From: a virus
Direction: 5' to 3' (one strand)
Virus record (IMG/VR): IMGVR_UViG_3300027956_000006
DNA length: 32,380 nt
Shown here piece by piece: positions 1-32,380 of the stretch. The notes beneath the pieces were generated by a model. It did not search any database and had not been told where the DNA came from. It saw nothing but the letters and a program-made list of their open reading frames with translations. How positions within the stretch are numbered: position 1 is the first letter of the stretch; the number at the start of each line of letters is the position of its first letter. A program made the position numbers and the translations under genes.

Positions 1-11
1 AGGAAATAGAT

Positions 12-194
12 ATGAATAAAAAAAATAAAAAAGATGTAACAACTATGCTAAAAAAAATATGGTTTGATATTTGTGTTTTAGAACGTGATTACAATATAGA
101 GTATACTGGTTATATGACACAAATTTTGAAATTTATTATTCAATGTATAGCTGATAAATATAAAATTACTTTGGAATTAAAAAAGGAAAGGTGA
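12..194 (+). CDS. small hypothetical protein
   Basis: 60-aa ORF preceded by AGGA; its stop overlaps the GTG start of the next ORF (GTGA). Confidence 0.55.
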   Translation: MNKKNKKDVTTMLKKIWFDICVLERDYNIEYTGYMTQILKFIIQCIADKYKITLELKKER

Positions 195-424
195 GTGTGA
201 TGAATATAAAATGTATTTTAGTTAGAGACGATGGTTCGCAAGAAGAAGTACCTATATTTATATTAATAAAATGTTCCACACAACCAGGGCGTGGTGGTTG
301 TATGACAGAATGTATTTCAAGTATCGATGACCATTTGTATCGTAGTCAATTATTAGGTGATCATAGTAGATGGGAAATAGAGAAACTAGATAATTTATCA
401 GAAACACCAAGAGCATGCTTATAG
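191..424 (+). CDS. small hypothetical protein (Cys-containing)
   Basis: 77-aa ORF with AAGGAAAG upstream, coupled to the previous ORF; its stop lies inside the 5' end of tRNA-Gln. Confidence 0.55.
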   Translation: MSVMNIKCILVRDDGSQEEVPIFILIKCSTQPGRGGCMTECISSIDDHLYRSQLLGDHSRWEIEKLDNLSETPRACL

Positions 425-488
425 TGTAAATGAATAACAAGCGAGCATCTGAAGCTCGAAACTCGAAGTTTAAATCTTCGTAAGCACC
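415..488 (+). tRNA. tRNA-Gln(CTG), atypical
   Basis: Manual cloverleaf: acceptor ATGCTTA/TAAGCAC (1:72 mismatch), anticodon arm CGAGC-ATCTGAA-GCTCG, T arm CGAAG-TTTAAAT-CTTCG. D stem imperfect; no CCA. Confidence 0.7.
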
Positions 489-491
489 CTA

Positions 492-641
492 ATGATAATG
501 GATGATATAACTAAAAAGATTATTGAAACAAATAAAAACTTAGAACAAGTCAACAGAAACTTAGAAAAACTTATGGAAGACATGTTTTTCGACTTTCTGG
601 AATATGAAATTAACTGGAATTTAAATTTGCGTTTTCTTTAA
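492..641 (+). CDS. small hypothetical coiled-coil protein (49 aa, below ORF-track cutoff)
   Basis: Manual translation MIMDDITKKIIETNKNLEQVNRNLEKLMEDMFFDFLEYEINWNLNLRFL; fills the gap between tRNA-Gln and the ORF at 644. Confidence 0.5.
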   Translation: MIMDDITKKIIETNKNLEQVNRNLEKLMEDMFFDFLEYEINWNLNLRFL

Positions 642-643
642 TA

Positions 644-835
644 ATGGCAAGACCTATTGAAGCAACTCCAACACTAAGAGGTAAAGATGCAGAGATTTTT
701 CTACGTGATTTTGAAGAAGTAAATCGTTTAATGCAAGATCCTGTGTATCGAAAAAAACAATTAGAGTTTCTAGAAGAATGTAAGAGGTTATATGAAGCGT
801 TCGAAAGTAGAAGAGTTTCAACCTTATATGGCTGA
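644..835 (+). CDS. small protein with MARPIxxTPxLxGxDAxxF N-terminus (possible antitoxin-like family)
   Basis: 63-aa ORF; the N-terminal motif resembles, from recall only, small proteins encoded next to GNAT toxins. Confidence 0.6.
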   Translation: MARPIEATPTLRGKDAEIFLRDFEEVNRLMQDPVYRKKQLEFLEECKRLYEAFESRRVSTLYG

Positions 836-986
836 GATAGATTATACACCCGGTAGATTTGAAGCGTTGATGTTAGAAATGAAAAATAAGATTTTTAAAA
901 ATACAGGAATACCAAGAATATTTTTAAAGATATATCCTAAATCGTATCTAGACACAAAGAGAGGATTATTCATTTTTAAAAAATAA
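828..986 (+). CDS. small hypothetical protein
   Basis: In frame with ORF-track 792..986; ATG at 828 overlaps the end of the previous gene and is the likelier start. Confidence 0.5.
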   Translation: MAEIDYTPGRFEALMLEMKNKIFKNTGIPRIFLKIYPKSYLDTKRGLFIFKK

Positions 987-987
987 C

Positions 988-1060
988 GCGCTTATAGTGT
1001 AATAGGATCGCACATCAGTTTCCTAAACTGAAAGAGTAGATTCGAATTCTACTTAGCGCA
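988..1060 (+). tRNA. tRNA-Arg(CCT)
   Basis: Acceptor GCGCTTA/TTAGCGC, D arm GTGT..GCAC, anticodon arm TCAGT-TTCCTAA-ACTGA, T arm GTAGA-TTCGAAT-TCTAC; no CCA. Confidence 0.9.
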
Positions 1061-1072
1061 TTAAAAAAATAT

Positions 1073-1267
1073 ATGGATAAGAATAACGCTTTAGATATTG
1101 TTTATAATCATGATCATTCAATAATACAAATTAAATATAATACTTTTTTAAATTTTAAAATTCATGAACATGTTTTTGTTATATTAACATATTTATATTT
1201 AACAGAACATATTAGTATTATGGAATTGTGTAAATGTTATCAGGAGCAATTTGCCCTTATAGACTAA
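1073..1267 (+). CDS. small hypothetical protein between tRNAs
   Basis: 64-aa ORF filling the tRNA spacer; its last codons overlap tRNA-Arg(TCT). Confidence 0.4.
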   Translation: MDKNNALDIVYNHDHSIIQIKYNTFLNFKIHEHVFVILTYLYLTEHISIMELCKCYQEQFALID

Positions 1268-1326
1268 ATGAATAAGTCATCATGCTTCTAACGTGAGATA
1301 TGTTGGTTTGAATCCAACTAAGGGCA
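1253..1326 (+). tRNA. tRNA-Arg(TCT)
   Basis: Acceptor GCCCTTA/TAAGGGC, D arm GACT..AGTC, anticodon arm TCATG-CTTCTAA-CGTGA, T arm GTTGG-TTTGAAT-CCAAC. Confidence 0.9.
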
Positions 1327-1335
1327 CTAATAAGA

Positions 1336-1374
1336 TTGTATTAATTTATACAAAGAGTTGTATTAATTTATACA
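1336..1374. promoter_or_regulatory. tandem quasi-palindromic 17-mer (putative double operator/promoter)
   Basis: TTGTATTAATTTATACA at 1336-1352 and 1358-1374 (22-bp period); each copy is TGTAT-N6-ATACA; directly upstream of the tRNA-Leu genes. Confidence 0.5.
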
Positions 1375-1385
1375 GAAAAATGATG

Positions 1386-1467
1386 GTCGAAGTGGCGGAA
1401 TGGCAGACGCAATCGTTTCAAAAGCGATCGATTAATAATCATAAGAGTTCAACTCTCTTCTTCGACA
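1386..1467 (+). tRNA. tRNA-Leu(CAA)
   Basis: Acceptor GTCGAAG/CTTCGAC, D arm GCGGAATGGCAGACGC, anticodon arm ATCGT-TTCAAAA-GCGAT, long variable arm, T arm AAGAG-TTCAACT-CTCTT. Confidence 0.92.
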
Positions 1468-1472
1468 TTAAC

Positions 1473-1555
1473 GCAAGAGTGGCGGAATGGCAGACGCCTC
1501 GGTCTTAAAAGCCGATGTCCGAAAGGATGTAAGAGTTCAACTCTCTTCTCTTGCA
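1473..1555 (+). tRNA. tRNA-Leu(TAA)
   Basis: Acceptor GCAAGAG/CTCTTGC, anticodon arm TCGGT-CTTAAAA-GCCGA, variable arm TCC-GAAA-GGA; D and T arms match tRNA-Leu(CAA). Confidence 0.92.
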
Positions 1556-1568
1556 CTTTATTAATAAT

Positions 1569-1649
1569 GCCAGCGTGGCGAAATCGAAAACGCGATAGCC
1601 TTAGAAGCTATTGTCGCAAGACTTGAAAGTTCAACTCTTTCCGCTGGTA
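1569..1649 (+). tRNA. tRNA-Leu(TAG)
   Basis: Acceptor GCCAGCG/CGCTGGT, anticodon arm ATAGC-CTTAGAA-GCTAT, variable arm GTC-GCAA-GAC, T arm GAAAG-TTCAACT-CTTTC. Confidence 0.9.
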
Positions 1650-1660
1650 CAAAAATAATT

Positions 1661-1735
1661 GGCTAAGTAGCATAGTTTGATCAATGCGTTCGTTTCATAA
1701 GCGAAAGATCAGTGGTTTAAATCCACTCTTAGCCA
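1661..1735 (+). tRNA. tRNA with CAT anticodon, probably elongator Met (Ile2 not excluded)
   Basis: Acceptor GGCTAAG/CTTAGCC with G1-C72 paired, so not initiator; anticodon arm TTCGT-TTCATAA-GCGAA, T arm AGTGG-TTTAAAT-CCACT. Confidence 0.88.
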
Positions 1736-1745
1736 CTATATTAAT

Positions 1746-2963
1746 ATGTATAAAGAAATCCTATCTCTTATCTCTCAAAATAAAAATGTGTTTATTACCG
1801 GGCAAGCTGGTACAGGGAAATCTCATACCTTAACACGATTAAAACATGATTTACCGGAGTTAGTAGTAACAGCGTCAACTGGTGTTGCAGCAATTAATAT
1901 ACATGGACAAACCATACATAGTTTTGCTGGTTTAGGGTATGGTCTTAAATCGGCAAAACAAATTGCTTCTTCTATGCGTTTAGAAAAAAAATATAAAATC
2001 AAAGATTGTACATTATTGGCAATAGATGAAATTTCCATGTTATCAGCTGAGACATTTAATTTAATTAATACTGTTTTTAAATTAATTAAAAGTACTGATT
2101 TACCTTTTGGTGGTATACAATTGATAGTGATAGGTGATTTTTTACAATTACCACCAGTATCAAAAGATAATCAAGCTATAAATTTTGCTTTTGAAAGCAC
2201 CGCATGGAAAGAAGCTAATTTTATTAACAAAGTCTTAACTAAACAATATAGACAACAAGATATTAATTTTCTTTCTGATCTGAATAAAGTAAGATTGGGC
2301 GATATAACCACCATCGATAATACATCAGAAATAACTATTGATACGAATAATGCAGTACATCTTTTTGCTTTAAATCGTATCGCTGACGCACACAATAAAA
2401 CAAAGCTTGATTCTTTAAGAGGAGCAGAATATCATTTTCAGGCGATTGATATTGGTTTTACCAGTATGGTGGAAAAAATTGATAAAGATTGTCTTGTCCC
2501 AAAAGACCTTTATTTAAAAATTGGGGCAAGAGTAATGTTATTAATAAATAAATATATTGATCTTGGATTAAGTAACGGTTCTCTTGGTGAGGTTATAGAT
2601 ATTATTAATGCATCAGAATATCAACATGCAATTGTAAAGGTTAGATTTGATAATGGTATTGAAGTATTGTTAGGCTATGAGGTAGTAGCTAAGATTATTG
2701 ATAAAAATAAAACAAGAAACCAAGAATTAGCTTCTAGAGAACAAATACCATTACGTCTTGCATACGCTTTAACAATACACAAGGCACAAGGGTTAACACT
2801 AGATAGTGTGTGTATTGACTGTAATGGAACTTTTGAATGTGGACAAATTTATGTAGCATTAAGCAGAGTCCGTTCTAAAAATAATTTAATTATTAAAAAT
2901 CTTAAACCAAACATGATTAAAGCAAATAAAAAAGCGTTAGCTTTTTATAAGGAGTTGCAATGA
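1746..2963 (+). CDS. Pif1/RecD-like SF1B DNA helicase
   Basis: Walker A GQAGTGKS, TASTGVAA, TIHSF, Walker B IDEISM, GDFLQLPPV, AYALTIHKAQGLTL, YVALSRVR. Confidence 0.93.
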   Translation: MYKEILSLISQNKNVFITGQAGTGKSHTLTRLKHDLPELVVTASTGVAAINIHGQTIHSFAGLGYGLKSAKQIASSMRLEKKYKIKDCTLLAIDEISMLSAETFNLINTVFKLIKSTDLPFGGIQLIVIGDFLQLPPVSKDNQAINFAFESTAWKEANFINKVLTKQYRQQDINFLSDLNKVRLGDITTIDNTSEITIDTNNAVHLFALNRIADAHNKTKLDSLRGAEYHFQAIDIGFTSMVEKIDKDCLVPKDLYLKIGARVMLLINKYIDLGLSNGSLGEVIDIINASEYQHAIVKVRFDNGIEVLLGYEVVAKIIDKNKTRNQELASREQIPLRLAYALTIHKAQGLTLDSVCIDCNGTFECGQIYVALSRVRSKNNLIIKNLKPNMIKANKKALAFYKELQ

Positions 2964-3703
2964 AGCGATTTGTCATTGGTGACATTCATGGAGCCCACAA
3001 AGCATTAATACAATGTTTGCAACGTTCGAAATTCGATTATCAAAACGGTAAACTCATAGTGCTTGGCGATGTTTGTGATGGTTGGACAGAAACAAAACAA
3101 TGTATAAAAGAACTTTTAAAGATTAAGAATTTGATTTTAATTCGGAGTAATCACGACGCATGGACATTAGATTACTTTAAAAATGGTAAAAAAGAATATA
3201 TGTGGGTAACGCAAGGTGGTGCTAATACCATAAATTCATATAAAGACAAAATGCCCGAATCGCATATTAAGTTTCTAGAATCTGCGATACTTTGGCATAT
3301 TGAAGACAATATCCTTTTTGTACACGGAGGCATAAAACCAGGAACCTTTGTTGAAAACAATGGTGCTGAAGATATCATGTGGGATCGAGACTTGATTTTT
3401 AATGCTCATAAAAAAGGATATAATCGTACAGATTATAGGATGCAAGATATATATAGTGAAATTTTTGTAGGTCATACAACAACAGGAAATTTTGATAAAA
3501 CATACAAACCAGTTAAATTCTGTGAAATTACTGATCTAGATACAGGTGGTGGTTGGGAAGGAAAGCTCACAATAATGGATCTCGATACTAGAGAATATTG
3601 GCAGTCAGATTTCGTGAAGACACTCTATCCGAAGAGCGACGGTAGAAAAGATTATATTATTAAAGAAAAGATGTATTCTCGTTTATTCCATGAACACCCA
3701 TGA
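2960..3703 (+). CDS. calcineurin-like metallophosphoesterase, Ser/Thr protein phosphatase (lambda NinI-like) type
   Basis: Motifs GDIHG, LGDVCDG, SNHD (GNH variant), FVHGG, WDR, VGHT, DTGG; ATGA overlap with the helicase. Confidence 0.88.
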   Translation: MKRFVIGDIHGAHKALIQCLQRSKFDYQNGKLIVLGDVCDGWTETKQCIKELLKIKNLILIRSNHDAWTLDYFKNGKKEYMWVTQGGANTINSYKDKMPESHIKFLESAILWHIEDNILFVHGGIKPGTFVENNGAEDIMWDRDLIFNAHKKGYNRTDYRMQDIYSEIFVGHTTTGNFDKTYKPVKFCEITDLDTGGGWEGKLTIMDLDTREYWQSDFVKTLYPKSDGRKDYIIKEKMYSRLFHEHP

Positions 3704-3719
3704 TTATTGATACCAATGA

Positions 3720-3968
3720 TTAATGTTTCGCTATTTGAGATAATGTAGATGTAATACATGATGTAATCACTAAAGCTTCATGTGGTGTCATTTCAATACC
3801 AAATTCTTTGATGTATGCACCACTTAAGCAAAGCTTTACAATATCATTTTTATATTTATGAGGTTTTTTATTTAAGCCACAACACACATAATCTTTTTTA
3901 GCGAATTTCTGTAAACATGGAATACATTCTTTTTTTCTAGGACATTTCATTTTTTTTATATTGAACAA
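3720..3968 (-). CDS. small Cys-rich hypothetical protein
   Basis: 82-aa ORF with several Cys; overlaps the end of the upstream phosphoesterase; last gene of the - strand block. Confidence 0.55.
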   Translation of the reverse strand: MFNIKKMKCPRKKECIPCLQKFAKKDYVCCGLNKKPHKYKNDIVKLCLSGAYIKEFGIEMTPHEALVITSCITSTLSQIAKH

Positions 3969-4816
3969 TGTATATCAATGTAAAATGCATCGTTATTATT
4001 CTTTTGGTCCCTTTTTGGGGTTAACTCTATTTTAAGCACCCCTAAATCTGTTGGAGACATGGCACCTTTTGCGATATAACTTGGTGCGTTATCAACATAC
4101 CCTTTTAAAAAAGAACCAGTTCTGCCTAATAAAACTTTTTTTTGATTTAATTTAACACCAAATTTACTGTCTGATAAATATAGACTTGTTTTAAAACCAA
4201 CAGATTTTTTGTGGTCATGCCCCATTAAATGGATTTGGGCATTACTTATTTCTGACATTTGTTCGACACTATTTAAACTACCACCAACTAAACGTGACGC
4301 CCCCTTACCATGATGTGCCCAAATATCAACTGAGGCATGTTTATGTCCATATGTAAATGCTAGACGTATAAAAGAACTAACCCCAAGATATTTAGTATTA
4401 AGTTTTTGACACATCATTTGTGTTGTTGTCATACCAGATTGTAGAATGCCATGATGATTGCCTTCAATAAACCCTATTAATTCCCCTTTCATAAAATCTA
4501 TTTCTTCGCAAAGACGATTAGTTTGTGAAACCATTAAATCATCAAGTGTTTGGTACGATGACTCATGCAATAAGGCGGCAGTTAATGCTTTTCTTTCATT
4601 AAATGATAGGAAATCACAATAATCCCCCATTCCCAGGAATAGGCTGTTTTTTTTATTTTTAGCCCAAACTAAGAATTCGTTCCATTTATTAACATCGCAT
4701 AATGGTGCAAAACGATGCATGTCGCCAAATGGTATAAGGTATATTGGTTCATTAATATTAGTGACATTGATTTGATGTTTATGTATCGTAAATATACTAT
4801 CACTTATCATTTTCAT
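3956..4816 (-). CDS. calcineurin-like metallophosphoesterase (phage type)
   Basis: All five motifs GDMH, GDYCD, GNHH, HHG, GHDH; RBS AAGGAG. Confidence 0.85.
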   Translation of the reverse strand: MKMISDSIFTIHKHQINVTNINEPIYLIPFGDMHRFAPLCDVNKWNEFLVWAKNKKNSLFLGMGDYCDFLSFNERKALTAALLHESSYQTLDDLMVSQTNRLCEEIDFMKGELIGFIEGNHHGILQSGMTTTQMMCQKLNTKYLGVSSFIRLAFTYGHKHASVDIWAHHGKGASRLVGGSLNSVEQMSEISNAQIHLMGHDHKKSVGFKTSLYLSDSKFGVKLNQKKVLLGRTGSFLKGYVDNAPSYIAKGAMSPTDLGVLKIELTPKRDQKNNNDAFYIDIHCSI

Positions 4817-4834
4817 ACTCCTTTATATTTATTT

Positions 4835-5080
4835 TCATTTTGTTTGCGTGCATGAATTTGCTTTTTGTTCTAACTCAAGATATTTTCCCATGTAAAGTAC
4901 TATTAAATTCTCTTCAGCTTGGTATGTTTTTAGTTCATCAGCAGGTTGTTTTTTAGCTTGAAATGTGACACCTTGAGGTATATACCAAGATTCTTCTTTA
5001 GAAATTAGGATAGGATTAGGTTTTGTTGTAATGCAACCCTGTAATAAAAAAAGTATTAATAAACTTTGTATCAACTTCAT
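4835..5080 (-). CDS. lipoprotein, putative o-spanin (Rz1-like)
   Basis: Signal peptide MKLIQSLLILFLLQG-C with lipobox Cys; ATGA overlap with the upstream membrane protein; downstream of the holin. Confidence 0.6.
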   Translation of the reverse strand: MKLIQSLLILFLLQGCITTKPNPILISKEESWYIPQGVTFQAKKQPADELKTYQAEENLIVLYMGKYLELEQKANSCTQTK

Positions 5081-5328
5081 TTTTTATCTCCTTTTAAATA
5101 ATCATATTTATCTCTCATTTCTTCTAACCAATGTCTTATTTTATCTACTAAATACATATCAGGTATTATTAATGCAGCAGCAAGTTTAGTCTCTAAATCA
5201 TTAAATATAGCCCATATCTTTTCTTTTTCTTTTTTTTCTCTTAAAGCTGGATCAAAAAAATATGCTAAGATCATTAACGCATTAGCTATAATTGAGGTAA
5301 TATTATTTGCCATATAAATAATAGCCAT
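5077..5328 (-). CDS. small membrane-anchored helical protein, putative i-spanin-like
   Basis: N-terminal hydrophobic stretch followed by charged helices; lies between holin and lipoprotein; alternative start at 5313. Confidence 0.45.
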   Translation of the reverse strand: MAIIYMANNITSIIANALMILAYFFDPALREKKEKEKIWAIFNDLETKLAAALIIPDMYLVDKIRHWLEEMRDKYDYLKGDKK

Positions 5329-5356
5329 ACCCTTATTTTATTAAGAGTATGGCTAT
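5321..5356 (-). promoter_or_regulatory. 15-bp stem-loop (terminator-like or translational control)
   Basis: Minus strand ATAGCCATACTCTTA-ATAAAA-TAAGGGTATGGCTAT with one U-G wobble that pairs only on the - strand; followed by TATTTAT. Confidence 0.6.
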
Positions 5357-5366
5357 CCTTATCATA

Positions 5367-5645
5367 TTATTCGTTTTTAAGAGTAGTTTTTACAGTATCA
5401 TATGCTAACACAGAACCACCCGATAGACCTAATACTAAGAACAATTTTTCAATTGTAGTAGAAAAATCAGGATTTAAACCAACAATATTTCCTATGATAA
5501 CATATATACCAGCTAATATTACTACTACAATTGGGGCGAATCTCTTTAATTTTGGCAAATATTTTTTCACCAAATTTGTTACCCAAGGTATCCCCCCCAG
5601 AGATACTATTAAATTAATAACCAACTCTAATGTTTTATTTTCCAC
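5367..5645 (-). CDS. putative holin
   Basis: 92 aa with three hydrophobic segments and a charged C-terminus; GTG start with AAAGGAG RBS; follows the tail genes. Confidence 0.7.
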   Translation of the reverse strand: MENKTLELVINLIVSLGGIPWVTNLVKKYLPKLKRFAPIVVVILAGIYVIIGNIVGLNPDFSTTIEKLFLVLGLSGGSVLAYDTVKTTLKNE

Positions 5646-5726
5646 TTTTAATCTCCTTTCGAATATAGTAAAATTAAAGTTTATATTTTGTTATTAAAAC
5701 TATATCCCTCCTTTCATTCCATTATT

Positions 5727-5888
5727 TTATTCCATTGTTTCTATAAATTCATCTATAATATCTTTTATTTCATATAATTGTTTTTTATAAGACAAATTTT
5801 TAAAACACAAAATTTGTTTTATTATATGGCTCAACTTATCCAATGTCGCATAACTTACCTTAATAGTATAGATCTTCTTTGATTTCAT
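5727..5888 (-). CDS. small hypothetical protein, possible ribbon-helix-helix (53 aa, below ORF-track cutoff)
   Basis: Manual translation MKSKKIYTIKVSYATLDKLSHIIKQILCFKNLSYKKQLYEIKDIIDEFIETME; TIKVS followed by a helical pattern. Confidence 0.45.
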   Translation of the reverse strand: MKSKKIYTIKVSYATLDKLSHIIKQILCFKNLSYKKQLYEIKDIIDEFIETME

Positions 5889-6054
5889 TATGTTGTATAA
5901 TATCTGTTAAAATATTTTTATTGATAATACATGAAAATCCACAAATATGACATGTTAATCTGAAATCATCACCACCCCAAAATTCAGAACACAAAACACC
6001 ATGACAATATGTTTTATCCCTTTTTTTATGTTTTATTGTGGTTTGATATTTCAT
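5860..6054 (-). CDS. small possible zinc-ribbon protein
   Basis: 64 aa with CHGVLC ... CHICG. Confidence 0.5.
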   Translation of the reverse strand: MKYQTTIKHKKRDKTYCHGVLCSEFWGGDDFRLTCHICGFSCIINKNILTDIIQHNEIKEDLYY

Positions 6055-6067
6055 CTGAGTAGATATT

Positions 6068-7546
6068 TTATGAACTTAAATGCATTAAAAATATTGTCCC
6101 ATGCCATGTAATAGGTGTATTCGCGCTACCCGTTACTTGTACTTGGATATAACTTGTTGAAGTAGTTAAAGTACAATCCCATGCTGTATTACTTTCAGCT
6201 GTAAAATCATCTTGTACAGCCCCAATTAATTGTGCTGCACCACCCGCATATCTCCTATAGGTAGCACGTCTTACGTATCCAGCACCAGTATTAATTACGC
6301 CTGTTGCTCTGGCTGCTACTTTAGCTTCAACAAAATAAACACTATTATCTTCCATATTAATTGTATGTAAGACAGTTTGTGTCGCATTTGTTGTAGTAAT
6401 TCTATTTTGGTACATTTTATAAGTAGGGTTATCATTAGTTGCTTCTGTTTCTAACCGCAATAATTCACTACCAATAAATTCTTCTTTTACATGTAATCTT
6501 GGTGTAGTAGCTCTTGTTCCAATACCAACCTTACCAGTAATACTTAAAGCTCCAGTTTGAGGGTAGGTACTATCCTTATAATCAGCAGTATACCCATGGT
6601 TATAAATAAAGAAATTTTGTTTATTAGTATTTGAACTTGCAGAAGTAATATAATAATCGCCTTCATATGCTGTTTTACCTTGATTACGTATAGTTAAATA
6701 AACATAATTATTATAGGAACAAAACGCCCATTCTTCGGCAATAATTTCATCACCAGATAAGCTCAATATACTAACAACACTATCTGATGGATAAATATGA
6801 TTAGCGTCAGCAGTAGTAACTGGCGTTGTTGTTGTTTTTAAACGCATCCAATACATATGTTGTGAGTTGACTGGTGTTTTAATCCAACCTGAACCAGATC
6901 CAGCAAGATCCCACGATATTTTTCCATTGCTTACAAAATTAGAGGTTTGGTCTGATAAATTATCAACTGTAGATGTTAACCCAACCCAACCAGCACCTGT
7001 ATGATATATTTGTGGTACAAGTGTATAATTAGAACCACGAGTATCTAAATCAAAAGCTACCCCTACAAATGTGCTGTTATACCCTAGATATAAATAATCT
7101 GTTGTTGCTGCCATTAAATCAAATGTTGTACCAGCGTCAGTTCCAGCCTCTGTTGTATTATCTGTATATGCTCCATTATATAAGAATACTTTATTAAAAG
7201 TTAACGCTGTCTCTGAATCTGCCGAACCACGATTGGTTAATTCTTTGTTATCAAAATAAATTTTATTTTTTGTGCTATAGGTATAATTTGTAGGAGCGTA
7301 CTTCCAAATGCTATAATTATCTTCCGCATAAACATGAGACCATCCAGTATATGTATTGATAGTATTACCTAATCCAATATCGCGTTTAAATTCACGTGGC
7401 ATACCACTACCACTATATAGACTATCAATGTCATTTACATCAAATCTACCTTTAGCAATTAAACCATTAAGTTCTAATACTTGATCGTTTATTTGTTCTA
7501 TTTTAGTAGATGTATTTAAAGCAGAATTAACTTTCTGGATTGTCAT
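6068..7546 (-). CDS. tail fibre / tail-tip accessory protein
   Basis: Thr/Ser/Gly/aromatic-rich beta composition; GKVGIGT..TPRLHV motif typical of tail fibres; last large gene of the tail block. Confidence 0.7.
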   Translation of the reverse strand: MTIQKVNSALNTSTKIEQINDQVLELNGLIAKGRFDVNDIDSLYSGSGMPREFKRDIGLGNTINTYTGWSHVYAEDNYSIWKYAPTNYTYSTKNKIYFDNKELTNRGSADSETALTFNKVFLYNGAYTDNTTEAGTDAGTTFDLMAATTDYLYLGYNSTFVGVAFDLDTRGSNYTLVPQIYHTGAGWVGLTSTVDNLSDQTSNFVSNGKISWDLAGSGSGWIKTPVNSQHMYWMRLKTTTTPVTTADANHIYPSDSVVSILSLSGDEIIAEEWAFCSYNNYVYLTIRNQGKTAYEGDYYITSASSNTNKQNFFIYNHGYTADYKDSTYPQTGALSITGKVGIGTRATTPRLHVKEEFIGSELLRLETEATNDNPTYKMYQNRITTTNATQTVLHTINMEDNSVYFVEAKVAARATGVINTGAGYVRRATYRRYAGGAAQLIGAVQDDFTAESNTAWDCTLTTSTSYIQVQVTGSANTPITWHGTIFLMHLSS

Positions 7547-7706
7547 TCTTCACCTCGTCAATCATTTTTTCAGTCTTTAATTGTTCTTTTTTTAACAAAT
7601 CGTGTAAAAGAGATATTTGCCCTTCTAATTGGTGAAAAATAATTTGTGTATTATGTAACATTTTTTCACGTGCAGTAATTTCTTGTTTTAATTCATCAAT
7701 AGTCAT
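7527..7706 (-). CDS. small coiled-coil protein (59 aa, below ORF-track cutoff), possible fibre chaperone
   Basis: Manual translation MTIDELKQEITAREKMLHNTQIIFHQLEGQISLLHDLLKKEQLKTEKMIDEVKNDNPES; AGGAG RBS; fills the gap between two tail genes. Confidence 0.7.
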   Translation of the reverse strand: MTIDELKQEITAREKMLHNTQIIFHQLEGQISLLHDLLKKEQLKTEKMIDEVKNDNPES

Positions 7707-7720
7707 TTTACTCTCCTATG

Positions 7721-10700
7721 TTAAGCCTCTATATCTAACTTACATTCAATAATACTAGCAATCCGACATCTTGCAGTTGTAGTAAATTTTACTTTTTTCC
7801 ATCCCACCCCACTCACTGACGCTGTTAAATCTATATCTAATTGGTCAACAGTGTATGCTCCAATACTTGCCCCATATCCTGCTCCATTATCAACATAAAC
7901 ATTAATTGTAGGACTATTAGCTTCTTCGTATATTGCAAAAGTAAGATCATGTGCATGTGAAGGTGTAGCATGAGTATGATCTGGTGTAGCATGGGTATGA
8001 TTTGGGGTTGTATGTGTATGGGTAGTACCAAAAGTACTATTACTTGTAATTGTTCCACCACCAGTACATTCAATACTTGAATCACTAGCACGATATACTA
8101 TATTTTCAGATCCTGCAGCTAATCCTATAGGGAAAGTATGATAATGCCCGTTAATAGTATCTGTTAATACAACACCTGCAGTAGCACATACTAATACACC
8201 ACCACTATATCTAACAACATTTCCTATAGCGTTATTATTTACAACTGTTAAAGTATGTGTATGACTATCTGAACTAGATGTTGTTAATGTACAAGCTGAT
8301 AGTGCGGCAGATATTCCTAAAGTGCTCGCGTCAAAATACACACCATAAGCGCTTGTTCCATTAGCTAATGTGATTGTATGAGTATGGTTGCTGCTTGCAT
8401 CAACAGCACCAGAAGTTGACCCTCCACCAGAAACAGTTGTTGACCCTCCACCAGAAACAGTTGTTGACCCTCCACCAGAAGGAACACCAGTAGAGTATGC
8501 TCTAAAACTTAATATTTTAAAAGATAATTTTATGGAGTTTATCGCAACTAATTCTGATACAATTCTAAAAGGTATTTCATAAGGATAAGAAGTATCTAAG
8601 CTATCCTCACCTGTATATACTAATGTGTTACGTAATTGGTTATATTTATCTGCTGTAATAGAATCGGCAGCTAATCTATCTACATCTATGGTTCCTGCAG
8701 TAATATCATCAGCATTTAATGCGCCTCTAATTGTTAATGTACTCCCTGACCATATAATATAGTTATTATTATCTCCTTTAAAAGTGAATTGTCCAGTATT
8801 TGTAATATATACTAACCATTCTGCCCCAGAATAATACCCTAAATAATCACCACCAAAATATAAACCAGCTGTATCTGGAGTACCAATATTATCGCTACCA
8901 GTAATAGTTACCTTACCTTTAATGGTTAACCCATTTGTTGGATCATATTTTAAATATGCGTCAGTAGACCCTATACCTATCCCATATAGATCAGATACAT
9001 ACTCTAGAAACCCATTTAAATTACCAACTCTTAAATGTGTTGTTAGTATTGACCAAGGTTCACCATTATGTGTTACAACACTCATATAAGGGGAGTTAGT
9101 TTCTGACCCACTTAAATATACACCACCTTCTCCAGATTGACCATAATTTACTATAGAAGTACCTTTTTTCCATGCAGGTTTTTCGTTTGTTTGGTATGCA
9201 TTAGCTCTGTCCCTATTAATTTTATATATTGGTGCATTGGTGTTATCTGTTACAATTAACCATTCATCATCAACACCATCTTTTATTCTTAAAATATCAC
9301 CTATCGCAAAAGATGTATCTCCAATAATTTTCATAGTTGGTTGTTCATACACAAGTTTTATAGCATCTGCAATAACATATTCGTCAGCATTATCACTTAA
9401 AGTAATGATAGCTGTGCCACCAGCTTGAAAATTATATATCCCCAAGCTATACCAAGTAGCATGATTTAATTTTTGGTTAACTGATACTATTCCTTTATTA
9501 CCTTCATGAGTAGTAATGGTATATTTTGCATTTGTTGCTCTGTTGCTTGACGCGGTCCATATTGCAAATACTTCATAATTACCAGAAAGAGCAATTACTG
9601 GTAGCCAAGAAAATGTACTTGTTCCAGTACCACTTGTATGAAACTGATAGTTTATACCATAGTATCCAGGCGTAGATGTACTTAATGACCAAGTTCCAAC
9701 AACACTGATATTAGAATCATTATTATCTACAATAATATCACTTGTTGGATTATCTAAATTAGACATATCTGCATCTAATATGTCTGCATCCATGACTAAT
9801 AAGCTACCACCAACCGCAGAAATAGTATCTTTTTCAAAAACAGATGCAGTTAACTTACCACGCATTAATACATTATTAAATTCAGCATCCCCAGAATCTT
9901 GAATTTTAAAACCAGAGCCTAAATTACCTGAAACAAAGTTAGTACTTTGGATACTGTTTTGAGTAATAGATATATTACCTACTCTCGCGCCAGTAGTTGA
10001 AAATTTAGCTAATTCTTCCCCATCTTCATTATAAAAAAATGTTCCATTTCGGTTAAATTTAGCTAAAACATTATTTTCTGCAGATAGAATTTTTATTGAA
10101 GAACTATCTAATTCTAACGATCCTTGAGTATTTGTAATTTTAAGATTTTCAGATAATCTGATATTACCAATTAAATTATCAGCTAAAACTCTTCCAATTA
10201 CATCCCTTAATTTTTCTACAGAAGTATCATCAAACTCTTGTTCTTCTGTATAGACAATATCTTTTGCCGATATAATCCATCCATCATAACCGTCATCTGG
10301 TTTATCATCAACAATAGCAGAGGTGATACCTGGCTGAGGTATAATAATTTTACATATTTCACATTTTGTATCATCATGCGTTTTATTAATTTCAAATGCG
10401 TTATTATATACAACAACAAAAAAAACAGATACAGTATTATCAACTGGTATTTGTAATATTGCATCACTTTCAATAACCCATTTTCTACCATGTGAAGTAC
10501 ATGTCCCAGCTGAAATATTAATCGACATTGACGATGGTGTTGTTGCTGTTACGTCTAATCCAGACATAATATACGGTTTAATTAATTCAGCAAGATCAGA
10601 AGCAATGGTAGTAATGATTTCAGCTAATGCTCTAGAATCAATAGACCCACCAGCACCACTTGGTTGTACAGAATAACGGCTATCTGTTGTTGTAAGAGCT

Positions 10701-10765
10701 ATTCCGGTACGTTTGTTAATTTCTTTAACTACTTGTGGAAATAATGCAGAATATGTTTTTGTCAT
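7721..10765 (-). CDS. central tail fibre / tail-tip protein with inserted Golvesin/Xly-CBD-like domain and His-rich C-terminal region
   Basis: GFKIQDSGDAEFNNV and ITAGTIDVDRL motifs of gpJ-like fibres; Golvesin-like domain IIVDNND..GYYG..NRATNAKY..IADAIKL (~9345-9740); multiple HxH motifs. Confidence 0.75.
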   Translation of the reverse strand: MTKTYSALFPQVVKEINKRTGIALTTTDSRYSVQPSGAGGSIDSRALAEIITTIASDLAELIKPYIMSGLDVTATTPSSMSINISAGTCTSHGRKWVIESDAILQIPVDNTVSVFFVVVYNNAFEINKTHDDTKCEICKIIIPQPGITSAIVDDKPDDGYDGWIISAKDIVYTEEQEFDDTSVEKLRDVIGRVLADNLIGNIRLSENLKITNTQGSLELDSSSIKILSAENNVLAKFNRNGTFFYNEDGEELAKFSTTGARVGNISITQNSIQSTNFVSGNLGSGFKIQDSGDAEFNNVLMRGKLTASVFEKDTISAVGGSLLVMDADILDADMSNLDNPTSDIIVDNNDSNISVVGTWSLSTSTPGYYGINYQFHTSGTGTSTFSWLPVIALSGNYEVFAIWTASSNRATNAKYTITTHEGNKGIVSVNQKLNHATWYSLGIYNFQAGGTAIITLSDNADEYVIADAIKLVYEQPTMKIIGDTSFAIGDILRIKDGVDDEWLIVTDNTNAPIYKINRDRANAYQTNEKPAWKKGTSIVNYGQSGEGGVYLSGSETNSPYMSVVTHNGEPWSILTTHLRVGNLNGFLEYVSDLYGIGIGSTDAYLKYDPTNGLTIKGKVTITGSDNIGTPDTAGLYFGGDYLGYYSGAEWLVYITNTGQFTFKGDNNNYIIWSGSTLTIRGALNADDITAGTIDVDRLAADSITADKYNQLRNTLVYTGEDSLDTSYPYEIPFRIVSELVAINSIKLSFKILSFRAYSTGVPSGGGSTTVSGGGSTTVSGGGSTSGAVDASSNHTHTITLANGTSAYGVYFDASTLGISAALSACTLTTSSSDSHTHTLTVVNNNAIGNVVRYSGGVLVCATAGVVLTDTINGHYHTFPIGLAAGSENIVYRASDSSIECTGGGTITSNSTFGTTHTHTTPNHTHATPDHTHATPSHAHDLTFAIYEEANSPTINVYVDNGAGYGASIGAYTVDQLDIDLTASVSGVGWKKVKFTTTARCRIASIIECKLDIEA
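8415..8480. repeat. 24-bp in-frame tandem repeat (2.75 copies) encoding SGGGSTTV
   Basis: GTTGACCCTCCACCAGAAACAGTT at 8415 and 8439, partial copy at 8463. Confidence 0.9.
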
Positions 10766-10782
10766 TAACGCCTCTTTAAATA

Positions 10783-11265
10783 TTAATGTGCTTCAGTGCA
10801 AACAGTTACAGTATTATCTTCAATGCGATTCCAGAAATGGTCTAAAACATTTAAAATATTTCCTGATATTTTAGTATGATATAATGTGCGTGGTGATACA
10901 GTAAGAGTAACACCACCAAAATCAATACCTCTTAGATCGGCACATGAGAAATTTGTATTAATACATATTGCATGTACAAAATTTGATCCTAATGCATCCA
11001 TATAAGTACAATTCGCATTAGTAAGATTAGCATAACTAAAAGATACATTATGCGCAATTGTATGTGCTAAATTAGCATTTATAATTTTAGTATTTGTTAA
11101 ATTACAACCAGAAATATTTTGTTCATGTACATCGAATTGAGAAATAACAGCATTTGCTAAATCCACATTTTTTAAATCTATTCCTTTAATTAAATCAGAA
11201 ATATCTACTCCAGATTTAATATAATTTATTATTTTATTTTTTAATTCATGTGACATCGGAATCAT
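10783..11265 (-). CDS. pentapeptide-repeat protein
   Basis: Repeating A/C-N/D-L/F-x-x units (VDLAN, CNLTN, ANLAH, ANLTN, TNFSC, ADLRG); GGAG RBS. Confidence 0.85.
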   Translation of the reverse strand: MIPMSHELKNKIINYIKSGVDISDLIKGIDLKNVDLANAVISQFDVHEQNISGCNLTNTKIINANLAHTIAHNVSFSYANLTNANCTYMDALGSNFVHAICINTNFSCADLRGIDFGGVTLTVSPRTLYHTKISGNILNVLDHFWNRIEDNTVTVCTEAH

Positions 11266-11277
11266 TTTTATTTTCTC

Positions 11278-14200
11278 CTATGGATAATATGCTAATGTTA
11301 ATGTTACCCTTTCATTAGTTGCGTTAATGCTCTCAACAAAATACCTACGAGAAATATTGTTGATGGTATCATTAACTAATAATGTTTGTGCAACACGTAC
11401 ATGTGGTGCATATAATGTCACTAAAGTTGCACGTGTGTGATTTTTTAAAAATTCGTTTAAATAATCTTTAGCACGTTTATCAACACGTTCTTGAGTATCC
11501 AAAAATTCATTTAATTTTGTTTCTTTATATAATTTATCCCCTACATACTCTAATAAATTATCATTATCATATGCCAATGTATCAGATTCTAATTGTTGTA
11601 CAACAATTTCTCCAGAAGAATAACTTGTTGCAATTCCAGCGCCAGAACAAGTATTTAAGGTTACACTATTTTTACTACCATAAGTAAACGCAATACTATT
11701 TATATATGCTGTTCCAGAATCATCAAATGTAGCTGTTGATACAACTGGAATATTTTGGGTAGTATTCGCGCCTGAATATAAATCACCCGTCCACGCACTT
11801 GATAATGTTGTTTGTGGTATTAATTTAGCTTCACCAACAAGAACAATATCTTTATACGCAGCAAATTCAACTAATGAAATAACATATACGCCATATTCAC
11901 CATAATCTATTTTATTCATATCCTGGATTAAGAGTCTAAAATATCGTGCTTCAAATGTATCACCTAAGTCACTCCTTTCAAACGATTTAGCCTCGCCACC
12001 AGATAGAGTGAAATTAATTGATTCTTTGCAAACATTGTAATATGTAGCATTATCTAATGAATATTGTAGCGTAAATTTATTTGTAACATCAATTGAACGT
12101 TTTTCATCAGGTTTAAAAAAACCATGCGTCATATCTATGGCTTGTATTGCTTGCACTTGGCCTAGATCTAATATCCAGTATACGAATCCAGCTGGTGGTT
12201 TAGCATAAAAGATAGTTTGTGTATATGTGTCCCACCTGCCATCAATAAAACAACTCGCTGTATCAATTGGAGTAACAATACTATAATATTCAAAATCTGC
12301 GGTAATAACAGATTTTGTAATATTAGCAATTAAATCTCTTGAAATCTTAAAAAGACAATTTTCAAAATCAATTACCAATTTTGATGTAGAATAATTTAAC
12401 CAAAATGATGCTGTTGATAATTGCTCTAAAATAGTATTACGTTGATCACCAGAAGGGCTCCAAGTTCCAGTTTCATAATTCATGCGTGCATCATTTGCAT
12501 CAATAGTAATTAATAATGTTCCATTAGCAGCATAAAAATATATTGGTTTTTCTCTAACAATATTTGTAGCTGGTAAATAAACCTTATAATAAAAGTATGT
12601 ATCTGTTTTTACATACTGTGACAAACAAATACCATGACAACCAGTGCGTGTATATAATGTAGTCGTTACTTCAACAATAACTTGTTGCATAATGATTTCA
12701 TGCACTTTATTATCGATAGGTACTCCATCAATGCGGACAACTGGCTGCATATTTTCTGTTGTAATCCACCCTGCTGCAGGTAGTCCAATACCATATACAC
12801 GATAATTACCTTCTTCATAACCATATGTTAATTCATGGTTATTCGCTCTAGCTGAATATGTTTCACCAGTAGTTAATAAAGTTACATTTTCATCCATACA
12901 AACATTTGTAGGGTTTTGTGCTTTACCTAAAAATTTAGTACGGGTATAGATATCAGTATCTTCTGCATAACTTAAACTTTCTTTTAGATCAATTTCAAAA
13001 TCTTCAACTGATTTTTGTTTTACATATTGTCCCCAAACTTTATCATCTCCGATAGTATTTAAAAGATAATTTGGTGCTAAATATTCACGAATTTTTTTAA
13101 TTGCCTCAAGACGATTTTCAGTTTTTTCATATGTAAAATCTATTTTATTGATTTCTATCCCAGTAGCTTGTAAAGTTTTAAAACTATAATTTACATTACA
13201 TGATACAGAAGTTGTTGTTGAAATGCTTTCGCTTAAAATAATTCTACCGTTTCTTTTATCGAAATAATCAATATTAGAGATATTGAAAGTATTATTGATT
13301 AACTCAATTTCACCAGCTGTGGTTTGTTGTAAAAGTGGGTCTGAGGAACCAGTGATATAAAATCTATAATATAGATACGCAGTATTATTACTAAATGTAA
13401 ATGTTAAAGTTGTTAATTTAGGAGTGCTATTAGTAATAGCGTTTGTTTGTGAATCTAACACAGTCCAATTTGTATTATCATTAGAACCTTGGAATTGCCA
13501 ACTAGTCATAGAACGATGTGGTGTATAATTTCTAGTCGTAACAGTATATCTACTAATTACCTCAGTAGTAGGAAATGCATATTTTAACCATACAGGAGCA
13601 CTTGGGGTAGCACATGTTGGAGCCATCCAAGAATCAGCACCATCATTATTACTATTATTAAAAGATGTCCAGGCGTATCTTCCAGCAAATTCCCCAGAAG
13701 AACTAACGGTTCCGCTTGGTGTAGAATATCCAGTCATATCTGGTGTTGCGTCTAAACCATTATTGGTAACATATAAATCAGTAATTAAATTAGAATATTT
13801 TAAATACCAAACTCTACCTGGAGCTGCTGAAAGATCATATATTACATTTGATCCAATAGGATGAGATTGAATAGCAGTACTTCCAGTAGCTGGTATTCCA
13901 TTTAATGTTGCTGTAGTTTTACTTGACCAGCTAAAGATATCTCCATTAACTTCTCCTATACCAGTAGCAGGAAAACCAGATGTATCTGTTACATATATAA
14001 TACTATCACCAGCTGTACATGCTGTTGTTAGAGTTGTACGTATTGATATAGTTTCGGTAAGATAATTAGGAACTAATGTATCGTACGCCTTATCAGTCAT
14101 ATTATAAAATGTTTCAGTTAGATGATTTGTAGTAACATCCGCAGCAGATGTTTCATTAAATAAATAATTATTGTAACCATCAACTGATGTAATGATAGTT

Positions 14201-14901
14201 TCTATAATATCTTCTGCATATTCACCAATAGGATAGAAGTAATATGAAGGGCAAATAATATCATAATTATAAAGAACATTTAATGCAGACCCTAATACTA
14301 ATTGCCCAGTTTCATAATTAATCTCAAACCCATCACCTGATGCTTGTGGTGTTTCGATTAATGTGTCTTTATTTCTAATAATAATTCCAATTGGTGGAAT
14401 TGGAGCTAAGGCATTATGTGCAAAATTAAATATTGAAGCTAAACTATCATTAGGGGCAGGTAAATATGTTGGGGTTAAAGTCTCATTAGTTACCTGTATT
14501 TTATCAGCTTCTATTTGTGCCTGTATTTCAGTATCTTGTAATCTACACAAAAGATCTAAACATGTTAAAATAATAACATTAGAGTTATATTTGCGTATTA
14601 TTTCCCTCTGACGCACATATCCTGTAAAATTAGTAAATTCATCACTTCCAGTAGCATAAAATCTTTCTTTTAATATTATAGTACTACCTAATCTAATTTC
14701 TGATACACATCCTGGTGAGTAATTTCCAGAATTATTATTAATTTCTATTGTTAATGAAGCAATACCAAATTCATAGGAAAAATTTTGATTGTAATTAATA
14801 ATATTATTATTAATTACGCCATTAATAGTAGTAGTATAAGAACGTACAATATCTTTACGTAAGAGTAGTTGTTGTGCTTTAGTGCTTAATGCTTTTGCCA
14901 T
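11278..14901 (-). CDS. baseplate hub / Tal-like tail protein with F5/8 type C (discoidin) domain insertions
   Basis: N-terminal FTGYVRQR..LTCLD and C-terminal APHVRVAQTL..YFVESI hub-like motifs; discoidin signatures WQFQGSND..WTVLD..YLYYRFYIT (~13290-13750) and ILDLG..LQYSLDN..ARYFRL (~11855-12265). Confidence 0.7.
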   Translation of the reverse strand: MAKALSTKAQQLLLRKDIVRSYTTTINGVINNNIINYNQNFSYEFGIASLTIEINNNSGNYSPGCVSEIRLGSTIILKERFYATGSDEFTNFTGYVRQREIIRKYNSNVIILTCLDLLCRLQDTEIQAQIEADKIQVTNETLTPTYLPAPNDSLASIFNFAHNALAPIPPIGIIIRNKDTLIETPQASGDGFEINYETGQLVLGSALNVLYNYDIICPSYYFYPIGEYAEDIIETIITSVDGYNNYLFNETSAADVTTNHLTETFYNMTDKAYDTLVPNYLTETISIRTTLTTACTAGDSIIYVTDTSGFPATGIGEVNGDIFSWSSKTTATLNGIPATGSTAIQSHPIGSNVIYDLSAAPGRVWYLKYSNLITDLYVTNNGLDATPDMTGYSTPSGTVSSSGEFAGRYAWTSFNNSNNDGADSWMAPTCATPSAPVWLKYAFPTTEVISRYTVTTRNYTPHRSMTSWQFQGSNDNTNWTVLDSQTNAITNSTPKLTTLTFTFSNNTAYLYYRFYITGSSDPLLQQTTAGEIELINNTFNISNIDYFDKRNGRIILSESISTTTSVSCNVNYSFKTLQATGIEINKIDFTYEKTENRLEAIKKIREYLAPNYLLNTIGDDKVWGQYVKQKSVEDFEIDLKESLSYAEDTDIYTRTKFLGKAQNPTNVCMDENVTLLTTGETYSARANNHELTYGYEEGNYRVYGIGLPAAGWITTENMQPVVRIDGVPIDNKVHEIIMQQVIVEVTTTLYTRTGCHGICLSQYVKTDTYFYYKVYLPATNIVREKPIYFYAANGTLLITIDANDARMNYETGTWSPSGDQRNTILEQLSTASFWLNYSTSKLVIDFENCLFKISRDLIANITKSVITADFEYYSIVTPIDTASCFIDGRWDTYTQTIFYAKPPAGFVYWILDLGQVQAIQAIDMTHGFFKPDEKRSIDVTNKFTLQYSLDNATYYNVCKESINFTLSGGEAKSFERSDLGDTFEARYFRLLIQDMNKIDYGEYGVYVISLVEFAAYKDIVLVGEAKLIPQTTLSSAWTGDLYSGANTTQNIPVVSTATFDDSGTAYINSIAFTYGSKNSVTLNTCSGAGIATSYSSGEIVVQQLESDTLAYDNDNLLEYVGDKLYKETKLNEFLDTQERVDKRAKDYLNEFLKNHTRATLVTLYAPHVRVAQTLLVNDTINNISRRYFVESINATNERVTLTLAYYP

Positions 14902-14903
14902 AA

Positions 14904-17561
14904 TTATGGTGTATTAATAATAAACCAAGGTGAATCAATTGATCTATTATTAAAATATAATGGTCCATTATTTCTAGTTGTATCTATTTTTGTATCAACT
15001 GTGCCACGATTATCTAATGCATAAATTGTTATATTTTGATCATAAGGCATAGAAAAATATGTTTCAATACGCTGTAATTGTACAGGAGCATTACCCCATT
15101 CAAAATGAGAACTATCTATCCAATATACACCAGTATTACGTACATCTCCCAATGTAACAACAATTAATGATTTAGATAAAGCAAAAGTTTCATTTGAAGT
15201 AGAAAATATAAATACTATGCCATTTGTTTTAGCTTTAAAAGTAATATTCCCTAATGTATATGTATTATCAGCTATTGATCCAATAATACCTTTAATTTGA
15301 TCAGCTTCAAATCTTAAAACTCCATCAGTATTGGTAAAACTCCAATTTGTCGCTTTTTGGAATATATATGCTCCTAATCCAGCTATAAGCATTTTTTGTG
15401 GATTAGGGGCAATATCAAAAAAAGAAGATAAATTACTAAAAGTTGCGTTATGGGAGAATGCAAAAATAAACATACCATTCCATTCATATTCTAATCCATA
15501 AATTGCCATCATTAAATTACCTTCATATGCATAATTATTTGGATAACAGTGTTGATATTCAGTTATTGTAAAAGGAAGAGTTTTTATTGTTTGTTGTACA
15601 TTGTTTACTGAGCCTACCATTCCTAATGTACTATGTGTTATCATACGCGTATTAGTTATGGTAAAATTATCACTATCCCAAGATATATTTGGGAATCTTG
15701 GATGGTCATGATAAGAATGTGCGTCATAAAAATCAGTATATCCATTATAATCTTCTTCGTCAGCATATGATTTTCCGCCGCCATTACATTGTATTAGAGC
15801 AGAACATCCAACAGTATTTTTAATATAATCACGCATTGTATTATAATAAGCACGTTCTGTATAATGCATAAATTCAGTAATATCTGCTTGATGTTGTGTA
15901 GTATAACTAGTTAAATATGCGTAATAAGGTCTATGAAAAGTAAAAGTAGTTTTATCTTTCTCAGTTATTTCAATAGGAAATCCATTGTATTCTTTAAGAA
16001 TAAAACTTCCTAATGTAACCGTACCAGTATTTTTTCCAACAAAAATTCTTGCCATCATAGTCCCTGCAAAAGTAGATTTGAAATATGTTTTATATTCTGT
16101 TGGAGTTGTAGTTATAGTTTTATTAATATTATAAGCTGGTTGATATTCTGGAGGACTAACAGCCTGTAAACTGACTTGAATAGTTCTTTCGGAAGAAGCA
16201 GATAACACTGTTGTTAATTCATATATTTTATCTGTACTGATAGTCAACCCCGTATTTCCATAATTTACATGCCAATCTGATGTACTAGCTGTGGTGATAG
16301 TTATTATACAAGAACCACTAGAATAAACTTTCGAAGCTACAGCTGGTAATACAACTCCCCAAGAATTACCTTGTACACTGTGGTCAAATATTTGTATACC
16401 TTCTGCTATTTCATTTAGTCCCCAAGCAGCAATAGTTGCTGCAGGAGTAATATATTTATTTTCTAGCCAGGTGTTCCATTGCAATGTTAATTCATTTAAA
16501 TAATATTCAGGATATCTAGTACTTGCATTACTATAAAGAGCTGGATCTAAATGCCCTGAGTTCCAATAATATTTTAAAAAACTATCTTCATTGACTATTT
16601 CGATTATGGCAAACATTGGGTCGTCTTTATACGCTAATCCAGTATATGGATTAATGTGTGATAAAACCTTATTAATATAATCTTTTTGTAATTCAATACA
16701 CCTAGTATCAAAATGAGTAATTGTTTTTAAAGGATTATGAACATCTAATGCACCTTCAAAATCTTGTGGTCCAATATATTCACATTTAATTGCGTCAGCA
16801 ATTACAATACCGTCTGCAACATCACTTAATACTACATTATTTGTTGTCCCAACACTCAAATAATAATCGCCTAAAGAGTTCCATACGCCACCATTAATAC
16901 GTTGGTTTTTTAATAAAATACCAGTCCCACTTGCGTGTGTAACTATAAATTTTGCGTTTGAAGTCCTATTATCATCTGCACTCCACATTGCATAAATACT
17001 ATAATTACCTTCTGTAATAATAGTTGGAGTAAATGTTGCTGTATATAATCCTGATCCAGATGATTTGTATTGATAATTACTACCATAATATCCTGCAGTA
17101 GTAGTACTACTTGTCCAACTACCAGTAAAAATACATGCAGCATCAAGATTATCAACAATAACATCAACAGCTATATCTTGATTAGTCCATTGTCTATAAC
17201 AATGTGTGCACAAGTAAGCATATATTCCTTTGCTCCGTAATTGTGCCATATAATAATCAAATAAATCCAATGCTGTCGTATCTAATGTTTGCGTTGTCCC
17301 ATCATTACTAAGAATACCACTTGGATAAAAATGATCTAAATGATGAATTCTAATAGCATTTATACCAAAAAATGATAAATAATCAGCATATAAAACAGCA
17401 TTTGTTTTTGATGGAACATTACCACTATATGCTAATCCTGCGCCAAAAATTTTAAAATTTTCGTTATTGCGTAAAAAGACACCTGCACCAGTAGTAATAG
17501 CTTCTATTGTTGTAGGTGTTGCAATTATTTTACCTATATTTGCAGGAGAATTATTATCCAT
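14904..17561 (-). CDS. clan GH-A (GH5-like) glycoside hydrolase with inserted Golvesin-like and CBM4/9-like domains
   Basis: GINAIRIHHLD, HINPYTGLAYKDDP, acid/base motif EIVNE, DAHSYHDHP, nucleophile motif TEYQH; TAATG overlap with the upstream gene. Confidence 0.78.
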   Translation of the reverse strand: MDNNSPANIGKIIATPTTIEAITTGAGVFLRNNENFKIFGAGLAYSGNVPSKTNAVLYADYLSFFGINAIRIHHLDHFYPSGILSNDGTTQTLDTTALDLFDYYMAQLRSKGIYAYLCTHCYRQWTNQDIAVDVIVDNLDAACIFTGSWTSSTTTAGYYGSNYQYKSSGSGLYTATFTPTIITEGNYSIYAMWSADDNRTSNAKFIVTHASGTGILLKNQRINGGVWNSLGDYYLSVGTTNNVVLSDVADGIVIADAIKCEYIGPQDFEGALDVHNPLKTITHFDTRCIELQKDYINKVLSHINPYTGLAYKDDPMFAIIEIVNEDSFLKYYWNSGHLDPALYSNASTRYPEYYLNELTLQWNTWLENKYITPAATIAAWGLNEIAEGIQIFDHSVQGNSWGVVLPAVASKVYSSGSCIITITTASTSDWHVNYGNTGLTISTDKIYELTTVLSASSERTIQVSLQAVSPPEYQPAYNINKTITTTPTEYKTYFKSTFAGTMMARIFVGKNTGTVTLGSFILKEYNGFPIEITEKDKTTFTFHRPYYAYLTSYTTQHQADITEFMHYTERAYYNTMRDYIKNTVGCSALIQCNGGGKSYADEEDYNGYTDFYDAHSYHDHPRFPNISWDSDNFTITNTRMITHSTLGMVGSVNNVQQTIKTLPFTITEYQHCYPNNYAYEGNLMMAIYGLEYEWNGMFIFAFSHNATFSNLSSFFDIAPNPQKMLIAGLGAYIFQKATNWSFTNTDGVLRFEADQIKGIIGSIADNTYTLGNITFKAKTNGIVFIFSTSNETFALSKSLIVVTLGDVRNTGVYWIDSSHFEWGNAPVQLQRIETYFSMPYDQNITIYALDNRGTVDTKIDTTRNNGPLYFNNRSIDSPWFIINTP

Positions 17562-20500
17562 TATGTTAAATCTAAAGAAAAATCATAATATTCAGTTACA
17601 ACTGATTCTTCAGAAACACTTATAGTGCTTACTTCATCAGTTGTATATTCTTGTAAAGTTAGCACTGTTTCTATTGTTTGTTTTATCCCAGACAATAAAT
17701 ATTCTTCTTGACATGTTTTGATATACCCAATAATATCTGTTTCTGTTCCAATAAGGGCTATTTTAACATATTCATTATTGTCAATATAATTTATAAATAA
17801 ATTTCTAATTTCATCAGTTAATAATATCGAAGGAAATCTAATTTTTAATTCTTTTTTATTATTTGTTGTTTCATTTGTAATATGTGCTAAATTACCCTCT
17901 AATAAGGTGTAAAAACTTTGTGTTTGTTCTTTAGATAATATAAGAGTATCTATACCACCAGGAGGAATATCTATTTGATATTCCCATAAACCAGTTACAG
18001 TATTATAAAGATAGACTAACCATCGTGCTATTGGTATTTCATATTCATATGCCCCAATATCATATGTACGACCTTGTGGACGTGATAATCCATTATAATC
18101 TGTTGTAACATCTACAATCGTACCTCTATCAATACATGGAGAATTTGTATATAAATTATATGTAACAGTTAATGCAGGATCACCAAAAATAGAGTTTAGA
18201 TCTTGTTGAGTAGCGGTTTGATAAGCTAGTAATGTGCTATAAGTTACTCCTTTATACAAAAAATTTAAAGCATATGCTTCGTTAGTTTCTGGGTCGCTCA
18301 AATTATAATAACAATTATAATCTGAATCAAAGTTAGTTAAATTACTATATGAATCAGCTAGAAAGTATAATGTTTCACCATTACCATAAGCAATATTGTT
18401 TTTTACTTCATAGTTGTTACCACCACTTTGTACAGAAAAAATAAACCCAGGAACAGTAGTATTTACACCACCAATCAGAGTATTATTGTAAAATTTAATA
18501 TTATCAGTAACTCCATGCGCTAGATCACCCTCTGTACCCATATTATATAAATTATTATAACAAATATTATTTTTCATTGTAACATTATAAACACCACTAT
18601 CACATACAATTCCAAATCTATCATTACCTTCGCAATAATTATTTTCTACTATAACATCATGACAATACCAACCAATATTTATACCATGACGGCAACCATT
18701 ATAAATTTTATTATTTTTAAAAGTTAAGCTGTAATTCGCCCCACCAGTAGAAGATATTTCAATACCTTCCCTAGAATTTCCAACATTATTAATAATATTA
18801 CCATCAAAGGTAATATTATAACATCCATAACTTTGGCCATATATTTGTAGTCCACCTATTTTATCGTCTCCAATAACTGTACAATTTTGTATATTAAAAT
18901 CATGGCAAATATCAGTTAAACCAATAGCAAGCGCTTGATTACCGGTAATATTATTAGCATCAAAAGTGCACCCTATTATGTCTATAAAACTATGTCTTCC
19001 ATAAAATTCTAAAGGATGGTTGCTTGTTAAAGCTCTAAAATGTAAGTTTTCAAATTTAAAATAATTTGCATCATGTTGTTGACTATGCCACCAATAGAAT
19101 TTTGGTAGATCACCAGAACTATAATCACTAAAAGTAATAATATTATTTGCTATGCCAAAAATGTTATATAGTTCCCATGTTTCATCCCAGATATCACCTC
19201 TTTTAAATAATAATTTATCGTTAGGATGCAGTGTTGCCGTACTGAGAAAACTTAAGGTTTGTAATGGATATATAGTATCTTTACCAGAATTAGTATCATT
19301 TCCAGAAGTTGAAATGTAAAAGGTATTAGCTTGATATGCTCCCATAGAATAATACCCAGGTATTCGTTCAATTCCTGCATAATCAGTTGTTATAGATATT
19401 ATATCAACCCCTACTATTCTAGCAGGTGAATTAATTGATAACCCATAATCAGAACATAATAAAGGGTTAGACGCCATAGAATTAGCATCTTGACCGGTTG
19501 TGGATTGATATAGAGCAAATTGGGCATAAGAATATTGGGTACTATAATAAAAGCTATCTCCCGCTATTGTTTTATAATAACAATTATAATCAAAGTTAAT
19601 ATTAGTATCTTGTGTAGTAGCTTTTCTTAGACAATATCCATCGACCACAGATATTATATTATTTTTAAAAGTTATGTCATGATTAATTGTTACTCCATCG
19701 CTGCCAACAAATAAACCATTACAAGTGGTTACTCCTGTAAAAGTGTTATTGTAGATATTAAAATACTTTGTTCCAGTTTGTAAATATGTTAAATATTCTG
19801 TGCAATCAGTAATAAGATTATTATAAAAATTAATTGTATATCCATCATTACCTGAACCATATGTCCATACCCCATTAGCACAATTATCAAAATGGTTATT
19901 ATAAATATTTGTATCATGTTGTATTGTGCCATTGATAAAAATACCATTCTTATATTTTAATGTTTGTCCTGACTCTCCAGAAGTAAAAGAAGTGCCCACA
20001 TTAGAAACAGAATTATTGTAGCAATCTCCACCACCAAAACCTATTCCCATCTCCCAACAATCATAGCCAATATTATCATGCATCGTGTAATAATCGCCAG
20101 CATTGACTAAAGTTTCCATGTTTAAGAGAATACATGAACTGTCATACGAGGTAACTCCATACATTTCTGAAAAAGGTGATTTCCAAAACTCTACATTTGC
20201 CGCCCATACTGTATGAAGCGTAGGTTCGCTTGTATAATATCTGCGACCACCACCACACTGTTTAGTAGTAAGATTCCTAACGATAATATGATGGCCCTGG
20301 CTTATCATTATTTGATAAACAAGGTAGTCACCATTGCCGTCTATCATTGTTGCGCCGCCAGTAGCAGAAGAATAAAGACCTGCTGTTTTCTGAAAAGTAA
20401 TGTTTTCTAAAATAATATAACAGTTATTATTTTTCGCTTGTGTACCACCGTTATGAGATAACCAAGCACTTACATTTCTTGCACCAACTTCTATTATATG

Positions 20501-22771
20501 AGTATTTGGATTAGTGTCATCCGTACAACGGATAAGAACTTTACTGTTTACTAAATCATATCCCCATTGTCCTGATGCGTTTATTGTTTCACTATTTTCA
20601 TAATCTCGATACGTCAATCTAACATCATCTTCCCATACTTGAGCAGTCTCATTCATAACCTTAGACCAGATATTACCACCTTCATCAGTCCAATCAGTAA
20701 CAATATCACTACCATCTATAATTGGTTCTGCTCCGGTGCCATAAGAAGTATAAGTTATAGGTGAATCTTCTGTTCCTGAATACCAACAATGCAATGTCTC
20801 TCTCCAAGTATCGCCACGATTGAAATAAACTATATCATTTGGAGCAAAAAAACTTGAACTGACTTGTGCTAATGTTGTAAAATCTTGTGTTCCATCATTT
20901 GATACATAAAATTTACCATTCCATTGATATGCCCCAATATCATACTCACCATTACGAGGTCTAATATTAGATTCATAATCTTCTGTAATATTAATTTCAG
21001 TCCCAGTATTAATACAAGATGAATTAGAAAAGAGTCTATATTTATCAGTTAACGAAGGAGTAGTAGATATAGAATGTTGATCTTGATTTGATATATTTTG
21101 CCAATTACCAAGCGTAGTATAATAAGTACTAGAAACTCTGGCTAATATAGAAACATTCCAACAATTATAATCTATATCAAATTCAGATATATCACTAGCG
21201 CTATTAAACCTTAGTCCAACTTCAGTTGTAGTATCAAAAATATTATTTTTTATAATATAATTAGATAACATTGTAGCTGTATTAGAATAAAGCATTAAAT
21301 GGCTACCATTTACACCATTCCATCTTTGATCATGGGCCCATCCACCACCTGCGTACCTACATGTATTATTAATATATTGAACATTATTTACTGTTGTTGT
21401 AATATCTCTTTCCCATATTTCTATAGAATACTCACAATTAGTAATAATATTATTCTGAAAAACAACATTATTAATTACATATGTACCTGATCCTTGAGTT
21501 GTAATACCAGCATCGTATACATTATCTATTCTACATTTTTCAATTAATAAATTAGAAGCATTACCATAGAATTCAATAGCATTGCCTAATCTAACAGTAT
21601 AATCACTATATTGATCAGCGCCCCCAATAAATGAAAAGTCACAACTTCTAATAATTGAACTATTAGCAACACCACTACCTATTCCATGTCTACCCCAATA
21701 TCTAAAGTCTAAATTTTCTATAATAACATAACTTTTATTACCAGAAACTCCATTATGATGAAGCGCTAATTCAACATCGGTATAATAACTTGCAGGATTA
21801 CTAATTGAATAAAGTAAAACACAATCATTGTCAAAATCATACCAAAAATCACCTTGTGCACTTAAATCATTAGAAGATTGTTTTTTTACCCCACAACTAT
21901 TTTCATTATTAAAAATAATATTACCAACATCTAAAGTTAATAAATTAGGGGCATTGCAATTATTAAATGATACCGTATCAAAATATAATATTGCACCATC
22001 TGGGATAATATTACCTAAATACCAAGTCAATCTTGCATCTGCAGCAGTTGTATCAGCTTGATAATAAATAGTAAATGTTTTCCAATCAGTAGTAATAGCA
22101 CAACTTTGTGAAGAAGAGGTCGAATAGTAATGTTCCCAAGGTGAACCTTCTTGCATTAAAGGTATACTTAAGATAGTAAAATCTATTGTCGTTTTTGCTT
22201 TAAATATTAGCTTATACCATTGTCCTGAAATAATACTAACAATATTTGTAGTAGATGTATATAATTGAATATCACTACTAGTAATACCATTATTTACACA
22301 AATAAGTTTATACCCTGCTATACCACTATCAAATTCACCTACTGTAGTAGTTCTTCCACTTCCAGTAGTATCTGCACCATTAGTTGTATTACGGTATAAC
22401 GACCATCCAGTAGTATCAACTTCAAATGATGTATTATTTAATAATTCGCTACCAATAATAGTTGCATTTACACCAGATGTTTGCCAAATATTATTACTAA
22501 AATCTCCCCAGTCAGATGAAGCATTAGCTTGCCAAGAGCCTAAAATTAAAGGTTTATTTCCTGTACCATAAGCTCCATATGTTACATAACCAGCAATAGA
22601 TCCATTGGAAGGGGTTAATGCTTCTCTCCAAGTATCCCCCCGTTTGAATAAAATGCTATCACTAGGGCTAAATGTAACAGAAGTAACTTTTTCAATTGTA
22701 GCCCAAGCATTAGCGTCTGAAAGACCATCTAAAATATCATTGCCACCATTTTTAATATAATATATAGCCAT
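17561..22771 (-). CDS. giant right-handed beta-helix (pectin-lyase-fold) protein, three modules plus CBM4/9-like insert, with C-terminal Dit-like domain
   Basis: Three modules each starting (Y/F)Y(I/V)..G.D..F(K/N)RGD.W and ending NNI..DYNC..(DI/SM)GAY; CBM-like ELLNNTSFE..YFDTVS; C-terminal ~130 aa align with the adjacent 148-aa ORF. Confidence 0.8.
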   Translation of the reverse strand: MAIYYIKNGGNDILDGLSDANAWATIEKVTSVTFSPSDSILFKRGDTWREALTPSNGSIAGYVTYGAYGTGNKPLILGSWQANASSDWGDFSNNIWQTSGVNATIIGSELLNNTSFEVDTTGWSLYRNTTNGADTTGSGRTTTVGEFDSGIAGYKLICVNNGITSSDIQLYTSTTNIVSIISGQWYKLIFKAKTTIDFTILSIPLMQEGSPWEHYYSTSSSQSCAITTDWKTFTIYYQADTTAADARLTWYLGNIIPDGAILYFDTVSFNNCNAPNLLTLDVGNIIFNNENSCGVKKQSSNDLSAQGDFWYDFDNDCVLLYSISNPASYYTDVELALHHNGVSGNKSYVIIENLDFRYWGRHGIGSGVANSSIIRSCDFSFIGGADQYSDYTVRLGNAIEFYGNASNLLIEKCRIDNVYDAGITTQGSGTYVINNVVFQNNIITNCEYSIEIWERDITTTVNNVQYINNTCRYAGGGWAHDQRWNGVNGSHLMLYSNTATMLSNYIIKNNIFDTTTEVGLRFNSASDISEFDIDYNCWNVSILARVSSTYYTTLGNWQNISNQDQHSISTTPSLTDKYRLFSNSSCINTGTEINITEDYESNIRPRNGEYDIGAYQWNGKFYVSNDGTQDFTTLAQVSSSFFAPNDIVYFNRGDTWRETLHCWYSGTEDSPITYTSYGTGAEPIIDGSDIVTDWTDEGGNIWSKVMNETAQVWEDDVRLTYRDYENSETINASGQWGYDLVNSKVLIRCTDDTNPNTHIIEVGARNVSAWLSHNGGTQAKNNNCYIILENITFQKTAGLYSSATGGATMIDGNGDYLVYQIMISQGHHIIVRNLTTKQCGGGRRYYTSEPTLHTVWAANVEFWKSPFSEMYGVTSYDSSCILLNMETLVNAGDYYTMHDNIGYDCWEMGIGFGGGDCYNNSVSNVGTSFTSGESGQTLKYKNGIFINGTIQHDTNIYNNHFDNCANGVWTYGSGNDGYTINFYNNLITDCTEYLTYLQTGTKYFNIYNNTFTGVTTCNGLFVGSDGVTINHDITFKNNIISVVDGYCLRKATTQDTNINFDYNCYYKTIAGDSFYYSTQYSYAQFALYQSTTGQDANSMASNPLLCSDYGLSINSPARIVGVDIISITTDYAGIERIPGYYSMGAYQANTFYISTSGNDTNSGKDTIYPLQTLSFLSTATLHPNDKLLFKRGDIWDETWELYNIFGIANNIITFSDYSSGDLPKFYWWHSQQHDANYFKFENLHFRALTSNHPLEFYGRHSFIDIIGCTFDANNITGNQALAIGLTDICHDFNIQNCTVIGDDKIGGLQIYGQSYGCYNITFDGNIINNVGNSREGIEISSTGGANYSLTFKNNKIYNGCRHGINIGWYCHDVIVENNYCEGNDRFGIVCDSGVYNVTMKNNICYNNLYNMGTEGDLAHGVTDNIKFYNNTLIGGVNTTVPGFIFSVQSGGNNYEVKNNIAYGNGETLYFLADSYSNLTNFDSDYNCYYNLSDPETNEAYALNFLYKGVTYSTLLAYQTATQQDLNSIFGDPALTVTYNLYTNSPCIDRGTIVDVTTDYNGLSRPQGRTYDIGAYEYEIPIARWLVYLYNTVTGLWEYQIDIPPGGIDTLILSKEQTQSFYTLLEGNLAHITNETTNNKKELKIRFPSILLTDEIRNLFINYIDNNEYVKIALIGTETDIIGYIKTCQEEYLLSGIKQTIETVLTLQEYTTDEVSTISVSEESVVTEYYDFSLDLT

Positions 22772-22773
22772 TT

Positions 22774-23220
22774 TTACACCAATGACCCATCTGCGTCAAC
22801 ATCAAATTCTTGCATTGTTATTTCAACAATATATTTTTGCGTTGTATCACCAGGTATCCATTGTTCGTTATATTTTAGTAAGTATCCTTCAAGCTTTTTT
22901 TCAGAATATAAATTTGCCCCACTATTAATAGGGACAGTAATTCTTACGCCCTGATTATTATCTATATAATCAGATAATTGAGTACGTACAGTATCGGTAA
23001 TGACTTGTTTTGGGAAAGTTAAAGTAATAGTTTGCCAATTCGCTTTATGCTCAGACGACATTAAAGATAATGATCCATCAGCTAATGTCATAAAGTTAAT
23101 GTTAGCTTGATTTGTACGTGTTAATGAATTTAAACCAGCTCTAGGAATTGATGTATCTCTTACCCATAAACTTGTCCCAGTATCAAAATGTTCAATTGAC
23201 CAATATTTTATTCTACTCAT
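22774..23220 (-). CDS. putative distal tail (Dit)-like protein
   Basis: 148 aa, first structural-looking gene after the tape measure; beta-strand pattern (TLADGS, ITLTFP, YIVEITMQE) like small Dit proteins. Confidence 0.6.
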   Translation of the reverse strand: MSRIKYWSIEHFDTGTSLWVRDTSIPRAGLNSLTRTNQANINFMTLADGSLSLMSSEHKANWQTITLTFPKQVITDTVRTQLSDYIDNNQGVRITVPINSGANLYSEKKLEGYLLKYNEQWIPGDTTQKYIVEITMQEFDVDADGSLV

Positions 23221-23239
23221 GATTTTTTATAATTTAAAA

Positions 23240-23261
23240 TAAATTTGGTATAGAGATGCCA
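23240..23261. repeat. left arm of perfect 22-bp inverted repeat
   Basis: TAAATTTGGTATAGAGATGCCA, the exact reverse complement of 23822-23843. Confidence 0.95.
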
Positions 23262-23267
23262 TTATTA

Positions 23268-23801
23268 TTATAAATATTTTATACTACCATCATTAAGTTT
23301 ATATGTTCCACCTGTATACATATGTACCATAGAATTATTAGTAGTTAATTGTATATTTTCAGGTAATGTTGACGCTGCTGTTAAAACAGCATTAGTCGCT
23401 GTTGTTGTATAAGTTATTTGCAGATTATCAGCTGCTGTACACCACCAAGGTGGAACATATGGTGTATATTGTGGTTTAATTTCTATTTCCCAAGGGATAT
23501 ACCAAGGAACAGAAACTTGTTTTTCTATTATTTTTTCTTTAATAATAATAATAGATGCTTCTTTTGCTTTCGGATCGATATCCTGACGTTCTTTAATGCG
23601 ATCTATACGGCCATCTTTCATGTCCTCTAAATCGCGTTTTAATATTCTAATTTCTTCATCTAATTTTTGTCTTTGTTCTTCTTTTTGCTTTAATATTTCC
23701 AATGTTGTTTTTACTATAATTTTAATGCGTTTTATCTCTTCTTCCTTCATTTCATTTTCTGCTAACTTTACCCCTTCTTTTACTATTTCTTTTTGCGTCA
23801 T
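23268..23801 (-). CDS. hypothetical protein (N-terminal coiled coil, Pro/Trp-rich middle) enclosed by the inverted repeat
   Basis: 177-aa ORF with AAAGGGG RBS. Confidence 0.75.
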   Translation of the reverse strand: MTQKEIVKEGVKLAENEMKEEEIKRIKIIVKTTLEILKQKEEQRQKLDEEIRILKRDLEDMKDGRIDRIKERQDIDPKAKEASIIIIKEKIIEKQVSVPWYIPWEIEIKPQYTPYVPPWWCTAADNLQITYTTTATNAVLTAASTLPENIQLTTNNSMVHMYTGGTYKLNDGSIKYL

Positions 23802-23821
23802 GTATTTCCCCTTTCTATTCT

Positions 23822-23843
23822 TGGCATCTCTATACCAAATTTA
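23822..23843. repeat. right arm of perfect 22-bp inverted repeat
   Basis: TGGCATCTCTATACCAAATTTA. Confidence 0.95.
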
Positions 23844-23858
23844 AATATATTATAACCT

Positions 23859-24134
23859 TTATACAATTAAATCTTCTTTAGTTGTGCAATAAATAATACT
23901 TTTCAAATCTTGGATTGCATGGATAAAAGGATTTACTTGAACACTTCCATCATTATAAAAATCCTTTGCTAATTGGACACAATCTGATTGATCATCAAAA
24001 ATAAATGTTACCCTTTTACCATCACGACTAATATTAATTAATTTAATATTTTTACTTTTTAAATATGCTGCTAAATAGAAATCACTTACTGGGTATCCTT
24101 TTGTTTTTTCATCTTTTTTTAAATTAAACATCAT
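23859..24134 (-). CDS. DUF5659-like small protein
   Basis: SDFYLAAYL..R.G.RV.FIF..V.P.F..AI..LK..IY pattern recalled for DUF5659; AAGGAG RBS. Confidence 0.65.
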   Translation of the reverse strand: MMFNLKKDEKTKGYPVSDFYLAAYLKSKNIKLINISRDGKRVTFIFDDQSDCVQLAKDFYNDGSVQVNPFIHAIQDLKSIIYCTTKEDLIV

Positions 24135-24149
24135 ATCTCCTTTTTCATA

Positions 24150-24191
24150 ATAATCATATTTTGATTATATGTAATCATATTTTGATTATAT
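24150..24191. promoter_or_regulatory. tandem palindromic repeat (putative double operator) upstream of the DUF5659-like gene
   Basis: TAATCATATTTTGATTATAT twice (24151, 24172; 21-bp period); each copy is TAATCA-N5-TGATTA. Confidence 0.6.
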
Positions 24192-24194
24192 TTA

Positions 24195-27100
24195 TTATCC
24201 GTAATAACCTCTATTCTTATCTAAATTAAAACGTTCTTCAACCCCAGGTCTCTCGCTAAAATATGCAGATCTAGGCATAATATATCCTTCAAATCCACGT
24301 AATATACCTTCAAGATTTCTATTTACTATTTGTAACTCTTTATTAGTAATATTAATTTTTGATGCAATTTCTATTGTTTGAGTTTTTGTTTCTTCTGTAG
24401 TTTTAGAACGTGCTCCTTGTATAAAACCATAAACGCCACCAACAACACCACCAATAATAGTACCAATAGGGCCAAATGCTGATCCCGCAATAGCACCACT
24501 AGTGCCTAAACTCATACCCGTACCCCAAGGATTACCACTACCTTTTGCTTTATATGCGTTAGCCATTTCACTTGCAAATGATGCAATACTTAGAGCTGCC
24601 CCCCCTACTTGCCCAAAACTCATACCAGAACTTCCAGTTGCACTAGTAGCATTAACTCCACTAGACTTTACAGGAACTGCTGAAGTTATACCTTTTGCAT
24701 CTTTTATTAATGCATACTGACTACCAGTACTAGCTTGTGTCCCTTGTGTTTTATTACCACCAAAAAAATTCATAACAGTATCTAATATACCACCAGATGT
24801 ATTTTGTGTACTAGTATTTGTTGTTCCAGAAGTTAATGCGTTAACTTCTTGTGTGCCTTGTTGGATACCTTCAATATGTGCCTTTATAATCATTGGTACA
24901 GCATCTTTTATTCCAGTATAATGTGCTTTTTGTAAAGGAGACATAAAAGCTGTTGCCATATTTGAAAAAATACCTGTTTTTTCTTCAAACATCTGCATTA
25001 TATTCTCTGATAATGTCGATTTATAAGCATCCATTATACTGCTTAAATATTCGGTTGGATCTAGTTCACCATGGAAAATATCATTTAAATAATCAGCACT
25101 CGTTTGCTGTAATTCATCAGCCAACCCCTTTACTTCTGAAATCATTTGTTTATAAATTTCAAAACGAGTCTCTATTAATTCATTTATATATTCATTGGCT
25201 ACTTGTGAAGAAACATTATTTTCACGTGCAATTCTATATATTTCTGTGGTAGATTGTTCACGTGCTGCATATAATGCGTTAATAGCTGTTTCACGTTGTT
25301 GTACATCAACGATAGAAGCACCAACTTTTTCTAATGCGATCTTTCGTCTTTCTGCTAAAATTGTTTGAAGGGAAGCACCACTGGCTTCATACATTTGTAA
25401 TAATTGAGAATTTTCTTGTAAAGTTATATTAGCTAAATTTTTAGTTTCTTCCTGTAATGCTAATATTTTATCATTACGAATATCAATTAATTTATTTGCT
25501 ACTTCTAATGCATCCTTATCATCTTGTCGCGATAATCCATAAGCTTTAACAATACCTACAATAGTTTGTGCACTTTCTTCACGTGCATTATATAAATCAT
25601 TAATTAATTGTTCTTTTTTACCTTGCTCTCCGACCAATTCAGCTACTTCAGTAATAACATTTCTTGCTTTTTCTGAAGCTAAAGTAGTAGCGGTAACATT
25701 TTGACTTTCCAATAATTTAAGCCTGGCATTATGCTCTATTATTGATAATTGTTTACGCAATTCTGGAGTAATATTAGTTAACGCTGCATTGAACTTTTGC
25801 GTATTTTTTGTACTATTATCAATTTCATTTGAAATATTTTTTTGTCCTGTTAATGCTAAATATTGTTCTTTTGTAATAGGTATTTCTTTACCTGTAGCAA
25901 AATCTAACCTACTATACTTTTTAGGGGGTGAAGTTTCATTCTTGGTTTTTTTAACCATGTTTAAAGCTTCCCCTAATGGCTGATAAATATGTGTACTGAT
26001 CCACCCACCTAAATCATGCACAATCCATGTAATATCTTGCCAAAATTGTTTTGTTGCAATACCTAACCAATGTGCTTTATTAAATGCTCTTTCAGTATCT
26101 TGCGCCATACCTTCAATACTTTGCGTTGTTGCTGCAAGAGCTTCTTTACTTGATCTGATATAATCTAATACAATAGTTAATGAAGCACCTTTAAAAAGTT
26201 TGCCTAAAATATCCTTTTGCGCAGTAACGCTTAAATCTTTAACACTTTCTTTGATACGGTCTAATACTGCTCCAATAGTAATAACTTCATCAGAATTAAA
26301 GGTAATCCCAAAGACTTCAGCTAACTTTTGTGAACTTTCTGTTAATCCAGATAATGTTTGTAATAAAGCAGCTCCTGCTCTTCTACCACCAAGCATATGC
26401 TTATCGGCAAAAATTAACATTTGCACTAAATCATCTAAACTATCTACTGATTCAGCTGCTGTAGGGGCGATGAAACCCATAACTTGTTGATATTCACCAA
26501 CGCTAATATGTGCTTTTGTGAAAAGTGCAGCTAAGGAATCAGTGATACGAGCGAATCTTTCACTTTCAGTAGCAGCATTTTTAACTTTATTACCAAATAA
26601 TTCGTATGTTTCAATTAAGGCTTGCGCTACTGTATCCTCTCTTTCGCCGGTTAATACCATTAATGAACGCACATATTGAATTGTTTTTGCTGCAGATTCA
26701 GATTTTTGTCCTTCAAAAATAAGTGTTTTGTATGCGTTTGTTAATTGTTGAATAGAAATTGAAGAAAATTCAGCTGTTTTGTATATAGTATTACGTATTG
26801 TAGCATATGTTGTATCAAAAGAATGTGCGGTCTCTTGATTAACTACACGAGTTACTAAAAGTACTTCATTAACTTTTTTAATTGTTTGTACTAAGTTACC
26901 TAGTTGTTCAAGAATAAAATTTATGGAACCATATAATACTTTCCATCCAACAGCCCAAAGCGCTAACCTACCAAGATCTATCCCATGGAAAAAGTTATTT
27001 TGAGCAGCGCTTAATTTCTGGTAACGTTCTGTTAATTCTTGTTTACGTGCTGCTGCAGTAGCATCTAAAGTAATACCTTGTTGCTCTACTTTTAAATAAG

Positions 27101-27728
27101 AACTTAGTTCTGCAGTAGTACTAGCTAAACTAACACCCATTAAATCATTTTTAGATTTATAATAAGTTGTTGTTTCTGCAAGTTTTTTTAATTGTACATC
27201 TGCACCACCTTTTTGATTTAATTGATTATAGGCTAATAATAATTCTGTTTTTCGTGCCGCAGCTGTTGCGTCTAAAGTAATACCTTGTGCCTCAACTTTG
27301 AGATATGCACTTAATTCAGATTTAGTATTAGCTAAACTAATACCCATTAAATCATTTTTAGATTTATAAAAAGATGTTGTTGTCGCAAGTTTCTGTAATT
27401 GTGTCTCAGCATTTAAAGTATCTTCTGAAACAACTTTAAAAGCGTCAGACGCCCTTTTTGCGCCATCGGTAATATTTTTAGTAGCGTTCTGATCTATTTT
27501 AAAGTAAGACGATAGATTGTCTTTTGCAATAGATTGACCTAATTTAGAAAATTCAGATTTAACAGCTTTTGCAAATTTTTCTGTATCACTTAATTGTTTT
27601 TTCGCTCCTGGAGCAAGATCAAGGGCACTAGGTGCTTTAAATGTTTTTAATTCACGCTCAATTTGGGCCGTAGCTTTTTTAATTGATTCTAATGAAATTC
27701 CAACTGTTAGAAGGATATCTTCTGCCAT
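24195..27728 (-). CDS. tail tape measure protein
   Basis: 1177 aa, helical and Ala/Leu/Gln-rich; TMP core (GGRRAGAAL, LAEVFGIT); Gly-rich C-terminal GPIGTIIGGVVGG; follows the chaperone genes. Confidence 0.9.
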   Translation of the reverse strand: MAEDILLTVGISLESIKKATAQIERELKTFKAPSALDLAPGAKKQLSDTEKFAKAVKSEFSKLGQSIAKDNLSSYFKIDQNATKNITDGAKRASDAFKVVSEDTLNAETQLQKLATTTSFYKSKNDLMGISLANTKSELSAYLKVEAQGITLDATAAARKTELLLAYNQLNQKGGADVQLKKLAETTTYYKSKNDLMGVSLASTTAELSSYLKVEQQGITLDATAAARKQELTERYQKLSAAQNNFFHGIDLGRLALWAVGWKVLYGSINFILEQLGNLVQTIKKVNEVLLVTRVVNQETAHSFDTTYATIRNTIYKTAEFSSISIQQLTNAYKTLIFEGQKSESAAKTIQYVRSLMVLTGEREDTVAQALIETYELFGNKVKNAATESERFARITDSLAALFTKAHISVGEYQQVMGFIAPTAAESVDSLDDLVQMLIFADKHMLGGRRAGAALLQTLSGLTESSQKLAEVFGITFNSDEVITIGAVLDRIKESVKDLSVTAQKDILGKLFKGASLTIVLDYIRSSKEALAATTQSIEGMAQDTERAFNKAHWLGIATKQFWQDITWIVHDLGGWISTHIYQPLGEALNMVKKTKNETSPPKKYSRLDFATGKEIPITKEQYLALTGQKNISNEIDNSTKNTQKFNAALTNITPELRKQLSIIEHNARLKLLESQNVTATTLASEKARNVITEVAELVGEQGKKEQLINDLYNAREESAQTIVGIVKAYGLSRQDDKDALEVANKLIDIRNDKILALQEETKNLANITLQENSQLLQMYEASGASLQTILAERRKIALEKVGASIVDVQQRETAINALYAAREQSTTEIYRIARENNVSSQVANEYINELIETRFEIYKQMISEVKGLADELQQTSADYLNDIFHGELDPTEYLSSIMDAYKSTLSENIMQMFEEKTGIFSNMATAFMSPLQKAHYTGIKDAVPMIIKAHIEGIQQGTQEVNALTSGTTNTSTQNTSGGILDTVMNFFGGNKTQGTQASTGSQYALIKDAKGITSAVPVKSSGVNATSATGSSGMSFGQVGGAALSIASFASEMANAYKAKGSGNPWGTGMSLGTSGAIAGSAFGPIGTIIGGVVGGVYGFIQGARSKTTEETKTQTIEIASKINITNKELQIVNRNLEGILRGFEGYIMPRSAYFSERPGVEERFNLDKNRGYYG

Positions 27729-27738
27729 AGTATTATAT

Positions 27739-27817
27739 TATAATAGGGTGCAATACGAGAGAGCGCGTATGTGCACATTTAATCCTTAATTTTTGGACTC
27801 TGATTGCACCCATTATA
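27739..27817 (-). promoter_or_regulatory. structured intergenic element upstream of the tape measure gene
   Basis: GGGTGCAAT (27746-27754) pairs with ATTGCACCC (27803-27811), extendable by TATAAT across one bulge; internal palindrome ATGTGCACAT. Confidence 0.5.
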
Positions 27818-28169
27818 TATCTCTAATTAAATCTGTATAAAATTGATAAAATATTTCTAAATTATCAAAATCTGACCGCATCCAATCTGGGCCTAATTTT
27901 TGCCCAAAAGGGCGTAATTGGTCTTGATTATTTGTTTTATAATTTCTCGCCCATTGACACCATCTATTAAATAATGTTGGTGTATATAGTACATATTTAT
28001 AAGGATCTGATACTGTATCATAAAACGATAGTGCTTCTTCTGTTGAATCAAGATACATCCTAAATTGCACAATATTAAAAAAATCAGCTGGTAAATCATT
28101 TATATCTAGCTCGTTATAACAGGGGAGTCTGTTGAGCTTTTTTGCGACACCCCAGATTGCAAAAAATTT
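27813..28169 (-). CDS. tail assembly chaperone, frameshift-extension part (gpT-like)
   Basis: The -1 frame is open from the slippery site to the stop at 27813 (FFAIWGVAKKLNRLPC..VQFRMYLDS..) and includes ORF-track 27813..28070. Confidence 0.8.
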   Translation of the reverse strand, partial: KFFAIWGVAKKLNRLPCYNELDINDLPADFFNIVQFRMYLDSTEEALSFYDTVSDPYKYVLYTPTLFNRWCQWARNYKTNNQDQLRPFGQKLGPDWMRSDFDNLEIFYQFYTDLIRDI

Positions 28170-28834
28170 TGATCGTTAGCCGCTATTTCACGTGCATTTT
28201 TTTGTGTTTCTAATGCTCTAAAATTATTTAATTCTTCAATTAATTGATCAATAACACGACCATCTAATATTTTATCAATATCATTAATAGAATTAAATAT
28301 TTGTGTCCTCGTTTCTGGGTCTAAACACATATAAACAATACTTTGGTAATTTAATATACGTACAGATGCTAATAAAGCTTGTGATTCTACTGTAATATCA
28401 ATAAATTGCTGCTTTAGTTCATCCCTTGATTTTTTAGATAATTCATCCTTACGTATTTTTTTAAATTTATCTAGTTCATCATTAATTATTTTTTGTTTTT
28501 CCTCAACTGTTTTATTATCTAAGTTAGGCAATAAATCAACAATTTCATTACGTTGTGCTAATTCAAATGATATTATACCAGTAATGAAATCATCTGTGGT
28601 ATAAGGTTCGATTGCAAGAGCAAAAGAATGCGTCCTATTCTCCCGCTCTTGCAATCGAATACGTTCTTTTTCAAGATACGCATTATATTCTTCTAAAATA
28701 GCTAAACGTTGACCTTGTGTAATTTTTACAAGTAAAATTTCAACGTATCTATCAGAGTCATCATTAATACGTATCATTTTTTCTTTTTTATACAATGAAT
28801 AAATATCTATCTTTCTTTTACTATTTTCAGTCAT
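28106..28834 (-). CDS. tail assembly chaperone (gpG-like)
   Basis: Lies between the tail tube and tape measure genes; AAGGAGG RBS; slippery heptamer near its 3' end. Confidence 0.8.
   Translation of the reverse strand: MTENSKRKIDIYSLYKKEKMIRINDDSDRYVEILLVKITQGQRLAILEEYNAYLEKERIRLQERENRTHSFALAIEPYTTDDFITGIISFELAQRNEIVDLLPNLDNKTVEEKQKIINDELDKFKKIRKDELSKKSRDELKQQFIDITVESQALLASVRILNYQSIVYMCLDPETRTQIFNSINDIDKILDGRVIDQLIEELNNFRALETQKNAREIAANDQNFLQSGVSQKSSTDSPVITS
28160..28169 (-). other. programmed -1 ribosomal frameshift site
   Basis: In-frame CAA AAT TTT TTG provides X XXY YYZ heptamers A-AAT-TTT and T-TTT-TTG. Confidence 0.8.
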
Positions 28835-28859
28835 TCAATCCTCCTTATTTTAATTCAAC

Positions 28860-29660
28860 TTATACTGCCGATGTAAACATTCCAGAACCAGTTAAAGTTG
28901 GATATACACCTAATGTTTTATCATATAGATAATTAACATATGCGTAATTTGGACCAATATTCTTTAATGTTCCAACCAATGCTGATTGAGGTATGGTTAC
29001 TGTTTTATTTGCAGCTACCATAGAAGCAGTAATTGCTACTTCTTCTGTATTAAAAGTTGAAATATGTGTTCCAGAACGAGTTTCTTGAATAGCAACAACA
29101 CGCAATGCATATACCGATTCATCAGGTACTTGCAATGGTGTATATGCTAATGTTCCAACATAACCAGATGCTCCAGATGCTAACCTAATTTTACTACCCA
29201 TAATAGGTTGTGTAAACTCTTTGGCAGGTTCAGCATTACCAGCGAGTGAACGTGTTCCCTTAGCATTAGTATCACCAGTATTTAACCCAGGTACAGGTAG
29301 CCAGTTCTTAAAAATTACAGAACGGGTATACTGGGTATTTGCTGTATTGATTCTATTTGCCCAAACAGTTGTCTGGAAAATATTATTCCAGTTGTACTGT
29401 TTATTATTTGCATCGTCAGGGTCATCTTGTTGTAATACATCAAGAATAGTATTGTTAGAAACTTTATCATACACTTGTAATGTTACCGTAGCATTGTTTA
29501 CACTCACATCTAAGATAGGATCATCATCACCAAAGATGTGAATAACATCCTGTGTAGCATCAATTGCACCAGTTAATTCATTAGCACAATCAATGAAGTA
29601 TCCTTCAACAAATACTATCTCTTTTTTCCTTTTAACTAAATCAGATGCTAATACGCCCAT
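28860..29660 (-). CDS. major tail (tube) protein
   Basis: 266 aa, beta-rich, strong GGAGGTGA RBS, canonical position before the chaperone. Confidence 0.7.
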   Translation of the reverse strand: MGVLASDLVKRKKEIVFVEGYFIDCANELTGAIDATQDVIHIFGDDDPILDVSVNNATVTLQVYDKVSNNTILDVLQQDDPDDANNKQYNWNNIFQTTVWANRINTANTQYTRSVIFKNWLPVPGLNTGDTNAKGTRSLAGNAEPAKEFTQPIMGSKIRLASGASGYVGTLAYTPLQVPDESVYALRVVAIQETRSGTHISTFNTEEVAITASMVAANKTVTIPQSALVGTLKNIGPNYAYVNYLYDKTLGVYPTLTGSGMFTSAV

Positions 29661-29691
29661 ATTTTTCTCACCTCCATTCGTTTAATGATTT

Positions 29692-30240
29692 TTATCCAGT
29701 TTGTAATGACCGTACATAAACAATCTCAAAATCAATCATAAAACGGTATCTATCTGCCACTAATACACCCGTTGGGGGGATATTTCTACTTTTTACATTT
29801 AATACATCAACATCTGTTATTGGAGTTACAAAATCACTTATTATTGGTGGATTTGAAACATTATAAATATCAATATATTCTGTTTCTTCTAATAAAGTGC
29901 GTACATCATTACATAAAACATCACGCTGATATTTATTAATTTCTTCTGATTGTTCACCACCGCAGAAACCATATATATTAAATAAATAAGATATTTCATC
30001 ATATTGATCACGAAATGTAGTACTCTTTTTATTATTCACTGGTTGTTCTACAAGAGCAATTGTAGGTAATAACAATTCTTGTAATGAAGTTGGATAACCT
30101 AAAATAATATCTAATTGTGGATCATTAAAATGTTGTTTCAATGTTTGTGTTAATCCACTTTTAGTATATGTTTCATTATTTAAAAAATAATATAACGATT
30201 GTGTAATATTTGTTATATAATTTATAATTGTAATTGGCAT
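29692..30240 (-). CDS. putative tail terminator/completion protein
   Basis: Position before the tube gene; GYP..LPTIAL..FNIYGF..RD pattern of tail terminators. Confidence 0.6.
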   Translation of the reverse strand: MPITIINYITNITQSLYYFLNNETYTKSGLTQTLKQHFNDPQLDIILGYPTSLQELLLPTIALVEQPVNNKKSTTFRDQYDEISYLFNIYGFCGGEQSEEINKYQRDVLCNDVRTLLEETEYIDIYNVSNPPIISDFVTPITDVDVLNVKSRNIPPTGVLVADRYRFMIDFEIVYVRSLQTG

Positions 30241-30251
30241 TTATAACCTCA

Positions 30252-30917
30252 TTAGTATAAATTAACACTTTTAATTGCTTTTCGAGCATCAGCAATTAAT
30301 GTGTTCCTAAAGTAATAACCACCTGCTTGATACATGTTAAAGGGTTGGCCTCTGGGAATCCATGCCAAATGTTTTACTATTGATTCAACTTTTCTTGGCA
30401 AACCTTGAGTATCTTCATTAGCACCAAAAAGCGTTAAATAACCACCATCACGTGCAGTAATAGTTATAGGGCCAGAACCACCATATTCCCAAGTTTCAAG
30501 CAATTTTCCCCATGCTTCACCAGCTTCAGGATCATCTGAATGACGTAATTCAAGATTATTTGATTTTTGATTACCATGATACCAAGCAAACCCTATCAAT
30601 GGATTTATTTTTTTAGGATCACCTAATTCTACAAAAAGTTTATTCCTTAAAATTTTTACCATATATGATTCATTACGTATAGCTGTTCTAAGATCAATAA
30701 ATCTATCTTTAATAAAGTTATGTGTAGACCCTGGGTAACTAATTAATGCTGCTTCTTCTTCAATTGTTGGAGCAAAATCAGCGATTTTATCTTTTAATCT
30801 AGGTACATTATTTTCTAACATTGCAGATAATGTACTTTTTAAACGTTCTAATACAGTATCAAATTTCCTTCTACCTGAAGCACTTAATTGTGCTTTTTTA
30901 ATGACTAGATGGGCCAT
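30252..30917 (-). CDS. putative neck/tail-completion protein (HK97 gp10-like position)
   Basis: Likely start MAHLVIKK at 30917; FAP..LRTAI..WEYG pattern; synteny. Confidence 0.55.
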   Translation of the reverse strand: MAHLVIKKAQLSASGRRKFDTVLERLKSTLSAMLENNVPRLKDKIADFAPTIEEEAALISYPGSTHNFIKDRFIDLRTAIRNESYMVKILRNKLFVELGDPKKINPLIGFAWYHGNQKSNNLELRHSDDPEAGEAWGKLLETWEYGGSGPITITARDGGYLTLFGANEDTQGLPRKVESIVKHLAWIPRGQPFNMYQAGGYYFRNTLIADARKAIKSVNLY

Positions 30918-31206
30918 CTTGATTTTCTTTAAAAATTTGTTGTGTTTGTTTTTCTTTTTTAATAAAATCATCTTCAAAAGCAGTAATATCACCACCACTA
31001 CGTAGTGTAGCAACTAATACCCCAACATTAAATGATGCTTGAGAAACATCATTATGCACGCGTGCTTTTATTTTCTCTAACAAAGCTTTTTCTTGAATAC
31101 TTGATTGTCTCCCTAAAGCATCAATATAATCTAACAATGACCGTTTAGTTGCTGCCATTATAGAACGTACACCTTCTGACCATATATCATGTTTTTTTTC
31201 TGTCAT
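30898..31206 (-). CDS. hypothetical protein
   Basis: 102-aa ORF with AAGGAG RBS in the neck module. Confidence 0.7.
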   Translation of the reverse strand: MTEKKHDIWSEGVRSIMAATKRSLLDYIDALGRQSSIQEKALLEKIKARVHNDVSQASFNVGVLVATLRSGGDITAFEDDFIKKEKQTQQIFKENQDGPSSH

Positions 31207-31217
31207 TATACATCTCC

Positions 31218-31595
31218 TTATTGTAAACGTGTAGCATATAGCACAATTTCATTTGTGTCTTCACAATCAATCACCCGATTAACTCTGAATTTAATACTAT
31301 CATGTTCTATTTTAACATCCTTACTCTGTGCAGTTGAACGATGATCTCTGCTTGCAACAATAATAATATCGGAAGTTTTATAAAAACCACCAGCAGAATC
31401 TGTTTTACCAGAGTAAGGATTCCATAATATAGATCCTGAAAAAAATGAACTTGTTTCTGTCCATGTCTGCTTGCGGTAAGCATCAAGGGCTGAATAGCCA
31501 GCGCCAGTTGTAAGAGATAAAAATTTTAAACCATATATCCATTCATCTGCACGCACATCTCTTAGAATATGTTTTTGATAATTGTTTAGGGGCAT
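31218..31595 (-). CDS. putative head-closure / head-tail joining protein
   Basis: 125 aa, beta-rich, C-terminal KIEHDSIKFRVNRVID..VLYATR typical of stopper proteins; synteny. Confidence 0.6.
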   Translation of the reverse strand: MPLNNYQKHILRDVRADEWIYGLKFLSLTTGAGYSALDAYRKQTWTETSSFFSGSILWNPYSGKTDSAGGFYKTSDIIIVASRDHRSTAQSKDVKIEHDSIKFRVNRVIDCEDTNEIVLYATRLQ

Positions 31596-31607
31596 TATAG
31601 ACTCACT

Positions 31608-32114
31608 TTAATTAGTAGTTTCTATTGTTGTAATTCCAACACCTTCAATAGATTCAGTTGGCGCTCCTTTTAATTCTACACCACAACTATCTAATTCAGT
31701 TTCAACTAATCTACGACTACGTGTTACAAATATAGTTTCTACTTTTTGTTCTAACCTTTTAAGTTGCATATCCAACATTTCAGGTATTTGTGTTAAATCA
31801 GTACGACCAGCAGGGTTTGAATGCGAATATGCTGTGCGCGCAGATTTTTGTATCTCACCACGCGTTAAAACAATTGCTGCACATAAAACTAACAATTGTT
31901 GATCTTCTATACTGGGATCTGGTGAAAAATATGCAGTGTCACCAGAACCAACAACTGAATATTGAGTGTTAGGTGATTGGAGATTAAAATCTGCAAGTCC
32001 ATCATTAATTCCTGAGAATAATTGATTTGACGAATAATATAAATTTGTTGTATCAGTATCACCCATCTCTCTTGCCAATCTTGACATTAAATCTTTTTCA
32101 TATACAATAGACAT
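31608..32114 (-). CDS. putative head-tail adaptor/connector protein
   Basis: RLAREMGDTD..YSSNQL N-terminus resembles adaptor proteins; GGGGGTGA RBS; synteny. Confidence 0.6.
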   Translation of the reverse strand: MSIVYEKDLMSRLAREMGDTDTTNLYYSSNQLFSGINDGLADFNLQSPNTQYSVVGSGDTAYFSPDPSIEDQQLLVLCAAIVLTRGEIQKSARTAYSHSNPAGRTDLTQIPEMLDMQLKRLEQKVETIFVTRSRRLVETELDSCGVELKGAPTESIEGVGITTIETTN

Positions 32115-32127
32115 TGAATTTCACCCC

Positions 32128-32380
32128 CTAAGCATCTTGCATGCCTGATTGAATTAATCTCGTTTGTTCTGTTGCTGTTTTTAATCTCGTTTGTTCTGTT
32201 GCTGTTTTTAATCTTATAAAATATATTGTTTGGCTTGATGAACTACTTGAAACGCTCCTTGAGGAACTTAAACTACTAGAACTGCTTCTACTCGACGACG
32301 ATTGAGAGCTGGAGCTGCTACTGCGTGATGAACTCGATTCACTTGAGCTGGAGCTGCTTCTACTCGACGACGATTGAGAG
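32128..32380 (-). CDS. C-terminal fragment of a poly-serine protein (truncated by the window edge; not in ORF track)
   Basis: Frame from 32379 reads SQSSSSRSSSSSSESSSSRSSSSSSQSSSSRSSSSSLSSSRSVSSSSSSQTIYFIRLKTATEQTRLKTATEQTRLIQSGMQDA*, using all six Ser codons. Confidence 0.8.
   Translation of the reverse strand, partial: SQSSSSRSSSSSSESSSSRSSSSSSQSSSSRSSSSSLSSSRSVSSSSSSQTIYFIRLKTATEQTRLKTATEQTRLIQSGMQDA
32154..32214. repeat. 27-bp in-frame tandem repeat (about 2.3 copies) encoding RLKTATEQT
   Basis: TTAATCTCGTTTGTTCTGTTGCTGTTT at 32154 and 32181, plus TTAATCT. Confidence 0.9.

Follow-up and report, generated by a model that had tools for sequence, protein, structure and literature searches.

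A protein with three beta-helix modules ahead of a duplicated Dit-like ring domain in the tail genes of an uncultured phage

The locus and its genes

Here, we analyzed by computational means a window of 32,380 nucleotides (the whole stretch of DNA under study) from an uncultured phage whose whole genome comprises 175 kb, and in which a 1,736-aa protein, P0001, lies next to a 148-aa protein, P0002, among the tail genes (Table 1). The reading frames of both proteins lie where a preliminary description of this DNA had put them. P0001 shows no obvious N-terminal signal peptide when its sequence is read and begins directly with a beta-helix N-cap. Seven contigs record the identical P0001 protein, and one distinct sequence of the fusion is known.

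Table 1. Features of the tail-tip region, with their positions in the window and the content or basis of each assignment
Feature	Position	Strand	Content or basis
Tail hub, 1,207 aa	11278..14901	(-)	Tal/gp27/VgrG-like N terminus; F5/8 type C domain (Pfam F5_F8_type_C)
P0003, 885 aa	14904..17561	(-)	Golvesin_C/xanthan-lyase-type binding domain; weak GH5-like matches
Fusion protein P0001, 1,736 aa	17561..22771	(-)	Three beta-helix modules and a C-terminal Dit-derived ring domain
P0001, C-terminal tail, 24 residues, acidic	17564..17635	(-)	After the ring domain; missing from bare Dits (alignment A1)
P0001, Dit-derived tube-fold domain, residues 1581-1712	17636..18031	(-)	BLASTP and independent profiles
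P0001, module 3, residues 1148-1577	18041..19330	(-)	Beta-helix and choice-of-anchor Q end
P0001, module 2, residues 616-1147	19331..20926	(-)	Beta-helix; homologous to modules 1 and 3
P0001, module 1, residues 1-615	20927..22771	(-)	N-cap, weak CBM4_9-like insertion, beta-helix, choice-of-anchor Q end
P0002, ring-only Dit, 148 aa	22774..23220	(-)	Predicted tail-tube/Hcp fold; synteny
Tape measure protein, 1,177 aa	24195..27728	(-)	Length, composition, position, synteny with related loci

The four genes from P0002 to the hub lie 2 bases apart or overlap by a single base, the overlap being that of P0003 with P0001 (TAATG), and this packing is consistent with coupled translation. P0003 matches Pfam Golvesin_C (E = 5e-34) and, in the PDB, 6f2p (E = 5e-25), with GH5 mannanases following at E values of 0.02 to 0.06. 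For the hub, an AF2 model of residues 1 to 400 (pLDDT 78.5) was matched by Foldseek and VIA-align to the hubs of HFTV1, phi812, pyocin R2, GTA, T5 pb3, lambda gpL, and T4 gp27, as well as to VgrG, with Z scores of 11.4 to 8. Several carbohydrate-related domains cluster among the tail-tip genes; the earlier comparison with a cellulosome is an analogy that extends to this clustering and not to a scaffold-dockerin logic. A putative tube protein of 266 aa is encoded at 28860-29660. A search of the complete genome with Phage_sheath_1 gave no match, and none of the genes upstream of the tape measure protein (TMP) gene has the size of a sheath gene, so that a contractile tail is unlikely, a sign that is weak in so diverged a phage.

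The closest relative found is a 135-kb phage (L001) in which the bare ring gene is followed directly by the hub gene, with the same TAA-TT-ATG junction. Because the 1,736-aa and 885-aa genes are both missing from that phage, we regard them as a lineage-specific insertion. Among 50,697 GenBank phage records we found no relatives of the phage clade, and a tblastn search of these records with P0001 gave zero matches. A profile search of 1.84 billion representatives returned 63 family members, with only P0014, P0017, and P0056 as fused forms; of these, P0014 corresponds to a piece of P0001, and P0056 (5,226 aa) is a false positive that consists of Ig-like repeats. No second instance of a P0001-type fusion occurred among these representatives or in 66 related loci. 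A word-indexed search with alignment A2, which carries little weight, likewise yielded no longer fused forms.

Two copies of a ring domain

A Dit is, in functional terms, a tube-fold ring that sits between tube and hub; it is a hexamer, with one face on the tail tube and the other on the hub trimer. The preliminary description had proposed that the last ~130 aa of P0001 (~135 aa in our delineation) are a paralogue of the adjacent 148-aa protein and that the latter resembles a Dit, and our analysis bears out both proposals. BLASTP gave a single alignment between residues 4 to 142 of P0002 and residues 1581 to 1712 of P0001 (E = 4e-17), with 27% identity, 53% positives, and one 7-residue gap. 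Moreover, two profiles that were built without P0001, one from 10 close bare orthologues and one from 43 distant family members, recovered the P0001 C terminus with E values of 7e-18 and 1.5e-22, respectively. Run on the 605 ORFs of the 175-kb genome, both profiles found the P0001 C terminus and nothing else; in all, the domain occurs just twice in the genome. Judged by these comparisons, the C terminus of P0001 is a diverged duplicate of the bare Dit domain.

In the phylogenetic tree, the fused domain falls inside the clade of window-type bare Dits (support 99/99), on a long branch of 1.96. Of 37 positions at which the close bare orthologues are identical or nearly identical, the fused domain has lost 20, a conserved 7-residue loop among them; it keeps those that are invariant across the alignment (W7, W19, I25-P26, G29, G49, and G112-Y113). 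Its alignment runs the full length of the fold and contains one gap, and the linker that joins it to module 3 measures only about 3 residues. Given the very long branch and the loss of conserved positions including the loop, the fused domain may no longer form a ring.

For P0002, the fold prediction points to a ring protein. Its AF2 model is of moderate confidence (pLDDT 66.5), with TM scores of about 0.5 to the matched structures, and nearly all of the PDB matches listed by Foldseek are chains of tail tubes, Hcp, tube initiators, or baseplate rings (best E = 2e-4); VIA-align gave Z scores of 9.6 to 8 across 125 to 135 residues. P0002 is thus predicted, with moderate confidence only, to adopt the split-barrel tube/Hcp-like ring fold of a Dit. 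The protein ends after this domain, at 148 aa, and carries no peripheral C-terminal galectin/OB domain. Such a domain is not obligatory for a Dit, because lambda gpM also is a ring-only Dit without one (PMC7291167). Sequence searches of PHROGs, Pfam, NCBIfam, and the PDB with the 148-aa protein gave no matches. In particular, the Pfam families PF21821 (Dit_like) and PF20458 (DUF6711) matched neither P0001 nor P0002 nor 52 family members, and a search of the six frames of the genome with E values up to 10 found none. An Atlas feature similarity of 0.96 to DUF6711 clusters and a structural neighbor labeled Dit-like (TM 0.65) serve as leads only.

Gene order points in the same direction as the predicted fold. 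A single bare orthologue of P0002 directly adjoins the hub gene at 49 of the 66 distinct related loci, and the usual order in related phages is TMP, bare ring protein, hub; at loci such as L003 and L006, the TMP gene lies directly upstream of the P0002 orthologue, with the hub next. In the window itself, the TMP gene is separated from P0002 by small genes of 91 and 177 aa, and P0002 from the hub by the two inserted genes. The P0002 family therefore holds the TMP-to-hub position of a Dit. Together, the predicted ring fold and the place of the orthologue between TMP and a gp27/VgrG/Tal-type hub suggest that P0002 is a ring-only Dit like lambda gpM, with which it shares its small size, its restriction to the tube-fold ring, and a gene located between those for tape measure and hub. 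It differs from gpM in having a cargo-bearing paralogue and in showing no detectable similarity to Pfam Dit_like.

Three beta-helix modules of a cellular type

Upstream of its ring domain, P0001 contains three tandem modules, as previously noted; the earlier term "triple beta-helix" does not describe their fold, since these are three right-handed parallel beta-helix modules in a row. Modules 1 and 3 pass the gathering score of Pfam Beta_helix (25.9) with 29.5 bits (E = 6.8e-7) and 35.2 bits (E = 1.2e-8), respectively. Module 2 has no Pfam match of its own above threshold and is assigned through its homology to modules 1 and 3, which it matches in a self-BLAST with E values of 1e-9 to 1e-13. 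All three modules are mutually homologous, with 25 to 42% identity over segments. In module 1, a CBM4_9-like insertion (residues ~109 to 252) is weakly indicated (Pfam CBM_4_9, E = 0.018). Resemblance to PDB 7v6m and the lacto-N-biosidase 6kqs is confined to the N-cap. The choice-of-anchor Q ends were identified with NCBIfam choice_anch_Q (NF041518), at residues 574 to 615 in module 1 (E = 1.4e-5) and at residues ~1534 to 1577 in module 3 (E = 2.5e-13).

The nearest relatives of this cargo are cellular. Residues 4 to 615 of module 1 are 41 to 42% identical to cellular proteins at four loci (L093, L138, L133, and L132), and homologues of the modules from Bacteroidota, Anaerolinea, and Saccharibacteria are equally close, so that they point to no single group as host. 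A recent internal triplication of the modules was rejected, as the score of module 1 is 424 bits with a cellular protein compared to ~60 to 73 bits with its sisters. T9SS sorting domains fix a protein to the cell surface, and four of the eight cellular homologues tested end in choice_anch_Q followed by such a domain (T9SS Por_Secre_tail). In P0001, the same order of choice-of-anchor Q end and C-terminal anchor is found, with the tube-fold domain in the position of the anchor. P0001 thus resembles the cellular choice-of-anchor Q/T9SS proteins (L091, L092, L093, and L133) in its module from N-cap to Q end and in the C-terminal place of its anchor, and it departs from them in lacking a signal peptide and a sorting domain, in using a phage ring as anchor, and in concatenating three modules.

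Tailspikes of the P22 TSP type are trimeric and use an N-terminal adaptor domain to dock without a covalent bond. P0001 shares with them right-handed beta-helix modules, which in P0001 are proposed to bind or cut glycans at the tail tip. Unlike tailspikes, it has no N-terminal adaptor, its modules are of cellular type and stand three in tandem per chain, and their fusion to the ring domain is covalent and C-terminal. Cellular in type, the cargo of P0001 is probably monomeric.

A proposed place at the tail tip

Receptor-binding devices set the host range of phages, and most of what is known about them comes from a few cultured groups. In the evolved Dits of siphophages of Lactobacillus, Lactococcus, and Streptococcus, the ring displays carbohydrate-binding modules (CBMs) peripherally on the tail tip; these Dits are single-copy proteins with an N-terminal ring domain and one or two small CBMs in loops of the C-terminal galectin domain (PMC7291167, PMC10688798). 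P0001 is proposed to use the Dit ring as a display platform in the same way. It is, however, a second copy with a C-terminal ring domain and 1,577 residues of three beta-helix modules ahead of it, and it thus lacks the layout of an evolved Dit, in which a CBM sits in the C-terminal domain of a single Dit. A second parallel comes from the ceduoviruses c2 and bIL67, for which AlphaFold3 predicts a 3+3 hetero-hexameric Dit-like ring of the adjacent Hcp-like paralogues L15 and L16, with CBM and GH30-like cargo and a proposed seat on a VgrG/Tal-like trimer (Goulet et al. 2025, PMC12474359). In both systems, two adjacent tube-fold paralogues replace one Dit. In the ceduoviruses, both paralogues bear cargo as a middle domain behind an N-terminal ring, whereas the window combines a bare partner with a giant N-terminal cargo; no sequence relationship between the two pairs was detected. 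With this prediction on record, and with a Bacteroides fragilis Hcp2-Hcp3 heterohexamer named in the title of PDB 9vne, the preliminary description went too far in suggesting that such an arrangement had not been described. A Tal with an N-terminal CBM is a further precedent (PMC12474359). Compared with the known ways in which phages decorate their tails, P0001 is unusual in having the order reversed.

Based on these data, we think it rather likely that P0001 is incorporated into the tail tip through its duplicated ring domain, level with the Dit, where it would display the beta-helix arms. P0002 would be a minimal Dit, whose hexameric ring of tube fold would lie between the tail tube and the hub, a trimer of the 1,207-aa protein. 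The ring gene was duplicated in the lineage of the window, and the copy became the C terminus of P0001, taking the position of the sorting domain behind three cellular-type modules that run from N-cap through helix to choice-of-anchor Q end. The fused ring domain would then either take every second place among the bare subunits of a 3+3 ring or stack on the bare ring as a second one, so that the tail tip would bear three or six arms, each made up of glycan-binding or glycan-degrading modules. Virion incorporation, ring membership, stoichiometry, and enzymatic activity of P0001 are all points that we infer, and P0001 may not be a structural protein.

The long branch, the many lost bare-Dit positions with the loop, and a linker of so few residues next to a bulky beta-helix would all suit a fused domain that acts as a peripheral dock, binding the outer surface of the bare Dit ring, of the tube, or of the hub, comparable to BppU-type N-terminal domains and tailspike adaptors, and spikes usually attach to the Dit non-covalently (PMC7291167; RcGTA TspA). 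We nonetheless consider such a dock unlikely, given that the whole fold aligns with one gap and that the invariant core positions are retained. Further, we know of no tube-fold domain that serves as a lateral dock. That P0001 is a soluble enzyme released at lysis, for example for the degradation of capsules or biofilms, with the Dit-like tail as a decaying remnant of recombination, would agree with a cargo of cellular, probably monomeric type, with a fusion that is unique in all representatives and loci searched, and with the fast evolution of the ring domain. This seems to us distinctly improbable, as the P0001 gene sits between Dit and hub within a tightly packed tail-tip operon with overlapping genes, the ring domain is full-length with its core residues in place, and binding domains have repeatedly been attached to the same Dit in related lineages.

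The 148-aa family could also be a tube-fold protein of another kind, perhaps an adaptor ring or the initiator of the tube, with the true Dit elsewhere: Pfam Dit_like does not match it, the fold search is unable to tell tube, Dit, and initiator proteins apart, and the 91- and 177-aa genes stand between the TMP gene and P0002 in the window. We give this reading hardly any credence, since the gene order at L003 and L006 leaves no space for another Dit and a tube-fold ring between tube and hub is what defines a Dit functionally. Moreover, the 177-aa protein is missing from these loci and has only weak, non-significant PDB matches to helical or coiled-coil proteins (E = 0.2 or worse).

Beyond the incorporation of P0001 at the Dit level, we tentatively suggest an anchor swap, in which phages of this clade might turn host-type, T9SS-anchored surface glycan enzymes into virion parts by exchanging the C-terminal sorting domain for a Dit duplicate, with the duplicate co-assembling with the bare Dit as a hetero-hexamer or second ring and each arm carrying three different monomeric enzymes. 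If true, phages would thereby have a general, modular way to new host range without the need for a trimeric tailspike architecture. If the arrangement in P0001 is confirmed, it would extend the concept of the evolved Dit to N-terminal cargo. Mixed or stacked Dit rings would then have an instance in nature, and recombination would be seen as a simple means for phages to acquire surface enzymes of their hosts. The ring domain could also become a display scaffold in phage engineering.

The clade as a whole shows a Dit ring that was duplicated or elaborated several times, once in inverted topology with three cellular-type beta-helix modules. Besides a bare gene, L005 has a 688-aa form; L007 has forms of 379 and 964 aa, the longer with two Laminin_G_3 stretches; and forms of 430 and 240 aa occur at L059 and L061, respectively. 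In all of these extended forms, the ring domain is N-terminal. Compared to them and to classical Dits, the polarity of P0001, with its ring domain at the C terminus, is unusual. A single ancient cargo lineage behind the cargo-bearing paralogues of the window and of L003 was rejected, as they fall into separate, well-supported clades, each with the bare Dit of its own genome. In the L005/L006 group, the fused paralogue lies nearest in the tree to the one bare Dit that phage L006 possesses. The C-terminal extensions of the 964-aa (L007) and 688-aa (L005) forms come nearer to the layout of evolved Dits than P0001 does.

Paralogy of the bare ring protein and the fusion C-terminus

The preliminary description claimed that the C-terminus of the 1736-aa fusion protein P0001 aligns with the adjacent 148-aa protein P0002, and this alignment proved significant. 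BLASTP returned a single full-length alignment covering P0001 residues 1581-1712 (27% identity, one 7-residue gap, E = 4e-17), and profiles built without the P0001 domain recovered the P0001 C-terminus among the 605 ORFs of the whole genome, both from ten close bare orthologues, which consist of the ring domain alone (E = 7e-18), and from forty-three distant family members (E = 1.5e-22), with no further match among these ORFs for either profile. The two domains are thus true paralogues. In a maximum-likelihood tree, the P0001 domain falls within the clade of window-type bare Dit proteins (99/99 support); its branch is long, at 1.96 substitutions per site. A larger FastTree places it likewise. 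Aligned with close bare orthologues, it retains all 17 invariant positions and has lost 20 that the bare proteins keep almost without exception, a conserved loop among them.

Fold and gene context of the ring protein

P0002 has no sequence match in Pfam, PHROG, NCBIfam or PDB. Its AlphaFold2 model (11-sequence alignment), of moderate quality (pLDDT 66.5), has a predicted fold of the tube/Hcp/ring type, in line with the Dit-like character first proposed for it: the PDB matches listed are nearly all tail-tube, Hcp, tube-initiator and baseplate-ring chains (best Foldseek E = 2e-4), among them NF5, monocin, 80alpha, lambda gpV, the T4 baseplate-tube complex and Hcp1, with VIA-align Z scores of 9.6 to 8 over 125 to 135 residues. 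Most matches in the viral library are unnamed, and the named ones include tube, major-tail and tail-assembly proteins and one Dit-like protein. The fold by itself cannot tell tube, Dit and initiator proteins apart, and we therefore used gene context. Residues 1-400 of the 1207-aa protein, modelled with 27 homologues (pLDDT 78.5), match the hubs of HFTV1, phi812, pyocin R2, RcGTA, T5 (pb3), lambda (gpL) and T4 (gp27) as well as VgrG (Z 11.4 to 8), which identifies this protein, on its predicted structure, as the hub (Tal). With the hub N-terminus as query, we retrieved 19 viral and 68 metagenomic loci, and 66 distinct loci hold both genes. A single tube-fold ORF of 116 to 158 aa (stop to stop) ends at the hub start or at most 60 bases from it in 49 of these 66, and the tape measure gene lies directly upstream of this ORF wherever loci include upstream sequence. 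This order is that of the TMP-Dit-Tal triad (Goulet et al. 2020, PMC7291167), in the ring-only form assigned there to lambda gpM. The genome, complete by CheckV, yielded no sheath gene.

Tail-tip genes of the window in minus-strand order
Feature	Coordinates	Strand	Remark
Tape measure protein, 1177 aa	24195-27728	minus	
DUF5659 protein, 91 aa, and 177-aa protein	23268-24134	minus	between tape measure gene and P0002
P0002, 148 aa	22774-23220	minus	bare ring protein
P0001, 1736 aa	17561-22771	minus	fusion protein
P0003, 885 aa	14904-17561	minus	
Hub, 1207 aa	11278-14901	minus	

From Dit through fusion protein and P0003 to hub, the junctions are tightly packed (TAA-AA-ATG, TAATG and TAA-TT-ATG), which suggests that the four genes may be translationally coupled. 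The DUF5659 and 177-aa genes are also present in the closest relative phage, L001, and missing from phages L003 and L006, in which Dit adjoins the tape measure gene; they are an accessory insert outside the core triad.

Inserted genes, their recurrence and the cargo

The genome is one phage contig of 175,053 bases. Both its ends, which lie outside the window, carry a repeat with a period of 9 bases, of the type GGCTACGGC / GGCAACGGC, so the assembly was probably interrupted within a repetitive gene rich in Gly/Tyr/Asn/Asp and not at true genome ends. A metagenome contig, JGI24729J20445_1000001 (419,765 bases), contains the Dit-hub locus four times (L051-L054) at a spacing of ~109 kb, and the same phage is recorded in IMG/VR (L010) with 109,385 bases; the contig resembles a concatemer of four units, whether formed by the assembly or present as replicative DNA.

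In L001 (135 kb, the closest relative available), the genes flanking the site are 52-76% identical to those of the window, and the hub gene comes immediately after the bare Dit across a TAA-TT-ATG junction, as found between P0003 and hub in the window; this comparison marks P0001 and P0003 as inserted between Dit and hub in a lineage-specific event. Insertions seem to favour the Dit-hub junction, where one lineage has a 152-aa ORF that weakly matches a zinc ribbon (L013:5396-5851 and L014:9541-9996) and Dit-hub gaps of ~620 bases occur in L033 and L050. Mobile endonucleases or inteins seem to target the tail-tip operon: the L001 hub is divided among three ORFs (560, 235 and 441 aa; L001:10447-14166), a 458-aa zf-FCS protein follows the tape measure gene in the same phage (L001:7739-9115), an HNH endonuclease gene lies between tape measure and Dit genes in another (L019:8699-9526), and the hub homologue P0100 carries PF14528, a LAGLIDADG homing-endonuclease family.

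The pairing of a bare with a cargo-bearing paralogue, for which a search in other phages had been suggested, recurs in L003/L005 (130 kb), in the order tape measure, bare 148-aa Dit, 688-aa protein, 461-aa protein, hub; the 688-aa protein combines a ring domain (residues 10-143) with a fibre-like extension. In L007 there are two extended paralogues, one of 379 aa and one of 964 aa with two Laminin_G_3 stretches, and single extended forms occur in L059 (430 aa) and L061 (240 aa). These forms fall in different clades of our trees, which indicates several origins. The fused L005 domain is most closely related to the single bare Dit that phage L006 encodes, suggesting that this cargo-bearing copy, at least, kept full ring competence. 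The ring domain is N-terminal in every one of these extended forms, and a C-terminal position of the domain was found in no further protein among 1.84 billion representatives, the 66 loci and GenBank phages. The bare-plus-cargo theme is not unique, but the C-terminal polarity of P0001 is.

The three tandem modules noticed upstream of this domain (P0001 residues 1-615, 616-1147 and 1148-1577) are real and homologous to one another, modules 1 and 3 passing the Pfam Beta_helix threshold, but they are separate right-handed beta-helix units and not the triple beta-helix first supposed. Each consists of an N-cap resembling PDB 7v6m and lacto-N-biosidase 6kqs, a beta-helix and a short end piece; the end pieces of modules 1 and 3 match NCBIfam choice-of-anchor Q. 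Among the 185,579 species genomes scanned, 118 relatives were recovered from many phyla. Over residues 4-615, module 1, its weak CBM4_9-like insertion included, shares 41-42% identity with Prolixibacteraceae, Anaerolinea, Bacteroidetes and Saccharibacteria MAG proteins; it scores up to 424 bits against cellular proteins but ~60-73 bits against its sisters, which rules out a recent internal triplication. Four of the eight cellular homologues examined show N-cap, helix, choice-of-anchor Q and T9SS type A sorting domain in that order, and the alignment of module 1 to the L093 protein begins after ~18 N-terminal residues, taken to be a putative signal peptide, and stops at the choice-of-anchor Q end. 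In P0001, the Dit-derived domain lies ~3 residues after the choice-of-anchor Q piece of the third module. We infer that the C-terminal phage anchor copies the native cargo-first, anchor-last layout of the captured cellular proteins.

Probable place of the fusion protein in the tail tip

We propose that the C-terminal domain would build P0001 into the tail tip at the level of Dit. This could plausibly happen in two ways: in an alternating 3+3 ring, which would match the three-fold hub and need only lateral contacts inherited from the parent, or in a second stacked ring, which would follow gene order. A precedent for the 3+3 ring is the AlphaFold3 prediction for the ceduoviruses c2 and bIL67, whose two Hcp-like paralogues bear a CBM and a GH30-like domain (PMC12474359), and PDB entry 9vne is titled as an Hcp2-Hcp3 heterohexamer. 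The same ceduovirus study (PMC12474359) describes a Tal that has a CBM at its N-terminus, so N-terminal cargo on a tube-fold ring subunit is already considered feasible. The hub ORFs of L022 (7559-12883), L043 (1327-4014), L015 (4990-8445) and L019 (9995-13360) stay open for ~780, ~425, ~380 and ~265 residues upstream of the hub domain, the L022 extension having no Pfam match, and these hubs may be another such case.

Docking of the C-terminal domain at the periphery, without ring membership, is favoured by the lost loop and disfavoured by the retained core positions, and it appears unlikely to us. We give somewhat less credit still to P0001 being a non-virion enzyme with a vestigial tail, a reading for which its cellular-type cargo speaks and against which its tightly packed position between Dit and hub does. 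That the 148-aa family has a role other than that of Dit, which its fold would allow, is highly improbable beside the recurrent gene order.

Incorporation at the Dit level would have P0002 and P0001 work like the evolved Dits and the ceduovirus Hcp-like pair. Unlike in those systems, one partner is bare, the ring domain of the other is C-terminal, the cargo comprises 1577 residues in three cellular-type modules, and the family lacks a sequence match to Pfam Dit_like. The cellulosome-like tail tip envisaged in the preliminary description holds as an analogy only, although the surrounding genes are indeed rich in carbohydrate-related domains: two proteins have Golvesin_C, the hub has F5/8 type C, and P0003 gives weak GH5-like matches. 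The two Golvesin_C copies lie in different tail proteins, one encoded at 7721-10765 of the window (E = 7e-36) and the other being P0003 (E = 5e-34), whose copy matches the C-terminal part of the Paenibacillus xanthan lyase 6f2p (E = 5e-25).

What the first reader, a model, noticed from the sequence alone, without database searches (positions are those of the whole stretch)
23240..23843. Perfect 22-bp inverted repeat brackets exactly one gene plus its RBS inside the tail operon
Seen: TAAATTTGGTATAGAGATGCCA (23240-23261) and its exact reverse complement (23822-23843) enclose a 560-bp segment. That segment holds only the RBS and the 177-aa ORF. No transposase or recombinase is in the window and I see no target-site duplication. 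Inference gives three options. (a) An invertible ON/OFF cassette flipped by a recombinase encoded elsewhere. (b) A long-range mRNA helix, RNase III-like, that excises or circularises this cistron or loops it out so upstream ribosomes reach the SD-less Dit start 19 nt past the stem. (c) A non-autonomous mobile gene cassette. Perfect identity in otherwise AT-drifting spacers implies selection or a recent origin.
Basis: partly seen in the sequence, partly recalled or inferred. Interest (0 to 1): 0.8.

Follow-up and report, generated by a model that had tools for sequence, protein, structure and literature searches.

The report
Conserved RNA stem enclosing phage gene
The perfect 22-base inverted repeat is real and is one instance of an old, conserved feature: in about 50 of 63 related phage loci the same small gene is closed off by a stem whose letters differ between lineages but still pair, which points to a selected fold of the messenger RNA and not to a DNA flip-switch.

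Summary
Arms 23240-23261 and 23822-23843 are perfectly complementary. They enclose only a 20-nt leader with the RBS, a 177-aa ORF on the minus strand, and 6 nt.

The enclosed protein belongs to a large unannotated phage family (340 clusters at 50% identity). Of 63 distinct homologous loci, 46 have a flank-to-flank helix of -25 kcal/mol or better, against 3% of cross-locus controls.

The arms keep their position: about 20 nt before the ATG and about 7 nt after the stop. Their sequences are unrelated between lineages. In one orthologous clade, 11 of 16 pairs show compensatory double changes.

Internal mismatches favour G·U on the sense strand, 28 to 13. The gene sits in 46 different neighbourhoods and related stems travel with it. 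A second, unrelated gene family in the same genome shows the same kind of stem.

I found no inverted copy, target-site duplication, serine invertase, transposase or further arm copy.

Best reading: a selected long-range mRNA helix closing one cistron. It is probably an RNase III-type processing or stabilising element. A DNA-level cassette end is not excluded.

Earlier notes of this scan describe similar stems in other phages. I found no published description.

The parts
23822..23843 (-). 5' arm of the helix on the sense (minus) strand, reading TAAATTTGGTATAGAGATGCCA. It ends 20 nt before the ATG.
   Evidence: It is paired in both the MFE and the centroid fold of the whole cistron.
23802..23821 (-). 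Unpaired 20-nt leader with the ribosome-binding site (AGAATAGAAAGGGGAAATAC).
   Evidence: Read directly. The family-wide spacing from arm to ATG has a median of 20 nt and an IQR of 16-23.
23268..23801 (-). 177-aa ORF (P0001). It has a long N-terminal helix, a hypervariable Ser/Thr/Asn-rich middle and a conserved C-terminal ~25 residues. It has no Pfam or PHROG family.
23262..23267 (-). 6-nt spacer between the stop codon and the 3' arm (TAATAA, two further in-frame stops).
   Evidence: The family-wide spacing from stop to arm has a median of 7 nt and an IQR of 6-9.
23240..23261 (-). 3' arm of the helix on the sense strand, reading TGGCATCTCTATACCAAATTTA.
23846..23855 (-). Predicted outer extension of the helix, 5' side. 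It contributes 7 + 2 further pairs and starts 3 nt after the stop of the upstream gene.
   Evidence: Only the fold prediction (also RNAduplex). Not tested by comparison.
23227..23236 (-). Predicted outer extension of the helix, 3' side. It ends 6 nt before the ATG of the next gene.
   Evidence: Prediction only.
23859..24134 (-). Upstream gene, 91 aa, DUF5659 (PF18903). It is the conserved left neighbour in the window's clade.
22774..23220 (-). It has no Shine-Dalgarno-like sequence in the 19 nt after the arm. It is the conserved right neighbour in the window's clade.

Best explanation
The two arms pair in the mRNA, on the sense (minus) strand, and close the 177-aa cistron into a loop.

The helix starts just 5' of the ribosome-binding site and resumes about 6-7 nt after the stop codon. 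An initiating and a terminating ribosome can therefore both sit on the message without melting it.

The helix is part of the gene's own expression unit and has travelled with the gene between phage genomes.

The most likely action is as a double-strand RNase (RNase III-type) processing site, a nuclease-protecting end-to-end clamp, or both. Either way the cistron becomes a discrete, stable message whose output is set independently of the tail operon around it.

Shown: the pairing exists, it is conserved in position, and it is maintained by compensatory change. Inferred: that the pairing acts in RNA and not in DNA (my estimate about 0.7), and that RNase III or stabilisation is the mechanism (about 0.4).
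For: 1. The 22-bp helix is perfect and unique in the genome. It appears in both the MFE and centroid folds of the whole cistron, z = -5.7.

2. Among 63 distinct homologous loci, 46 have a flank-to-flank duplex of -25 kcal/mol or better, against 3.2% of non-cognate up/down pairings. For -30 or better the figures are 30 of 63 against 0.5%. There are 28 helices with no shared 9-mer.

3. In a 14-locus orthologous clade, a 16-pair consensus helix is 95% paired, against 43-55% when the partner is slid. Eleven of the 16 pairs show double-sided changes, against 2-5 when slid.

4. In the same gene context (DUF5659 - gene - 148-aa gene), the window and L008 carry a helix unrelated to the one in L011-13, at the same place.

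5. The geometry is tied to the enclosed cistron. The distance from arm to ATG is 20 nt (IQR 16-23) and from stop to arm is 7 nt (IQR 6-9). The distances to neighbouring genes range from -27 to over 200 nt, and arm 1 overlaps the upstream coding end in about half of the loci.

6. Internal transition mismatches are G·U on the sense strand 28 times and A·C 13 times (p = 0.03), and 11 to 3 in the orthologous clade. Fourfold sites of these genes show almost no transition asymmetry: T/C 2.29 against A/G 2.15.

7. An unrelated gene family, a 193-aa secreted Gln-rich protein at G000:119182-119763, has the same kind of bracket in 4 of 6 lineages, again with unrelated sequences. The stem is therefore not a site for the enclosed protein.

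8. Precedents for 5'/3' pairing on one bacterial mRNA are hbs (14 bp, PMC5737220) and icaR (PMC3868564).
Against: There are no RNA data of any kind, so cleavage, RNA ends and stability are untested.

The strand test is only modest. The sense-minus-antisense duplex energy does not differ from cross-locus controls (p = 0.22). The first, stricter count was G·U 22 against A·C 16 (p = 0.42).

Compensated inverted repeats would also be expected of DNA hairpin or recombination sites.

In the window's own clade the arms are themselves near-palindromes (8 of 38 lineages significant against about 2 expected). The RNA model does not need this, and it resembles dyad-symmetric recombinase sites. The genome does encode a Xer-like tyrosine recombinase.

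The phage encodes no RNase III and the host is unknown.

Many helices are only 12-16 bp, which is short for RNase III.

Thirteen of 63 loci, mostly a short 134-157-aa subfamily, have no bracket.
Confidence: 0.6

Rival explanations
1. The arms are DNA-level cassette ends. They would be the ends of a small mobile single-gene DNA cassette. For example, they might fold into one hairpin in single-stranded or circular form, or act as inverted recombination sites used by a recombinase supplied in trans. Arm identity would then be kept because the mobility machinery needs the pairing or the symmetry.
For: The family gene lies in 46 different neighbour contexts among 63 loci, and related arm cores occur in different contexts.

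In the window's clade each arm is a near-palindrome with a roughly 6-nt centre. This is the layout of tyrosine-recombinase sites and of pdif modules.

G000 and its relative G001 both encode a Xer-like recombinase.

Earlier notes of this scan read similar cases in other phages as cassettes.
Against: There is no target-site duplication above chance. G000 has no further copy of the arms or of an arm-like dyad. There is no array of bracketed genes near the recombinase. No Y1 transposase or serine recombinase is present.

Arm sequences are unrelated between orthologous loci, although the recombinases are orthologues at 57% identity.

Arm 1 lies inside the upstream coding sequence in about half of the loci.

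Most lineages (30 of 38) have non-palindromic arms.

The spacing is fixed relative to the RBS and the stop codon. Mismatches favour sense-strand G·U.
Confidence: 0.2
2. The helix is mainly a long-range translational coupling device. It would loop out the inserted cistron so that the stop of the upstream gene lies next to the start of the SD-less downstream gene. Alternatively it would mask the downstream RBS until ribosomes open arm 1. Either way the coupling of the two flanking tail genes would survive the insertion between them.
For: In the window, the predicted extended helix begins 3 nt after the DUF5659 stop and ends 6 nt before the ATG of the next gene, which has no Shine-Dalgarno sequence.

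In L011-13, arm 1 is the last 14 nt of the upstream ORF, and in L011 arm 2 contains the GAGG in front of the next gene.

Opening of long-range pairing by translation is established for RNA phage MS2 coat/replicase (my own knowledge, not checked here).
Against: Across the family the outer distances are highly variable: -27 to 197 nt upstream and -23 to 225 nt downstream. Most downstream genes have their own good SD (median score 4-5).

The bracket persists where the neighbours are unrelated.

Only the inner spacing, to the enclosed gene's own RBS and stop, is conserved.
Confidence: 0.1
3. The segment is an invertible ON/OFF switch, flipped by site-specific or homologous recombination between the two arms.
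For: Inverted repeats flank a promoterless gene with its RBS. One Xer-like tyrosine recombinase is encoded 61 kb away. The arms have an asymmetric centre between symmetric halves.
Against: Five fetched contigs of this phage from separate samples, out of ten that carry the protein, all have the same orientation. In all 13 loci with called genes the gene is co-oriented with its neighbours. Two apparent exceptions in my crude check were ORF-calling artefacts.

There is no serine invertase. The arm sequence is not conserved between orthologous loci. Arms of 12-16 bp in many lineages are too short for homologous inversion.

Inversion would silence a gene that is otherwise strictly conserved.
Confidence: 0.04
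4. The repeat is a chance match, a recent local duplication or an assembly artefact with no function.
For: None beyond the AT-rich composition of the spacers.
Against: There were no matches in 100 shuffles. The repeat is identical in four other independently assembled contigs, and a fifth ends inside the 3' arm. The bracket is conserved with changed sequence in about 50 related loci.
Confidence: 0.01

Closest known systems
RNase III processing stalks that bracket 16S and 23S rRNA in bacterial rRNA operon precursors, and the RNase III sites of the T7 early polycistronic mRNA (my own knowledge, not re-read here)
   Same: The sequences on both sides of one functional unit pair over hundreds of nucleotides into a helix of about two turns. 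The helix is maintained by covariation. The expected outcome is excision of the unit from a longer transcript, leaving structured and protected ends.
   Different: Here the enclosed unit is a protein-coding cistron inside a phage tail operon. T7 sites are local hairpins between genes, not brackets. Cleavage is not shown here. Many family members have helices of only 12-16 bp. The phage has no RNase III of its own.
5'/3'-UTR base pairing on single bacterial mRNAs: B. subtilis hbs (14-bp interaction that modulates RNase Y cleavage, PMC5737220) and S. aureus icaR (3'-UTR pairs with the SD region, with RNase III involved, PMC3868564)
   Same: The leader and trailer of one cistron pair with each other. 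The helix length is of the same order as hbs. The proposed effect is on ribonuclease access and message stability.
   Different: In icaR the pairing covers the Shine-Dalgarno sequence and represses translation. Here the RBS is left free in a 20-nt spacer. Those cases are single chromosomal genes. Here the feature is kept across a whole mobile phage gene family, and in a second family, inside polycistronic operons.
pdif (Xer) modules of Acinetobacter plasmids, and Cre/lox-type sites (my own knowledge)
   Same: One gene is bracketed by two sites in inverted orientation. In the window's clade each site is itself a near-palindrome around a roughly 6-nt centre. A Xer-like recombinase is encoded in the genome.
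   Different: There is no conserved recombinase-binding consensus, and the arms are unrelated even between orthologous loci. Most lineages lack the dyad symmetry. No further sites or modules occur in the genome.
Mycobacteriophage mobile elements MPME1/2 and other MITE-like small elements
   Same: A unit of about 0.5 kb with one small ORF and terminal inverted repeats sits inside phage genomes and is found at many different sites.
   Different: MPME copies are nearly identical and multi-copy, with short imperfect repeats. Here there is a single copy per genome, no TSD, and old divergent arms kept by compensation. Synteny is stable within clades.
PeSL (promoter-early stem-loop) cassettes of T4-type phages (PMC2839356)
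   Same: Short structured intergenic elements flank non-essential phage genes and are linked to gene shuffling between phages.
   Different: PeSLs are direct repeats that each combine a promoter and a local terminator hairpin. Here the two flanks are complementary to each other, and no promoter or terminator signal exceeds chance.

Membership tests
RNase III-type processing stalk around a transcript unit | The flanks of the unit form a double-stranded RNA helix of about 20 bp or more. | tested here: met
   The helix has 22 perfect pairs plus a predicted outer 9 pairs. The family's median core is 19 bp, range 12-38.
RNase III-type processing stalk around a transcript unit | The pairing is conserved through compensatory change. 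| tested here: met
RNase III-type processing stalk around a transcript unit | RNase III cleaves both strands in vivo or in vitro. | not testable with these tools
   No RNA data are available. The phage has no RNase III gene and the host is unknown.
Bacterial 5'/3'-UTR pairing (hbs / icaR type) | The leader and trailer of the same cistron are complementary. | tested here: met
Bacterial 5'/3'-UTR pairing (hbs / icaR type) | The pairing masks the Shine-Dalgarno sequence (icaR subtype). | tested here: not met
   The RBS lies in the unpaired 20-nt spacer. The family-wide spacer is 16-23 nt.
Invertible DNA switch (Hin/Gin/Cin or Fim type) | A dedicated invertase is encoded nearby or elsewhere in the genome. 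| tested here: inconclusive
   There is no serine recombinase. One Xer-like tyrosine recombinase lies 61 kb away and scores below all curated cut-offs.
Invertible DNA switch (Hin/Gin/Cin or Fim type) | Both orientations are found in populations. | tested here: not met
   All contigs of this phage and all loci with called genes show one orientation. This rests on assemblies only; no read-level test was possible.
Invertible DNA switch (Hin/Gin/Cin or Fim type) | The recombination-site sequence is conserved among relatives. | tested here: not met
   The arms are unrelated between the window/L008 and L011-13 in the same context.
Transposon, MITE or MPME-like element | A target-site duplication flanks the terminal repeats. 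| tested here: not met
   Flank repeats are at chance level in 43 loci.
Transposon, MITE or MPME-like element | The genome holds several copies, or a transposase is present. | tested here: not met
   Only two arm copies exist. There is no Y1 transposase. The enclosed protein has no known family or catalytic domain.
Transposon, MITE or MPME-like element | The element is found at many unrelated insertion sites. | tested here: met
   There are 46 neighbour contexts among 63 loci. This was measured over evolutionary distances, not between near-identical genomes.
pdif / Xer module | The flanking sites match a conserved XerC-centre-XerD consensus. | tested here: not met
   Dyad symmetry occurs only in the window's clade (8 of 38 lineages), and the half-sites differ in every lineage.
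Integron cassette / attC | The cassette lies in an array next to an integrase, with an attC hairpin at the 3' end of each cassette. | tested here: not met
   The gene is solitary in a tail operon. There is no array near the recombinase. The arms are split evenly to both sides of the gene.
PeSL cassette | Direct repeats that each hold a promoter and a terminator hairpin. | tested here: not met
   The repeats are inverted, and no promoter or terminator signal exceeds shuffles.

The most novel reading that the evidence does not exclude
Gene-closing helices may be a general, undescribed grammar of phage operons. On this reading, portable late or accessory genes carry their own closed-loop mRNA module. 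The stem sits exactly at the edges of the initiating and terminating ribosome footprints. That placement would let the cistron be cut out or clamped and translated repeatedly in a loop, with the stop next to the start, independent of the operon it lands in. The same stem could also double as the DNA hairpin that lets the unit move, linking expression insulation and mobility in one element.
Probability: 0.2. Interest if true: 0.85.

Novelty: new variant of a known kind. Interest (0 to 1): 0.6.

Why it matters
Long-range helices that excise a unit from a transcript are textbook for rRNA. For bacterial and phage protein-coding cistrons, only a few single-gene 5'/3' pairings are documented.

Here a whole, widespread and unannotated phage gene family keeps a cistron-closing helix through complete sequence turnover and through moves between genomes. 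A second, unrelated family does the same. That would make such stems a recognisable annotation feature. It would also offer a natural insulator for expressing a gene inside a foreign operon, and a direct test case for how phages set the dose of single proteins within long late transcripts.

The finding also warns against reading every gene-flanking inverted repeat in a phage as a DNA switch or a transposon end.

Tried and rejected
1. DNA search of the region against deposited phages found no match.

2. Single-protein locus searches for the 177-aa, 193-aa and 144-aa proteins in viral contigs found nothing. Alignments were needed instead.

One search was a mistaken call.

4. I looked for an empty site, that is DUF5659 directly followed by the 148-aa gene, using the DUF5659 alignment. 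Only the already known relative came back, so a precise presence/absence comparison could not be made.

5. I tested whether bracketing is a general habit of this genome. It is not: the distribution over 316 genes equals the non-cognate controls, with only 3-4 outliers.

6. The 144-aa family has a bracket only in G000 and not in 5 relatives.

7. The first, stricter G·U against A·C count and the sense-against-antisense energy comparison were inconclusive.

8. Arm self-palindromy is not a universal property. It is confined to the window's clade.

9. Bracketless family members do not carry a compensating local 3' hairpin. In the 193-aa family, however, the two bracketless loci do have terminator-like hairpins.

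10. Rfam has no family here.

11. The AlphaFold model is confident only for the N-terminal helix, with mean pLDDT 63, so I ran no fold search. The PDB profile search returned only a coiled-coil peptide at E = 0.77.

12. My crude neighbour-strand check produced false 'opposite strand' calls in GC-rich loci. I inspected two of them and dismissed them.

13. The idea that the gene inserts into the loop of a pre-existing target hairpin is weakened, because related arm cores occur in different contexts.

Full report
**Observation**

The window carries TAAATTTGGTATAGAGATGCCA at 23240-23261 and its exact reverse complement at 23822-23843, 560 nt apart. No such pair arises in 100 dinucleotide shuffles.

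The window is G000:C1:53943-86322 on the minus strand of a 175,053-bp, 31% GC viral record rated complete. That genome holds exactly these two copies, allowing up to 3 mismatches.

All genes in this stretch run on the minus strand. Read on the sense strand the order is:
- tape-measure-like gene, 1177 aa (phrog_1293)
- DUF5659 gene, 91 aa
- 5' arm
- 20 nt with the RBS
- 177-aa ORF (P0001)
- TAATAA
- 3' arm
- 19 nt without a Shine-Dalgarno sequence
- 148-aa gene
- 1736-aa beta-helix protein

Four other contigs of the same phage, from separate JGI samples, carry the identical repeat in the same orientation, and a fifth, from a Logan run, ends inside the 3' arm. The repeat is therefore not an assembly artefact.

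**The enclosed gene**

P0001 has no Pfam or PHROG family. It does have about 30 homologues at 38-69% identity in the word-indexed search. In the exhaustive search, 340 representative clusters match at E of 0.001 or better.

The family has three parts:
- a strongly conserved N-terminal half, predicted as one long helix with pLDDT around 90
- a hypervariable Ser/Thr/Asn-rich middle
- a conserved C-terminal ~25 residues

The PDB profile search finds only a designed coiled coil at E = 0.77. Its function is unknown.

Its typical homes are virion modules. In the window's clade it lies between the tape-measure and DUF5659 genes and the 148-aa gene. In a larger clade it lies between a Neck1/tail-completion (HK97 gp10-like) gene and a tail-terminator gene. 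Other members sit next to a LAGLIDADG endonuclease and an Acb5-like gene, or next to a LigT/Tad3-like gene.

**The bracket is a family trait**

I collected 99 loci that carry a family member. They reduce to 63 distinct flank sets.

RNAduplex was run between the 60 nt before the ATG and the 60 nt after the stop:

| Duplex energy | Cognate loci | Non-cognate up/down pairings |
|---|---|---|
| -25 kcal/mol or better | 46 of 63 | 3.2% |
| -30 kcal/mol or better | 30 of 63 | 0.5% |

Four further loci have somewhat weaker clean helices. Thirteen have none, and these are mostly a divergent 134-157-aa subfamily.

The core helices have a median of 19 bp, range 12-38. Their sequences are unrelated between lineages: 28 helices share no 9-mer.

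In one orthologous clade of 14 loci, the arms can be aligned independently of any structure. RNAalifold then gives a 16-pair helix:

| Measure | True pairing | Partner slid by 1-3 columns |
|---|---|---|
| Cells paired | 95% | 43-55% |
| Pairs with double-sided changes | 11 of 16 | 2-5 |

In the window's own context the stem has been replaced outright. The window and L008 share a GTATAGAGA core, with the helix slid by several bases. L011-13 use GGCTTCGCCAGCC at the same position.

Conversely, related cores such as GGTCTC...GACC occur in loci whose neighbours on both sides are different. The stem therefore evolves under a pairing constraint and moves with the gene.

**Geometry**

Across 46 bracketed loci:
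- The 5' arm ends 20 nt before the ATG (IQR 16-23), leaving the RBS unpaired.
- The 3' arm starts 7 nt after the stop (IQR 6-9).
- The distances to the neighbouring genes are not conserved: -27 to 197 nt upstream and -23 to 225 nt downstream.
- The 5' arm overlaps the end of the upstream ORF in about half of the loci. In L011-13 it encodes a C-terminal KKASPA extension of the DUF5659 protein.

The stem is anchored to its own cistron. From established knowledge of ribosome footprints, the mRNA entry channel reaches about 11-13 nt from the P-site codon. I infer that a ribosome at the stop codon and a 30S subunit on the RBS can both be accommodated without opening the helix. That is expected of an RNA element and has no obvious reason in a DNA site.

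**RNA or DNA?**

This is the weakest link.

For RNA on the sense strand:
- Internal transition mismatches are G·U 28 times and A·C 13 times (binomial p = 0.03).
- The count is 11 to 3 in the orthologous clade.
- Fourfold-degenerate sites of the same genes show nearly symmetric transitions, T/C 2.29 against A/G 2.15. Simple mutation bias therefore does not explain the excess.

Against over-reading this:
- A stricter non-redundant count gave 22 to 16 (p = 0.42).
- Sense-minus-antisense duplex energies do not differ from cross-locus controls.

**Tests of the DNA-level readings**

- Flank direct repeats are at chance, so there is no target-site duplication.
- G000 has no third copy of the arms and no arm-like dyad.
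- There is no serine recombinase, no Y1 transposase and no RNase III.
- There is one Xer-like tyrosine recombinase at G000:124028-124957. No array of bracketed genes lies beside it.
- Its orthologue in the related 135-kb phage is 57% identical, yet the arms of the two phages are unrelated.

One feature does fit a recombinase site better than an RNA stem. In the window's clade each arm is itself a near-palindrome, for example TTGGTA-TAGAGA-TGCCAA. Eight of 38 lineages are significant against about 2 expected, and the half-sites themselves change in step between lineages. The remaining 30 lineages lack this. I leave it unexplained.

**Not specific to this protein**

A genome-wide scan of 316 called genes in G000 shows that bracketing is not a general habit, because the distribution equals the controls. 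There are a few outliers:
- this gene (-37.4 kcal/mol)
- a 193-aa secreted Gln-rich protein (-34.2)
- a 144-aa secreted protein (-28.6)
- a looser 25-bp repeat around a 131-aa ORF

Homologues of the 193-aa protein carry brackets with unrelated sequences in 4 of 6 lineages. The two that lack a bracket have a terminator-like hairpin after the stop. The 144-aa family has the bracket only in G000. The stem is therefore not a binding site for the enclosed protein. Self-mobilising (RAYT- or MPME-like) models are unlikely.

**Local checks**

The whole-cistron fold keeps the 22-bp helix in both the MFE and the centroid structure, z = -5.7. It adds 9 outer pairs that reach to 3 nt after the upstream stop and 6 nt before the next ATG. 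Rfam has no family here. Promoter and terminator scans are at chance.

**Mechanism**

I commit to a selected long-range mRNA helix that closes the cistron. I put about 0.7 on its being an RNA-level element.

A perfect 22-bp duplex is the classical minimal substrate of bacterial RNase III. The most likely action is therefore cleavage that releases a monocistronic message whose ends stay paired and protected. In the shorter-stem lineages, an uncleaved clamp that blocks end-dependent nucleases is more likely. I put about 0.4 on this specific mechanism.

Closing the loop would also place the terminating ribosome beside the RBS. This is pure inference.

**Comparison and novelty**

The closest known things are:
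- rRNA processing stalks and T7 RNase III sites
- the hbs and icaR 5'/3'-UTR pairings
- on the DNA side, pdif modules, MPME elements, integron cassettes and PeSLs

The membership rows give the tests for each. Four literature searches found no description of cistron-closing helices conserved across a phage gene family.

Earlier notes of this scan report similar stems in other phages and mostly read them the same way. One note reads a similar 545-bp unit as an MPME-like mobile cassette. I treated these as leads only.

I class the finding as a new variant of a known kind, of moderate to high interest. What it lacks is any RNA-level measurement.

Noticed in passing
G000:119182-119763 (minus strand; outside the window; locus L103:1183-1764): A 193-aa secreted, Gln-repeat-rich protein is bracketed by a 21/22-bp helix (TAAAATAGGGTAGAC.CCTATA). 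Homologues in 3 of 5 other lineages carry brackets with unrelated sequences, and the other two have a terminator-like hairpin instead.
   Followed up: partly
G000:39784-40218 (plus strand; locus L104:1285-1719): A 144-aa secreted protein is bracketed by a 15-bp perfect repeat (TATTTGGCTGTACTA). Five homologous loci in other phages lack any bracket.
   Followed up: partly
G000:109946-109978 and 110211-110243 (locus L106): This is the longest inverted repeat of the genome, 33 bp and perfect. It encloses only 232 nt of mostly non-coding DNA between two minus-strand genes. Its nature is unknown: it could be a regulatory region, an origin or an RNA gene.
   Followed up: no
G000:165269-165293 and 165834-165858 (locus L105): A 25-bp perfect inverted repeat surrounds a 131-aa ORF, a local hairpin and about 100 nt of spacer. 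AGAGAGAGAA runs lie just inside both arms. A tandem TAGTTAAGTA array follows the right arm.
   Followed up: no
window 24151-24192: A 21-bp unit (TAATCATATTTTGATTATATG) occurs twice in tandem, in the spacer between the tape-measure-like gene and the DUF5659 gene. Each unit is itself palindromic.
   Followed up: no
window 23262-23270: The 177-aa ORF ends in three consecutive in-frame TAA codons, directly before the 3' arm.
   Followed up: no
P0001 residues ~115-150 (window ~23350-23460); alignment A1: The family has a hypervariable Ser/Thr/Asn-rich segment of very variable length, lying between a highly conserved coiled-coil half and a conserved C-terminal ~25 residues. This pattern is typical of surface-exposed or receptor-facing parts of virion proteins.
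   Followed up: partly
L011:2964-2981, L012 and L013 equivalents: In three relatives the 5' arm of the stem lies inside the upstream DUF5659 ORF and encodes a C-terminal KKASPA extension. The window's protein lacks this extension.
   Followed up: partly
L014:1110-2822 and L015:1048-2004: Distant family members, still bracketed, lie in accessory regions. One sits next to a LAGLIDADG homing endonuclease and an Acb5-like gene. The other sits next to a LigT/2',5'-RNA-ligase/Tad3-like gene.
   Followed up: no
window 23822-23843 and the arms of L008, L011, L013, L015, L018, L025, L035: In this clade only, each arm is itself a near-palindrome with a 5-7-nt centre rich in TCTC/GAGA, and the half-sites co-vary between lineages. 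No model I tested explains this.
   Followed up: partly
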